From positions 62,001 to 126,000 of the forward strand of contig OW569376.1 of the NCBI GenBank assembly GCA_937625935.1: a DNA stretch of 64,000 nt, read 5' to 3'. A model generated the notes under the pieces. It was not told the origin of the DNA. It made no database searches and saw only the letters and a list, made by a program, of their open reading frames with translations. Shown here piece after piece: positions 1 to 64,000 of this stretch; within the stretch, counting starts at the first letter, position 1, and each line of letters starts with the position of its first letter. The translations under genes were made by a program, and so were the position numbers. The stretch is from Tetramitus jugosus. Taxonomy: Eukaryota > Protista > Heterolobosea.

Positions 1-3000
1 AAGATTCTAACATTCAAACCTGAAGATATCACAAGTAAGATGAGAACGAAACTTGTGCAAAAGCTAGATGAACTCGATCCTCAGACCGTCAATAACGCTT
101 CTCAAGTTTGCTTCACCATGTTTGAATGGATGAAGGCAATGATCGAATTCTCTCACATACAACAAGCAGCCGAGCCACTTCGTATTGAAGTTGACTCTCT
201 TCGTACTAGATGCGATAAAATGAAACAAGAACATACTGATCTTATGACTAAGATTGATGAGATGGAAAACAAAATTAAAGTGTATGAGGAAGAATACAAA
301 GCACTCTATCAAGAGACAAATTCAATCGAGATTCAAATTCTATCGGTCAAATCAAAAGTTGAGAGATCAACCTCACTTATCAAGAGCCTCTCGTCCGAGA
401 CAGTCAGATGGAAAGAACAGAGTGGAAGTTTTGAGCAACAAATTCAAACACTAGTGGGAGATGTTTTACTCTCAGCTACTAGCCTCACCTATTCAGGCTA
501 TTTTGACGAGTATTACAGAAATTATCTTCACCAACAATGGATATCTTCTCTCCAAAGTCATGCTATTCCGTTCAAAGAAAATCTCTCAGAGGTTGAATAT
601 CTGTCTACTCCTGACGAAAGACTTTTGTGGGAATCAAACAAGCTTCCGAATGATAACATCTCTGTCCAAAATGCTATTATTCTTAACCGATTTAATCGCT
701 ATCCGCTCGTCATTGATCCAACAGGCCAAGCTACCGAGTTCATTTTAAATCAACACGCTAGAGCTAATATATGTAAAACTAGCTTCTCTGATGCCTCCTT
801 TTTGAAGGTTCTGGAGAGCTCCATTCGTTTTGGAACACCCATTCTCATTCAAGATGCAGAAACCTTTGATCCTATTGTGAATCCCATCCTGAATCGTGAA
901 GTTCGCAAGGTAGGAGGTCGATCACTAGTCACCCTTGGTAATCAAGACATAGATTTATCGCCTACATTCACAATGATTTTAGTGACTCGAGATCCTACTC
1001 ACCAATTCGGTCCAGATGTATCGAGTAAAGTAACCTTTGTTAACTTTACGGTTACACCATCCAGCTTGTACAGTCAATGCTTGAATATCATTCTACAATC
1101 TGAGAAGCCAGATATTGACAAACAACGATCAGAACAACTGAAACTTCAGGGTGAATACAAAGTTACCTTGCGTAACTTGGAACAGAAACTTCTAGACTCT
1201 TTAAGTGAGGCGAAGGGCAACATTTTAGAGAATGAAACCCTCATCAAAACACTCGAAAATTTGAAGAATAGCTCCCTGGAAATTTCAGAAAAAGTAAGGG
1301 AGTCTGATATTGTGATGGCCAATATGTCAACTGTTAGTGAACAGTACAACCCTCTAGCCTCATTTTGCAGCAATATTTACTTTACTATGGCTCAAATGAG
1401 TGATTTACATTTCCTCTATCATTTCTCTCTCGATCTCTTCTTCAATATTTTGAACTACATTTTGAAGGAAGCAAGATCAGAAGTTGAAACAAACTCAAGA
1501 GTAGATGTGCTCATTGAAAACTTATTCTTAGTCACATATAAATGGGTATCAAGAAGTTTGATGCATGAAGATAAGTTACCATTTGCATTGCGATTGGCTG
1601 ATATAAGGCACAGTACCACGCAAAACTCAGTTACCCGTACCGAAAAGGAATTCCTCTTCAAGAAAGGTCATATAACGCTTCACCATCAGAATAATGAAGC
1701 AAAGGGCATCCATCTATCTGAGACACAAGAACAACTTGTACAGCTTCTTAACTTGACAGAAACATACAAGGACATCCGCAACAGCTTATGCACCCATGAG
1801 GAAGAATGGAAGTATTATATGTTAGATGAAACAAATCAAATTGAATGTCCTGTCTTCTGGACAAAGACACAAAATAACGCACGTGAAGTGTTTAGACAGT
1901 TAATGATGGTTAAAGCTTTCAAACCAGAATTTCTCTTGACTGAGATACCGAAATTTGTTTCAGCTGTATTGGGAGACAAGTTTTTGAAGGTACCAGAACA
2001 CGACCTTGTTGACATAGTTCAAGAAGCGACTCTCAGCACTCCATTGCTTTTATGCTCAATGCCTGGATATGATGCGTCTCAACTCGTAGAACAAGCTGCA
2101 ATTACCTTGAGGAAGCAAGTTGCATCTATCGCTATGGGAACAAACGAAGCATTCGATCAAGCCAATAAGGCCATCACTAATGCCATACGAAAGGGAACAT
2201 GGGTACTACTTAAAAATGTTCATTTATCACCTTCATATCTCGCTCAATTAGAAAAGAGAATCTACTCAATCAAGTCTGATAAGCAAGCGAATGATTCATT
2301 CAGACTTTTCTTCACCTCCGAAGTTCACCCTAGCCTTCCTGTCAATCTCTTAAGAAGATCAATTATTCTGATGTTTGAATCTCCTTCTGGAGTCAAGGCT
2401 CATCTATCTCAAACATTTAACAGTCTATCTCCAATGGTGACCGACAGAAATCCTGTCGAACGCTCGAGATTGTATCTTCTGGTAGCATGGTTCCACTCAG
2501 TAGTTCAAGCGCGTCTCTGCTACAAGCCAATCGGTTGGTCAAAGCAATATGAATTCAACCAAAGCGATCTGAAGTGGTCAATGGATACTATTGACAAGTG
2601 GGTAGATATTGTTTCCAAAGACCGTTCAAATATTCAACCTAGCCAGTTGCCTTGGAAGGCAATCCGTGTATTATTAGGTCAATCGATATATGGTGGAAAA
2701 GTCGATAATGAATTTGATCAAATTGTACTCAAATCGTTCTTGGAAGAATTATTCACTCCTGCTTCATATCACCCCGATTTTCAATTCTTCTCCTCCAAAA
2801 CGACATGTCTTTCCCAAGTTGAAGGTATGAAGTATGGACATTTCATACAGTGGATCGATAACCTGCCCGAAAATGAGACCCCAGAATGGATAGGTCTATC
2901 AAATAACGTGAGCAAGCTCACTAAACTGAATCAAGCAAATACCACATTCCTGAAGTACCTTAAAATATCGAACAGCAACGAAGAAGACTTCGAGTCAGAG

Positions 3001-3825
3001 AATAGTGAAATAGAAGAAATAGTTGACGATACTCCTTCATGGTCAAAATTGTTGAAACCCACCATCCAAGCTTGGCTCCAAGAACTTCCACTTCAATTGG
3101 AAGAAAGTCTATCTCAGATTACAAGCAATCCTCTTAATAGATTCTTCAGACGCGAGTTGGGTGCAACTTCACAATTGTTGTCGACAATTCGATACGATTT
3201 GAACGAATTGTTAAAGGCTTGTGATGGTAGTATTAGAGTGACAAACGATCATCGTCTCCTTATTGACCAACTTAATAGAGGAACAGTGCCTCTCTCGTGG
3301 AAGCTATTCAACTGTTCCAAAACTTTAACAGTGGACATGTGGATCACGGATTTTGTCAAGCGTATCAGGAATCTTTTTGAAATTAAGGAGCAAATTGAGA
3401 ACAATGTCGACATTACAAAGATATCGGTATGGATGGGTGGTCTCTTATCCCCAGAAGCGTACTTGACTGCAACTAGGCAATACATATCACACAAATACCA
3501 AATTCCGTTAGAGGCCTTAGTACTTGAGATTTCACTCAGGTATGAAAGTGGTGTAACTACTCCCTTTATTATTAGAGGACTTCAGCTTGAATGTTCAGGA
3601 TTAGAAGATAACAGAGTTGTCCCAAGTGAAGAACTATCGATGCCTTTACCAGAGATTTACTTGTCATGGGTACAGGGATCAGATGCTTCTCCGAAATTGA
3701 AACTTCCGTTGTATTTGAACAGCTCCAGAGACAACCTCCTGTGTGCTGTATCCATTGACTACAAAAGTTCCATTGAACATTCCAAGTATTATTGCCGTGG
3801 AGCAGCGATATCTGCGTGGTACTAG
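1..3825 (+). CDS. DYNC1H1: Cytoplasmic dynein heavy chain, C-terminal part (stalk, AAA5, AAA6, C-terminal domain); 5'-truncated by the window
   Basis: Frame open from base 1. Motifs RYPLVIDPTGQA, GTWVLLKNVHL, ERSRLYLLVAWFHSVVQARLCYKPIGWSKQYEFNQSDL and YGGKVDNEFDQ are typical of cytoplasmic dynein-1. Confidence 0.95.
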   Translation, partial: KILTFKPEDITSKMRTKLVQKLDELDPQTVNNASQVCFTMFEWMKAMIEFSHIQQAAEPLRIEVDSLRTRCDKMKQEHTDLMTKIDEMENKIKVYEEEYKALYQETNSIEIQILSVKSKVERSTSLIKSLSSETVRWKEQSGSFEQQIQTLVGDVLLSATSLTYSGYFDEYYRNYLHQQWISSLQSHAIPFKENLSEVEYLSTPDERLLWESNKLPNDNISVQNAIILNRFNRYPLVIDPTGQATEFILNQHARANICKTSFSDASFLKVLESSIRFGTPILIQDAETFDPIVNPILNREVRKVGGRSLVTLGNQDIDLSPTFTMILVTRDPTHQFGPDVSSKVTFVNFTVTPSSLYSQCLNIILQSEKPDIDKQRSEQLKLQGEYKVTLRNLEQKLLDSLSEAKGNILENETLIKTLENLKNSSLEISEKVRESDIVMANMSTVSEQYNPLASFCSNIYFTMAQMSDLHFLYHFSLDLFFNILNYILKEARSEVETNSRVDVLIENLFLVTYKWVSRSLMHEDKLPFALRLADIRHSTTQNSVTRTEKEFLFKKGHITLHHQNNEAKGIHLSETQEQLVQLLNLTETYKDIRNSLCTHEEEWKYYMLDETNQIECPVFWTKTQNNAREVFRQLMMVKAFKPEFLLTEIPKFVSAVLGDKFLKVPEHDLVDIVQEATLSTPLLLCSMPGYDASQLVEQAAITLRKQVASIAMGTNEAFDQANKAITNAIRKGTWVLLKNVHLSPSYLAQLEKRIYSIKSDKQANDSFRLFFTSEVHPSLPVNLLRRSIILMFESPSGVKAHLSQTFNSLSPMVTDRNPVERSRLYLLVAWFHSVVQARLCYKPIGWSKQYEFNQSDLKWSMDTIDKWVDIVSKDRSNIQPSQLPWKAIRVLLGQSIYGGKVDNEFDQIVLKSFLEELFTPASYHPDFQFFSSKTTCLSQVEGMKYGHFIQWIDNLPENETPEWIGLSNNVSKLTKLNQANTTFLKYLKISNSNEEDFESENSEIEEIVDDTPSWSKLLKPTIQAWLQELPLQLEESLSQITSNPLNRFFRRELGATSQLLSTIRYDLNELLKACDGSIRVTNDHRLLIDQLNRGTVPLSWKLFNCSKTLTVDMWITDFVKRIRNLFEIKEQIENNVDITKISVWMGGLLSPEAYLTATRQYISHKYQIPLEALVLEISLRYESGVTTPFIIRGLQLECSGLEDNRVVPSEELSMPLPEIYLSWVQGSDASPKLKLPLYLNSSRDNLLCAVSIDYKSSIEHSKYYCRGAAISAWY

Positions 3826-3864
3826 TAAAGTTTCGCTTCGAATCACCCATATCTTCATTTACTG

Positions 3865-4989
3865 TTAGTAGCCTGCTCGGATCATATCTGGACTTACGGA
3901 ACTACTCCTGTAAATATTCTTTAGAGAACGTGATTGATTCAATGTCGGTATACTTGCTCGACTGTTGGAGCGACTCATGTAGTGCACATTTGCCGAATTC
4001 AAAGATTGTCGGGAATTGACTCTCATAATTGTTCTACTAGATCTTTGTCTTTCGAAAACAGGTAATGAATTGGCTACACTCTGATTGCTTTTGATGATTG
4101 GTTGCACTTGCTTGTTATGCCTCAAGACACAACACTTCACAATTACGCATACCGATAACACAATAGAGAGGACTGATAACAGTATGAATCCCAAGACTAC
4201 ACATATCGTAATGATCAATGCTCGCTTGTTTGCCATAATTGCCAAAGCACAGGATTTGATTTCGAGTGGAAACCTAAAGGTCAGAACATACTCGGTTGAT
4301 TTCGATATATTCTGAGAAATCACATAAGCACTCACAACTGTAACATTCTTCTCGACTAACAGAGAGCGATGTGAAGCATCCACTGTGATATCACTCAATA
4401 TTCTCTGGATATGTGTATTAGGGAACAAGACTGTAGTTTCCACTTGATCAATAAACCCTCCGAACCTGTATGAAAATGTGAGACTATTCATTGCCTTTGT
4501 GAATGCTCTCGCGCTCGTCAACAACCCAGTAATCTTATAGTTAAAGGTAAACGTGATCCGCTCGTTCAACACTTGAACAAACTGAACAGTGATATCAATA
4601 CCAGAGAAACTTCTCGTATCTGCTGTGGCTTTTGTAATTTGGGTGTCGTTGGATGTGACTGACAAATTCTCAATCTTGAGACCTCCTGCAAACACAAAGT
4701 TATCGGCCAACGGTCGAATAATGACACTCGATGTTCCTTGAAATGAATACTCGGCAACTTCGGTAACATCGAGAGAACAGGAATTCGAAGACATGACAAT
4801 CATTGACTTGATACTCGATATCGTGTAACTGCTCTCCGTGAGGATATCTTGAGCCCTCACTCGCTCCACGATCAGCAAGGTCGGACAACAACAGTACAAC
4901 AGAACTAGGAGAAACAAGTAGAATGATATCTCGCACGAACAGTAACCTCGATCACAAAATCTTGTCGGTTTAGACCTCACATTCATCAT
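3865..4989 (-). CDS. Single-pass membrane protein with a DUF2207-like extracellular beta domain
   Basis: 374-aa ORF: hydrophobic N-terminus, beta-rich region YTISSIKSMIVM..SLDVTEVAEYSFQG..IIRPL..FNYKITG..IDQVETTVLFP, TM helix (ALIITICVVLGFILLSVLSIVLSVCVIV), Ser/Arg-rich tail. Confidence 0.6.
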   Translation of the reverse strand: MMNVRSKPTRFCDRGYCSCEISFYLFLLVLLYCCCPTLLIVERVRAQDILTESSYTISSIKSMIVMSSNSCSLDVTEVAEYSFQGTSSVIIRPLADNFVFAGGLKIENLSVTSNDTQITKATADTRSFSGIDITVQFVQVLNERITFTFNYKITGLLTSARAFTKAMNSLTFSYRFGGFIDQVETTVLFPNTHIQRILSDITVDASHRSLLVEKNVTVVSAYVISQNISKSTEYVLTFRFPLEIKSCALAIMANKRALIITICVVLGFILLSVLSIVLSVCVIVKCCVLRHNKQVQPIIKSNQSVANSLPVFERQRSSRTIMRVNSRQSLNSANVHYMSRSNSRASIPTLNQSRSLKNIYRSSSVSPDMIRAGY

Positions 4990-5234
4990 TTCTCTCTTTT
5001 TTGTGCGCTTGTGGGATAACGCATGTAGAGAAACTTCCGTAGATGACAGGATTTCCTTTTTGGAATGAGCCGTTCGTTCGTCCGGTGATTCCCAGTTAAC
5101 TCAAAAGATCATTCGTTTCTGAAATAAATTATTCTCTTTTATGAGATGTGTATTGTACAATGATCAAAAAGATGTGCATGAATGAATAGGAGCTAACCAG
5201 GCCGAGAAAGAGAGAACAAAACGAATCAATGGCT

Positions 5235-6641
5235 TCAATCCGTGTGCAGATCGGTAAAATTGGATGGAAACAGTCCAATATCGCCTGTTGCTTGTCGCTT
5301 GCCTCTCCACCATCCACCCTCTATCCGCTCTAGCACTAAAATCTTTTCTCCAGCGCCAAAGGACAACTCTCCTTCGTCCGTTGCTTCATATTCATACAGT
5401 GTCTGAGCAAGATTAGAGGACGACGACGAAGAAGAAGCAGCAGAAGAAGTAGATGATGCTTGACCACCCTCTGAACCTGCGATCGTGTAGTTTGATGGGA
5501 ATGTGGCCACTCTCTTTGACTTGTCCTTGTCCAGATAGCCCTTCCACCATCCTGCCGGATCATCCTTGTCCGTCACATGGATCACATCACCCGATGAGAA
5601 GCTCAACTCTGTGCTGTCTCCTGCAAAATCATAGATGGCCTCTGTTTTCAGAATTGACTTTGGTGCACTTCCACCACCACTTCCACCACCAGTACTACCA
5701 CCACTACCGGATGATGATGCAGTCGAAGCACCTCCCATCATCAATGCCTTGACCTCTGATGCACTCAATGCTTTTCCACCACCAACAGAAGCAGCACTGC
5801 TACTGCTACTGCTACTACTACTGACAGGTGAGCCAATGGATGTTGCGCCACCACCACCACCACCACTTGAAGAGCTTGGTACTTGACCATCGGGATCAAA
5901 TGTTCTCACGCGATCAATGGGCGTCTTCTTGAGTGACTCAGCACTAGTTTTTCCAGTTTGCTTTGCTCGATCCAGGTACTCTAGCAAATTGTGAGTCAGA
6001 GTGTAGCCCTCTGCATAAAAATGATGAAATGAGCTCATGAGCTCACACAACTCATTCATGTGAACAGTGCGTTTTCTGACAAAGAGCTCTACGTGCTCTT
6101 CTGCACTCTCATCAAACGCTTCATCCCTCTCTGACTCAATTTGCTTTAGCCGTTCTCTTTCGAGTCGGAGTTTTTCTTGGTCCAATTTGGCGGGATCTTT
6201 CATGGAAAGCGCTTTACAAAAAGCAACTTGTCCATCAGTTTCCAATCGTTTTTTTGCATATTTTTTATGGGCGTTTTGCGCCGTTTTCATACTGGCTTGA
6301 AATTTCATACTGGGCTGAATGTATCGTTCCACGATATTGACAGCCATGGCATGATGAATCGTACTGAGTGAGTTCATGGCATCACCCAACTTTAACATGA
6401 GCTCTCCCATCTCATCACCAGCCTCCAATCCAGACTCCTTTAGAAATGTGCCCATATCTTCCTGAATCTTTGTTGTTGACTCAAATTTTTGACAAAAAGA
6501 ACGAGTGTTCTTGATACTCTTGTCCAAGTAGTTTTCCATGTCGTGAAACTCTTTGCGGAAGGCTCGATATTGATCCGTGTCTTGTGTTTTTTGATCCGTT
6601 TTGCTCACTTTTTCTTTCATTAATTGTTTAAAGGATCGCAT
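5235..6641 (-). CDS. BAR domain plus two SH3 domains (endophilin-like)
   Basis: N-terminal helical BAR-like region, Gly/Ser linker, SH3 motifs AIYDFAGDSTELSFSSGD..GWWKG..FPSNY and LYEYEATDEGELSFGAGE..GWWRG..GLFPSNF. Confidence 0.9.
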   Translation of the reverse strand: MRSFKQLMKEKVSKTDQKTQDTDQYRAFRKEFHDMENYLDKSIKNTRSFCQKFESTTKIQEDMGTFLKESGLEAGDEMGELMLKLGDAMNSLSTIHHAMAVNIVERYIQPSMKFQASMKTAQNAHKKYAKKRLETDGQVAFCKALSMKDPAKLDQEKLRLERERLKQIESERDEAFDESAEEHVELFVRKRTVHMNELCELMSSFHHFYAEGYTLTHNLLEYLDRAKQTGKTSAESLKKTPIDRVRTFDPDGQVPSSSSGGGGGGATSIGSPVSSSSSSSSSAASVGGGKALSASEVKALMMGGASTASSSGSGGSTGGGSGGGSAPKSILKTEAIYDFAGDSTELSFSSGDVIHVTDKDDPAGWWKGYLDKDKSKRVATFPSNYTIAGSEGGQASSTSSAASSSSSSSNLAQTLYEYEATDEGELSFGAGEKILVLERIEGGWWRGKRQATGDIGLFPSNFTDLHTD

Positions 6642-7069
6642 GATTATTTTTTTTTGTTGTTGTTTATGTCGAGGTATGTAGGATATGTGTGGTGGTGTTT
6701 TTTTGTTGTTGTTGTTGTGTGAGAGTGAGTGTGTTGAGTCTATAGTGTGTCTATAGTCGTTCTTTTGTTTGTGGGTGTTTTTTGTTAGTGTTTTTTTTTG
6801 TTTGCTTGTTGCTTGTTGGCAAGCGCGTGAGCGAAGATTTGATTGAAGCTTTTGTAAATTCCTCTCTGGTGTCTGTGACGGACCGACTGACAGGGGAATT
6901 AAGCATGACGGATGACGCTAAAGTCCCATGTCGGTGAAATGTCCATTGGATGGACCCAGAGTCATTCAATTTTTGAACTTGCGAAGACAGCTTTTCGGGT
7001 CTAAAGAAAAGTCACAAACAAGCAAAGCAAACAACGAAAAAGCATTGAAGAATAGAATATCACGAGAAC

Positions 7070-7546
7070 ATGTCATCCGAACAACAAAAATCAGCCTATC
7101 AATCTCCCAGACTCAAAACTGAAGTACGTTTGTTTTCCTTTCTTTGTTTTTTCACTTTTTTTGTCAGAAATGTTGAAAAAAATTTTGGTTTTTTTTAGTT
7201 TGAACCAGTTTTACGGTTTTTCGAAGTGAAAGCTACGGGTAATCTGTTCAAGGACGTGACATCGTTGGCCGCAGCGATTGAAAATGCACAAATTGATGAA
7301 AAATTGACACGGTTCTTCTTTGATTTCTACGATCGAGATGGAAATGGAAAAATTGATCGGAGTGAGTTTGAAACGTTGGTCATGGATATAAGTGAGGCAA
7401 TGGGTCAACCGAGTGGAGCTCTACTTGATCCGGAGCAAGTGAATGAAGCAATGGAACAGTTGGATGCTGATGGGAGTGGACACATTGAGTGGAAAGAGTT
7501 CAAGGAATGGTTTGATCAGGTGATGAAACGAATTGGATCAGAGTAA
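7070..7546 (+). CDS. Small two-EF-hand calcium-binding protein; exons 7070-7123 and 7199-7546
   Basis: EF loops DRDGNGKIDRSE and DADGSGHIEWKE. Phase-0 intron 7124-7198 (GTACGT...TTTTAG) joins ATG 7070 in frame. Confidence 0.85.
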
Positions 7547-7688
7547 TGTTGATGTTATCTTTTTTGGTTCTTTGTTGAATATAGAAACTACGAGTGTATA
7601 TGATTCCTTGTTTGTTGTTGCTGTTGGTGGTGGTTGTATACAATTTACACAGTTCTATCCAACTTGACTGTGTGACCTAACTGGCTTT

Positions 7689-8600
7689 TTATCTTTTATG
7701 TTTAGTTGGTGTTTGCTTGTCAATGTTGCTGCTACTGGTCTTTTCCCTTTTGCTCGCTGTCCGTTTTCGTTGTTGAGCTCCCTTGGGTAGCTTGGCCACA
7801 TAGGTATCCAGTACTTTCAAGTTTGTAATCGTGCGAAGAATACCAGGACTGTTCTTGTCTGGTGTAATAGTCTTGTTTTTGTTGTTTGAAAAGTCAAACT
7901 TTCTGGCTTTCTTCGGTGTAACATATTGCTTGGATCGTGTCAATGTGTCTGCCTCTGGGAAATGCTGTCTGATTTGTTCCACTTCATCCTCATCATCGAT
8001 ACCAGTCGATGCCAAATTGAATGAAGTTCGTCTCTTCTTGTGGTTCTTCAGAAATAGGTCGTCCCTGTGTTCTTCATCGGCCCACTTCAGAATGTCACGA
8101 ATGGTTCGCTTCCGAGTCATTTTCTTTGTTCCCTTCTGCATATTTTGTAATTTCTCTGCCATTTCATATCCATCTTGTCCGACACTTGCTGTTTCACTGC
8201 TTTCTTTTTTCTTACGTCGAGTGGTCGTGCTACTGTTGAGAGATTGATAGTATTGTTGGCATTCAGCGGGCGAGAGTGACTTTTTAATGGATTGTTCAGT
8301 GCCAAGAAGGTTAAAATGTCTCGATACTTTGACCCAGAATTGCTTATCGCTCGGAACAGTCAGCAACAGAGCCTGTTGAAACAGCAATTGTTCTCGATTG
8401 TTCAATTTGATGTCACAAGAAGCGGAAGTCATGGTACGTTCGTCTTCTGAACTCGAGTCATCACTGCTACTCTCGGATGATGAGGGATATTGAATCAGTG
8501 TGTGTTTTCTGTTCCTGTTCACAGCATTGTTATTGTCTCTCTTCCTGCGTATCATTTTCTCAATTCTTCTCATCTTCAATGTAACGTTCCCATTTTTCAT
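7689..8600 (-). CDS. SANT/Myb protein resembling the C-terminal half of Mis18-binding protein 1 (KNL2)
   Basis: SANT-like LLFQQALLLTVPSDKQFWVKVSRHF..LSPAECQQYY followed by GTKKMTRKRTIRDILKWADEEHRDDLF and SPGILRTITN..DTYV, in the same order as the M18BP1 C-terminal motifs as I recall them. Confidence 0.65.
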   Translation of the reverse strand: MKNGNVTLKMRRIEKMIRRKRDNNNAVNRNRKHTLIQYPSSSESSSDDSSSEDERTMTSASCDIKLNNREQLLFQQALLLTVPSDKQFWVKVSRHFNLLGTEQSIKKSLSPAECQQYYQSLNSSTTTRRKKKESSETASVGQDGYEMAEKLQNMQKGTKKMTRKRTIRDILKWADEEHRDDLFLKNHKKRRTSFNLASTGIDDEDEVEQIRQHFPEADTLTRSKQYVTPKKARKFDFSNNKNKTITPDKNSPGILRTITNLKVLDTYVAKLPKGAQQRKRTASKREKTSSSNIDKQTPTKHKR

Positions 8601-8796
8601 TTACCCGCAATAAAAAGCGCGGCAAACAGGGTATCTTCCGTGATACGATTTACTTCATACCACAACATGGAATCTTGTTTTCTTTTTGTGGAACATAATC
8701 ACTTTGGAACTGTCCAAAAAATCAAAAAGCTTTTGAGTTTAACACAGACAACAAACAACCACATCAAAAGCTTTTGAAAGAATAGAGACACTAGTC

Positions 8797-11209
8797 ATGG
8801 CAGGTAGCTTGACCAACAAAATTACGTTTCTATTGACCAACTCTGGTGTGTCATATGGTATAACCACGATGACCCTACTCATCCTAGGTTCACTTCTCAC
8901 TGCTTTCCTCTCATTCTTTTTGTTTATTCTTCCTGTTCGTTTGGGTGTTTGGTACTGTAGCTCTCATGTCAAATCATACAAGCGACAAAAGAAACGTCTC
9001 ATGGCTCAATTCTCCTGGTTCAAGCCAAAAATTATTCTCCGATGTTTCCTCATTGTAAGCTCCTTGTGGTGCTTGTTTTGGTGCTTGTTGTTTCCGTTGA
9101 CATTGTTGAGCATGTTTGGAAAATTGCCCATTATTGCCTCAGTGTTGATTCAAGTGCTATTGTGGTTCCTGATTCTTGTTCATTTTGGTGTCAAGAGTGA
9201 TTATCGATCTACCAAGGATAATCGATTTTTACAACGGATACATACGCTTGATGCCAATTTGGGTGTATCGGTTGCTGCTGATCAATCTTCCTCTGGTTTA
9301 TCTTCACTGGCTGCTGTGGCTGCTGTAGTTGAACCGTTTAATCCACGTGGTGTTTTCATGAAATCCAATCATAGTCACCATCATCATCATCATCATCATG
9401 AAATGATGAGTGATGATGAAGATGACAATGCATATCATGGTGGTATCGGTGATAGTGATGACAGTGATAGTGGTGGTGAGTATGATCATGGTGCCATGGA
9501 TGGAAGTGGAAGAGGCAGTGTGAAAATGAATGTCGATGTCGATAAGAAATTACAGAGAAAATCAAAGTTGGATCTGGCTGAAATTGACGATTTGAAGGTA
9601 CTTGTCCTTATTTTGTTGTTGTTGTTTAGAGTGATAATTGTGTTGTTTATTAACAAATTTGTTTTTTTGTTTGCTTAACAATTGGTTTGTTTGGTTGATA
9701 ATGATGATGAAAATGATGATGATGGATTAGATTACGAATCGGTTCTCTGAAGAGGTACCTCTGTGGAAACAAATGGCAATGAAAGTTGCCTATTATCCAA
9801 AGGATGTTTTTATGGGTATTCGGAAGCATTATTTTATATTTGGTTTCGCTGTGATTGCCTCCATTATTTTACCATTGATATTCGTGCTCACGACGTGCAG
9901 TGCATGCATTACGAATCATCCTCTATCCTTCTCCACGGCTTTTGGTCGAAAAATATCACCCTTGTCGATTCTGCAGTCCAAGGATGCCGTGTGTCCAAGA
10001 AACTCCATCTGTCACAGTTACTTGACTGTTCCAAAAGATATGAGCACATCCATGATTCTCAATTTTCACATTTATTCCAAGAAACCGAGCAGCGCACAAA
10101 TCGTTTTAACAGAGGAGAGCGCAGCGGGCGAGGAGCCTAATGCTGCTGTCGTGGTGCCTGCTACAGTTTATCGCATGAGTCATATACAGTTCACACAGAG
10201 GTATCAAGGATGGGCAGATCTCGTGAATCTGAAACCCAACACTGTCTACACTGCAGAAGTCAAGGTCGTTGTCAAGGGAAAGCAATTGAAGTCGAAGCAG
10301 AGAACAGTTTTGAAGTTTAAGACAGCTCCGAGTGCATCATCAAACGACAATGTTACATTTGTTTCTGGAGGAGATATGGAGTGGACTCGTGCAGGTATTG
10401 CACTTTCCGAAGCTGCTGCACGCACTAATCCACTGTTTGCCATTGTGGGTGGTGATATTGGATATGAGAATGGTATAGCTGCTTGTTTCATGCGTATGGA
10501 TGAATGGTTCTACAACTGGAACAAGTACATGATCACACCAAACAACATGTCGATCCCAATTTTGACTGCTATGGGTAATCATGAAGCTGGTGGATTCAAG
10601 CAACCTCGTTCCAATGTTGCCTTCTATTTCCACTATTTCCCACATCAGATTGGATTGCAAAAGCTCGATCCACAAAAGAGATCCCCATATCATGAGCACA
10701 TCTTTGGAAAGCACACGTTTATCTCAGTGCTGGACTCGTATGTTGTCACGCCAATCCCTGGTGAGCAAACCAAGTGGCTCAATGCCTCGTTGTCCACAGA
10801 GTTGTTGGAGCAGCACTCGAACCGTTTTGCAGTCTATCACGCGTCAGCCTATCCTGTAATCAATAAGGTTCTACACGATATTACTGTGAACATCCGTAAG
10901 CTTTGGGTTCCCCTGTTTGAAAAACACAACTTTAAGGCAGTGTTCGAAAATCATTATCATGCACTGCTTGAAACTCACCCTATTCGCAACAATACTGTTG
11001 ACCCAACTGGAGTCAGGTATTTGGGAAGTGGTGCCTGGGGATTGTCTCCCAGATCAGGTCTGTACGAAGATGCCTGGTACGCTGAGAAGACTGCATCACT
11101 CGCTCACCTTTATGTTGCCACATGTGGTGCTCTGTCCTGTCAAGTGCAGAACGTTGCATACGACACCACCAGTCGCGAGACCTTCCAATTCTCAACACAC
11201 CAACTCTGA
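8797..11209 (+). CDS. Membrane-anchored purple acid phosphatase-like metallophosphoesterase (~759 aa); exons 8797-9597 and 9731-11209
   Basis: Phase-0 intron 9598-9730 (GTACTT...TTAG) fuses the 293-aa and 478-aa ORFs. Motifs GGDM, GGDIGYENG, GNHE, YH and ENHYH; FN3-like LKPNTVY; several N-terminal TM helices. Confidence 0.85.
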
Positions 11210-11459
11210 AAATTCTACTACTTAAATTAAAGAACAAACGTTCGCTCACTACACACTTACAACCAAGCTACAAATTCAGTCAGTATCCTTCTTCTCAAAC
11301 AGATTTCCTTCCAACATGTCACCAGAGGAAAGGAACACACATAATTTTAGATTGGAGCATAAAGAGGAAAGAAAGCTTTGTCAGACGCAGGCCGACAATC
11401 AAACAACAACAATTCACAATTTTCTCACTCTTGAACTGAAACAAACAGCAAACAACAAA

Positions 11460-12619
11460 ATGAGAGCAGCACAAGAACAACAACAACAACAACAACAGCA
11501 AGATCATCATCATCATCATCATCACTATCGAACAACTCCATCTCATTCCTCTGATATACCCATTTCACTCAATCACAATGATGATGATCACGATGATGCA
11601 CCCATCATTACGAACGTTGATGAACAAGGAAATGAATTATTATTGACAACAACGACAACAACAACAACAGACAATGCTGCATCGTCATCATCGTCATCTT
11701 CCCCCATGATCACGACACAAAAACAAGAGGAAAAACAACGAGTGATTGAGAGCAGCACAGAACAAGAAGAAGAAAAATCAAACGATTTGTTTGAGTGTAA
11801 TATTTGTTTTGATCCAGCGAATGAACCAGTGATTACAGTGTGTGGTCATTTGTTTTGGTATGTTTTTATTGTTGTTTTTTGTGTTGTATTTTTTTTGTAA
11901 AGCTTGTGTGAGCTTGTGGGTTGTTTTTTGTTTTGTTTCTGAACAACACACTGGTTTTTGGGAGATGAAAGCTAACACGGTCAACTTGTTTTTTTGTGCA
12001 TATCAATGTGATTAGCTGGCCGTGCTTGTACAAGTGGTTGAACGCACAACAGAACCGATCGTGGCAATGTCCAGTGTGCAAAGCTGGCATCGAAAAAGAC
12101 AAGATTATTCCCATCTACGGTCGGGGAGGAGATTCAAAACAAAAGAGCGCCAACATACAAAAAGGTCCATCTACGACGGATAGTGAACCGGATTCAGCAG
12201 AAAGCTCCAACAATGGTGATGGAGAAGGCTCGATACCAAGCAGGCCAAGAGGTCAACGACCCAATGCCCCACCAAATCCAAACTACAATCCATTTCACGC
12301 ACATCAAAACATTCCATTTGCCAATCCGTTTGGTGGTATGATGGGTGGCGGTGGTGGTTTTGGAGGTGGTTTTGGTGGTGGAGGAAATCTTCAATTTTCT
12401 GATGGTTTTAGCTTCTTTCCATTCTTTGGTCTGGGCGTGCAAACGTGGAGCTTTGGATGGAACAGCAGTACTGGCAGTACAGGTGCTGGTGCAATGAACA
12501 ATGGTATTCCAGTCTCTGATCAGGATTTGTTTGATGATGAGGCATTGCAAAGAGCATTTTATTCTCGGTTGCTCATGCTATTGGGAATTATTGTGTTGTT
12601 GGTTGTCATTTTCTTGTAA
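11460..12619 (+). CDS. RNF5: RNF5/RMA1-like tail-anchored C3HC4 RING E3 ligase; exons 11460-11857 and 12016-12619
   Basis: Intron 11858-12015 (GTATGT...TTAG) restores FECNICFD..CGHLFCWPCLYKW..CPVCKAGI..IIPIYGRG. Also IPSRPRGQR and a C-terminal TM helix. Start could alternatively be 11316. Confidence 0.9.
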
Positions 12620-12674
12620 TAATAAATGTAACAATGTAAGCAACACATTTTTGTAATCTTTATCTTTGTTGTGT

Positions 12675-13124
12675 TCAGTTTATACTGTGATTTTTCTTTG
12701 ACTTGCGAGACAGGAGTAAAGCGACACATGTTCGAAAAAAATGAATGGATATCCAATTCTTTGTTAAGTCAACATTGAACACTGTTCTAAATCTAGCAAA
12801 TTTCTTGTTCAATGTGCTTTTCAATGTTCTAGTCTTTTTGATCATGAGATTTCGATTGAGTTTGAATTGATTCATTTCTTTGCTAGCACAACTCAACCAC
12901 TGTCGAGTGTCAACAAAACTTGACCGTGTGTCCATGTCAAGGAATACCGTCTTGGAGTGACAAGGTTGAGGGTTCCTCTGAGGAACAGAGCCAAACCATA
13001 AAGATGCACAGACTTTGAACGTCAATGATCCCTTTTGTTTGATGCTGGAACCTTTCTTTTCTAAGGGTGTTTTTTCCAGGAAGGCAACCAACAGTCTCTG
13101 ATGTCTGACACGAGAGTCCGACAT
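12675..13124 (-). CDS. Hypothetical 149-aa basic protein
   Basis: ATG-initiated ORF filling the gap between genes, with a possible 41-nt GTAAGT..AG intron (13178-13138) just upstream; no recognisable motif. Confidence 0.3.
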   Translation of the reverse strand: MSDSRVRHQRLLVAFLEKTPLEKKGSSIKQKGSLTFKVCASLWFGSVPQRNPQPCHSKTVFLDMDTRSSFVDTRQWLSCASKEMNQFKLNRNLMIKKTRTLKSTLNKKFARFRTVFNVDLTKNWISIHFFRTCVALLLSRKSKKNHSIN

Positions 13125-13196
13125 GATGGATTTACATCTTGAGAGAGTAATGTTGAGAAAAAAGAGAATGAAACTTACATGTGATTAGAGAATTTT

Positions 13197-14228
13197 TTAA
13201 GTATTTGATTTGGTTTTTGGTTGAGGGTTGGGTCTGGTTGTTTCTATGAATATCTCACATGCTCTGCTCATGTTCTGATAGGCAATATTCGAAACCAGTA
13301 TCAGATCTTCTGCCTTCTTCATTGGGTGGAACACCATCGTTTGTGGTTCACAGTTCTCGAAACCTTCAAACATGTAGTGACCAGCCAAGTGAACTCTTTT
13401 GTGCTTCATAGATAAGATCCTAAATCCCATTGTAGTGTCTTCGCTTCCCCACTTTTTTAGTTCTACTAGCTGGGACAACTTGTGAATGGCTTCTACGAGC
13501 CTCGAAGAAACACAGTAAGTTGAGCCTTGAGCGTACATTGGATAGAATTCCAACTCTGTATCACTCTTGAACCTTGGGTTCGAGTTAAGAACAGTAGACC
13601 TACCTAGGAAGTAACCAACATATGCCACAATGGACTTTCTCAGAGCGGTCTGCGTCGTAAGCCATGGATGCTTGTTGAGAAATGGTTGATCGATTGTTTC
13701 CTCGAGTTTCTCCTTGAAACGATCGACCAGAACGAGACTATCATCATCCATTTTCATCAAGAAACGATACTTGTATGGACTTGAGATCATGTAACTGAGG
13801 ATAGCGTCTGTCTTGTAGATGAGAGCTTGAGGTCCCTGTTGACTCTCCAAACTTGATGTGAACACAATGTCATTGTACTGTTCAACTTCATCCCTCAAGA
13901 TCAAATCACATTGTCGTGGGGGACTCGCAAGATAGTACTCTGTCCGATCTACAAAGTACTCGACATCAGCAATACTCCTATATTGTTTCATGTGCTCTCG
14001 AATGGCATTTCTCCTGGCTGTACCAATCTGGGAGCACGTACTTGGTACTCCAACAAAGAAGAACTTGCGAACCAGTTGATTATCATTCAAGATGGTCTCT
14101 TCCGAGTCACCATTGCGGTGCCCCACTGGGGAGGAGGCACTTTGGTTTAAAATCAACAAAATCAAAAGGGAACAAACGAAACAGATGATCAATAAGAGAA
14201 GGTGTTGGGGATTCAATTTGAATGTCAT
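13197..14228 (-). CDS. GT31 beta-1,3-galactosyltransferase-family type II membrane glycosyltransferase
   Basis: Start MTFKLNPQ then a TM anchor; RRNAIR, EVEQYNDIV, FLMKMDDDSLV (DxD), YPMYAQGSTY, EDTTMG. Confidence 0.85.
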   Translation of the reverse strand: MTFKLNPQHLLLLIICFVCSLLILLILNQSASSPVGHRNGDSEETILNDNQLVRKFFFVGVPSTCSQIGTARRNAIREHMKQYRSIADVEYFVDRTEYYLASPPRQCDLILRDEVEQYNDIVFTSSLESQQGPQALIYKTDAILSYMISSPYKYRFLMKMDDDSLVLVDRFKEKLEETIDQPFLNKHPWLTTQTALRKSIVAYVGYFLGRSTVLNSNPRFKSDTELEFYPMYAQGSTYCVSSRLVEAIHKLSQLVELKKWGSEDTTMGFRILSMKHKRVHLAGHYMFEGFENCEPQTMVFHPMKKAEDLILVSNIAYQNMSRACEIFIETTRPNPQPKTKSNT

Positions 14229-15159
14229 CGTGTTTTGTTGTTGGTGGAATACCGAGGGAATTTGTTTACAGCTCGAGTAACCGGCAAAAATTAGGTACGT
14301 ATTCCGGTGGGGAATAACTCTCTTTGGGCCAATGCGCACGATGAGTTCTACGGTATTTCCATTCGAAGCAAACTCCCCATTCTTCCAGAGCTTTGCTACG
14401 CAGGGCGATTCGGTGATAAAGACGAACCAACTCTCTTCTCCTCCACTGACGAGTGCGATCAAGTTCTTCTTGTTTGTGGTCTTTTGGATTCAAGGGACTG
14501 GTCGACTTTTCTAAAGCCCCATAAGGAACAACGAAATATTTTCGCTTTTTTCCAGACCTAGCTGTTGGTCACCTTAAATGGATGAACTGTCCAAACAAGT
14601 TCGCGATGACGTTATTCAAAGGTATGGACGTTTGATGACTTGACAAACATTGCAAGCGTCTCAACAAGTCTACTGTTCTTCAACCTCGATCGAACGTCCA
14701 ATGACTTGCTATGCTCCATGTTCCATTCTTCCTCGAGTTGTGGTTTGGTGTTCTTCTTGTGATGAGTCAAGTTGATAGCTTTGTTGGAGAACTTGTGGCC
14801 ACTGCCAGAGCATGACAACAATGTAGCAATCTCCGGAACGATACCAATCAAGTCTGCATTGTTGCTTTCTTCTTTACAGGCTCCTCTTTTTAGCTGAGTA
14901 CTTGTGAATACCACCAACAAGCTTCAGAACGCTGCAGTACTTGCAAAGCCAAAGTACTGGGAATTTACAAATTGAAGAGACCTGGTCAGAGAGAGTTTAC
15001 AAGTACTTTGGCCTCATCGGAATTTATTTCTCGCGAGAAAATCGTTTCCGCGCCAGGAGAATATTCTTGACGGGCACCTTCCCAGCGAGCTTGCATCCAA
15101 AGAGCCACAGCTCCATTTGAGAAACGATACACACGAGAGAGCAGCAAAGCACAGTATAA

Positions 15160-16647
15160 ATGAGTGAAAGCACAAGCAACAACAACAATAACAAGCAACC
15201 ACAACCACAAGAAGATGTTGTTGTTTCTGCCAATTCCTCACCCTCTTCACAGCAAAAGCCAAATTCCTCCTCTCTCGTCCATCTCCTGCACAGAGAAAAT
15301 TTGAAAAAATTTCGTAAAGTGCCTCATCCGTTGCACCATTCCGTGCGTGGTCTCCTTTTCAAAACATTGAGATCCTATGTCATCTCAACCACTGTCGTTT
15401 CGATAGCAATGGTCCTCGTTGTCTCACTCTTCTTCTATAGTGCATGGAACCAAACTTCGTTTTTCAAGACGAGAATCGGAGTTGCCATTATCAATAGAGA
15501 TGGCAGTGGTGGAAATGGAAAGTTTGGAACGATACTGGCAGGTGCGTTTCTAAAGGCTGCTCCCTATCATTACTATGTTCCAAACAAGACGATTGATAAT
15601 GTGGAAGAGTATGTTCGAAAGGGTCACTGTTATGTCGCGGTGGAAATTCCGGCGAATTTTACAAAAAATTTAGTGTCGAGCTTGTATTATGGACTGCCCT
15701 ATCGAAACAACACGGTTCAGGTGATTTTTGATGAAGGAAGAGCGTATTCGACTCTGATGAGTGTGAGAAGAGCAATCTCTATGGTTGTTTCCGCAGTGAG
15801 TATCAATGTGGCGCAGAGTATAGTTGCGAATCACACGTATGTGACGGGAGCGGATCCGTTAGCCATTGTGAATCCTTATCAGATCAAGGAGAGGAATTTA
15901 CAGCCTGTGGAGCATACGGGTCAGGAACTTGCTTCTTCGTTGACTTATACTTATTTGGCATTGTTTGCCATGGTTGGTGTGAACAACATTTTGGCAGCAG
16001 TGAAACCACTCGAAGGACGAATTTTACCTCTGCAGTTGGTATTGATGAGAGTGACGATGGGTGTTCTATACAATGCTTTAATCTCGATCTTTCTCACACT
16101 TCTCATTCTCCTATTCGGTAGTCAGTTCAATAAGGGATTTGGTGTGTTTTGGTTGTTCAACTGGATGGTCATGTGTTCGTTCAGCGCATTCTTTGCTTTT
16201 GTTGCTGTTACTCTCGGTCCTGCTGGTTCAGCCCTCTCTAGTTTGTTCCTGTCGTTGAATATGACATCTTCTGGAGCTTTGGTCAACTCTGATCTGATGC
16301 CTCGACTGTTCAAGTATGGAATGGGTCTGCCCATGTTTCATGCGGTGAAGGGAGCCAGGACAATCACCTATGGTAGCTACGATCGATTAGCAATGAACAT
16401 TCCTGTGCTGATCACTTGGATTGTGGTGTTCCTGTCATTGTCCATGATCTCATCTTGGCTCAAGTTTGCAGTTGTTATCCTGAGGGCTGTACCAGACGAT
16501 ATCGTTCACTCTGTTCAATTAGATCCTCCAGTTCCAACTGAAGCTGAGCAAGAAGTCAATCCAAAAGAAGAAGCTGCGATGGACGAACAAGAGCTACACT
16601 CGGATGAAGAGCATTTAGAAGATGAAGAAACACCTCAACATTCATAA
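15160..16647 (+). CDS. SNG1/DUF3533-like (ABC-2/YhgE-type) multi-pass membrane protein
   Basis: One N-terminal TM, extracellular domain VAIINRDG..VRKGHCYVAVEIPANFT, then about five TM helices with SSG..DLMPRLFKYGMGLPMFHAVKG. Confidence 0.75.
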   Translation: MSESTSNNNNNKQPQPQEDVVVSANSSPSSQQKPNSSSLVHLLHRENLKKFRKVPHPLHHSVRGLLFKTLRSYVISTTVVSIAMVLVVSLFFYSAWNQTSFFKTRIGVAIINRDGSGGNGKFGTILAGAFLKAAPYHYYVPNKTIDNVEEYVRKGHCYVAVEIPANFTKNLVSSLYYGLPYRNNTVQVIFDEGRAYSTLMSVRRAISMVVSAVSINVAQSIVANHTYVTGADPLAIVNPYQIKERNLQPVEHTGQELASSLTYTYLALFAMVGVNNILAAVKPLEGRILPLQLVLMRVTMGVLYNALISIFLTLLILLFGSQFNKGFGVFWLFNWMVMCSFSAFFAFVAVTLGPAGSALSSLFLSLNMTSSGALVNSDLMPRLFKYGMGLPMFHAVKGARTITYGSYDRLAMNIPVLITWIVVFLSLSMISSWLKFAVVILRAVPDDIVHSVQLDPPVPTEAEQEVNPKEEAAMDEQELHSDEEHLEDEETPQHS

Positions 16648-16770
16648 TGCGCTCGCATCCCGTAATAAATCGGTGCACGGCTGCACGAAAAAGTGGCACC
16701 AAAAGAACTTTAAAAATCCCGCCGATCACCAGAACAAAAAAAAAGAAAAAAAAAACAGATTGAACCAACC

Positions 16771-18237
16771 ATGAAACGACACAACGTTACTGACGACGAC
16801 AAAGCACAACAACGGCCGACCAAAAAACTTCGATTCGAGGACAATCTTCTCTCCTCACACAATGACAATGAACATGCAGATACGGCTCCGACAGATACGG
16901 TAACAGCCACTGGATCGTTGTTTGGAAAGAATCCGAAAATGACAGTGCAGGAGGCCAGAAGCAGCAGAAACATTCGTCGTCTGAAAGGCTTTGAAAATCA
17001 CAGTGAGTCCATACTCGGAGAAATTGACACGGAAGATCAAACGGGGTTTTTGAAGCGGGTGTCGGGAGAAGAATTTGATGGCGGCGATCAAGACTCCGCC
17101 GAAAGAATTACAGTGGATCGCAATGGCTTTGGTGTGACGTTGATTGAGCCGTTCACGCTCGATCGAGAGCGACAAGAGGGCAAGTTTGACAGTGAAGGCA
17201 ACTTTTTGGAGATCAGTGTGAGACACAATAGACAATTGTTGCTCGAAGGCAAACAACGAGAAAAGTACAAGAAACAGAAGCATGATATTGATGCCATTAT
17301 GAACAAGAAGTTTGGCAGAGAAGAAGATGATGGTACGATGGTGCGAAAGAACACTGCTGGTACCAAAGGTGATCGAGTGAGTGTGTTTGACCATCGCAGG
17401 TCTTCATCATCTTCCAATGAAAGAAGAGAAGAAGGAAACACTGTTCAAGAGGATGAAGAGTCTGGTAGCGAGGAGGATGGAGACGAAGAAGGAGAAGAGG
17501 ATGCTTGGATCGAAGGCCTCGAAGAACAAGAGAAACAGAACGCTCTCAATCTGACGGCAACTGCTCGTCATCGCTCTGATGTGCAACGTTCAGCAGCAAC
17601 AGGGGTCAACGCACAGCAAGAAATGAGCAAGAAACAAAAAATGCTCGCTGTCGCCGATCACGCTGAAACAGTATTGCGGATTCTTCAGGAGGGAGAATCC
17701 GTGAGACAAGCTCTCGAGCGACTTCGGCCGGCCAAGAGTCAACCGTTGCACAAGAAACAAGATCGTAAAAAACGTGGGGAGACAACGGTAGAACCCACTG
17801 ACAAAGAGTCCAATGAAGATGAAACGACACAGCAGAGTTCAAAGGACTTTAATGACCTCAATCATGCCTGTTCTCAAATCATGTCATTAGCAGGTGATTA
17901 TTCTGTGTTTGAAGAGCAGGCGCCTCATTTCCAGAAGCTCGTAGAACAGTACGATAACTCTGAGCACGGGAAATGGTGGACGTACAAGTGGCAGGGAAAG
18001 GATGACATTTATGGACCTTTTGCAGGCCGGGTGATGCAACAGTGGAAGAATCAAGGACATTTTGCACAACACCCGATCATGGTGCGGTTAGAGAGTGTGG
18101 GCCGCAAGCCCTTGTTGTCCACATCCGAGGAATCAGTTGTACAGTCGGAAGAAGAAGATGATATGTTTGAGACTGCGGCAAGCGAAACCGAACAAGTACC
18201 CTTCGTCCCTTTTGGACAATCTGTCCATTTGGTATAA
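16771..18237 (+). CDS. CD2BP2: U5 snRNP 52K / CD2BP2 / Lin1 with C-terminal GYF domain
   Basis: IEPFTLDRERQEGKFDSEGNF, DAWIEGL, LQEGESVRQALERL and GYF-like WTYKW..IYGPFAGRVMQQWKNQGHF. Confidence 0.9.
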   Translation: MKRHNVTDDDKAQQRPTKKLRFEDNLLSSHNDNEHADTAPTDTVTATGSLFGKNPKMTVQEARSSRNIRRLKGFENHSESILGEIDTEDQTGFLKRVSGEEFDGGDQDSAERITVDRNGFGVTLIEPFTLDRERQEGKFDSEGNFLEISVRHNRQLLLEGKQREKYKKQKHDIDAIMNKKFGREEDDGTMVRKNTAGTKGDRVSVFDHRRSSSSSNERREEGNTVQEDEESGSEEDGDEEGEEDAWIEGLEEQEKQNALNLTATARHRSDVQRSAATGVNAQQEMSKKQKMLAVADHAETVLRILQEGESVRQALERLRPAKSQPLHKKQDRKKRGETTVEPTDKESNEDETTQQSSKDFNDLNHACSQIMSLAGDYSVFEEQAPHFQKLVEQYDNSEHGKWWTYKWQGKDDIYGPFAGRVMQQWKNQGHFAQHPIMVRLESVGRKPLLSTSEESVVQSEEEDDMFETAASETEQVPFVPFGQSVHLV

Positions 18238-18438
18238 GAGCGTCATTATAAACTTGAAAAGCGTGTCGTTTTGATCGACTTTGTCTACAGTGAGCTTACT
18301 CCGAAACAGCGCTAATTTACCCTTTACACCCCCGATAAAGAGCGAGGTGGTGTTGAGCTTTGTGAAACGATTTGGAAAGAAGAAAAACGAACAAAATAAG
18401 CAATAAGAAAGCCAAATATTGTTGCTACCTCTTGATGG

Positions 18439-21400
18439 ATGCTGATGTTGCGTTACTACCTGTGTCTAGCTCTCACTTTACTGTTTCTACTTCCTCTGGC
18501 ATTCTCTATCAATGTGGACGAAATTTTTAACAACAAGAACAAAATTGTCTTTGCTCAATCGTGTGCCTTGTCGGGAGAGAGCAGTGCGCTTGGAACTGAG
18601 ATAAATACGGGCATTCAAGCAGCATTTAATGAGATCAATCGGTTAGGAGGAGTATGGGGCGATAAAACACTTGAGCTCATCGTATTGGATGATGGATATG
18701 AGACGAATAGAACTGTGAATAATACGAAAAGCTTTCTGGAGATTCCTGATTTGTTTGGAATGATAGGATTCACAGGCACTGGTAACTCTATAGCAGCGCT
18801 TGAGCTTACATCTCCATATAATCTGCCATTTATTGGACCGTTTACTGGTGCTACATCACTTCGGAGTCCATTCACTAACTATGTAGTGAACTTGAGAAGC
18901 AGTTATGATGATGAAGCAACAGCTATCCTGGAGTATTTGGTAGAAACAAAAGTAGTGACTGAAATATCGTTACTCATGCAAGATGATAGCCTCGGTATTG
19001 CAGGTCGGGATAGTTTTGAAAGAGTAATGAGTACATGTATGTGATACGGTTGATTCTGGTGATTTATTCTCCTCTTATCAGAGATCTGACACTTCATTCC
19101 TTTGCTCTTCGTGCAACTTAGTAAATCTCCAATTCAAGTCAGTCGGTAGATTCGCTAAGAATACAGTGGATGTCACTCAAGCATTGATCGACATTGCACC
19201 TGGTATGCCTCAGGCGATCGGTATGTACAATTTGAGGTTGGTATCGCCAATGAAAGTGATCTGACACCAAAATTCAGTTATGGTTGGAACATATGCTCCT
19301 TTGGCAGAGTTCGTGAAGCAAGTTAAAACTTCTCCACTCTTTCCAGAATCGAGGCAGATTCTGTTTGCTTCTCTTTCGATAGTTAGTCCAGAAATATTCG
19401 CCGATTCATTAGGAAGTGCTGAGATGAGAAGCAATGTGATTATATCGAACATTGTTCCATCACCCAGAAATCTCTCATTACCTATTGTTCATCACTACCA
19501 CAAAGCTCTTCATGAAATTCTCCCCACTGCACTTCCCACATATGGTTCCTTTGAGGGATACATTCTGGGCAAACTAACATACACAGTTATTCAGAATATT
19601 ATAGGAAACCTCACGCGCTCAAATTTCATCGATACCTTCTACTATCGATCCCTCTTTCAATTGGATCATATGTCAGTTGGTCCATACTACTGGTGCGAAC
19701 AACCTGACCCATACTTGCAAGAACCAGTGGTAGGGAATTATACGCATGAGGGCTGTTTCGATTGTAACCAAGGATTGAGAAAAGTTTGGCTAACTCAGAT
19801 CGAAACTAACGAAAACAACTCTTTTTCTTTCAAAGAAGCAAGTGATAAGTTTGAATGGACTGGATCTTGCATAGCAAGTCCGTCTGAAGTTCGAAAACCG
19901 ATTATTTTCGGGCAATCGATACTTCAACATGACGAGAGAGGTCAGTATTTAACTGCTGGTATAGAATTAGCTTTCAAGAGATATAACATGGATGTTGGTA
20001 AGAACAAACGAAACGTGAAACTAATCACATACAGTCATACAAATGCGTCTACTCTTTATGAAAATTTGTACGTTTTCCTTCGGCGGATGGAGATATTTGG
20101 TATCATTGGTTTGACTGGATCAGAGTCAGTGAGAGCTATGACACAGTATCTGGGAAGGTACCCTACAGTTCCCATTGTTGGACCTTCTATTGGTAGCTCG
20201 TTTATTTCTACTCCAGTCGTGCCTAACATTCTAAATATCCGATCGTCTTTGAGGGAGGAAGTTGGAGCGACAATCAACTACTTATCAAACAAGCTGGCTG
20301 TTACTCGATTGTCTTTTATAAATTCTGGTGAAGAGGAGAGTCAAGAAATAAGTGGCCATTATAAGACCATGCTAGATCTACTAGATATGGCGCCGGAGAG
20401 TTCTGCCGATATTGATCTAAGTTTGAATAGTGACGAGGGATTGACTATTACCCTAGAAAAACTTGTTTCTGATGGGAATAATCCACAAGCAGTTGTGTAC
20501 ACTGGAAGCTCTACAACTCAATTCAATAATATCCTCAAAATTTTGAGTCAGAGGAGATTCCAAATTGGAATTAGAGATTCAGTGATAATCATATTTAGCT
20601 CGTTAATTGATGCCTTGAGAGTTTCAAAATTTCTGAGAAACCTTGATATTGGATCCATGACCGTCCTGGCTTCCTCGGTTGTTTCAGCACCATCCGACAG
20701 ATCCAGTTCAATGGTACTTCGCTTCCTGAACCAACTTGATCGAGGATCGGAATTAAGAGACAGTTTTGCAGCTCTAGAGGGTTACTTGATTGGTGGATTT
20801 GTTACACGTGTAATTGATAGTATGGAAGTTGAGGTGACCGCTTCATCCTTCTTAAATGAAGTGTACGCGACCAGCAGTTTTACAGTCGACGATGTCGATC
20901 TAGGAAGATATATGAATACTACATCTATAGATAGATCATGCAACACAGGAATGAGGACAACTTATATGGTGCGATACAACGCCACATCATTTCGATTTGA
21001 GTCTCTTCCTAGCAGTGATATGGGCGTACTAAACTTAAGGTCAAATCAATGTGGTCTTCGAAGCAATGAAACCATGACCAATACCATTAAGAAGCCGTAC
21101 ATATTTGCGCACATTGTTCGATCCAATGATACCGATGATTATCAAAAGGGCGTTTATTCAGTGTTTTCTTCCCAGGAATCAGTCAATTTGGAAGGCATCC
21201 GAGGAAGAATGCAGATACTGAGGATCAATCACGATGCATCGAGCAATAATTCGGTTATCCCCCTCGCTAGCGAACTAGTGCACAAAAACCGAATATATGG
21301 ATTCTTGGGCACATATCCAGAGATTTCTGACGAATTGGCTGCCTTCGCAAAGGAGAGCCAGGTGCCAATATTTGGACCCTTATCGGGAAGTGTAGCCTTA

Positions 21401-23560
21401 AGAAAGCCATACAATGGGTATGTTGTCAATATGAGAGCCTCTATCTTGGATGAATTTGTAGCCATGAATCGTTATTTTAGAAGCATTGGGGTTACCAAAA
21501 TCAATCTCATGCACGAGGCTAGTTCATATTGGACTCGAGAACTTCAGAATATCTTACTGTTTGCAAAGAAAGACATCGGAGAAAAAATTGACTTTGGATT
21601 TATTGCACATTATCCTGACTCTACCAACAATTGGATTCAAAACATGGCTATGAAAGGGCCCGAAGCTCTTGTTATTCTGGCCAGTACAGACATTACATCA
21701 CAAATTTTAACGAGTGTGCCAGAATTTAAAGCGAGTAATGAGTTTCCAGTTCAGTTTGGAATATTTTCAGAGGTAGCTCAGGAACCTCTCTTCACCAATA
21801 TCCGACCGCTTCTTCCATTAATAAGAGCAATCGGGAACGGAACTAGTGTATTTGTTGGAAGAGTGTTACCAGCGTTGGCGAGCAGTTCCCCCTCTCGATC
21901 CTTATTATTCACGAACGAGACTCCATCAACTCTTTCGACTACATTTGCTTCTCTCTATAGTTCCTCTTATCCTGACTCCAATCCTACATACATGGCCTTT
22001 GAAGGATATCTCAGTGCATCGCTGATTGAGATGGTGATGAACAGTTTTGGCAAAGAAATTCCCTCAAAGGGTCTAGATTTATCCACGTTTATGGATCGCA
22101 TGTATACTTCATCAATATTTGACTTTTATGGATACATTGTTGGCCCGATAGGAAGAGAATGCCAGGCTACTAACAGTAATCAAGTATGTACGACAGCGTC
22201 TCTTGGTTGTGGATGTAATCAGGCAGCAAGAGAAGTATATCTTTCTGAGTTATCGACGATTTCAGGGGTCATTACATCTGATGTTCCGCAGGGACAGATG
22301 ACAATGTTGGGGTGCGGAACAGAACCGCGAATATCAACCAATTCGTTTCCCTATTACGGCGCTATCATTATTGCTCTTGCTCTCGTTGTGGTGATTATTG
22401 TTGCCATCTCCTTGGGTGCAATATTGTTCTTCCGTTGTAGGACTCGTGAAAGCATGAAGTATGCTCCCTCAAAGAGCGGAACTATGGTATGCTGTTTCAC
22501 AGATGTTCAAAACAGCACAAAGCTCTGGCAAATGGATGAAAAATCTATGAGACAAGCTCTTATCATTCACAACAAGATCATGAGGAGGAATCTCGAATTG
22601 TTCAGAGGATTTGAAGTGAAGACGAATGGAGACTCATTTATGGTGATGTTCAAAAGACCTAGCGATGCTATTGATTGGGCACTCGCAGTCCAACACGATC
22701 TCCTCTCCACTAAATGGTCATCCGACCTATTGGGAATGTACGACTGTAGACAGGAATGGGATGATTCAACACAACAAGTCATATGGAACGGTATTCGAGT
22801 AAGAATGGGCATTCATTCTGGCTTTGCTGAGTATCAATTTGATCCAACTACAAAAAGACCGGATTACTTTGGAACAACCATTAATACTTCTGCGAGAATT
22901 GAGGCCCTTGCCTCAGGTGGACAGGTGTTGATATCAGATGCCCTATTCAAAAAGACTAGACATCTATACAAGGAGCAGAATCTTAGGGATGATAACCCAC
23001 TCCTCTTTGCCAGTGCATTGGACTCCACCGGCAGTTTCAGCGACACTCAATCCACTTCCAGTTTTGATGGATCAACAGCTATTCACTCGAGTGAAGAGAA
23101 GCAATCAAAACGGGAGAGAAATCAGCGAGTGAAGAAGGTACGATCAGAATATTACACTGCCACAGATTTGGGTGAATTTCCACTAAAAGGGCTGTCTGGA
23201 ACAACAAGAGTGTACCAAGTAGTGAGCAATACGATACGGAACCGAAAATATCCAGAGATTATCCCAGCTGTGACAGTTACTCAAGACACTGACAGCTCCC
23301 ACTCTAGCTCAAGCACCTTGGATGTGTATTCAATCAAGAAGAACAAGGTGAAACCACTGCTAGAAACACGAAAGTCATCCTTCACCGAAGCACTACAATC
23401 TCTTAACATTATTAATAGTAGTGATCCAAATGCACAGAATGATATGATTGCTCAGAGAGAAGTGGAGGAACAACGAGATCAGGACATATCCTATGAAGCA
23501 CCCATTACGTCACCATCTCGGGACCAACTGCAAATTCATCGAATCAACCATGATGAATGA
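18439..23560 (+). CDS. Receptor-type class III adenylate cyclase with three periplasmic-binding-protein (Venus flytrap) repeats (~1659 aa); exons 18439-19036, 19122-19220, 19278-23560
   Basis: Introns 19037-19121 and 19221-19277 (GTATGT..AG) restore RFAKNTVDV..PQAIVMVGTY. Signal peptide; TM about 22350-22435; cyclase motifs FTDVQNST, EVKTNGDSFM, RVRMGIHSG, DYFGTTINTSARIE. Confidence 0.92.
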
Positions 23561-23628
23561 ACTCCAATAAACTGTGCTTCGATCAAAGAAGACAAGTAAA
23601 ATAGAAACCTGAACAACACTATGTATCT

Positions 23629-24792
23629 TTACGGTATTATTGCTGTTCTCTCACCGACTCGTAGTTTAGCGGATCTACTCCGAGGATTGGCCTTAATTTC
23701 ATCCATTGATGGCACAATCGGCTCCTTTGTCAGAACCTTGAACAGTGGTCTTTCTGATGAACTATTGTGTTGCAAGAACCGTTTGGCGATTCGATCTTCC
23801 AAAGAATGATAACTAACGACACACAATTTTCCACCTGGACACAACAGCTTCTCACTTGCAATCAATGCATCTCGAATCGATGCCAACTCGTCGTTGACAT
23901 GAATTCGAATGGCTTGGAATGTTTTTGTTGATGGATCCTTGAAGCCACTGCCTCCAGTCGACGAACTGCTTGCATGTCTATGCGTGCCAGTGATACTTGG
24001 AACGGCTGAGCGAACAATCTGTGCCAACTGACTTGTCGTTTCAATGACACTCGTCTTCCTATAGTTCACAATGGCACGTGCAATCCGATTGGCATACTTT
24101 TCTTCGCCATAATCATGAATAATGTGGCTCAGCTCCTGTTCACTCAACTGATTTACAATGTCCTTGGCAGTGATGCTACTCTGATCCACAAACTGACCCA
24201 TTCTCATGTCTAATGGACCGTCCAAGTGGGAACGAAAGGAGAAACCTCGATTGGAATCATCGAGTTGCATAGAAGAGACACCCAAGTCGAACACAATACC
24301 ATGAACACACAAATCTTGCTTTGCCTTGTTGTTTAGACTGTGTAAATGAGTCAATACTTGTTGGTGCATGTGTCTAAAGTTGACACCAGCCATCATTAAG
24401 CGCTCTTTGCCAAATTCTTGCCAAATGGACTCTGCAGCTAACTTGACTTGACCATTGTCAGAGTGATAGTCCATATCAAACGCATGAACAATGGATTTTG
24501 GATAGGTGCTCAGTAGAGCTCTTGTGTAACCACCGAGACCAAACGTGGCATCCACAAAGTGCAATTCTTGATCCTTGTGGAATTCAACCGTAGTTGGGAG
24601 TTTTGGCGCCTCTGCGGAAGTTGGCACCGTTTTTTTTGGCGCTTTTTTTTTGCCTTTGAGATCTCTTGTTGTGTTTGTTGTTGCTGCCGTGATGTTGGAT
24701 GGAAAAATATGGGAAACACATTCTTTGAGAAGCACGGGAATGTGAGAAAAGGATGGCGGTTTTTGCATCAGTTTCGTTGTCGTATGATTCAT
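23629..24792 (-). CDS. METTL15: RsmH/MraW (METTL15) small-subunit rRNA m4C methyltransferase, probably mitochondrial
   Basis: HIPVLLKE, VDATFGLGG, FDLGVSSMQLD..RGFSF..GPLDMRM, TFQAIRIHVNDEL, SYHSLEDRIAK, NPRSRSAKLR. Confidence 0.95.
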   Translation of the reverse strand: MNHTTTKLMQKPPSFSHIPVLLKECVSHIFPSNITAATTNTTRDLKGKKKAPKKTVPTSAEAPKLPTTVEFHKDQELHFVDATFGLGGYTRALLSTYPKSIVHAFDMDYHSDNGQVKLAAESIWQEFGKERLMMAGVNFRHMHQQVLTHLHSLNNKAKQDLCVHGIVFDLGVSSMQLDDSNRGFSFRSHLDGPLDMRMGQFVDQSSITAKDIVNQLSEQELSHIIHDYGEEKYANRIARAIVNYRKTSVIETTSQLAQIVRSAVPSITGTHRHASSSSTGGSGFKDPSTKTFQAIRIHVNDELASIRDALIASEKLLCPGGKLCVVSYHSLEDRIAKRFLQHNSSSERPLFKVLTKEPIVPSMDEIKANPRSRSAKLRVGERTAIIP

Positions 24793-24857
24793 TTTTTTGA
24801 GCTTTTGTTTTTCGTTGTGTGAAAATGTTGCATTTAGGTTGTTGGGTGGTAGTTTAT

Positions 24858-25493
24858 TTACATGATGTTACACTTGAGCTTCTTGATTCTCATGGTTCCT
24901 CTTCGCTTCTTTGCTGGCATCTTCTTGGATGATGATTCCTCAACCTCCTCTTCAATCTCTTCATCCTTGCCGTTCACTTTCCGAACAATATTTGTCAGTA
25001 ATGTATCAAAAATCTGATCAATGTTAAGGTTCTTCTTTGCACTGCATTCAATGAAGGAGGTATAACCACCACACGACCGAACAAACTCTTCTGCTTCTTC
25101 TGTGCTGATGGTTCTCTCCTCTTCAATGTCACACTTGTTTCCAACAAAGATCACTGGAATTGTTCCGGAATCAACATCCTTACTCCTTAACAATTGTTCG
25201 TACATTTCTTTCACTTCATAAAAACTGGAAGGATCAGTGATTGAGTAGACCAAGATGTATCCCTCGCCGAATCTCATGTATTGATCCCTCATAGCAGAGT
25301 ACTCTTCTTGTCCAGCAGTATCCAGCAAGTCAACCTTGACGGCACGACCTTCAAAGTGCACCAATTTGGTGTAGCTATCTTCGATTGTGGGATTGTATCT
25401 TTCGTTGTACTCTTTTGAAACGAATTGCATAGTTATTGCACTCTTACCAACGCCTCCTGAACCGAGGATTACGAGCTTGTAGTTGTCTGCCAT
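24858..25493 (-). CDS. Ras-family small GTPase
   Basis: GSGGVGKS, YNPTIEDSY, DTAGQEEYSAMRDQYMR, NKCD, SAK, polybasic tail and CaaX (CNIM). Confidence 0.95.
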   Translation of the reverse strand: MADNYKLVILGSGGVGKSAITMQFVSKEYNERYNPTIEDSYTKLVHFEGRAVKVDLLDTAGQEEYSAMRDQYMRFGEGYILVYSITDPSSFYEVKEMYEQLLRSKDVDSGTIPVIFVGNKCDIEEERTISTEEAEEFVRSCGGYTSFIECSAKKNLNIDQIFDTLLTNIVRKVNGKDEEIEEEVEESSSKKMPAKKRRGTMRIKKLKCNIM

Positions 25494-25648
25494 CTTGTTT
25501 TTCTAGTATTGTAACTTTAACTGTTTGTTTTAAGGTAAGTATGTGAGTACTTGATTGTTGCTTCTGTTTGTTGTTGGATTAATCCTATCATTCGCGAGTT
25601 GGAAAGTCATTAAATAGTTATCCCAGCCGTATTCCATGGTCGGTTCAC

Positions 25649-27967
25649 ATGTACTCCGCTGCTCATTCCTGCGAACACACCTACTCCACCTATCAACTGT
25701 CACCAATCCATTTGTCCGAGCACAAGTTTTGGCGCAGAAAAAATGCATTTACGATGATCAAGTCACGAAATGACACACGAACAGATCACGAACAAAATGA
25801 TCAATCCATTGAGAACTTGGAGCAACTATTGACCCGTCATTTGCAATCACTCCAGCATGACAGTGATGACGAACATACAATCATTTCTCCAACGAGCCTC
25901 TTCTCATACTATGAGCAATGTCTGAGCTTCCAAGAATTAAAGCAAGTGATTGATCAATGCTTTCAAGAGCTACAAGAGTGGAAAAGCAAGTGCCTAAGGT
26001 GTGAATCATCTCTCCTCAAGCTTCAAACCAATATCTCCAATTGGAAGGAATCTCTGTCTCAAGTGTCGAAGCTCTTGTTGCACAATGTGGAGCAGAACAA
26101 GGTTCTCTCTCGCCAAACAGTGTCTCTGTTGTCTAGAGCTCAAAAGGAACATGAAGAAGCTGAAGGACAAAAGTCAAAATCTGTTGAGCAGCAAGAAGCA
26201 ACAAAAGAACAAGAAGAAAAGAACAACTCTGCTTCAATTGAGTTGACAGAGTGGGAACAGAGGAACAAACAACTGGAATATGAAGCTCTACGCTCGTTGT
26301 TTGCTGATGAGTGGGCTGTCAATACCATTCAATCGTTGTTGGACGTCAATTCTCTTTCTTCAAAGAGTTTGTCTGATTTTGGAGCAATAGAACAAAAGAA
26401 TCATGTCAACAAAAGTGATGAGTCGAAACAATGGTACATCTTACTAAATAGTTATTGGAATGAATATGACTTGGAAAAGTTTGAACATATCGTTCAAGGA
26501 CCAATCGTAGTTCCCTATCGAAGTATGATGAATGTAGTGAAGCATGTCATGGTGTTATCAAAAGTACTGACCGAAGAATCAAATGCATGGTGTCGACTGA
26601 ACGATATGATTCATCAACTCTCTCAATTGAGCAACATTTTGAGCGAAAAGAATCGAGCAGATGATTCAGAATCCAATTGGTTGATTGCAAATCGATTGTT
26701 TGAGACACTTGTCCATCCACAGGTCATCGTAAACATGCATATTGTCCAAAGAGACAAAAGAAAGCTCGCTGCTCGGATTCAATCGATTGTGAATCAAGTT
26801 TCACATATTTTGCAATCAAATATCATCACTGACCAACAAATTAAATTCCAGGATCGTCATTTTAAACGAGAGAGAATATGGACAACTGTATTGCAGAACG
26901 CTCATTTTGATGACTCTTGCCACCTCTTTTATCGACATTACTCCCGAGTTGGCATGTTATCTGATGTATTAGTATCTATGTGTAAGGGCAAAGCAAGCAG
27001 CAGAACACCAAAACAAGTTGATCTTAAATCCGAACTGCTATACTATTTGTTAAAGAAACCTCAGAGTTCTTTTATAGAACCAGAGTATTCGAACGGTATT
27101 GCACTATTTGAATTGAATGAACGCATTACTGTGCTGAAAACCAAGCCAAATAATGGCACGCTGAAACCAGAAGTGAAGTCATCTGATGAGCCCACAAACG
27201 ATGATGATTCCTCATTGCTTCGGTCTCATATAGCTGAGGCAGTCATAAAGCGTCTCAAAAAACTGAAAGCTCGATCAGCAAGACGGCAACTCTCCTCTGA
27301 TCCAGGTCGATTTGAAAGATACGAGCTCAGAAAGAAATTGAAACAATTTATTTTACAAAGCATATCTATCGTGAAACTATTGAATCCAATAGAACAGGAC
27401 AAGGAAACTACCAAAGATCGACTATTCGAGCTCTTGGCCTACGACTATGAACGAATCAAACTCTTTCGATTTTTGCTCAAAAGAGCAACGTTTTTACAGC
27501 CAGACTCAGTTCTATTGATCCAAAAGAGCAACCTTATTAAGCACTATGCACTGTTGTCTCCAGAACAAAAGCACGAACAATTCTTGCATCGCTACTATCG
27601 GATACACTATCATTTGAACAAGTGGAACAGTATCCAAGAGATTGAAGCGTATGAAGCATTGGTGCTATCCTATGGAAAGCGTCTCATTCGTCAACATGAG
27701 CAATACCAACGAACGAGCAATCAATCTTCCAAGGCATTCTTCAAGTGTATGGACCAAGTCCTCTCAGCCTCCACCGAAAATGCACTCTTGCAATGTGAAG
27801 GTCTCCACAATCACCTCATACTTCAGTCTGCCCAAACATTGAGCTTACTGGATCATTTCGCTCACTCTCAATCCTCAGCATCCACAGTGCAGCGAACAAC
27901 CAAGTCTCTCGTTCTCCAATATCGGCATAACTTCTCATCCTTCCAGTTTCGCGTCCTTACCGAATGA
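25649..27967 (+). CDS. Hypothetical helical/coiled-coil protein (772 aa; true start may be a downstream ATG)
   Basis: Long uninterrupted ORF with N-terminal coiled-coil character; family not recognised. Confidence 0.7.
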   Translation: MYSAAHSCEHTYSTYQLSPIHLSEHKFWRRKNAFTMIKSRNDTRTDHEQNDQSIENLEQLLTRHLQSLQHDSDDEHTIISPTSLFSYYEQCLSFQELKQVIDQCFQELQEWKSKCLRCESSLLKLQTNISNWKESLSQVSKLLLHNVEQNKVLSRQTVSLLSRAQKEHEEAEGQKSKSVEQQEATKEQEEKNNSASIELTEWEQRNKQLEYEALRSLFADEWAVNTIQSLLDVNSLSSKSLSDFGAIEQKNHVNKSDESKQWYILLNSYWNEYDLEKFEHIVQGPIVVPYRSMMNVVKHVMVLSKVLTEESNAWCRLNDMIHQLSQLSNILSEKNRADDSESNWLIANRLFETLVHPQVIVNMHIVQRDKRKLAARIQSIVNQVSHILQSNIITDQQIKFQDRHFKRERIWTTVLQNAHFDDSCHLFYRHYSRVGMLSDVLVSMCKGKASSRTPKQVDLKSELLYYLLKKPQSSFIEPEYSNGIALFELNERITVLKTKPNNGTLKPEVKSSDEPTNDDDSSLLRSHIAEAVIKRLKKLKARSARRQLSSDPGRFERYELRKKLKQFILQSISIVKLLNPIEQDKETTKDRLFELLAYDYERIKLFRFLLKRATFLQPDSVLLIQKSNLIKHYALLSPEQKHEQFLHRYYRIHYHLNKWNSIQEIEAYEALVLSYGKRLIRQHEQYQRTSNQSSKAFFKCMDQVLSASTENALLQCEGLHNHLILQSAQTLSLLDHFAHSQSSASTVQRTTKSLVLQYRHNFSSFQFRVLTE

Positions 27968-28133
27968 AGCAGGAGCAATCCTTCAGACAGGAGAAATTAA
28001 AAAAAAAAACGACACACAAAAATTCGCAGCAGGAAGAAGACAGCATCACAAATCACACACGCATTACTACTTCTTCAACACACTGTCCACACAAAAACCA
28101 CCACAACAACAACCTCACCACAGTTTAAACAAC

Positions 28134-29690
28134 ATGTTGAATCATCAATCACTTGTCAGTTTTGCCACAGAAGACGACAAGACTCAATCACTCTTTTATC
28201 ACAAATCAGTCGAAGAATCCGTCAAATGGAAGCTTCTATCCAAGAATGAGGTCAAACCAAGAACCTCTCACGCATCATCAGGCATACCTGGCACACCACA
28301 CTTTTATGTCGTGGGTGGTTCCGACGGTACGTTCTGTGAACCTCTCATTGATCAATTCTTCATCTCATTTGACTTTGAGAAGGGTGTTTGGAAGGATTTG
28401 ACCAGTACGATACACAACTCTACTGCCACGAGTGGTGATACGTTGTCTCCACTGGGTGCTTCTGCTGCTGCAGCCAACAATGCACACATTTTTGACTCTC
28501 AATCATCATCATCATCACCAACAACAACATCACAAACAACATCAAGTAACAACAAATCATTCACTTCAACAACAACACCATCAACATCATCTGATTTTTT
28601 GACACCACGTATTGGACACTCCATGGTCGGATTGCTCGATGGAAGAATCATTGGTTCACAAGTACCACTTCGACTGGACACGCTCAGTCAACAACAGACA
28701 CAAGTCAGACACTCTGCACTGTTGGTGTTTGGTGGATGGACAGACAATGCAACCACTACGAATGAATTGTGGAAATTTAATGTGTTGACCAACACTTGGC
28801 ACAATTTGACCAGTGTTCAATACGGCAGTATTCCACCTGTTCGGTCCAATCACTCCTGCGTACTCATTGATGATCAAATGATTGTGTTTGGAGGATTGGG
28901 TCAAAATCCGGATGATTTGCTGTGTGATACGTTTATTCTGGATTTGAATACGTTGGAGTGGACAAGTGTCACGTATTTGGGAACTGAAGGTGTGGACTAT
29001 CCTCACAAGTCTCGCTCTCATGCGTGTGCTGTTCACAGAAAACGAATGGTTTTGTTTGGCGGTGGTTCAGACAAGGTGTGCTACAATGATCTCTGGGCGT
29101 TTGACTTGTTGGTCAAGAGATGGATCAAGGTGGAGCCTCAGGAACCACGACTATTCAAGGAAGTGAAGAAGAAGCAAGCAGAGAGAAGACAGTTGCACTC
29201 GTATGCACTGAGTTGGTTGAGTGAGTTGGGTATTCCACCGACTGCAGTCTTCAAACAACCAGAGCCAAGACTGTTTAGTGTGGGAGTTGTGACCGATGTG
29301 GACCAATTCTTTGTGTTTGGTGGACGCAACGGAAAACAAAAGATTAATGAAACGTGGAGATTTGATTTCGAGTCTCACGAATGGACATTGCTCCAGTTTG
29401 GAGACATGAGTGAAATCAAGCAGATTATTGCACCAGAACCAGAGGAAGAAGATGAAAACGAGCCAGCACCAGCCCCTAAAATCAGGCCATCACCAAGATC
29501 TGGCTGCTCCATATCCACGATTACGAAATCAGATGGCAGCACAAAGATTCTCATGTTTGCCGGTGCGGAAGCAACCAAAAAGAGCTCTGAGCTATGGGAA
29601 CTCAAGGTACAACCTGATCAAACAAGAAACAATCTGTTCAGAGTATTGGAACGGAAGACATTCTCTGATATTGACATTATCACCTGCTGA
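28134..29690 (+). CDS. Kelch-repeat beta-propeller protein
   Basis: Repeats PRTSHAS..VVGG, PRIGHSM..VFGGW, RSNHSCV..VFGG, RSHACAV..LFGG, PR..VFGG, PSPRSGCS..MFAG. Confidence 0.9.
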   Translation: MLNHQSLVSFATEDDKTQSLFYHKSVEESVKWKLLSKNEVKPRTSHASSGIPGTPHFYVVGGSDGTFCEPLIDQFFISFDFEKGVWKDLTSTIHNSTATSGDTLSPLGASAAAANNAHIFDSQSSSSSPTTTSQTTSSNNKSFTSTTTPSTSSDFLTPRIGHSMVGLLDGRIIGSQVPLRLDTLSQQQTQVRHSALLVFGGWTDNATTTNELWKFNVLTNTWHNLTSVQYGSIPPVRSNHSCVLIDDQMIVFGGLGQNPDDLLCDTFILDLNTLEWTSVTYLGTEGVDYPHKSRSHACAVHRKRMVLFGGGSDKVCYNDLWAFDLLVKRWIKVEPQEPRLFKEVKKKQAERRQLHSYALSWLSELGIPPTAVFKQPEPRLFSVGVVTDVDQFFVFGGRNGKQKINETWRFDFESHEWTLLQFGDMSEIKQIIAPEPEEEDENEPAPAPKIRPSPRSGCSISTITKSDGSTKILMFAGAEATKKSSELWELKVQPDQTRNNLFRVLERKTFSDIDIITC

Positions 29691-29902
29691 GTCGTGTCAC
29701 CACAACGGAGTGAAAACAACTCCGACATGCCTAATACTCCTCTCTCTTCTGCTAAATAATTGAACATTCAACAAAAAGCTTTCACACAAAAATTTTTGTC
29801 GCTTCTTGCACCCACTCTCACGAAAATAACCCCTAAGAAGAACAACAAACACACACAGAAACACACGTAAAACAACAACAAACAACAAACAACAAGAATA
29901 AA

Positions 29903-31056
29903 ATGGGAAAATTAAAAGCCACATTCTCAACATTGAGCAGTTCCAGAAAAGTCAAAAAGCAAGTGGATAAAAAACTACCAAAAGTCATTGAAAACCCAAA
30001 GAAAATGATGGTTATCTCTGGCAGAAAAACAAGTAACACACTCAAAGAAGCTCTCCTAGATTTAGTATGTTGTTTGTCACTATTGTCATCATCACCATCA
30101 TCATCATCATCATTACTTAAACATTTTTTGACTTACTTTTTTGTAAAATGGTTGAACAACTATAGCACAAATTGAAGCGACCTCATTGCTTGAACATGAC
30201 GAGACAATCCCATGATTTTTTGCCGTTTGAAAACGTGGCTGATTTGGAAAATTTTTGCAAGAGATATGACTGCTCTCATTTCATGCTCGGTTCACACACA
30301 AAGAAACGTCCAAACAACATTACCCTTGGTCGATTGTTCAATTTTCAAATGCTTGATATGATTGAGTTTGGTATCAAGAGCTTTAGTGGTATTGGTAGCA
30401 GCACCGGTAAGAAGAACATGGACGAAGAAACGAATTCTTCCAATTTATTCTCGAACAATATCGGCTCCAAAATGTGTTTGCTTTTCCAGGGTGATGCTTT
30501 TGTAAACGACGAGCGAATGAAAACGGTTCAAAATCTATTTTTGGATTGTTTCCGTGGTGAGAGCGATGTGAAAAAAATCAACTTGCTCGGTTTGGATCAT
30601 GTCATGGTGGTGTCTGCTCTGGACGAAAAGTCGATTCACATTGGTCACTATGCCATTCAGTTTGAAAAGTCTGGTCAACAGACACCCAATGTCATTTTGC
30701 ACAATATTGGACCTAATATGGTGCTCGAAATCAAGAGACACTTTTTTGCTGGTGTGGATTTGAGAAGAGAAGCACTCAAGGTACCAAAGGTGCTCACTCA
30801 GAAGAACAAGGACATGAAGAATGTGTTTATCAACGAGTTGGGTGATCGTGAGGCCAAGGTCTTTGTTGAACAACAAGAAATTGGAACGATTGCACTCAGA
30901 AAAACAAAGGCATTGTCAAAGACTGAGAAGGCAAAGGCTGAGGATCAAGAGAGATCAGACGCATTGGCAGAGAAACTCTTGGCAAAGAAGAGAGCTTTTG
31001 TTCAAGAAAATCAAGAGTCTTCTGCTGCTCCAGCAACCAAGAAGAGAAAGCTGTAA
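29903..31056 (+). CDS. RPF2: Ribosome production factor 2 (Brix domain); exons 29903-30064 and 30166-31056
   Basis: PKVIENPK; intron 30065-30165 gives DLHKLKRP; PFEN, DCSHFMLGSHTKKRPNNITLGRLF, NLFLDCFRG. Confidence 0.93.
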
Positions 31057-31125
31057 GAGCTTTTTGGCTTCAGAAAATCACTCTCGTAAAAATGGCAAGT
31101 TTTTGCCCAAAAACACACACGTTGT

Positions 31126-31545
31126 TTACTTTCTTTGTGGTTGTCTGTTGTAAGGGAAGCTTCTGGCGTCGAGTGCAGTCTCTGTAACAACATCGAGTGA
31201 TGTGGTCAATCCGACATAGTGACCTTGAGTGTCCTTGACCAGTACGTGATGTCTCTTGTTCTTCATCATCAACTCTGCCAAATTGTCTCTCTGTTGATTC
31301 TCATCAATGTACAACAATTCTCTGTTCATAATGGTGTTGACTGGTGAGGTGACTGGGTGATCATTGACATAGGCCTTGACGAGTTCAGTTCTCGTCACAA
31401 TACCCAACGGCTCACCAGCATCGCCCAACACGATCACAGATCCGATTCTCTTGTCGATAATTAATTGTCCGGCTTGTCTGATGGTGTCATTGGCATGGAG
31501 GGAGACAACCTTGTCTTTTGGGACCATAAAATCTTTGACTTTCAT
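31126..31545 (-). CDS. Stand-alone CBS-pair (Bateman domain) protein
   Basis: MKVKDFM, IGSVIVL..PLGIVTRTEL, PVNTIMNR, YVGLTTSLDV. Confidence 0.85.
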   Translation of the reverse strand: MKVKDFMVPKDKVVSLHANDTIRQAGQLIIDKRIGSVIVLGDAGEPLGIVTRTELVKAYVNDHPVTSPVNTIMNRELLYIDENQQRDNLAELMMKNKRHHVLVKDTQGHYVGLTTSLDVVTETALDARSFPYNRQPQRK

Positions 31546-31750
31546 TTTTTATGCTGCTTTATTCGTTTGTGTGCAAGTAGTCGTATTCGATCGATAGAAA
31601 GCAGATCAAGAGTTGGTTTTTTTATGATTGAGAACCCCAGAAAAGCTTTTTCCTTGATGTCGATAGGATGAATTGATCTCCACCTCGGCACCGAAACGAC
31701 CAATCAAGCCATCAAGTGGTTTATTTTTGGAGATTTCTGGTGACATCATG

Positions 31751-33061
<1,311 letters not shown>

Positions 33062-33196
33062 GATGCTCAAGACAAATCCTTTGAGAAATTCTTTTGTTGT
33101 GGTTGGTACTGTAGAAGAGAGTTTCCCCGAAAAGAAATCGGTTGTGATCAAGTGGTGCATTGGGAAACTCTTGTTGTCTCAGTACTTGCTCAAGAC

Positions 33197-36100
33197 ATGT
33201 CCAGAAGCAACAATACTTCTAAGGGAAGAACTAAATCATCAAAGATTAATGATCCAATTTCCTTTCTTTCAGATTATTCGGATACCATAGAGTGCGAGTT
33301 TCCTCCTTGGAATCAGGTCGTTGTTGAAGAGACCATTAAGAACTTGGAGTTGAGAAAAAGAGAAGAACAAATTGCTGCACTGACTGGAGAGACTAGCTCA
33401 ACCCTGAAACAAAAGAAAGAGCAAGCCAAGGGAAAATCTAGTATCAATGGGAATTCCACCACCGATAAAACCGAAGAACTCATTGGGAAAATGCTTGAGG
33501 AACCCGTACCTCATATCCCATTTCTTGACATAGCTGTTTGGAAGTCCATCTTGGTCAAGAGAAATCCTTGTCTTGTTCGTATTCCATTCTCCATCCACCC
33601 CTATTATGATGTTATCAAGCTCGATAGTCAAGCAGAGATTACAAGTCATGAAACTCTAGAGAAAAAGAAGGGAGAAACAAGGACTAATAGGAGGGAGTCC
33701 GCTATCGATACCACTTCAGATATGAATGCTGTAGAATATGACGAAGAGACACTCATCTCTTTCCAGGATGATTACACCAAGTACCACCAGTTACCTGACA
33801 TCCATTCAAAAGGAAGTTGGACTGATGCTTTCGTTTCTGTCTTGTCTTACATGAGTTCCTATCACTCAAATTTCGATTTGGGATGTTACTTATGGGAACG
33901 GATATGGCCCAAATTCGAGGGAAGCGAGATTCTCCCTTCTATAACACCCCTGTGTAAATATTTTGTTAAGTTGTATTATGAGTGGAGCGAGCGGATCATC
34001 GTGGTAGATGACTTGATACCTCATGATGAAAATGGGAGAGTTGTATTTCCGCTAACGGAAAGGAACGAGTATTGGCCCACAATTCTATACAAAGCATTGT
34101 TGAAGTTATCGAGAAATAATGAATATTTAATGAATGATCCCTTGTGGTTGTTGTCATGTCTCTCTGGATTTTATCCTCAAACAAGTCTCATTAATTCTAC
34201 TACTCCATCAAAGATTGAGTCTGTGTTAGTGAGATCAAACGAGATAAAGAAGCAGTTCAACATCTTACAGAAGATCCATATCGATGGCAAAGTAGCTTCG
34301 AAAGTTCCTACAGGATCTCATCAGTTAATGTCCCAAATGATATGTGCTACTCGCAACCAGGATTCTGAAGCAGAGAACAAAGACCTTGCGTTGGGTCTAT
34401 CCGAATCAGCGATGTATGATATCATCGGAATATCATCAATAAGTGGGGAGGGTTTTATTCATTTATCTTCGCCCCATATCAATTTTTCAGGGCAGTATAG
34501 CTATCAACAAACTGAAGTATGGAATGCTGAATTTGAGGAGTTAATAGGATTTTGTAAACAAAACAGAAGTATGGATCCAATGAAGACTGACTTTTGGATG
34601 TCGTTATCTGAGTTTCAAAGTACTTTTAAGTATGTTCATGTTTTCGATAATCTGAATGACTATCATCATCATGTAATTATTAGAAAGGAGAGATTGGAGG
34701 ACGAATGTTGGTTGTTTTCTGATGAGGACCAAGAAGTGATGATCCAGTATTCTTCTGCGTCACTACTTCTTCCCCCATCTTGTAATTTGGAGAGTTACAA
34801 TTGGAAGCAAGAAACTGAGTTTCAACAAAGGGAAGAGTTGATATTCTATTCCAACAATGGACTCCAGAAGTTTTTCATTCCTAAGGGAAATGAAGAACAC
34901 ACTCTTCGAATGAGAATGCATGACATGAACAAGGATAGCGCCCTTGTATTCTTTTCAAAATCAAATTTTGTGGTTGGTCGAGGAAATGATGTTAAAATCG
35001 GAAAGATGAAGATATCTACCTATCGAACAGAAGAAGAGCAATGTCCCTCTCAGAAACAAGATGAATTCAAACTTTGGTTTTTGAAGAAACTGAAGGTGTT
35101 AGATCAACCAGGTTTTATCAACATTCTTCTTAGTTACGAATCACCAGAAAGAACAATTGACAATAATTCCCTTCAATTTCAGCTGATTAATAACGATACT
35201 CTGGAGACTATTAAGTCAAATGATAGGAGGATAATGCCTCTTCAGCTTTGTCCGAATACATTTGGTTACTCATTGGTGGCTTACTCACATTGTCCAATTG
35301 ACCACTTGAATCGATACCATCTAGAGGTTACCTCTGACACGAGTGTAGGAGAAATTGAGTCGATACCGCCGAGTTCAATTTTTTCAGCTCAGTTGACAGG
35401 AAGTTATAACATTAATGAAACGAATGAATTGTTTAGGTATGAGATAAGAACTGGAGATATTGCAACATTGACTGCTCGAGTATCAGTCTCGCATCATATC
35501 GAGACGATAATTGAAGTGAGTAAGATAGAGGAAGTTGTAAGCTCCAAGGTTCAGAGTGATAGTAAATCAGAGATAGTGGCCAGATACACTTGCGATGAAG
35601 GATACGTTGTTCTTCCTTTGGTACTACTCGAACCCACCGACAAAAGTAAAACACGAACGTACACGCTTACAGCGAGAATAGACAATTCAGCTGCAGAGTT
35701 GATCAAAGAAAAACGAGCAATGGTAATTAAAAAGGAACTAGAGAGTCTTCACCCTTCAGATATTAAGGCTTATCACTTGGAAAGAGAGACATCTCTCGAG
35801 TTAGAAGAGGGAACCAGCAAGACACCATTGAAGAAGAAGAAGGGTCCACAATCCAGAGAAAGAGAGGCAACAAAACGGGCTGTTTCTTCGAGCAAAGCAA
35901 AAAAGAATGTAGGGAAGAGAGAAGCAACTATCCCTTCGAAATTACAACAACCGGAGATAATCACAATCGAGAAGGTAGACAAGTTTGTGAATGATTCTGA
36001 CTTCTGTGAGAAACTATCAGAGTTCCGAGTTTTGACTCTGGAAGGTGTGGCTCCTTCTCTGAAACAACCTAATGAGGATTTGTCATACTCGATTGAATTA

Positions 36101-36580
36101 TACACTTCCAGTCCCAATGTCATTATACAACAAAGAAACATCAGGCAGGAAAGACTGGAGAATTTATTAGAGCAATGGGACACACTATCAGACGAATCTA
36201 TAGTAAGAGCAAGGATTTTACTATCCAATGCCCCATTCTCCTCAGAACCTCCCACTGATTGGCTTCAAAGAACTCCACATTCTGGAGGTATTCGAGAGTT
36301 GAGATGCCCCATGGATAAGTGTGAATCTCAGTCCGTATGGAGCGACATCGGGAAGGAGTATCTGTTGGAGCAAGACTGTAAATTGAGAGATCAAATTGTT
36401 GATTCCCGAACTTCCTTCAGTCAGCACATTCGGAATGTCCAGGCTAAAAAGCAAGAGAGGTTAACCGAAGCCACCAGGCTGGCGGAACAAGAGCGAATGC
36501 AACAGATAGCAGATAAGGAGGTCAGAAAGCGATCAAAATCCTCGACACCTAGCCGTTCAGGGTCCCGAAAGACAAAATAA
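33197..36580 (+). CDS. Androglobin-like protein (degenerate calpain domain, no evident globin)
   Basis: WERIWP..KYFVKLYYEWSERIIVVDDLIPHDENG..EYWPTILYKALLKL resembles the ADGB calpain-like region; later FQLINNDT, PNTFGYSLVA and LFRYEI match ADGB downstream motifs as recalled. Confidence 0.7.
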   Translation: MSRSNNTSKGRTKSSKINDPISFLSDYSDTIECEFPPWNQVVVEETIKNLELRKREEQIAALTGETSSTLKQKKEQAKGKSSINGNSTTDKTEELIGKMLEEPVPHIPFLDIAVWKSILVKRNPCLVRIPFSIHPYYDVIKLDSQAEITSHETLEKKKGETRTNRRESAIDTTSDMNAVEYDEETLISFQDDYTKYHQLPDIHSKGSWTDAFVSVLSYMSSYHSNFDLGCYLWERIWPKFEGSEILPSITPLCKYFVKLYYEWSERIIVVDDLIPHDENGRVVFPLTERNEYWPTILYKALLKLSRNNEYLMNDPLWLLSCLSGFYPQTSLINSTTPSKIESVLVRSNEIKKQFNILQKIHIDGKVASKVPTGSHQLMSQMICATRNQDSEAENKDLALGLSESAMYDIIGISSISGEGFIHLSSPHINFSGQYSYQQTEVWNAEFEELIGFCKQNRSMDPMKTDFWMSLSEFQSTFKYVHVFDNLNDYHHHVIIRKERLEDECWLFSDEDQEVMIQYSSASLLLPPSCNLESYNWKQETEFQQREELIFYSNNGLQKFFIPKGNEEHTLRMRMHDMNKDSALVFFSKSNFVVGRGNDVKIGKMKISTYRTEEEQCPSQKQDEFKLWFLKKLKVLDQPGFINILLSYESPERTIDNNSLQFQLINNDTLETIKSNDRRIMPLQLCPNTFGYSLVAYSHCPIDHLNRYHLEVTSDTSVGEIESIPPSSIFSAQLTGSYNINETNELFRYEIRTGDIATLTARVSVSHHIETIIEVSKIEEVVSSKVQSDSKSEIVARYTCDEGYVVLPLVLLEPTDKSKTRTYTLTARIDNSAAELIKEKRAMVIKKELESLHPSDIKAYHLERETSLELEEGTSKTPLKKKKGPQSREREATKRAVSSSKAKKNVGKREATIPSKLQQPEIITIEKVDKFVNDSDFCEKLSEFRVLTLEGVAPSLKQPNEDLSYSIELYTSSPNVIIQQRNIRQERLENLLEQWDTLSDESIVRARILLSNAPFSSEPPTDWLQRTPHSGGIRELRCPMDKCESQSVWSDIGKEYLLEQDCKLRDQIVDSRTSFSQHIRNVQAKKQERLTEATRLAEQERMQQIADKEVRKRSKSSTPSRSGSRKTK

Positions 36581-36995
36581 ATGTTTCTATTCCCGTTTTG
36601 TACCACTAAGAGCTGAAGGAGAAGCGTCCTGTTGTTCCTGTCCCGGAGCACTCCCTTAATCATCGATAAACTCCAAAAAGGCAGGTAGCTTTGCCGGTAG
36701 GGTCAGTTCCAGCTCTAATGTTGTTGCTAGACCTTTCGTGGAAAACCCGAATTTCCAACTTCACAACCAAGAAAGCATGCTCGTTCTTGACTTCTTCTTA
36801 CTATCGAATTACACTAACAGCATAACTTGTTCTCGAAACTACTGGTGTTTCTTCGCAGGAGGTATCATTCCCCGACGAGTTAAAAATACTTTGTTCGCGT
36901 CCGTTTATCCGTAATCTACGGTTGGAGGAATCTCGTTTTCTCCTTGTCCTCTCAATTTGGAATATCACAAACAGGACTTCTCAAAGGAATTAAAT

Positions 36996-37067
36996 CCGGC
37001 TGATCTGGGTTAGGGCATATGGGAGCGACATCTTGCTCATAATGGAACTTTTAACCCAGATCTCTGG
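36996..37067. other. Intergenic long hairpin
   Basis: GATCTGGGTTA (37002-37012) is the exact reverse complement of TAACCCAGATC (37052-37062); the inner TATG(G)GAGC/GCTCATA pairing extends the stem. Confidence 0.55.
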
Positions 37068-37267
37068 TCATCAAGGGAGAATACATCACCGGTCGAAAGT
37101 CTACGACACTACAGGAAATTCAGGCGTTTTAATCTGTGCGGATATTCCTGGCCCAGAGAACAACATAACAACACCAACACCTCGAAACACTTCATACAAG
37201 TAGTTTTCTTGCAGACAGTTCAACTATTGCAGGAATCGTGATTTAGAAAAGACATTCCAGCTCGACC

Positions 37268-38518
37268 ATGATGAGTACTATACCTCCAACCCCGTCCAGG
37301 CCAGTATACTTCAATGCCCTAACAAACAGGTTCACCGAATATGATTCCACTCAAGACCTTGCCCAATACTTTAATGACTTACTCCAGAACCCAGCAAACT
37401 GCATCATACTTGATGGCTTTGTCTTCAATGCGATTCACTTTTCCATCTGTCGCTCCATATTTGGATGCGAGAAGCAGAATCAAACAAGAATTAACACAGA
37501 GATCAAAACTTGTGCTGAATGTATCCTTTTCCTGTTGAGCATCTTGAAGAAGGAAGAGAAAGAGAAGAGAGAATGTTACATCCTACAGTATGTTTCTATC
37601 ATGCGCCAACAGATGCTAGCATGGGTAGATGGTAATTTGGATGCTCTTACAAATTTAGACCACTATTGCAGGTCTATAGGGTCCGATCATAATTTTAAGA
37701 GCGTACTAGATAGTTTGTCGTTAAGAATTAAGGGACTACGGTCGAGGAGAGCGTCGTCATCCATCCAAACAAAGCTTCTCAACTTTGGTACATCCCATCC
37801 GTTCATACTCGGGTTCCACGACACTATTGAACCTTTAATCATCCCACCAATCCAACCCATTCTTCAAGCAGCTCCATCTGTTACTTTTGTTTGGGTCGAT
37901 AGTAATACACCACCAGTCCGAAGTGGACGCAAGAGCAGAGTCAAAGAGAAGACTGTAGAATCGCAGAACAAACGAAAGAGACAATCCTGTCGGGTAACGA
38001 AAAAAGGACAGATTGTAGAACCTCCACATCAGAAACGATTCCACAAGAGGGATCCCAGTACTGCCTTCCAGGGACAATTCAACATAGAACCGACTCTTGA
38101 CAACAAGAAACAAAAAATTGATCGAGATGAGAAGAAATCCTCCTACAGTCCGATAGACTCCACTGGTTTTGCGAAGGAACTATCACCGACTACGAATACA
38201 ACTCTCCTGGATCAAGGTGTCTTGTTTAGTAACCAAAACAGTAGTAATAGTGACACAAATCTGGGAATAGGGATCTCGAACCTCATTAATCCTGAGGACC
38301 ATGAGGAGTTTGCTGCGACTACTTCAGATCCTATTGTTAACAGTTGGCCATCTGAGGATCTATTGGAATCTCTTTCATCGGACCACTTTCTCTCATTGAT
38401 GGGTCCAGCCATCGAAGAATCTCCATTGTTTCCATCATTATCAACTGATAATAATGTTCTGAGAACGGATGACATTGAAACGAATTATGACTTTTTGGAA
38501 GGATACTTGTTAAACTAA
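37268..38518 (+). CDS. Hypothetical protein, possibly nuclear (helical Cys-containing N-terminus, basic middle, acidic tail)
   Basis: 416-aa ORF with NLS-like KRKRQ and an acidic/hydrophobic C-terminus; no family recognised. Confidence 0.65.
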   Translation: MMSTIPPTPSRPVYFNALTNRFTEYDSTQDLAQYFNDLLQNPANCIILDGFVFNAIHFSICRSIFGCEKQNQTRINTEIKTCAECILFLLSILKKEEKEKRECYILQYVSIMRQQMLAWVDGNLDALTNLDHYCRSIGSDHNFKSVLDSLSLRIKGLRSRRASSSIQTKLLNFGTSHPFILGFHDTIEPLIIPPIQPILQAAPSVTFVWVDSNTPPVRSGRKSRVKEKTVESQNKRKRQSCRVTKKGQIVEPPHQKRFHKRDPSTAFQGQFNIEPTLDNKKQKIDRDEKKSSYSPIDSTGFAKELSPTTNTTLLDQGVLFSNQNSSNSDTNLGIGISNLINPEDHEEFAATTSDPIVNSWPSEDLLESLSSDHFLSLMGPAIEESPLFPSLSTDNNVLRTDDIETNYDFLEGYLLN

Positions 38519-38786
38519 GTGCTAACAATTGTATAGTGATTAATAATCAAATCAGAATAAACTCTCTATGTCGAATACCCCGGACAAAGAGTAGTTCCAG
38601 AGACATCCACCTTTATTCCCAACATGGAATGAATCTGTGTTCCAGATAGCTGGTGTCCAGATTTATGATGGACATGGAACTAAGAATAGGGCAACAAGTG
38701 TATTCGAAATCTATCGCTCAGATGAATGGTAGTACCCTTTTCTGAACTCATTCAATGACTTGGTGGTAATACAACGTTTTATTGGG

Positions 38787-41700
38787 TCACTCCATGTTGT
38801 TACAGAGCATGTTATAGAGCAGTTGCATCTGAATTTCCATTCTATTCCAAGCTGAATGACCAGTGTATCCTGGGAAAGGAAATTCATCTGGTCTCCAAAT
38901 TCCAAGTGAGAACCCATCTAGTACCTTGGCACCGATAGCAGTCAATTTTTGGATTGCATAAGGGTTCAAGAACATAGATTGAGTGTGGAAGTTCGGAGTG
39001 AACCACACCACCTTAATACCTTGGTCAATAAATCTCTCCTTGATTACGATCGCCAATTTATCAATGTTCTCCTCCCATCTAGACATCAAACTGCTTCTGC
39101 TATCCCAATTTCCAGCTGATACAACGATGAGTTTGACGCCATGAGCGCTAGGATCTTTGAATTGTTTCCATCTATCGAGAGTTGTGAATGCATCACTTCC
39201 ATTCTCAACCGAATCCAATCCATTGATGAACATGAATCGAATCAAAGCTCCTTCTTCCTTTTGTGAATAGAATGATTTAAAGACAGGTTCTGGATCTGAG
39301 GTCTGTTCCTTGAGACCAACCCAAACTTTTCTTTCAACATGAAACCTAAAAAGACCTCCGTAACGTCCTCCCGCAATCGCACATGATGCGCTTTTGCCCT
39401 TGCAAGGATTCTTTTCACCATGGAGTAATAAAGTCATGAGTCGTCTTGAGTTGGAATCTCCAAACCATAAGATGTGATCCCAATGCTTCGCCAAACATTT
39501 CCTTGCTTCGCTCAAGGAGTACATCTTCAGTAAGTATTTGTTATGGATGAATACTTGGTTTCTATCAACGAATCCATTTGACCAATTTCTGAAAGTAGTC
39601 TGTTGCATCACTGAATTCAAATCGGATAGTTGCTCTTGTTGAGCATATGAATCAAGCGCATACTTTTGGTTCACATATCGTCCATCAAGCACATACGTCT
39701 CATTAGAAGGAGCATGAAGGATATTGGGAAAGAGAGGTCTCTTGTGCATCGTTCTCATGATTTCTGAGTCAGATTGAAAAACTGTGAATTGGTTCCCTGT
39801 GAAAACAGTACTCGATTGATTCACATTAATATCTCGAGGTAATGCCGCACTCCTTGATTGTTGAGCAACTCCAACATCCAGCATGTACTGACCTGCTTCA
39901 AACACTTGAAATCCTGCACAAAAACAATCTGTTCCACAAGGTGTAAAGAGAAAACCAATATCAGCAAAATCAGATCTTGCCCTCCCATACAACACTGTTA
40001 CCGTTTCAGAAGGCTTTAGCTTACCCAAGAAGGTTGCACCACCTTTGATACACAATGTAACATTCGATCCAGAATCAACTCCACTTGTCCAATCAATGTT
40101 TGAGAGATAGAGGGAGAGAGGTTGGGGAGGAAGTGAAGAACACCTGGCTATGATATCCTCTTCTGTCAAGGGAACAATTAAAGGCTCCGACGATTTCGCC
40201 ACAGAATTGATAGATTGAAGCTGCATACTATGCAATGCATAACCAAATATCACCAATGATACTAGCGTACATGAGACACCCACAACTAACTTTACCATTT
40301 TCAACACCCTTTTAGAGTCCTGGATGTCTTGTGCTGGGTCTTTGGCAATAAATTTAGAATACGCTTCTCTAAACTTGACTTGTTTCACACCTCTGGACCA
40401 CAAACACAAACTCATGTTCAACAATCCAGAATAATTGTCGAACAATAGTATTGATCCGAGTGAGAAACAAACTGAAAATACTCCCCAGAGCATACTCCCT
40501 CCAACATAGCCGACCTTCTTACTTCCTTTTTCATCCAGTTGGAACAGATATCTGAAGAGTGAGAGTGAAATGAAGGCTGATGAGACAATCACCAAGCAAA
40601 TCAGTGAAATGTTGAAAATTCGGTCGTATGACGATATCCAATGCTCATGTTTCTTCCCTATCAGAAAGATGAAGAGTAGTACCAAAGCTAGCACAATGGA
40701 ACAAGTGAGTACCAATGATCCCATCAGAGGAGCACTCGTTGTGACTTCAATCAGTGATAACATTTTTGTAACTAAATACAGAGAAGAGAAGACGAAGACA
40801 ATCACCTTGAATCTTGTCCAAATCTGTTGATCAGTGTGCTCCTCCGAAGCAAATGCATCCCTCAAGTCCATGGTTAAGTTGAATAACAACTTGGAGCAAA
40901 AGATAAACAATACAGATACCACTAACATATTCAATACTGGATGTCCAGGTATTAGAACGAACAACTTCTTGGCATTCGCTGCCAAAAACAGATGATGTTG
41001 CAACAAGTATGTCTCCAGTGTCATCTTTCCAAAGTGACGGAATGCTGCGCTGTATCGATTCCTGAGTAATGCGCTATAGTTTCTGATTAGAATGTAGGCA
41101 ATGATGGGAATGCAAGTAAAATATGGATGTAAAGAGTTGTAAACCAACTTGTCTTTCGGTAGATGCATAATATACCATGCCCATGCAAGAAATAGAGTAA
41201 AAACTGAACCCAAAATCACTCTCTTGTATACTTTTTGTCCTGGTTGCTGTTCTGTCTTCTGTAACCAATTGACCATCATCGGAAAGTTGAGTGCAAAGAT
41301 CATTCCAAACAGTGCAGAGTAGTGATCCAGATAGGTTCGAAAATAAAACTCGTGTGCATCTCTGCTGAGAGGTATCAAACCAAACAAAGTCAACATGTTC
41401 TTCATAACACCGGGGACATCCCATATGACGAAAATGATGAGAGCCAACAGGAAAATCTTCAACCGAGGGAACCACTTGGTTCTATTGTACTTGTGCTGAA
41501 CAAACATTGTCGCATAAACAACTAAAAAGTATACTGTGTGCAATGGAACAATGTAATACAGCATGGGAGAATTATTGACTGTCAAACAGAGAAAGAGAGC
41601 AGAGAAATTCAGTCTCCACATGAGTCTCCACACTCTTGCAATCGAATAATCCTTCTTAACAAAAAAGAATGAAAAGTTTCCAAATCCAGTCATCCACACA

Positions 41701-42374
41701 TAACACGAAACCAGAACACGAACAAAATCATAGGCTTCCTCTGCCTTCGTATAGTGATAAATGATGAAAATGTACTGCATCCATCCTTTCCACTCCTCTG
41801 TTTGATCTCTGTTGAGCAACAAGTTGCATTCCAGTTCTTCTTTCCTCTCTGCTTCCTCACCATCCTTAATCTTGACAATGGTCACCAAACCCAGCACAAA
41901 GAACACAACAATCAGAATGACAAAGTTGGATCTGTGATACTCCTTGATGGCATGATCAAAAATGGGCTTTTTCTCAGCAAACCACACCACCAATAGCAAA
42001 GCACCCAAAGCAATTAGTCTCCTTGAAATAAATAGTAATTGTTCAACAAAAGTTTGCTTCATCTTTTTATCCTCTTGACGTTGGTTAAGAGATTCCTCAG
42101 TCTTGGACAATTCACTTGTTGTTTCTCTGTTGATATCCTCAGTATCAATCAACTCTTGTTCATCATCACAATCAGCATCAATAGAACCAATGATTGGTTC
42201 ATTGTTCCGTAGCAAAGTATAAGAGCTCTCCTTGTTGCTGCTGTTTTTGTTCTTGTTGTCATTCCGTTGAAAAGAAAACTTCCTTTGGACGAGTTGATAA
42301 GCTTCTAATGCAATCCATAAGAATCCATTGGTGCAAAAGAGAAGTGATAATAGCACTTGACCGTTAGTGAACAT
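38787..42374 (-). CDS. Cas1p/RWA-family multi-TM O-acetyltransferase fused to a C-terminal SGNH/PC-esterase domain (copy 1)
   Basis: LNRDQTEEWKGWMQ, RVLVSCYVWMTGFGNF, WRLNF, MLYYIVPLHT, FRTYLDHY, GKMTLETYLLQHH; C-terminal LWFGDSNSRR, SAGNWD, VVWFTP and TGH. Confidence 0.9.
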   Translation of the reverse strand: MFTNGQVLLSLLFCTNGFLWIALEAYQLVQRKFSFQRNDNKNKNSSNKESSYTLLRNNEPIIGSIDADCDDEQELIDTEDINRETTSELSKTEESLNQRQEDKKMKQTFVEQLLFISRRLIALGALLLVVWFAEKKPIFDHAIKEYHRSNFVILIVVFFVLGLVTIVKIKDGEEAERKEELECNLLLNRDQTEEWKGWMQYIFIIYHYTKAEEAYDFVRVLVSCYVWMTGFGNFSFFFVKKDYSIARVWRLMWRLNFSALFLCLTVNNSPMLYYIVPLHTVYFLVVYATMFVQHKYNRTKWFPRLKIFLLALIIFVIWDVPGVMKNMLTLFGLIPLSRDAHEFYFRTYLDHYSALFGMIFALNFPMMVNWLQKTEQQPGQKVYKRVILGSVFTLFLAWAWYIMHLPKDKLVYNSLHPYFTCIPIIAYILIRNYSALLRNRYSAAFRHFGKMTLETYLLQHHLFLAANAKKLFVLIPGHPVLNMLVVSVLFIFCSKLLFNLTMDLRDAFASEEHTDQQIWTRFKVIVFVFSSLYLVTKMLSLIEVTTSAPLMGSLVLTCSIVLALVLLFIFLIGKKHEHWISSYDRIFNISLICLVIVSSAFISLSLFRYLFQLDEKGSKKVGYVGGSMLWGVFSVCFSLGSILLFDNYSGLLNMSLCLWSRGVKQVKFREAYSKFIAKDPAQDIQDSKRVLKMVKLVVGVSCTLVSLVIFGYALHSMQLQSINSVAKSSEPLIVPLTEEDIIARCSSLPPQPLSLYLSNIDWTSGVDSGSNVTLCIKGGATFLGKLKPSETVTVLYGRARSDFADIGFLFTPCGTDCFCAGFQVFEAGQYMLDVGVAQQSRSAALPRDINVNQSSTVFTGNQFTVFQSDSEIMRTMHKRPLFPNILHAPSNETYVLDGRYVNQKYALDSYAQQEQLSDLNSVMQQTTFRNWSNGFVDRNQVFIHNKYLLKMYSLSEARKCLAKHWDHILWFGDSNSRRLMTLLLHGEKNPCKGKSASCAIAGGRYGGLFRFHVERKVWVGLKEQTSDPEPVFKSFYSQKEEGALIRFMFINGLDSVENGSDAFTTLDRWKQFKDPSAHGVKLIVVSAGNWDSRSSLMSRWEENIDKLAIVIKERFIDQGIKVVWFTPNFHTQSMFLNPYAIQKLTAIGAKVLDGFSLGIWRPDEFPFPGYTGHSAWNRMEIQMQLLYNMLCNNME
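39163..42374 (-). repeat. Arm of a >=3.2 kb inverted duplication whose partner is 60758-64000
   Basis: Direct comparison shows long near-identical runs. The shadow ORFs 41074-41475 / 61690-62091 and 41690-41878 / 61287-61475 are also near-identical. Confidence 0.95.
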
Positions 42375-42926
42375 TGAAACAATTGTTTTGCTTTGAGTGT
42401 TGCTTGTTGTTATTGGTCCGCCAATCCGATAAGCATGCGTTCAAAGTAAAAGACATTCGTATGTCGATCGACCGTTCAATTTTCTGTTGTCGATCGCGCC
42501 TTGGGTAGCGATGTTTCGATTATCGGTTCCAATGTGGATCGGTGTTGTTCGGGTTTTTGTAACTGAGGAGATTCTTGTCATTCAACCGTTGAATGCAATG
42601 TACAGTTGAAACAGTAGCTGCCCTAACCTGTTTCTGAATGATTGCTCTCTATTGCTGTCACTATTAAACAACTAGTGTTGCTTCTCCCGTCATTAATAGA
42701 CAGAAGAATAACACACAAAGATGACAACTTAATGAGGGAACGAGAGGATTGCGATGATGGCGGTCGTGTGAGTTGTACCTGTTGAGTTGTGTGTGTGTGT
42801 TTTAAGGTTGTGAATTGTCGTGTTGGAAAAGTGAGTTGGCAAGGTCCAATCTGAGTTAGAATAGTCAACACCTCTTCACACCCGAACCGATTGACGAATC
42901 GGACAAATTTCGGAAGCAGTTTAACT

Positions 42927-45053
42927 TTATTTGGTCTTCTGTTTCTCTTCGTATTCCATTTTCTTGATGGCACGCTTGCTCAATTTCTTTGGAGCCTCGT
43001 CTTTGACGACGTCTCTCGATCTGCGAGAGATCTTCTTGAATTTGTACTGGTGCTGCTTACTCTCCTGCATGTCATTGAAATTATAGTGACTCAAATGACT
43101 TCTGGACAATCCAATTCCTTGACCAAATGGAAGAGGAATGAAAACTCGGGACTTCATACCAGGCAATCGTTGCAAACCAATTCTAAAGTCATTCTTCTCC
43201 ATTCGCAAAACAAACACTCCCAATTCTCGTAACTCCAGATCCTTTTGAACAAATTCATTCAATTCTTTCTGAGCAGACACAATTGCGGATGGATCTGAAA
43301 TGGGGTTCACGAGCTCCATTGTCCCACGTGGTTGCTTTGCTTGATAGATCTTCAACAATGGATCCTCTACCTTCTCAGCTAAAAACAAAATGGATCGAGG
43401 GATGTTGCGAGCTCTTTGCTGGTAGACTGCAAAACTCTCAGGAGCCGCGTATTGTACCACGAAACTCACATCTGAAAACTTCCAATCTTGTGTGGCTACA
43501 TCCGTGCAAACTAACACTCCCTTCTTCAAGTTCATAAATTGGAGGTAATTTCGTGTTCGAATGCTTTGTGTTAAATCACTATGAGACTCCACAACTTCTA
43601 ACCCTGGTATTAAATAATCTAAAGCAATACTATAGTACTGAGCTGATCTCTTGTTGGAAACGAAAACAACAATCTTTTGGTCCATATTTTCGCGCAAGAG
43701 TTGAATCAGTGTTGCCAGTTTCGACTCCAACTTGACCATGAAATACTCTTGTGCTTGCTTGTCCAAGACAACCGTATTCTGCTGCTTGACATGACTCAGT
43801 GGGAAATGAGTCAATACAATGTCAAAGATCTTATTCATTTGTTTCGAGTCAGCACATGACGCACTCGTAAAGATTGTCTGGTACTTTTTGACTCCACTTT
43901 GAACCACTTCGATAAATGTAGCCAATGAAGGCAACCAATTATCGTCCCTCCATTCATCTACATCGACCATGACCATGTATCGAATCGATTTTAGTACGGA
44001 TGATGCAGATGAAGACGCTTCGGACAAGCCATCCGGTGTGCCAATCACAATCTGAGCAGAAGAATCCCACTCGGTTCCTTGTTGACTCTCCAAACAGAGT
44101 GAAATATTCAAATTGGCAGTCGTCAGTGAGGAACAAATGCGTTGCATGCGCTCTGACAATTCAATCGCTTCAGATTCACTCGATAGAACAATCACAGACT
44201 GGTATTGCTTCGAAACGGTACTTATTGCACTTTGAATCAACGGAACCAAGAAGCACAATGTTCTCTCTGACTTTTCCCTTGATTCGACCATGATATCCCT
44301 TCGTGAAACATTGTCATTCTTCTTTCCTTCTGTTGTTGTGGTCAGAGGAGGACACAACACGGAAAGACACTGTTTCAAAATGGGTTGATCTTGAAGAACA
44401 TTTGGCTTTTTAAACGATGTCACTTGTTCATTCACCATGTTGTTACTATCGAGTGCCTGAATCAAATCATGACTCAAATAATAATTGAAACAATTTTCAT
44501 TTTTCACTTCTTCTTCTTCTGTTTCTTCTTCATTGTCTTTACTATCAGACAAACCCAAATTTTCATCATCATCACTTGACTCTGAATGATTCATCGTCAC
44601 ATCATTTTCATCATCATTTTCTGTATCTTTAGCCTTAGGTAACACCTGATGATCATCTTCATCAGAACTATAGACACTCTCCAAATCACTATCACTATCA
44701 TTATTATTATACTGATCAAAATCTTCGTCATCACTATCGATAAACAATTGTTCATCCAATGATTTTTGATGATGACGATCAATTGTTGTTTTTGTTGTCT
44801 TCTTCTTCTTGTTATTGTTGTTACTCTTGTTGTCTTCTTCTTGTCTTGGTCTCTTTAGTGATTTCACACCATTACTATTGTTCTTGTTGTTATTATCATT
44901 GTTCTTTCTGCTCTTGTTGGGAACATGTTTCTTCTTATCAAAGTGATTCTTCTTCTTGTTGCCCTTGTTGCTGGCGATTATGGAGTGTGTGTTGCCACTC
45001 TTCTTTGATGAACCACCCTTTTTGTGAGTAAAATTTTTTTTTCGTTGCTGCAT
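42927..45053 (-). CDS. DEAD-box helicase-like protein (Has1/DDX18-like) with degenerate catalytic motifs
   Basis: RTLCFLVPL, IVIGTPDGL, KIVVFVS and GVLVCTDVA..VVQYAAP recognisable; Walker A, DEAD and motif VI altered; Lys-rich and acidic N-terminus. Confidence 0.8.
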   Translation of the reverse strand: MQQRKKNFTHKKGGSSKKSGNTHSIIASNKGNKKKNHFDKKKHVPNKSRKNNDNNNKNNSNGVKSLKRPRQEEDNKSNNNNKKKKTTKTTIDRHHQKSLDEQLFIDSDDEDFDQYNNNDSDSDLESVYSSDEDDHQVLPKAKDTENDDENDVTMNHSESSDDDENLGLSDSKDNEEETEEEEVKNENCFNYYLSHDLIQALDSNNMVNEQVTSFKKPNVLQDQPILKQCLSVLCPPLTTTTEGKKNDNVSRRDIMVESREKSERTLCFLVPLIQSAISTVSKQYQSVIVLSSESEAIELSERMQRICSSLTTANLNISLCLESQQGTEWDSSAQIVIGTPDGLSEASSSASSVLKSIRYMVMVDVDEWRDDNWLPSLATFIEVVQSGVKKYQTIFTSASCADSKQMNKIFDIVLTHFPLSHVKQQNTVVLDKQAQEYFMVKLESKLATLIQLLRENMDQKIVVFVSNKRSAQYYSIALDYLIPGLEVVESHSDLTQSIRTRNYLQFMNLKKGVLVCTDVATQDWKFSDVSFVVQYAAPESFAVYQQRARNIPRSILFLAEKVEDPLLKIYQAKQPRGTMELVNPISDPSAIVSAQKELNEFVQKDLELRELGVFVLRMEKNDFRIGLQRLPGMKSRVFIPLPFGQGIGLSRSHLSHYNFNDMQESKQHQYKFKKISRRSRDVVKDEAPKKLSKRAIKKMEYEEKQKTK

Positions 45054-45178
45054 TTTCTGTCTCTTGTTTTTTTGTTGTTGTTTTGATGTTTGTTGCTCTT
45101 GTTGTTGAAGGTGCCTGAAGTTCGTGTGAAATCTTGAAAGTGAAACTCCGAAAAAAAGCAAAGTGCAATTCAATAGGT

Positions 45179-46334
45179 TTATTCTCTTGCAGACTTCTTA
45201 CCCTGTTGTTGTTGGTCCGACTTTTTTCTGTTGGTTCTTGTGTTGTTATTGTTGTTGGTGTCCTTCTTGAGACGAGCTTCCATGAATTGTCTGTTGGCTG
45301 GATCCAGACTGTCCAAATCAATAGAGTCTCCCATGTCAGAGGATTGTTGCTTGCCGACTCTTCTGGCTCTGGCTTCTTCTCTCTTCTTTTCTCTCTCTAG
45401 ACCGTCCTTTTGTTCCTGTTCAAACAGTTCAGTCTCAACACGATCTCTCTCCAATCGAGCCAATCTTCTTCTTTCGACTTCAGCCTTGTCCACAACGGAA
45501 ACAATGTTCAATTTGACGACACCGGTGGAGAATTGAGACGTCTTGAACTGGACATCGTACAATCCACTTGTGCTCAGTCCTTCCTTGTCAAACTCTGCAA
45601 TCAATCGATCGGCATCTGGTTGATACACTTGGAGAATGTCAAACGGCTGGACCACAATGGAAAAATATTCTGAAATAATCTTGCACAGTTCGAACAAATC
45701 AATCTTTTTTGTCAATTCTCTGCGTTGGCCAATAATATCAACAATTTGTGGCTTTGTGGCACGTGTGACTTCAATCATTGTCATATTCTTCAACATTTTT
45801 GTGATTCGTTCACCCTTCTTCTTCTCTTCGAGGTCCTTTTGCACTTGAGGCTATTGTATTTATCATCATATTTCATATTCATGTTTCATTGATTTATGCA
45901 TTTGATTTTGTCATTGCGCGCATGTTGAAGCAAAAAATAATAATTTTTTGGGGTGTCAACTTTTTTTGTTTTCACACGTTTGAATGATGAAAAAACAACA
46001 ACATCAAAATGACTGAACACAATAAACAACACAAAACACATACAGTAAAATTGGCAGTGTGTTGTTCCAAATTCTCTGGTGTAGCATAATCAGCAATACG
46101 ATTTGGATATAAAAAGTTTCTCATGTAACCTGGTCTCACAATGACAATATCGTTGGCAAACAAACTTCCATGATCCTTCAAAATAATCACCTTTTTGTTT
46201 GGTAAACGTCTCACTGTTCTCACTTGTTGTTGAAGCAGTAGGAGTGAGGAGGATGATGTGGAGGTGGAGGTGTGAGCGGTAGTAATGACGTTCGTCTTTG
46301 CGTTGTTTATGATCAATCGTTTCATCATCATCAT
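45179..46334 (-). CDS. MRPL9: Mitochondrial ribosomal protein bL9m; exons 46334-46044 and 45850-45179
   Basis: Presequence-like N-terminus ending QQQVR; KVIILKD..DIVIVRPGYMRNFLYPNRIADYAT; phase-0 intron 46043-45851; C-domain TSGLYDVQFK..VKLNIV. Confidence 0.88.
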
Positions 46335-46481
46335 TTTGTTTTGGAAGAAGGCAACTTCGAAGAAATGAATGCTATGAAAGCTTTTTTTGTTGTTCTTGCT
46401 CGTGCGTGGTTGTGGAAAAATGCTGGAATATTTTCTCCGATGATTGTAAACTTTGTTTTTTTGGTGTTGTGTAAAAACAAG

Positions 46482-48095
46482 ATGTTGCATTCTGGAGGCG
46501 CGAGCAAAAATGTGTTAGCTCTCAGCAACAAGATCATGTTGCGACATTGTCATGCGAGATCCGTGATCTTACCGGCTGCCCCAAGGGTGAATCATGTCCC
46601 AAGAAAATCTTTGATCCAAAACAAGTCCAGAGCTTTCACTGATCTTAGTCATCGTTCTTACTCAACCAAAACCACGACAACCAATGATCAAAGTGGTGCA
46701 GAGTGCTTGAGACGCGAGTCTAAAGATCGTCGTGATGATAGCCGTCCACTGTCTGGTATTAAAATTTTGGACATGAGTCGTGTGTTGGCTGGTCCCTATG
46801 CCACTCAGCTACTCTCTGATTTAGGAGCTCAAGTCATCAAGATTGAATCACCAGAGGGTGATGATACAAGGCATTGGGGTCCTCCTTTCCATCAAGACTC
46901 CAAACAAAGTGCATACTTCATGTCTGCAAACCGTAACAAACAATCAGTTTGTATTGATTTGCGTAGTACACAAGGAGCTTCGCTAGTGAGACAGTTGGCT
47001 GTTGAGTGTGATGTATTTATTGAGAATTTCAAGGTGGGAGGACTGAAAAAATTTGGTTTGGATTATGAGTCTTTGCACAAGTTGAATCCCAATCTCATCT
47101 ATTGCTCTATTAGTGGGTATGGTCAGAATGGTCCACGAAAGGATGAGCCAGGTTATGATTTTGTGATGCAAGCCAAGTCTGGTCTGATGAGCATTACGGG
47201 TGCTGAATCTGTGGTGACGAGTGAGATTGATGGCGATGCGTCGCCAGTACCTGACCACACGAGTAGTAGTGATGACCCATTCAAGGTAGGAACAGCCATC
47301 GTGGATGTGATGACTGGCATGTATGCAGTGACTGGAATATTGAGTTGTTTAGTGAAGAAATTATCGACTCAGCTCAACAATGCAGGTCAGGGTACATACA
47401 GAGGCGAGTACATTGATTTGTCTCTGTATGATGTCAGTTTGTCTCTACTGGCGAATCAAAGCATGAATTATTTGGTGTCTGGCAATAGTCCTCGTAGACT
47501 AGGAAACCGACATCCTAGTATTGTACCATATGAAATGTTTGACACAATGCAAGGTCAAATTGTTGTTGCCGTAGGAAACGACGGTCAATTTCAGAATTTT
47601 ATCAAGGCATTGTACAATTCATCACTTGCCGAGGATGGAACACATCGAGTTTTGCTTGATAAGCAAAGAGATATACTTCTATCTGATATCAGATTCAAAA
47701 AGAACAAGGACAGAGTTGTGCACAGGTTGGCTCTTCTGCCTTATATTCACTCTCAATTGGAGTTACAGAACGCTGAATACTGGGAACATTGGATGTTAAA
47801 GATGGGTGTTCCATGCAGCAGAGTCAACAATATTCAACAAGCATTCCAAGAGGAACAAGCATCTGCCAGGGATATGATTTGGAAGATACAGCATGAAGAG
47901 TCTGGCTCCAGTGCTTCATTTGTGGGACAGCCCATTCACTTGACGAATGCACCTATCGGTAGTGACAATGCTCAGTTTTCACCTGACCTTGGACAACATA
48001 CAAACACAGTTCTGAAGGACCTGTTGGGTGTTTCGAATGAGCAGTTGGATGAATGGAGAACTCAAGGAGTGTTCGGTAAACAAAACAGTGAATAA
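46482..48095 (+). CDS. Family III CoA-transferase (CaiB/BaiF, SUGCT-like), probably mitochondrial
   Basis: PLSGIKILDMSRVLAGPYATQLLSDLGAQVIKIE, GDDTRHWGPP, NRNKQS, CSISGYGQNGP..PGYD, GNRHPSIVPY, PDLGQHT. Start 46482 or 46536. Confidence 0.93.
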   Translation: MLHSGGASKNVLALSNKIMLRHCHARSVILPAAPRVNHVPRKSLIQNKSRAFTDLSHRSYSTKTTTTNDQSGAECLRRESKDRRDDSRPLSGIKILDMSRVLAGPYATQLLSDLGAQVIKIESPEGDDTRHWGPPFHQDSKQSAYFMSANRNKQSVCIDLRSTQGASLVRQLAVECDVFIENFKVGGLKKFGLDYESLHKLNPNLIYCSISGYGQNGPRKDEPGYDFVMQAKSGLMSITGAESVVTSEIDGDASPVPDHTSSSDDPFKVGTAIVDVMTGMYAVTGILSCLVKKLSTQLNNAGQGTYRGEYIDLSLYDVSLSLLANQSMNYLVSGNSPRRLGNRHPSIVPYEMFDTMQGQIVVAVGNDGQFQNFIKALYNSSLAEDGTHRVLLDKQRDILLSDIRFKKNKDRVVHRLALLPYIHSQLELQNAEYWEHWMLKMGVPCSRVNNIQQAFQEEQASARDMIWKIQHEESGSSASFVGQPIHLTNAPIGSDNAQFSPDLGQHTNTVLKDLLGVSNEQLDEWRTQGVFGKQNSE

Positions 48096-48776
48096 GTATT
48101 TATTTTTAACAATTAGTAATCCCAGAGGACATAATTATTGTTTATAAGTATTCATAATTCTTTCGTTGACTTAATTTGAGATCAATCCTTTGGCGTGTTA
48201 TTCAAGTCAATGCATGGCACCACGAAGTTGATTTCCCGACATTTGTTGACACTTGCAAGATCTGAAAAAAGATGCTGGTCTCCAAGTGGATGTCAGCTTT
48301 TAGACTCGCTCTAGCTTTTTGGCTCAAAAAAATCTCTCTCCAACATGCACAATCTCTCAAATTGCTTTGGCCTCTGGGTGGAAATACCTTCTCGCTCCTT
48401 TCAAATAGAAAAACCTGGCCCTCATAGGAACCACCATTTATAAGCAGAAAAACCCATTTGAGCACAGACAAACACAAACAAAAGAACCAGCAATCCAAAC
48501 TACTTGTTGTGACAGTTCTTGAATCCAATCTCTTGTCTATAGTCATCTTGTTGAATCATCACACTCGTGTTCAACATCTCCATCTGTATATTTAACCTCT
48601 TATTCTCTCCCATTCCTAAAATACTTCTGGATTCATTTGCTACCGAAAAAAAAAGACCGGTCAACCGTCAACACTCAATAATTAATTCCAGTCCACGAAC
48701 AGTAAAACCAGAATCAACTCACAATCGGTGAAAAACACTCAGCAACAATCATAGTAATACTAGTAATATAGATAAT

Positions 48777-50378
48777 ATGTCAACAACAGGTTATCCATCC
48801 TCAACTGGTCATGTAAACCAGGTCAACACCGGTCAACCAAATTCAGTCAACCTGAGCGAAATCCGCTCCGTTCAAATAGACAATGAAATTTTCGAAATTC
48901 CCAGACGCTATCGGTTGATTGAACTCCGAGGACAGGGAAGTTATGGTGTCGTTTGCTCGGCACGTGACTCCCTCTCATCCAACCCGAAGCAAATGGTTGC
49001 CATCAAGAAGAATAGAAACGTTTTCCCTAGAACCATTGCTCCTCAACCTCCTTCTCTCAACAGCAATCGAGGAACTAGTCAAGACATGGACCAATACTTG
49101 CCAAAGATTCGAAGTGAACAACATGTACAACAACAACAATCAAACAAAAAACTACCTCATCGCTCCAAGCTGTCTCAAAAGAGAATTCTGAGAGAACTAA
49201 AGATATTAACTCACTTGAGAGGACATCCAAACATTGTTCAGCTGCACGATGTGATTGAACCAAGAAATTATGAGGCATTTGGAGATGTTTACTTTGTAAC
49301 AGATCTTATGGAAGCTGATTTGAGAGACATTTTAGAGAGCAACCAACCTCTAACTGACCAACACATTCAATACTTTATGTATCAATTGTTGTTAGCTGTA
49401 CATTACTCTCAATCTGCCAACATTCTTCACAGAGACTTGAAACCAGAGAATATTTTACTCAATTCGAACTGTGAGCTCAAGATTTGTGATTTCGGATTGG
49501 CACGAGGAATTGACTTTGAGTGCGACCCTCGAATGAGCACCAATTATGTTCAAACAAGATGGTATCGAGCACCTGAACTCCTTTTGAATCATCCAACCAT
49601 TACAAAGCAAGCAGACATGTGGAGTATTGGTTGCATATTGGGTGAGCTATTGGGCCGTCGTGTTCTCTTCAAGGGAAGCTGCCCAGTGGATCAAATGAAA
49701 AAGATTATACACATTATGGGCACTCCAAATGCTGATGATATCAAGGGTAGCGAAGAAGGTGTCAAGTTTGTTCTCGAACTGCCGTTTTCAAAGGGGAAGG
49801 ACTTTAGAAGCATGTTCCCTGACTCTTGCGACAATGCTTTGGATCTATTGAGAAGAATGCTCGAATTTAATCATGATAAGCGTATTACAACTGAACAGGC
49901 ACTTAAGCACCCTTATTTCAAGGATTTGTTTGATGAGCGCGATGTGAGAGTGTGTGAAAAATTGTTCGACTTCTCGTTTGAGGATCATTTGGAAGATGAA
50001 CCCAATTCACTCAAGGACTGTGCCTATGCAACCATTATGAACTTTAGGAAGGATGTGCTATCAGATGAGGAGGCAAATATTATTCCTCCCAGATTCTCAC
50101 CATCGTCATCGGCTTCCAACTCTACGACGCCACCAAACCAGAGCTTAACCCAATCGCATCAATCCCTGGAACAAAATCACGATTCTATCAGAAGAGTTCA
50201 CAGCGCAACTGAGGAAGAATTGCGAAAGCAGAGAGAGATGGAAGAGAAGAGAAGGAAACAAATGATGCAGGAAGAAGAACGGAGGCGACAAGAAGAAGAA
50301 GCAAAGAAGAAGAAAAAGAAAGAATCTCGATCTCGATTTGATCTCTTCAGGAGAGCAAAGAGCGTTTTCAGTCTGTAG
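48777..50378 (+). CDS. MAP kinase with TNY activation motif and charged C-terminal extension
   Basis: [52 protein letters not shown]. Confidence 0.92.
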   Translation: MSTTGYPSSTGHVNQVNTGQPNSVNLSEIRSVQIDNEIFEIPRRYRLIELRGQGSYGVVCSARDSLSSNPKQMVAIKKNRNVFPRTIAPQPPSLNSNRGTSQDMDQYLPKIRSEQHVQQQQSNKKLPHRSKLSQKRILRELKILTHLRGHPNIVQLHDVIEPRNYEAFGDVYFVTDLMEADLRDILESNQPLTDQHIQYFMYQLLLAVHYSQSANILHRDLKPENILLNSNCELKICDFGLARGIDFECDPRMSTNYVQTRWYRAPELLLNHPTITKQADMWSIGCILGELLGRRVLFKGSCPVDQMKKIIHIMGTPNADDIKGSEEGVKFVLELPFSKGKDFRSMFPDSCDNALDLLRRMLEFNHDKRITTEQALKHPYFKDLFDERDVRVCEKLFDFSFEDHLEDEPNSLKDCAYATIMNFRKDVLSDEEANIIPPRFSPSSSASNSTTPPNQSLTQSHQSLEQNHDSIRRVHSATEEELRKQREMEEKRRKQMMQEEERRRQEEEAKKKKKKESRSRFDLFRRAKSVFSL

Positions 50379-50548
50379 GTTACAAAAACTGTAAAATCAT
50401 GAATCTCTCATTGCCAACAAGAACTGGCAGACAACCTCACATTTAATGGATTGGATCAAGTACAGGACACTGTGACCCAACCATACATAGTTGTACATAG
50501 ACTTATTTAAGTAGTAAAATAGAATTTTCAATACAATTTTATTTTTTG

Positions 50549-52981
50549 TTACTTATTCTTCTTTGTTAGTAGCTCCATTTGTCTCATTTTCTCAATAGTG
50601 GCCCGATGTTGTTTGACCAAGAATTCAACAACACTGGTCAAGTGCAACAAACCAAACATGATCGAGCACATGAAAGTAGTCAAGAAGGCAAACAGAATCG
50701 GAGGGCAATACATTTGCGCAACGCTGTCCAAGAATGAGCCGATATCCTCAATAAGGTTGGTTCTAGTTTCGTCATCTTGAATAAAATAAGGCAACAGCTT
50801 GTTTTGTAAAATACCATGACCTTCAGACAAATTCTTGTTGTGCGCTGGATAGATATCATCATCGTCCTGAGCAGTTTGTGATCCTTCTTTGCTCAAATCG
50901 ACCCAATTGGCCCAGTCAATACTTATATTAGCTGGTTTAGCTGTTGGAGATCGAATCAATCTGGGCCATTCCTCATTCTTTGCCTTCATGATGGAGATTG
51001 TTGTTCTTCCGGCACCTGGCGTGATCGTGTAGTCTAATGGATCTACTTGTCCGTACAGTTCAATGTTCAACAGATACGAGTTACCGTTGCTCGACACAGC
51101 CTTGAACAAGAGCTGATGATCACTTGTCACAAACAACTCTGTCTTCTCCAAATTTGGTAGCTCAATAGTAAAGGTTAGTTTGTCAATACGTTGACACCAT
51201 TTGATAGGTGCAACCAAGTGGTCCTCGGTACCCGCCAAAAACTTGTCCACTCTCGCCTTATCCAACTCCTTCTCTGCCACAGTCTCTGGTTTTATGAGCG
51301 CTCTTCTCTTGTAGCAATACACCTTTGGTTGCTTGAGTACTTTGAGTGCTTTGAAATCAACACCACTGTACCCTTCTTGAGTATCAATGACGGCAAATAC
51401 CTTATTGAATCGCTTGTCAACCTCGTCCATGGCTTCTGGATTGTTGCCACTGAGGACATGAGAGAATGTACGATAGTTCACATTCTTTTCCTGCTTGGAA
51501 TATTTCCAGGTTGAATTGAACTGCAAAAAGCGTGTGACACCATTCATTGTCACATGGCTATCCATGTGCACATACTTTGGTTGATGATTGTCCTTCTCTC
51601 GATTATACAACTTGTTGAGTGCATCTGCTCCATAGTAGTTGGATGAACTGGCATAGAGGAAGAACAAGGAGATAATAAGTGATCCCAACAGCACAAGTGG
51701 TATCAAGTATGATACGAGCTTTGATCTTCTCTTCAATTGCACAATGCCTACTGCAGCAGTCAGATTGAAGAGTGGCAGGGCAAAGAATATGAATCGAAGT
51801 TCCTTGTGAGGCAGCATGGAATACAGTGCAACAAATAGTACTGCACTAATAAAATATGGCAATACGCTTTGCTTTCGATATCGATGGAAAATTATGCCGA
51901 ATGGGATGAAAACAAGCGCACCCAACAATGATCTTGGCAGTGCCGATGTAAAGTACCAATGTGGAGAATAAACACCCCATTCATGACTCTTGTTCATCAC
52001 TGTATTGTAATAGAGTACTTCACCTTCGGGCCAAACCATTCGTTGCCAAAAGTACGTATCAACAATAAATGAAACAAAGATACCGAATGACACGGATGTC
52101 AATCCAACAGCAACACCAGAGATCAATCCTACTCTTCTCGTCAACAAACAAACAACAGCAATAGGAGCGATAAACACGAGTAGATCAGAGCGAAAAATTG
52201 CAGCAGCGACACCCAATACAGCAAACATGTGCACATATTGATCACGCAACCAATATCCCAACCCAACAAAGGCAAAAATCAGAGCAAACACATTGGGTAA
52301 TGGTCTTCCCATGTAAAACATTAAATGGAATTGACACATGACCAACAGTGCATACCAAATCGACACGTGATACCCAGTGTGTTGAGTTCCATCCTCCTCA
52401 TTCTCATCAGCACCCACATGACCACTCTTTTGCTTCCTTGTGACTTGTTTCACCTTGTTCATTACTTGATCAATGTCATCATCAGCAGCACCAGTAATCT
52501 CTTGACTAAACTTGATTGTAATACCACTGCGAAAGAATCCTTGAGCACAAATGGAAAAGACACCCAGAATGAATCGCACCAGAATCAAACTCAAGAATTT
52601 TACACTTGCTTCGTTGGCAACAATCCACTGAAGCAATTTAACAAACGGAGCAGCAATAATCGACACAAAAATCGATCCAATAAACGTTCTAGGAACAACA
52701 CCAGGGAACTCAAAGTGATCAAATCGATCCAATCTTGTCATGTGAAACAACAAGTCATGCATGGCCTGAGTATTGAAGCTCTCTTCCACTTTTGTGTAGG
52801 GAACAATGAAAATGTACACTGTGAGCTGTATGAGCATGAATACGTCCAAAAAATCAATTTGAGGCATCATGAGCAAGCGAACTTGTCGCCACAGCATTTG
52901 TTGAACTTGTTTTTGACGTTCTTCTTGCTGTTTGGGTTGATCAACAGCAGAAGGAGGACTGGTCGTGGAGGTTTCCGTCAT
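50549..52981 (-). CDS. ALG12: ALG12 alpha-1,6-mannosyltransferase (GT22) fused to a p23/CS domain, TM helix and KKxx
   Basis: PYTKVEESFNTQAMHD, DHFEFPGVVPRTFIG, QFHLMFYMGRPLPN, WPEGEVLYYN, LPHKELRF, GVTRFLQ; then IKWCQR..WPRL..IDWANWVD. Confidence 0.92.
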   Translation of the reverse strand: MTETSTTSPPSAVDQPKQQEERQKQVQQMLWRQVRLLMMPQIDFLDVFMLIQLTVYIFIVPYTKVEESFNTQAMHDLLFHMTRLDRFDHFEFPGVVPRTFIGSIFVSIIAAPFVKLLQWIVANEASVKFLSLILVRFILGVFSICAQGFFRSGITIKFSQEITGAADDDIDQVMNKVKQVTRKQKSGHVGADENEEDGTQHTGYHVSIWYALLVMCQFHLMFYMGRPLPNVFALIFAFVGLGYWLRDQYVHMFAVLGVAAAIFRSDLLVFIAPIAVVCLLTRRVGLISGVAVGLTSVSFGIFVSFIVDTYFWQRMVWPEGEVLYYNTVMNKSHEWGVYSPHWYFTSALPRSLLGALVFIPFGIIFHRYRKQSVLPYFISAVLFVALYSMLPHKELRFIFFALPLFNLTAAVGIVQLKRRSKLVSYLIPLVLLGSLIISLFFLYASSSNYYGADALNKLYNREKDNHQPKYVHMDSHVTMNGVTRFLQFNSTWKYSKQEKNVNYRTFSHVLSGNNPEAMDEVDKRFNKVFAVIDTQEGYSGVDFKALKVLKQPKVYCYKRRALIKPETVAEKELDKARVDKFLAGTEDHLVAPIKWCQRIDKLTFTIELPNLEKTELFVTSDHQLLFKAVSSNGNSYLLNIELYGQVDPLDYTITPGAGRTTISIMKAKNEEWPRLIRSPTAKPANISIDWANWVDLSKEGSQTAQDDDDIYPAHNKNLSEGHGILQNKLLPYFIQDDETRTNLIEDIGSFLDSVAQMYCPPILFAFLTTFMCSIMFGLLHLTSVVEFLVKQHRATIEKMRQMELLTKKNK

Positions 52982-53140
52982 GTCTTATCAGCTTTCTCAA
53001 CGTGCTGTTTCAATTTTGTTGTTTTGTTTCTCATCAAGTCAAGACTGATCGGAAAAGGTGATCATCGGACTATTCACTGAATTTCTGCGCCTCCGAAAAA
53101 CAAAATTTCACAAACAAAAATACCGCGAACACGACAAAAA

Positions 53141-54763
53141 ATGAATCGATTGGTCATGTGGAGTGCACGTCGATCATTGAACAACAACAATTGTCGTTCA
53201 TTGGTCATGAATGGACGCAACAACAATAGAATCCATCACCACCTTCATTGCCAACCTCAATCCCTGCTTCATTTCTTCCACACTACAATTCCCGCCAAAA
53301 ATCACCCGATGGCTGCATCTACGGCGGCGGCGGCAGCGCAAGAAACACAAAAATCACAACAAGGACAATCAACGTCTGACAACAACAAGGAAAATGAACA
53401 AGAAAAAAAACAAAAGGAACAAGCTGAAAAACAACAAAAGAAACAAAGGAGAAGAAGACGTGCTGCAAAGCTATTGCTTTTCCTCGCTGGTTCCTATGTT
53501 GTCATCAAGACTTTTGCCTATATTGTTCTCATCTCTGAAGACAATGCCTTTGTCATGAACAACTCTGCTGAATCTCTCATGAAAAAGCTTCCATTGAATG
53601 CTCTGTCCAGAACATGGGGTTGGATCTATTCAACTGAAGTTCCAGAAGTCCTTAGACCACTGTTTTATCAAATTTATGCATGGTTGTTTGATGCCAATTT
53701 GGATGATGTGGAATTGCCATTGAAACGATACAAGAGTCTTCAAGATTTCTTTACTAGAAGGCTCAAGAAAGATGCTAGAGTAGTGGATGAAAAGAGTGAG
53801 ATTGTGAGTCCAGTGGACGGAAGAGTCATGTCATGTGGTGTCGTTCATATTAACAAGGACTCTGAAACAGTTGTGGTGGAGCAAGTTAAGGGCATTACCT
53901 ATCCATTGCATCATTTCTTGGGTTATGGAATGAAGGATGCCATGTTGGCATTGAGTACAGCTGCTACTGATGTGGTCAAGGATGAGAAGAGTGAGGAAGC
54001 AAATTCATCATCTCCACCTTCTGAGCACAGTTATTTTTTGAGTGATGAGAAACATGAGAAGACGTTGCATTATTGTGTCCTGTATTTGGCACCTGGTGAT
54101 TATCACAGATTTCACTCTCCATGTGATTGGAAAGTGGAGGAGAGAAAGCATGTGGCAGGTTATTTGTTCCCTGTGATGCCATTGTTTGTGAAAACATTGA
54201 GAGGTTTGTTTGCTCTGAATGAACGTGTAGTGTTGCATGGCAAGTGGAATCATGGTGATTTTCATTATGTTTTGGTCGGTGCGACCAATGTTGGTGGAAT
54301 GACACTGTACTTTGACAATACGCTCAACACGAATCTGAAGAGAAAGAAGGAACCGAAAAAGAAGGCTTCCACACAAAAGAAGGACCAGAAGAAGACTGAA
54401 GCGAAATCTGAGACTGCAGAACAAGAGAAAACAACCGAAGAAGCTGCACATGAAATTACTGTAGTTTCCACTGCACCTTCTGGAGAAGTCGTTACGCAAA
54501 CAAAGGAAGAGATTGGAACAAAGAACAACCAACACGCTTTTGACCAATATTTGCAAATGAGAAGACGGGAGTACGCAAGAGGAGGAATTTCACTGTCGAA
54601 AGGAGAAGACATTGGATATTTCAGGATGGGAAGTACAGTTGTCATGTTATTCGAGCACTCTGATGCAAAGTTCGAGTGGGGCATAAAACCAGGTGAGAGA
54701 GTGCTCTTGGGTGAGCCTCTATCAGCGGACAGACGGAGCGAGTTCCTAACTCAAAGAAAGTAA
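53141..54763 (+). CDS. PISD: Phosphatidylserine decarboxylase proenzyme (PSD1/PISD type)
   Basis: LPLNALSRTWG, FFTRRLK, SPVDG, EQVKGITY, YLAPGDYHRFHSP, NERVVL, VGATNVG and autocleavage motif FRMGSTVV; presequence-like N-terminus and TM. Confidence 0.95.
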   Translation: MNRLVMWSARRSLNNNNCRSLVMNGRNNNRIHHHLHCQPQSLLHFFHTTIPAKNHPMAASTAAAAAQETQKSQQGQSTSDNNKENEQEKKQKEQAEKQQKKQRRRRRAAKLLLFLAGSYVVIKTFAYIVLISEDNAFVMNNSAESLMKKLPLNALSRTWGWIYSTEVPEVLRPLFYQIYAWLFDANLDDVELPLKRYKSLQDFFTRRLKKDARVVDEKSEIVSPVDGRVMSCGVVHINKDSETVVVEQVKGITYPLHHFLGYGMKDAMLALSTAATDVVKDEKSEEANSSSPPSEHSYFLSDEKHEKTLHYCVLYLAPGDYHRFHSPCDWKVEERKHVAGYLFPVMPLFVKTLRGLFALNERVVLHGKWNHGDFHYVLVGATNVGGMTLYFDNTLNTNLKRKKEPKKKASTQKKDQKKTEAKSETAEQEKTTEEAAHEITVVSTAPSGEVVTQTKEEIGTKNNQHAFDQYLQMRRREYARGGISLSKGEDIGYFRMGSTVVMLFEHSDAKFEWGIKPGERVLLGEPLSADRRSEFLTQRK

Positions 54764-54793
54764 AATCGAAACTTCTCTCATAAAAATTGTTTA

Positions 54794-57337
54794 TTAGTCC
54801 CAGTCATCGTCATCTTCGCTGTCGAATAGATCATCATCATCGTCATCCTTTGGCATTCTCTCCAATTTGGCAATCTTCTTTGAGATCATATCCAGCAGGA
54901 CGTTGCTCTGGAGACTCTGACGCCTGAGAGGGAAGTCCTCCAGATCGAAAATTGTCTTGTTCATCTCTTCCTCGGCAGCTTGCGCTTCCAAATGTTTGCG
55001 TCTTGCTACTAGTTGCTCGTGCAGTTTTGAGGCAATTGGAGATGAATTCGTTAGATGGTCAGATGTAGACTTGTCCTCAGCCTTTTTCAGCTTTGCGAAT
55101 GCAATCTCTGACAGCAGATTGTTCATTGCTTGCTTTTGTTGCGTTGGATCCTCCTCGATGATCAATGGTACATTTTGAATCCTGGTCGACAAACGCTTCA
55201 TCATGATTCTGTTCATGTCACTATTCGCTGCCTTCTCACTTGAATGTTCCTTCTCAATCTGGTCCAACTCTTGTTCAATCTCTGATATTCTTTGCACTTC
55301 CTGTTGACACACTCTGTCTTGGAGAGCCTTGAGCATTTGCAACTCTTCAACCTTGATCTGCTTCTTTAGTTCCCTTAGCCTTCTTCTCTCCTCCTTTTTC
55401 ATCTCTTGATCCAAATTCTTTCGCTTCAGTTCCTGCATCTCCATGTACTCTCTCTTTTGGGACAATTCTTCCTCCAATGACTTGATGTCTCTCTTGAGCT
55501 GCTTCTTCTTGTACTCTTCATCGGCCTTTAGCTTGAGGTCAATGTTCTTCAGACGTGCTGCTTGCTCCGATAGCAATTGGTCTTCAAGATACCTTCTCAG
55601 TTCCTCTTCTTCGTTACGCATCTGCTTCTCGAATGTAGTCTTCTTGGCACTGAGTTCACTTTCGACTCTTCGTCTCTCTGCTTCTGCCTCTCTCATTTGC
55701 TGTTCCTTCTTTTGTTTAATGTCCATCATGGCTGACACTCTAGCCTGCTCTTGTTCCATTTCTCGCTTCTGCGTGGACAATAGTAGCTCCTGTTTTCTCT
55801 GCTTCTCCTCCTTGCTCATTTGCTTCTCCAGTTGCTTCAACCTCTCTTTTTCCTCCTGAGCCAGCTTCTCTTCTAGTTGTTGCTTCCGCTCTGCCTCCTT
55901 CTTCTTCAACAACTTTTTTTGCATTACAAAATTCTTTTCCTCCATCTCCAACTCTTCCTTTAGCTGTGTTAGCTTTGATTTTCTGTTCAGTTCGATTCTT
56001 GATGCAATTTCAGCTGCTCTCTCCTCTGCAATCCTCTCCAACTCTTGTCTGTACCTTCTCTGGACCATACTACTCCTGGAAGCAAGTGCATCTGCTGATC
56101 CACCACTGCTATTGTTGAAGGAGACATTGTTGGCTGAGATTGGGAATCCACTTCCATCTTCAAACACATACTCCAGACAGAGGAACACTCTGCCAACAAC
56201 AATGGTTTCATTGAGAGATGACTGAGTCGATTGTTCCTCGTCTTCAGAGATGACAAACGAGATACTCTTTCCTTGTGCACCATCACCATTGTTGTTGGCA
56301 GATTCAGCAGCAGCAGCATTCTTTCTCATCTTAATCTTGAACCAGCCTTCCGTCTTGAGAGCGTCATTGTTGTGGTTGACCTTTGGTGGATCGACCAAGG
56401 TGACTCTGGTGAGCGCTTTCACACTCTTTGATTTCACAAGCTTTCGTTTCAACACTTTGCTCTCTTCCTCGTCCTCTCCCGCGGTTTTTGTCGTCGGAGA
56501 ATTGGCATCATTGTATTTTACAGTCACGACATCTTCGAGTTCGTCAACGTTGAGAAACACGTAGAGATCAATGGGGAATTTAGGGCAGTCAAACACAAAC
56601 TGCTCATTGAAAATGGGAGCATCCGTCTTGTATTTCTTCATGGTTGAAAAGCTCTGGAATGACGTATTGAGTGCAAAAAAGCTCTCATACGTCTTCATAA
56701 TCATCTTTTGATGATTTGTCTTTTGATTGCTACTAGCACTACTCTCAATTGGAAACAATACATTCATGTCGAGTTGTGCCTCCACGACAGACACTTGTAA
56801 CTTTGTATACACAGTGTCCAATTTCAATAAAGCTTTTGTGGCGGAGCTACGACTATTGTTGTTGTTGTTGTCTCCACTCGTATCGTGATGACTACTATTG
56901 TTATTACTATTGTTGTTCGCTGATGCTGATGCTGCCGAGGTTGAATAATTGTTCAAGAGCTTAATGGCACCACAAGCTCCAATAATCGCCTCCATCCAAT
57001 CTTCTCTCTCCTGTTCCGTATGAGTGGAAAAGTTGTGCGACGAGCAGGGTGTAATCAACAAAAATTTAAATTTTCGATCCTTCTTGTTCGTTTTGGCCTT
57101 CATGTGCTTGGGTTGGAGTCGAACATTGTCTAGTGCGATACTGCCGAGTGGTTGTGAGTCCAATGGTCCCTTAAAATAATAGAGACATGTTTTTGTGAGA
57201 ATGAACCATCGACTCTTCCATCCCTTCATCTTGTACATGAACGAACTGGTTTTGTGATTGGTTTTGAGCGGTCTTTTGAGCAAGTAGCCCTGTTTGACCG
57301 CAGTGTTCTTAATGTTTGTCAGAACAGATGACTCCAT
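54794..57337 (-). CDS. PH + C2-like + long coiled coil + C-terminal WH2-central-acidic (WCA) protein
   Basis: PH (VKQGYLLKR..WKSRWFILTKTCLYYFK..EREDWMEAI); C2-like (LQVSVVEAQ..PIFNEQFVF..VGRVFLCLEY); E/K/Q-rich coil; LLSEIAFAKLKKAE; terminal DDDDDDLFDSEDDDDWD. Confidence 0.85.
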   Translation of the reverse strand: MESSVLTNIKNTAVKQGYLLKRPLKTNHKTSSFMYKMKGWKSRWFILTKTCLYYFKGPLDSQPLGSIALDNVRLQPKHMKAKTNKKDRKFKFLLITPCSSHNFSTHTEQEREDWMEAIIGACGAIKLLNNYSTSAASASANNNSNNNSSHHDTSGDNNNNNSRSSATKALLKLDTVYTKLQVSVVEAQLDMNVLFPIESSASSNQKTNHQKMIMKTYESFFALNTSFQSFSTMKKYKTDAPIFNEQFVFDCPKFPIDLYVFLNVDELEDVVTVKYNDANSPTTKTAGEDEEESKVLKRKLVKSKSVKALTRVTLVDPPKVNHNNDALKTEGWFKIKMRKNAAAAESANNNGDGAQGKSISFVISEDEEQSTQSSLNETIVVGRVFLCLEYVFEDGSGFPISANNVSFNNSSGGSADALASRSSMVQRRYRQELERIAEERAAEIASRIELNRKSKLTQLKEELEMEEKNFVMQKKLLKKKEAERKQQLEEKLAQEEKERLKQLEKQMSKEEKQRKQELLLSTQKREMEQEQARVSAMMDIKQKKEQQMREAEAERRRVESELSAKKTTFEKQMRNEEEELRRYLEDQLLSEQAARLKNIDLKLKADEEYKKKQLKRDIKSLEEELSQKREYMEMQELKRKNLDQEMKKEERRRLRELKKQIKVEELQMLKALQDRVCQQEVQRISEIEQELDQIEKEHSSEKAANSDMNRIMMKRLSTRIQNVPLIIEEDPTQQKQAMNNLLSEIAFAKLKKAEDKSTSDHLTNSSPIASKLHEQLVARRKHLEAQAAEEEMNKTIFDLEDFPLRRQSLQSNVLLDMISKKIAKLERMPKDDDDDDLFDSEDDDDWD

Positions 57338-57887
57338 TTGTTGCTGTTGTTGTTGTTGTTGTTGGGACAGTTGGATTTTGTTTTGAACAGTGTGACTTGG
57401 TTGTTGGGTGTGGTTTAACAGTTGCGTGACAAAAAACGAAAGGATTCGACCGATGGGAGACGAGTGAACAGATGACAGATGACAGATCGCCATTATTTCC
57501 GACAAAAGAAAAGCGCGTTTTGGAAATCACAAGAGAGGTAGTCCACCACAAAGAGGCAATTCATGATGGAAACTAACCACTTCTACAACAAGATTCCAAC
57601 TCACTGCATTCTTTTGGCAAAGGGTCCGCTATGATTTTGTCCGGTTCAGGTCCAACTGTTGTGAAGATTAATCCAATAGAATCTAATGGCGTCGAACAAC
57701 GTCACAACGAAGTGAAGAACTATCCCGTCTGATCACGTTATTTACTATTGGAGAGATATGACCAATCAGCACATCGATGTGGATATTGACTATGTTGGAT
57801 GACGAGATAGTTTATGCATCTTAGGTTATCATTTATTGATGATGGATAGTCACTTTCTCTCAACAGGCCGTTCCATAAACCCTCACA

Positions 57888-59117
57888 TTACCGATCAGTC
57901 AGTCCGTTGTCTTTGATGTAATCGAGATGATTGACATAACTGGTTTCGTTCCGGAGACCCATCAGAGCAGATATTGATGTTGTTGTGTTCATGAAATCTG
58001 TATGATATCTCTCTCGCAGAGCAGCAATGCTTCCTGACACTGATGAATATCGATTGCCTACAAAGTATTTGGCCAACACACCTGCTGACATCTCCAATAC
58101 AACTCTCATGTTATCATCCATGGACTCTTCTTTCGCAATCACTGATACCTCTTTAATAATTTCACTCACTGCGATCCATTTGTTGCGAGATAACAATTCT
58201 TGAGGAGGTTTCCCATTTGTCATCACAATCACGTTCTTGACTTTGAACTTCTTTTGAAATTGAAGTAATAGAGCTTCCATGTCTGGTAATGGAACGTAAC
58301 AATCACTGTGTAACAAGTTTAAGTACTTACAATGATTCTCATAATCACCCAGCCGAACATGAACTAACATCGACTCTTGAAAGTTCAACTTGCGATGAGC
58401 AAATGCAGCGTTCACAAGCCGATAGACATGCTCAGAGAAATCAAAAGAAGACTTTGTTCCCAAGTAAAACAAGCCTGAAATGAATAACACATATGGATTA
58501 CTGACATTTCTGTTGACACAAGATACTAATCGACTCACTTGCTCAGATCCAGGCATTCCTCTCCCTCCGCCACACTCATTGATCGGATCAGAATAGTTCC
58601 ACACAGGATGAGATTCTGTTACCATCTCAAACGGTACACCTTCATTCACTTTGTACAGTCGTTGAAAGTCGATACTAGTTTTGCACTTGAGATTCTTGAT
58701 TATACGGTGTTCAGTGTAATTGTACCTGAATGATTGAGTGTTGGTATGCTCATTCTGCACACAAGGATGGACCAAAAGAGTTCTATTCACAAGTTTGGCA
58801 ATCACTCCAGCATTGCCCATGTCCAAAATATAGTTATTGAGACCTCTCAGACCCAGAACGATAATATATTTGGTGTTGTTTGCCCTAGAGGGTGGTAGTT
58901 GTTGTGGGTCAGATTCAATGAATGCAGAAGTAGTTGATAAAGGGTGTTGTACTTCCTTCTGCTTCTTATCGGACAAAGATTGTTGCAACAAGCTATAGTC
59001 GAAAATAAAACCAAGGAGTAGCAATCCCAGGATAAACAGACATAGCGACAAGCAAGATCTGATTGTTCTCTTCTCAAGAGATAATAATGAAAGGAATCTG
59101 TGTCTCATACAGTTCAT
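57888..59117 (-). CDS. O-fucosyltransferase-like (GT-B) type II membrane glycosyltransferase
   Basis: TM anchor; GLNNYI..AKLVNRTLLV, VHVRLGDY, VIVMTN, AKYFVGNRYSSVSGSIAALR. Confidence 0.75.
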   Translation of the reverse strand: MNCMRHRFLSLLSLEKRTIRSCLSLCLFILGLLLLGFIFDYSLLQQSLSDKKQKEVQHPLSTTSAFIESDPQQLPPSRANNTKYIIVLGLRGLNNYILDMGNAGVIAKLVNRTLLVHPCVQNEHTNTQSFRYNYTEHRIIKNLKCKTSIDFQRLYKVNEGVPFEMVTESHPVWNYSDPINECGGGRGMPGSEQVSRLVSCVNRNVSNPYVLFISGLFYLGTKSSFDFSEHVYRLVNAAFAHRKLNFQESMLVHVRLGDYENHCKYLNLLHSDCYVPLPDMEALLLQFQKKFKVKNVIVMTNGKPPQELLSRNKWIAVSEIIKEVSVIAKEESMDDNMRVVLEMSAGVLAKYFVGNRYSSVSGSIAALRERYHTDFMNTTTSISALMGLRNETSYVNHLDYIKDNGLTDR

Positions 59118-60757
59118 TTTCTTTTCGTTTGGTATGCTCACGATGTTTCCTCCGGATATCAAGTATGTCGTAAAGAGGAGGAGAAATTCCAAGTTTGTTT
59201 TCTTCAACGCTCGCTGTTTTCCCTTTCCTGGATATCATCTGCCGACGAAGTGCACATTTGGTCATCTCGTTTTGTATAAAAACAAGTGTACTAAGTCCTT
59301 CTCCACTGTTCAATATTTATCCATGTCTGAAGTCATGCACCAATCTTTCACTCGACGCTTCAATTGAAAGTTCGCCATATGTTTTTTTGCACGGTCATAC
59401 TATTCTCTTCTTCCTTAAACTAGAGATCGAATCATGATCGTGCCAAGCAAACATCTCATTTAACTTAAAATTCAAGTTGATTACATCATTGTCAACCATG
59501 ACAGCTGACGTTGTCCAGTCCTGACAATAACAAGACATTTTAAACCACTCATTGAATGTTCTGAAACTTACCATCATTGTGAAGGCATCGCATGACTATC
59601 ATCGATAACAACAGTTCCCAACACTTTGTCCTCTTACACGAATCCCACAATTAAAGCAACCTGAATCGTTTCTGAACCTGGAATGTTCCGTATTTTCTGC
59701 ACAATCGTCCGTAGTGGAAATGGGAAGGTCAGGAGGTGGATCCTCCTCTGACGGGGATAATTGACTATAAAGTTGCACTGACACAAGTTGGTTGTGCCTC
59801 TGTGGTAGCGTACACAGGACCTAAAACACGTTGTAAACACAATGCAATTTCTTCATCACCAAGAAGCTGTTGACACAAAACCAATTCAAAGAATGAATGG
59901 TGAGACAAAGGAGTTGTAGTTCATACCGCAGACTCACAAAGGAGTGTAATCAACCTTTTGTGATGGAATGTCCTTCCAATGCGAAGAGGGAAATTAGGGC
60001 TTGAACGAAGAAAATCAACGCATTAACTCCTGGAGTATCACTCATTTTTGGGTCAGACGATTGTCATAGGTATCCTAAACCCTAAAGTGTTTGTTCTTAA
60101 ACAACATTGGTCAGAACAATCAATGGAAAGAAGAGTAGATTTTGCAGTATTGGCTTTTGGCTTCCTCTTTTGTCTTCATCAATTCATCCATACCACAGTA
60201 ATTGAGTTCTCGAGATTTATCTCCAAACGGTTTGAAAAGTGATCTCTAGTGAGAGATGAGGTGAACAAAGACTCGATAGGTTGGAATGGTTGAAAATGAA
60301 AAAGAACCCCTTAATTCCTCCGTAACAAAAAGATGTTGTAATTCAAAACGAGTTTGGAGACAACTACACAAAATTGATTAGTTGAAAGCATAGTGAAGAT
60401 TGTCGCATCCATGAATTCTATATTTTTGATTTTTGGATGATTGGGGTTGGTAGAAAGTGTCTATTCAATCATCCAACTTGACCGATGAAATGGGCTTTGA
60501 AGCTTCGAAAATCCCAACTAACGTAAAAATCGGTTCATGCTGTATGACTCGGTTACCCGATCGCGGAGTCAGGAATACCTATTTCGGGCATCTATCAGTC
60601 ATACAACATGAACCGATTTTGCACCTTCCATTAGCCAGATAGCAGTTTGTGTGGCCTCCAACATGGGATACGTGGCCCAGGGTTTGTCCTCAAGCACCTT
60701 CGTAAGAGAGCAAGTTTATGGATGGAATTGAGCAAGTCTCAAAGCAAAACACAAGCA

Positions 60758-63700
60758 ATGCTCACCAACGGACAGATCTTGTTGTCCCTTCTTTTTTGTA
60801 CCAATGGATTCGTATGGGCTTCGTTAGAAGCTTTTTACCTCGTCCAGAAGAATCTCTCTTTTAGTTCAAACTCCATCCACAACAACAGCAAAAAGAAGGG
60901 TTCTTATTCTTTGATTCAAAACAACGAACCAATCATTGGTTCTGTCGATGCTGATGATGAACAAGAGTTGATTGAGAGTAAGGAAATCAACAGAGAAACA
61001 AATGAAGTTTATGAGTTAGTTGCCCTCACTGCTTCTCCTAATCCTGAGGAGATAACAACCTCTCTTAACCAAAATCACGCTGTCCAAGAGAATAAGATTA
61101 AGACGAAACGAACCTTTGTTGAACAATTACTATTCATCACAAGAAGATTAACTGCTTTGGGTGCTTTGCTATTGGTGGTGTGGTTTGCTGAGAATAAGCC
61201 CATTTTTGATCATGCCATCAAGGAGTATCACAGATCCAACTTTGTCATTCTGATTGTTGCATTCTTTGTGCTGGGTTTGGTGACCATTGTCAAGATTAAG
61301 GATGGTGAGGAAGCAGAGAGGAAAGAAGAACTGGAATGCAACTTGTTGCTCAACAGAGATCAAACAGAAGAGTGGAAAGGATGGATGCAGTATATTTTCA
61401 TCATTTATCACTATACGAAAGCAGAGGAAGCCTATGATTTTGTTCGTGTTCTGGTGTCGTGTTATGTGTGGATGACTGGATTTGGAAACTTTTCATTCTT
61501 TTATATGAAAAAGGATTACTCGATTGCAAGAGTGTGGAGACTCATGTGGAGACTGAATTTCTCTGCTCTCTTTCTCTGTTTGACAGTCAATAATTCGCCC
61601 ATGCTGTATTACATTGTTCCATTGCACACAGTCTACTTTTTAGTTGTTTATGCGACAATGGTTGTTCAGCACAAGTACAATAGAACCAAGTGGTTCCCTC
61701 GGTTGAAGATTTTCCTGTTGGCTCTCATCATTTTCGTCATATGGGATGTCCCCGGTGTTATGAAGAACATGTTGACTTTGTTTGGTTTGATACCTCTCAG
61801 CAGAGATGCACACGAGTTTTATTTTCGAACATATCTGGATCACTACTCTGCACTGTTTGGAATGGTTTTTGCACTCAACTTTCCAATGATGGTCAATTGG
61901 TTCCAGAAGACAGAACAGCAACCAGTACAAAAAGTATACAAGAGAGTGATTTTGGGTTCAGTTTTTACTCTATTTCTTGCATGGGCATGGTATATTATGC
62001 ATCTACCGAAAGACAAGTTGGTTTACAACTCTTTGCATCCATATTTTACTTGCATTCCCATCATTGCCTACATTCTAATCAGAAACTATAGCGCATTACT
62101 CAGGAATCGATACAGCGCAGCATTCCGTCACTTTGGAAAGATGACACTGGAGACATACTTGTTGCAACATCATCTGTTTTTGGCAGCGAATGCCAAGAAG
62201 TTGTTCGTTCTAATACCTGGACATCCAGTATTGAATATGTTAGTGGTATCGGTATTGTTTATCTTTTGCTCCAAGTTGTTATTCAACTTAACCATGGACT
62301 TGAGGGATGCATTTGCTTCGGAGGAGCACACTGATCAACAGATTTGGACAAGATTCAAGGTGATTGTCTTCGTCTTCTCTTCTCTGTATTTAGTTACAAA
62401 AATGTTATCACTGATTGACGTCACAATGAGTGCTCCTCTGATGGGATCATTGGTACTCACTTGTTCCATTGTGCTAGCTTTGGTACTACTCTTCATCTTT
62501 CTGATAGGGAAGAAACATGAGCATTGGATATCGTCTTACGACCGAATTTTCAACATTTCACTGATTTGTTTGGTGATTGTCTCATCGGCCTTCATTGCAC
62601 ACTCTCTCTTCAGATGTCTGTTCCAACTGGATGAAAAAGGAAGTAAGAAGGTCGGCTATGTTGGAGGGAGTATGCTCTGGGGAGTGTTTTCAGTTTGTTT
62701 CTCACTCGGATCAATACTATTGTTCGACAATTATTCTGGATTGTTGAACATGAGTTTGTGTTTGTGGTCCAGAGGTGTGAAACAAGTCAAGTTTAGAGAA
62801 GCGTATTCTAAATTTATTGCCAAAGACCCAACACAACACATCCAGGACTCTAATAGGGTGTTGAAAATGGTAAAGTTAGTTGTGGGTGTCTCATGTACTC
62901 TCGCATCATTGGTAATTTTTGGATATGCATTGCATAGTATGCAGCTTCAATCTATTGTCTCTGTTGAAAGATCATCCGAACCTGTTGCTCTTCCCTTGAC
63001 TGAGGACATTATCGCTGACAAGTGCTCATCACTTCCTCCTCGACCTCTCTCCCTCTATCACGCAAATATTGATTGGACAAGTGGAGTTGATTCTGGATCG
63101 AATGTTACATTGTGTATCAAAGGTGGTGCAACCTTCTTGGATAAGCTAAAGCCTTCTGAAACGGTAACAGTGTTGTATGGGAGGGCAAGATCTGACATTG
63201 CTGATATTGGTTTTCTCTTTACACCTTGTGGAACAGATTGTTTTTGTGCAGAATTTCAAGTGTTTGAAGCAGGTCAGTACATTCTTGATGTTGGAGTCGC
63301 TCAACAATCGAGTTCTGCAAAATTTTCACGATACATTAATGTGAATCAATCGAGTGTTGTTATCACAGGGAAACAATTCACAGTGGTTCAATCTGATTCA
63401 GAAATCATGAGAACAATGCACAAGAGACCTCTCTTTCCCAATATCCTTCAAGCTCCTTCTAATGAGACGTATGTGCTTGATGGACGTTATGTGAACCAAA
63501 AGTATGCGCTTGATTCATACGCTCAACAAGAGCAACTATCCGATTTGAATTCAGTGATGCAACAGACTACTTTCAGAAATTGGTCAAATGGATTCGTTGA
63601 TAGAAACCAAGTATTCATCCATAACAAATACTTACTGAGGATGTACTCCCTGAGCGAAGCAAGGAAATGTTTGGCGAAGCATTGGGATCACATCTTATGG

Positions 63701-64000
63701 TTCGGAGATTCCAACTCAAGACGACTCATGACTTTGTTACTCCATGGTGAAAAGAATCCTTGCAAGGACAGAAGTGCATCATGTTGGATTGTTGGGGGAC
63801 GTTACAAGGATATCTTTGGGTTTCATGTTGAAAGAAAGGTCTGGGTTGGTCTCAATGAACAGACCTCAGATCCAGAACCTGTCTTTAAATCATTCTATTC
63901 ACGAAAGGAAGAAGGAGCTTTGATTCGATTCATGTTCATCAATGGATTGAATTCTGTTGAGAATGGAAGTGATGCATTCACAACTCTCGATAGATGGAAA
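60758..64000 (+). CDS. Cas1p/RWA O-acetyltransferase-SGNH fusion, copy 2 (3'-truncated by the window; missing from the ORF track)
   Basis: ATG 60758 (MLTNGQILLSLLFCTNG). 3243 nt (1081 codons) to the window end, finishing in frame at ..TTLDRWK; near-identical to the reverse complement of copy 1. Confidence 0.9.
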   Translation, partial: MLTNGQILLSLLFCTNGFVWASLEAFYLVQKNLSFSSNSIHNNSKKKGSYSLIQNNEPIIGSVDADDEQELIESKEINRETNEVYELVALTASPNPEEITTSLNQNHAVQENKIKTKRTFVEQLLFITRRLTALGALLLVVWFAENKPIFDHAIKEYHRSNFVILIVAFFVLGLVTIVKIKDGEEAERKEELECNLLLNRDQTEEWKGWMQYIFIIYHYTKAEEAYDFVRVLVSCYVWMTGFGNFSFFYMKKDYSIARVWRLMWRLNFSALFLCLTVNNSPMLYYIVPLHTVYFLVVYATMVVQHKYNRTKWFPRLKIFLLALIIFVIWDVPGVMKNMLTLFGLIPLSRDAHEFYFRTYLDHYSALFGMVFALNFPMMVNWFQKTEQQPVQKVYKRVILGSVFTLFLAWAWYIMHLPKDKLVYNSLHPYFTCIPIIAYILIRNYSALLRNRYSAAFRHFGKMTLETYLLQHHLFLAANAKKLFVLIPGHPVLNMLVVSVLFIFCSKLLFNLTMDLRDAFASEEHTDQQIWTRFKVIVFVFSSLYLVTKMLSLIDVTMSAPLMGSLVLTCSIVLALVLLFIFLIGKKHEHWISSYDRIFNISLICLVIVSSAFIAHSLFRCLFQLDEKGSKKVGYVGGSMLWGVFSVCFSLGSILLFDNYSGLLNMSLCLWSRGVKQVKFREAYSKFIAKDPTQHIQDSNRVLKMVKLVVGVSCTLASLVIFGYALHSMQLQSIVSVERSSEPVALPLTEDIIADKCSSLPPRPLSLYHANIDWTSGVDSGSNVTLCIKGGATFLDKLKPSETVTVLYGRARSDIADIGFLFTPCGTDCFCAEFQVFEAGQYILDVGVAQQSSSAKFSRYINVNQSSVVITGKQFTVVQSDSEIMRTMHKRPLFPNILQAPSNETYVLDGRYVNQKYALDSYAQQEQLSDLNSVMQQTTFRNWSNGFVDRNQVFIHNKYLLRMYSLSEARKCLAKHWDHILWFGDSNSRRLMTLLLHGEKNPCKDRSASCWIVGGRYKDIFGFHVERKVWVGLNEQTSDPEPVFKSFYSRKEEGALIRFMFINGLNSVENGSDAFTTLDRWK

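Follow-up and report, generated by a model that had tools for sequence, protein, structure and literature searches.

ALG12 fused to a p23-type CS domain, likely in the ER lumen, in heterolobosean protists

The window, the whole stretch of 64,000 nucleotides from Tetramitus jugosus analysed here, is intron-poor eukaryotic DNA with a G+C content of about 41%. On its minus strand, positions 50549–52981 form a single 810-codon frame, which runs from the ATG at 52981 to the TAA at 50549–50551 without an internal stop and has the following parts:

50549..52981, minus strand: whole reading frame, 810 residues (ALG12, p23-type CS domain, helical stalk, membrane helix, KKNK)
51644..52861, minus strand: ALG12 membrane core with the GT-C fold, residues 41–446; by analogy with chicken ALG12, 11 helices
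51299..51643, minus strand: ALG12 C-terminal lumenal domain, residues 447–561; sequon N489; N448 corresponds to chicken N370
51221..51298, minus strand: hydrophilic linker, residues 562–587; predicted helix 568–582, no membrane segment
50879..51220, minus strand: p23-type CS domain, residues 588–701 (Pfam, PDB sequence search, fold comparison)
50903..50917, minus strand: D689-W690-x-x-W693, aligned to the F121/W124 pair of yeast p23 (F103/W106 in human)
50708..50878, minus strand: acidic stretch, GHG motif and two predicted helices, residues 702–758
50813..50821, minus strand: GHG motif in the stalk, residues 721–723; kept in 11 of 15 orthologues
50615..50704, minus strand: extra (twelfth) membrane helix, predicted, residues 760–789, within the hydrophobic segment 757–789 (Kyte-Doolittle 19-mer peak 2.07)
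50549..50614, minus strand: short, presumably cytosolic tail ending in KKNK-stop (KKNK at 50563–50552), a KKxx retrieval signal

The motifs from which a fusion of ALG12 to p23 had originally been predicted, as well as the acidic stretch, the hydrophobic helix and the terminal KKNK, were all recovered in place by frame translation and hydropathy: APIKWCQR starts at residue 591 (51211), SIDWANWVD extends up to residue 695 (50897) and DDDD occupies residues 706–709. The linker helix 568–582 is not present in Naegleria or Willaertia.

ALG12, a mannosyltransferase of the ER, helps to assemble the glycan of glycoproteins by passing an alpha-1,6-mannose from Dol-P-Man to Man7GlcNAc2-PP-Dol. Pfam assigns residues 49–472 of the window protein to Glyco_transf_22 (PF03901; E 1.1e-47, 163.6 bits against a cut-off of 23.8), and chicken ALG12 is a PDB sequence match with E 6e-80. 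The AlphaFold2 model of the protein, built from 60 aligned sequences, has a pLDDT of 90.2 and a pTM of 0.89, with residues 570–700 at 93–96. Its residues 41–561 superimpose on residues 10–487 of 9s6t_A with Z 42.5, rmsd 2.3 Å and 35% identity (463 of 479 residues aligned), whereas the match to human ALG9 is weaker (Z 24.0), identifying the enzyme as ALG12, not ALG9. A set of eight catalytic and substrate-binding residues has been defined on chicken ALG12, PDB 9s6t (PMC13503287). By alignment mapping, all eight are retained in the window protein, where E66, R98, H219, R264, W335, R350, R396 and N448 correspond to chicken E35, R67, H140, R185, W256, R271, R312 and N370, and thus the enzyme half looks active. 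The chicken enzyme comprises 7+4 membrane helices followed by a lumenal C-terminal domain (PMC13503287). This layout of an eleven-helix core and a lumenal domain recurs in the predicted model, with the extra helix placed after the added domain.

In a search with the whole protein, the CS domain (PF04969) is found at residues 593–657 with E 0.003, below the curated cut-off; residues 584–703 alone score 23.2 bits, above the cut-off of 21.3. PDB sequence matches include Arabidopsis p23 At3g03773 (E 4e-14) and human p23 (E 0.003–0.02). Human p23 was also recovered in a fold search with the predicted model (TM-score 0.90 of the target, E 9e-7), and residues 588–701 superimpose on residues 1–112 of human p23 7krj_C with Z 17.8 and rmsd 1.4 Å. 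Across the p23 structures 1ejf, 7krj_C, 2cg9_X and 2kmw the values are Z 17.7–17.8 and rmsd 1.2–1.4 Å, with the C-terminal extension included, and the CS domain of Sgt1 covers only residues 589–679 (Z 12.5). The fold, together with the W-x-Q-R, W-x-R-L and D-W-x-x-W-x-acid motifs, bears out the assignment to the p23 type. The same motifs had been ascribed to HACD3 as well. The p23-like fold and motif stand, but the HACD3 layout, a CS domain followed by the PTPLA dehydratase, is absent: Pfam finds only PF03901 and PF04969 in the window protein, with the CS domain C-terminal and no PTPLA domain. No HACD3 was identified among the matches (24 scanned with Pfam, and the metagenome loci), and none was knowingly included in the CS trees. 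Being part of an 810-residue membrane protein, the window CS is a p23-like domain and not a p23 protein.

Part of the stretch is present in 20 of 22 listed sequencing runs, eight of which were compared. Contigs from all four runs recorded as RNA bridge the ALG12–CS junction without a joint, extending over 50637–52982 (X7), 50637–52976 (X8), 50540–52027 (X17, oligo-dT) and 50546–52982 (X9); these contigs carry no strand or transcript-end information, and X7–X9 may represent one campaign. In X7, X8 and X17, depth is zero in the intergenic bins 50401–50501 and 53027–53127, where X2, guessed to be DNA, continues; the neighbouring kinase is a separate contig in X9. The contigs of X13, guessed to be RNA, are fragmented, and a piece covering 51147–51557 spans the junction. 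An assembly join, a hidden intron or two separate genes are ruled out by the joint-free RNA contigs. ALG12 and the CS domain are one gene in transcript-length contigs, as the original prediction held, and the evidence is good, if short of final.

The window carries an allele that alters N685, S687 and A691 around the Hsp90-type motif and creates a new sequon just ahead of it. Sequencing error at these positions is ruled out, because X6 carries both alleles and X1 the window letters, although X1 is possibly the source of the window and hence no independent support for the allele.

Database searches returned 15 proteins, including that of the window, in which ALG12 or its lumenal end is followed by a CS domain and a membrane helix. 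The holders of this C-terminal fusion include Willaertia magna, Acrasis kona, Naegleria lovaniensis, N. fowleri and Percolomonas. When 40 selected rows were placed in an ALG12 tree, the ten C-terminal fusions among them grouped as a single clade (SH-aLRT 99), and the closest kin of the window protein are three of the database fusion proteins. For Naegleria gruberi the gene model found is shortened, and the available text of a source that lists the species as having ALG12 does not mention the fusion (PMC4973528). Scanning metagenomes with the alignment yielded 66 loci, two with the fusion and 64 with the CS part only, and a scan with the window tail alone gave no match. In both fusion loci (L001 and L002), which bear introns, the junction lies within one exon. 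Thus, a fusion at first thought to be without parallel is not a one-off but lineage-wide in the heterolobosean proteins found, a recurrence that makes it more credible without making it known: no description of this fusion, or of the N-terminal one treated below, was found in the mostly open-access literature searched, although domain tables of the Naegleria, Willaertia and Acrasis genome papers might list it.

The KKxx retrieval signal acts on cytosolic tails. A dilysine end (KKxx or KxKxx) is present in 13 of the 15 orthologues, against 5 of 107 other ALG12 matches; of the two orthologues lacking it, P0161 ends in RIKIE and P0170 in the helix itself. In all 15, the stretch that joins the lumenal domain to the CS domain reaches a 19-mer hydropathy of at most 0.74, against 1.6–2.64 beyond the CS domain. 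Since no hydrophobic segment separates the ALG12 lumenal domain from the CS domain and dilysine ends are so frequent, the CS domain is likely lumenal, lying between the ALG12 lumenal domain and the predicted twelfth helix. The proposals of a CS domain in the ER lumen and of an ER retrieval tail are thereby both supported, the former as a likely position by extension from the chicken ALG12 structure and by hydropathy. An excess of sequons in the CS domains was also considered as a sign of lumenal location and was dropped, the count of 17 against 11.5 in shuffled sequences not being significant (P 0.07).

A second arrangement is found outside this lineage. Of 189 ALG12-family matches, 30 carry the CS domain N-terminally and 17 C-terminally (the 15 fusions, a cluster mate of P0170 and a weak case in Stygiella), and 142 lack one; the matches come from fusion-seeded searches (best 120 of 3182 and of 2407), so these counts are not frequencies. 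The N-terminal form occurs in amoebozoans, haptophytes and cryptists, such as Ceratiomyxa, Pelomyxa, Mastigella, Prymnesium and Palpitomonas. It has no signal or membrane segment before the CS domain, nor between that domain and helix 1, and its CS domain would therefore be cytosolic. Several N-terminal fusions end in KDEL-like words (HDL, RDL, EEL, GDL), in agreement with a lumenal ALG12 C-terminus. In the ALG12 tree, the ALG12 halves of the N-terminal fusions are scattered among unfused ALG12, a pattern in keeping with repeated loss of an old fusion; horizontal transfer is also possible. In quick CS trees of about 124 columns, each of the two forms is one clade. In a tree of 83 rows (15 of 15 C-terminal, 17 of 26 N-terminal and 51 of 146 other domains), the C-terminal set forms one clade with SH-aLRT 86 and the N-terminal set one with 91, and the sets stand apart; in a tree of 40 rows (8, 8 and 24, respectively) the clades have support of 96 and 99, and the sets come together with a support of 22. 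A tandem CS-ALG12 pair that was circularly permuted was considered as a source and rejected, as no relic of the first ALG12 helix was found in the tail (hhalign probability 0.4% and 0.3%); an old permutation may still have occurred.

The two forms differ in the residues by which p23 contacts Hsp90. Seven residues, W595, Q597, Y636, K666, W672, L675 and W690, are invariant in the 15 C-terminal fusions. In addition, W693 is found in 12 of 15, an acid at 695 in 14 and R/K at 674 in 14; the second tryptophan is missing in P0158, P0159 and P0161. Among 146 other p23-like domains, position 690 is W in 126 and F in 18, 693 is W in 125, 695 is D in 133 and E in 7, and 674 is R in 117 and K in 14. The N-terminal form retains W595, W672, L675 and D689 (26 of 26 each) and has its own signature of Q676 (23/26) and E686 (25/26), but D-aromatic-x-x-W/F occurs in only 4 of 26, and R674 is replaced by T in 12 and S in 11. 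Since this form keeps the core and mostly not W693 or R674, these residues are dispensable for the fold alone. Judging from the alignments, the full Hsp90-binding motif of p23 is, of the two fusion forms, kept only in the putatively lumenal one. In yeast p23, Hsp90 binding requires F121, full inhibition of the ATPase requires W124, and acids next to W124 may touch Hsp90 lysines (PMC7864943). In the free protein both aromatics also contact the core domain (PMC7864943), and their conservation may thus be structural in part. A further protein, P0128, has a signal peptide, PDI domains and a p23 domain in which DWxxW is kept. Matches in the ESM Atlas were all below 0.9, with CS clusters for the window tail and plain PDI clusters for P0128.

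In two jakobids, Andalucia godoyi and Stygiella incarcerata, ALG12 is extended at its C-terminus by a tail that has no membrane helix. Of six tails compared with a p23 profile, these two match weakly (E 4e-6 and 9e-4) and the four controls give 0.1–1.2; the Hsp90-type motif is absent from both jakobid tails. The model of the Andalucia tail, of low confidence (pLDDT 56–70), is an HSP20-like beta-sandwich (Z 7.3). With this model, Foldseek listed no p23 among its best 50 matches and only CS2 of USP19 from the CS family, at E 0.37. The jakobid extensions are probably a decayed version of the fusion, in which case the fusion would be as old as early Discoba.

Grp94 is the Hsp90 of the ER, and no general co-chaperone is known for it, according to the part of PMC10962938 available to us. 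Because the Hsp90-type residues of p23 are kept in the lumenal form and Grp94 is the lumen's Hsp90, we tentatively favour, with a probability of about 0.45, the reading that the lumenal CS domain is a membrane-tethered p23-type candidate co-chaperone of Grp94; P0128, with its signal peptide and DWxxW, was counted toward it. The gene encodes ALG12, with its catalytic residues intact, and a p23-type domain as one protein, in which the CS domain is likely pinned in the lumen between the ALG12 lumenal domain and the predicted twelfth helix and the KKxx tail would keep the whole in the ER. W690, W693 and the acids behind them could then fit into the pocket of the Grp94 middle domain when Grp94 is closed and ATP-bound, in the way that p23 engages cytosolic Hsp90, and slow the Grp94 cycle. 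This would happen at those places on the membrane where the N-glycan precursor is completed and new glycoproteins arrive. The second tryptophan missing in three of 15 orthologues, the motif-less jakobid tails, the changes in the window allele, the possible structural share in the conservation of the two aromatics, the compact model and the non-significant sequon excess were counted against the Grp94 reading, as were the 142 of 189 ALG12 matches without a CS domain, which show it to be dispensable for catalysis. A wider proposal, less likely than not, is that heterolobosean amoebae moved a working p23 to the ER lumen by way of ALG12, so that Grp94 gained at the N-glycan site a general closure-stabilising co-chaperone of a kind not found in animals, and that CS domains on both faces of the membrane in different supergroups reflect an old, unrecognised coupling between synthesis of the oligomannose C-branch and the Hsp90 family.

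Nearly as likely as the Grp94 reading is an Hsp90-independent role, in which the lumenal CS domain is an accessory of ALG12 that stabilises it, binds pathway neighbours or holds unfolded chains in the manner of a small heat-shock protein. The high confidence of the whole-chain model, above all over residues 570–700, suggests a rigid unit, and the pTM suggests that the CS domain packs onto the remainder of the chain, which could limit the access of a Grp94 dimer. The conserved GHG motif of the stalk points the same way, as do the jakobid tails, which keep the weak p23 match and, in the Andalucia model, the sandwich without the Hsp90 motif. Moreover, the presence of a CS domain at either end of ALG12 in different supergroups suggests a benefit independent of compartment. 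An accessory role leaves unexplained, however, why the Hsp90-contact residues are kept in the lumenal form and replaced in the N-terminal one. Furthermore, chicken ALG12 binds both substrates without any CS domain (PMC13503287).

Another possibility is that the fusion is old and was fixed by drift, the CS domain being a passenger that need only fold for the sake of the downstream anchor and retrieval signal. This would account for an identity to the window protein of 30–36% in the CS domain against 48–56% in the membrane core (Naegleria, Willaertia and Acrasis), for five of the nine strain differences within residues 588–697, among the best-supported differences listed, being residue-changing, and for the decay in jakobids. 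It is nevertheless unlikely: seven residues are invariant across deep heterolobosean branches, CS identity is only somewhat under that of ALG12's own lumenal domain, and the anchor and signal could outlive a deletion of the CS domain, yet no such deletion occurs among the matches. Least probable is a different topology or a shorter product, by which the CS domain would serve cytosolic Hsp90 in the manner of HACD3 or of the N-terminal fusions. For it, the motif suits cytosolic Hsp90, p23's known partner; in the other fusion the CS domain sits on an N-terminus that is cytosolic when eleven helices lead to a lumenal C-terminus; and the topology of the window protein is drawn from hydropathy and homology. 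Against it speak the absence, in all 15 orthologues, of a hydrophobic segment from the lumenal domain to the CS domain, a helix and dilysine tail that make sense only after a lumenal CS domain, RNA contigs without a separate 3' piece and the single-exon junction in the two metagenome loci.

Collectively, the window holds a real, transcribed and lineage-wide architecture of a known enzyme that is apparently unpublished. A lumenal p23 kept over a deep lineage with its Hsp90-contact residues makes it testable whether Grp94 is regulated like cytosolic Hsp90, with the window CS domain as a candidate for Grp94's missing general helper. Should the Grp94 reading fail, there is still a core enzyme of glycosylation that repeatedly bears a p23-type CS domain, in Discoba, Amoebozoa, haptophytes and cryptists alike. 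This combination belongs to early eukaryote ER biology and has gone unannotated; in most of these proteins the domain escapes Pfam.

Compared with canonical ALG12 (GT22, 9s6t), the window protein has the same fold over residues 41–561 and the same eight residues, but adds 250 residues consisting of the p23 domain, stalk, extra membrane helix and dilysine tail. The canonical protein ends in the lumen, about 170–200 residues past HKELR in most matches, as opposed to 327–447 in the fusion. The CS domain shares with p23/Sba1/PTGES3 the fold, including the C-terminal extension, and the three motif blocks. p23 is a free, stand-alone cytosolic protein, whereas membrane helices hold the fusion CS domain at either end and its predicted place is the lumen. 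The p23 tail is disordered (PMC7864943), and a helical stalk takes its place in the fusion. Client-specific Grp94 co-chaperones, such as CNPY3, would share with the window CS domain an action on Grp94 in the lumen. They are not known to be related to the CS family, and the available text of PMC10962938 and PMC12610889 presents none of them as homologous to p23 or as belonging to a glycosyltransferase. Among the CS-domain Hsp90 co-chaperones, HACD3 (PTPLAD1, B-ind1) and USP19 are ER membrane proteins (PMC8694271). Like the window gene, they join a CS domain to an ER membrane enzyme. The enzyme is a different one, though, and the CS domain of HACD3 and USP19 is cytosolic and precedes it, so that the N-terminal CS-ALG12 layout resembles these proteins and the layout of the window gene does not.

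In the ALG12-CS gene, the window allele differs from other strains at window positions 50910, 50923 and 50928-50929, around the Hsp90-binding motif of the CS domain. The window allele encodes N685, S687 and A691, whereas other strains encode Y or F, R and D, respectively, and at all three residues the orthologues agree with the other strains. Two of the window-allele changes jointly create an N-I-S sequon immediately ahead of the Hsp90-binding motif DWxxW. Both alleles are present in sequencing run X6. Strains also differ by in-frame 3-base indels within an insert of the ALG12 core, which is shorter in the database proteins P0002 and P0003 and absent from Willaertia:

52380-52500, minus strand: charged, partly helical insert of ~40 residues in an ALG12 core loop (residues about 160-200)

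Two further loci lie in the window:

53141-54763, plus strand: phosphatidylserine decarboxylase gene (PF02666)
18439-23560, plus strand: two adjoining ORFs of 201 and 1426 aa

The decarboxylase and ALG12 genes are arranged head to head, their first ATGs being ~160 bases apart, and may have a common promoter. At 54421, 54422 and 54424 within the decarboxylase gene, all four runs compared differ from the window, including one otherwise identical to it, and a consensus error in the window at 54421-54424 is possible. Judged by eye, the ORF pair resembles a single nucleotide cyclase of the receptor type that contains several periplasmic-binding-like repeats and is probably divided by an intron.

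That the fusion is unannotated may be because the public Naegleria gruberi model (P0162, 417 aa) is partial, ending within the lumenal domain, and because Pfam does not detect the CS domain of P0002-P0005. In two jakobids, a predicted CS-like beta-sandwich follows the lumenal domain of ALG12 (P0169 of Andalucia, 540-669; P0176 of Stygiella, 506-629). These tails, which have neither a membrane anchor nor DWxxW, are probably decayed CS domains. A second, independent candidate for an ER-lumenal p23 domain is P0128 (682 aa), a single record that could be a chimera, which combines a predicted signal peptide, a p23-type CS domain (68-143) containing DWxxW and a four-domain PDI.

As opposed to the C-terminal CS of the window's gene, an N-terminal CS-ALG12 fusion is found in amoebozoans, haptophytes and cryptists (P0164, P0165, P0177, P0286, P0293 and 25 others among the matches listed). 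Its CS domain mostly lacks the second tryptophan, displays a distinct signature (W-x-S/T-L-Q, P-K and E-x-x-D-F/W-D) and, from its position in the sequence, would face the cytosol.

Follow-up and report, generated by a model that had tools for sequence, protein, structure and literature searches.

A heterolobosean protein with PH and C2 domains, a helical rod and a WCA-type tail, predicted to be an Arp2/3 nucleation-promoting factor of an unnamed subfamily

The window, which is the whole 64,000-nucleotide stretch of Tetramitus jugosus DNA analysed here, contains a gene for an 847-residue protein composed of a PH domain, a C2-fold domain, a helical rod and a tail homologous to the WCA region of Arp2/3 activators. 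Alignments and structure modelling place these predicted elements in a fixed order in five species. We consider the protein, with a probability of about 0.7, to be a class I nucleation-promoting factor (NPF) that is restricted to Heterolobosea and belongs to an unnamed new subfamily, its activity being predicted. The sequence-only reading had proposed a new class of NPF. This was overstated, and a new subfamily with the class I (WCA) mechanism, a new variant, is the more fitting description because new front ends on WCA tails have precedent in WAML and WAWH. The features of the gene are as follows.

54794..57337, minus strand: single-exon coding sequence, 847 residues plus TAA; unbroken translation, start position matching the orthologues
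56972..57298, minus strand: PH domain, residues 14-122; Pfam PF00169, E 5.5e-19
56810..56968, minus strand: Asn/Ser low-complexity linker, residues 124-176; unconserved, 8-13% identity
56138..56809, minus strand: C2-fold domain with a long β insertion, residues 177-400; fold modelled on orthologue P0002
55247..56059, minus strand: helical rod, residues 427-697; helix in the AF2 model, about 50% E/K/R
55160..55174, minus strand: single Pro724 at the site of the orthologues' polyproline tract, from the alignment with orthologues
55076..55126, minus strand: WH2-like motif W, residues 738-754, LLSEI...LKKA; aligns with the WH2 motifs of WAVE1 and N-WASP
54989..55036, minus strand: central helix C1, residues 768-783; WASP-type spacing, invariant L772, L776, R779 and R780
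54908..54988, minus strand: first acidic segment or linker, residues 784-810; eroded here, whereas three orthologues show a clear SD-acidic run
54860..54907, minus strand: second amphipathic basic helix (helix 2), residues 811-826; C-like or WH2-like
54797..54847, minus strand: terminal acidic segment with Trp846, residues 831-847; acidic run, Trp invariant

All motifs quoted in the sequence-only reading are present in the 847-residue translation. In an oligo-dT metatranscriptome of a close strain, one contig spans 54797-57096 with no intron, and the neighbouring gene lies on a different contig. This fits an unspliced transcript; contigs give no proof of the level of expression. Acidic residues and a Trp form the C-terminus of one of the 38 open reading frames in the window, and among 142 PH-containing matched proteins such an end is confined to the two orthologues.

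The gene is convergent with a phosphatidylserine decarboxylase gene (53141-54763, plus strand), and 30 bases separate the two stop codons. A further gene (50549-52981, minus strand) encodes a fusion of an Alg9-like mannosyltransferase with a weak CS domain. The locus sits between the arms of an inverted repeat (39165-42065 and 61100-64000), which are at least 2.9 kb long, 95% complementary and 19 kb apart. No synteny was found between the family loci.

Four full-length orthologues were identified: P0001 (Logan), P0002 (JGI), L023 and Naegleria fowleri FDP41_008159. All four, at 26-49% identity, keep the order of PH, C2, rod and WCA-like tail as well as the terminal Trp, and identities within the family are 26-56% over the C-terminal two thirds. 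L023, reached through the fragment P0046, is an intron-containing gene; it is spliced and was compared exon by exon. FDP41_008159 is annotated only as a PH-domain protein and was found on rescanning the HMMER matches, by which an absence of the family from Naegleria was rejected. The N. fowleri orthologue P0158 has an extra hydrophobic, β-like stretch between the rod and the polyproline (residues 930-1030), which Pfam does not match. After helix 2 it also has an acidic patch with a second Trp.

In N. gruberi, SOD and IMPDH genes lie as mirror copies on either side of the gene model NAEGRDRAFT_81996 (L038:7887-9227). The model holds the PH domain and the first C2 strands, fused to a piece of GAPDH, and the rest of the protein is absent from the locus examined, which looks like a rearrangement or a misassembly. 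A search of 1.84 billion representatives returned, among the 150 matches listed, no others that extend beyond the PH domain. Word-based searches recovered two orthologues, gave nothing for the tail piece and missed Naegleria; metagenome scans for homologues gave no match. The known range, as judged from the window protein and the Naegleria members, is Heterolobosea.

The PH domain has its nearest solved relatives in the PH domains of PLEKHA5 and Grp1/cytohesin. It carries the residues K21...K41-x-R43...Y53, of which K21, K41 and R43 are invariant in the family. K-Xn-(K/R)-X-R is the signature of phosphoinositide-binding PH domains (PMC3216653), and with this signature the domain is predicted to bind lipid. 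The following Asn/Ser linker varies in length between strains. For the C2 domain, a Pfam search of the 847-residue protein gave no match, and orthologue P0002 passes the Pfam C2 cut-off at 23.2 bits. The top Foldseek matches of the P0002 model (pLDDT 68) are all C2 domains, and a wide structural search returned C2 domains at Z about 10-11. Both the Pfam match and the model uphold, together with the PH assignment, the PH plus C2-like N-terminus that had been proposed. The calcium-loop aspartates are unconserved by eye: there is no SDPY-type motif, and the acidic loop positions vary.

The rod was described in the sequence-only reading as a coiled-coil linker of about 300 residues. Its helical character holds; its length is 271 residues, its period is 15 residues and the heptad signal is weak, leaving the heptad unclear. 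In each of the five rods tested, the strongest period is a lag of 15 (z 2.3-5.2). The rod may form a coiled coil or a stable single helix, and the dimer suggested in that reading is no more than a possibility. The full-length AF2 model is poor (pLDDT 55, three sequences) and served for secondary structure alone. Between the rod and the tail, a PPP run immediately precedes W in each of the four full-length orthologues, and none occurs in the 847 residues of the window protein. The remark that the protein has no polyproline is therefore right for this member and wrong as a family trait; the alignment points to a loss in the window protein only. The WAVE proteins of plants likewise have no proline-rich region before WCA (PMC3298513).

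In complete members, the tail runs in the order polyproline (except in the window protein), LKK-type motif, C1, acidic, helix 2, acidic, Trp. Its motifs are 41-81% identical to those of the two nearest orthologues and the intervening linkers 7-22%; in the close strain, the amino-acid changes in the tail are confined to linkers among the variants listed. The two amphipathic basic helices noted after W are recovered as C1 and helix 2. C1 fits the C-helix pattern of three hydrophobic residues four apart, then R/K, then a hydrophobic residue, and its spacing is that of the N-WASP residues facing the Arps (PMC7274804). The terminal Trp is retained by the orthologues, being invariant in all five complete tails, at about 60 residues from C1, a distance greater than in WASP or WAVE.

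A Pfam WH2 match, which had been suggested as a check, was obtained for no family member, tail or tail piece; the search also misses the true WASP of the same genome, so that the miss is uninformative. The tails were also compared by profiles. A four-tail profile against the PDB ranked WAVE1 (E 0.035) and N-WASP (E 0.093) first. With the N. fowleri tail added, the five-tail profile placed four N-WASP chains at ranks 1-4 among 177,635 PDB sequences (E 0.0027-0.048), and the alignment is in register over W, C and the acidic part. The PDB E-values are marginal and owe part of their strength to acidic residues, and the four chains are one protein and not independent. In a six-frame scan of its own genome, the best non-self match of the four-tail profile was the true WASP (WH1+PBD; E 3.6e-5), which was missing from the matches of the five-tail profile.

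Composition-keeping shuffles served as controls. WASP scores 22.7 bits against the family profile, compared with a shuffle maximum of 10.6. For the N. fowleri tail, which did not contribute to the profile, the score is 32.3 bits and the shuffle maximum 12.1. The WASH tail of the genome is a weak match (5.1 bits, 11 of 300 shuffles as good). Conversely, when C1 was scored against a profile of the genome's WASP, CRIB-WCA, SCAR and WASH tails, 0-1 of 300 shuffles did as well in each of the five members. The in-register matches to N-WASP and WAVE1, the C1 shuffle test and the invariant Trp support the WCA-type tail claimed from the sequence.

These comparisons bear on the least probable of the explanations considered, in which the protein would be a PH-C2 coiled-coil membrane scaffold unconnected with actin and the tail a compositional mimic. 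Such mimicry would account for the lack of a Pfam WH2 match, for an ESM Atlas similarity to a WHAMM/WH2 cluster (0.79) that lies within the chance range, and for profile scores inflated by acidic tails. It does not sit well with four ordered motifs conserved across proteins 26-56% identical, with fits that are controlled by shuffling, or with WASP matches ranked at the top in two different databases.

Helix 2 is the best-conserved element of the tail, with 81% and 62% identity to the two nearest orthologues. Against the C profile, none of 300 shuffles is as good in P0002 and in the paralogue L018; in the remaining members, 37, 12, 13 and 120 of 300 are. A PDB search with helix 2 and the acidic end alone gave no NPF and one chance match. 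Judged from the alignments, helix 2 is a real element under selection, with a weak fit to C profiles; the duplicated central helix proposed in the sequence-only reading is no more than a possible account of it.

The W motif is more variable. The Kollmar WH2 pattern is matched exactly by P0002; the window protein agrees at five of six helix positions and in the LKKA, with a short link between them, and the helix is degenerate or looser in P0001, L023 and N. fowleri. W is thus the least canonical motif, with a full fit in P0002 only, and the W-less, CA-like unit of helix 2 and acidic Trp is more conserved than either W or C1. Both observations favour the main rival to our reading, an Arpin-like membrane-targeted inhibitor or tether of Arp2/3. 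In such a protein the C-like helices and the acidic Trp would occupy the NPF sites, a weak W would deliver no actin, and the tail would compete with WASP and SCAR. Arpin-type inhibitors are marked by a CA region lacking a working WH2 and by binding at the Arp3 site alone. Arpin inhibits through a C-helix and an acidic segment, and small differences in the C-helix set activator against inhibitor (10.1101/2021.10.30.466598). However, every one of the five members has L-[KR]-[KA]-[VTAI] ahead of C1 at the spacing of a WH2, polyproline lies ahead of W in four of them, C1 has the N-WASP spacing, and the related protein L018 has a canonical WH2 in a matching layout. We judge this inhibitory role unlikely.

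The start of helix 2, a WH2-like LLxxI, and the 15-residue period of the rod fit another explanation, in which W, C1 and helix 2 would be three WH2-like monomer sites, oligomerised by the rod, in a regulator independent of Arp2/3 that resembles tandem-WH2 nucleators or VASP-type elongators. A 15-residue repeat is of the type known from the VASP tetramer. Nevertheless, the residues after helix 2 are acidic, not basic, at the place where WH2 has LKKV, and the explanation leaves unaccounted for the invariant acidic terminal Trp, a mark of Arp2/3 binding (PMC7274804). We regard it as very unlikely.

The genome also encodes WASP, a CRIB-WCA protein, a SCAR-like protein, WASH, a WIP-like protein and ARPC3. 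Since a conventional set of NPFs is already present, the window gene would be an additional one. A second candidate for a non-canonical NPF is L018 (L018:2546-5338, G000:C3), a 930-residue protein with SHOCT, a disordered region, a rod, polyproline, a canonical WH2 that Pfam detects, C, an acidic segment, a second helix and an acidic Trp-Phe end. Its rod aligns with that of the window protein (hhalign 98%, which coiled-coil composition may inflate). As its tail has a similar layout, the two-helix tail occurs with two different front ends.

Other proteins with related motifs were observed. A 2871-residue protein (L019:1307-9919, G000:C23) combines an RME-8_N domain with C-terminal polyproline, WH2, a C-like helix and a short acidic end with Phe. 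L008:1351-3066 (minus strand) combines an Abi-like N-terminus with two repeats, each of polyproline, WH2 and a C-like element, and has no acidic tail. The CRIB-polyproline-WCA protein (L021:952-1962, minus strand) is an open frame without WH1, either WAWH-like or missing a 5' exon, and the SCAR-like protein (L022:1007-2596, minus strand) has a WW domain and two WH2 motifs. L010:1411-2520 is WIP/verprolin-like, with N-terminal polyproline and WH2; WIP has been reported absent from Naegleria. L020:393-2645 has a SHOCT-like start, WH2 and TPR-like repeats.

For a class I activator of this architecture, the following mechanism can be proposed. The PH domain would bind phosphoinositide, probably 3-phosphorylated or PI(4,5)P2, and a calcium-independent C2 would add membrane avidity. 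In the absence of CRIB and WHD, lipid would take the place of Cdc42 or the WAVE complex in recruitment. The rod, which would measure about 40 nm as a continuous helix, would space and possibly oligomerise the tails, and the polyproline, where present, may gather profilin-actin. W would then bind G-actin, and C1 would dock at the barbed end of Arp2 or Arp3, in the cleft. The acidic Trp at the C-terminus would enter the pocket of ArpC1 or Arp3, leading to branch nucleation. Helix 2 may be an extra ligand of an Arp or actin cleft, or a regulatory element that is autoinhibitory or partner-binding. Feeding cups, endocytic puncta or endosomes would be the likeliest setting.

Arp2/3 activation needs actin delivered to both Arps (PMC7274804). 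With one W per chain, two chains would still be expected, brought together by rod oligomerisation or lipid clustering. In a tentative and rather doubtful elaboration, one chain might carry two Arp2/3-binding units, C1 with the first acidic segment and helix 2 with the acidic Trp, which would fill both NPF sites, or of which one would activate and the other act as a brake. PH-C2 would sense membrane lipid directly, and spacing or valency would be set by the 15-residue-repeat rod. If true, this would be a new route to the two-NPF requirement, independent of Rho-GTPase switches. The conserved extra helix also offers a natural variant for probing how the two NPF sites of Arp2/3 are used.

Outside the lineage of animals, fungi and amoebozoans, Naegleria is the main model of phagocytosis and of crawling by means of actin, and Arp2/3 is needed for both (Velle and Fritz-Laylin). 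A published cytoskeleton table for Naegleria lists two WASP, two WAVE and WASH. A further conserved activator, if true, would change this list, which has WASP, WAVE and WASH only, and would be a candidate for Arp2/3-dependent puncta or feeding structures. Velle and Fritz-Laylin also refer to five WH2 proteins of N. gruberi without naming them. The supplements examined do not contain model 81996, and no paper naming the protein or the Naegleria accessions was found in a search that left Veltman and Insall 2010 and Velle Table S2 outside. The family was probably overlooked because its WH2 escapes Pfam and because the gene model in N. gruberi is a broken one.

Kollmar 2012 (PMC3298513) defines the families WASP, WAVE, WASH, WHAMM, WAWH and WAML, and a PH domain is mentioned nowhere in its text. 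Pfam gave no match to WH1 or CRIB (GBD) in the window protein and its orthologues, and found them in L028 and L021. WAHD is likewise unmatched in the window protein and matched in the genome's WASH. The N-terminal WHD of WAVE/SCAR is not present, the N-terminus being PH and C2, which also account for the region where IMD (WAML) and WMD (WHAMM) gave no Pfam match. The earlier placement outside the defined families is thus borne out by the lack of WH1, CRIB, WHD, WAHD and IMD.

With WASP and N-WASP the family shares the orthologues' polyproline, the WH2-like motif, the hydrophobic/Arg spacing of C and the acidic tail with Trp. It differs in that PH, C2 and rod replace WH1/CRIB, a helix and a second acidic segment are added, and the Trp is distant from C1. 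The W-C-acidic region aligns to WAVE1, and helix 2 resembles the end of the WAVE1 C-helix by eye, a resemblance without statistical support in the PDB search; unlike WAVE/SCAR, the family has no WHD. WASH has a similarly long spacer from C to Trp and a C of the L-x3-L-x2-RRK type, as in C1, and the tail of the genome's WASH also has a second hydrophobic stretch ahead of its Trp. In contrast to WASH, the window family has no WAHD, and the WASH tail is weak against the family profile. In stramenopile WASH, with two VCA, and in Trichomonas WASP, with tandem VC, W is part of what is repeated, whereas here only a helix and an acidic segment are added.

WAWH types II and III are likewise WCA proteins confined to certain lineages, and they contain a long region that is coiled-coil or charged; WAML combines a lineage-restricted WCA with a built-in membrane domain, IMD; their front ends are GBD/WAID or IMD, and none is described with PH and C2 (PMC3298513). 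Arpin resembles the family in its C-like helix and acidic Trp terminus, but lacks WH2 and polyproline, and its globular domain is of another kind. CARMIL and the myosin I proteins of fungi and amoebozoans join a PH-like lipid-binding module to acidic or CA Arp2/3-binding sequences and so provide a precedent for lipid targeting. In contrast to these, the window protein has no LRR, capping-protein motif or motor domain, and its WCA is terminal and complete.
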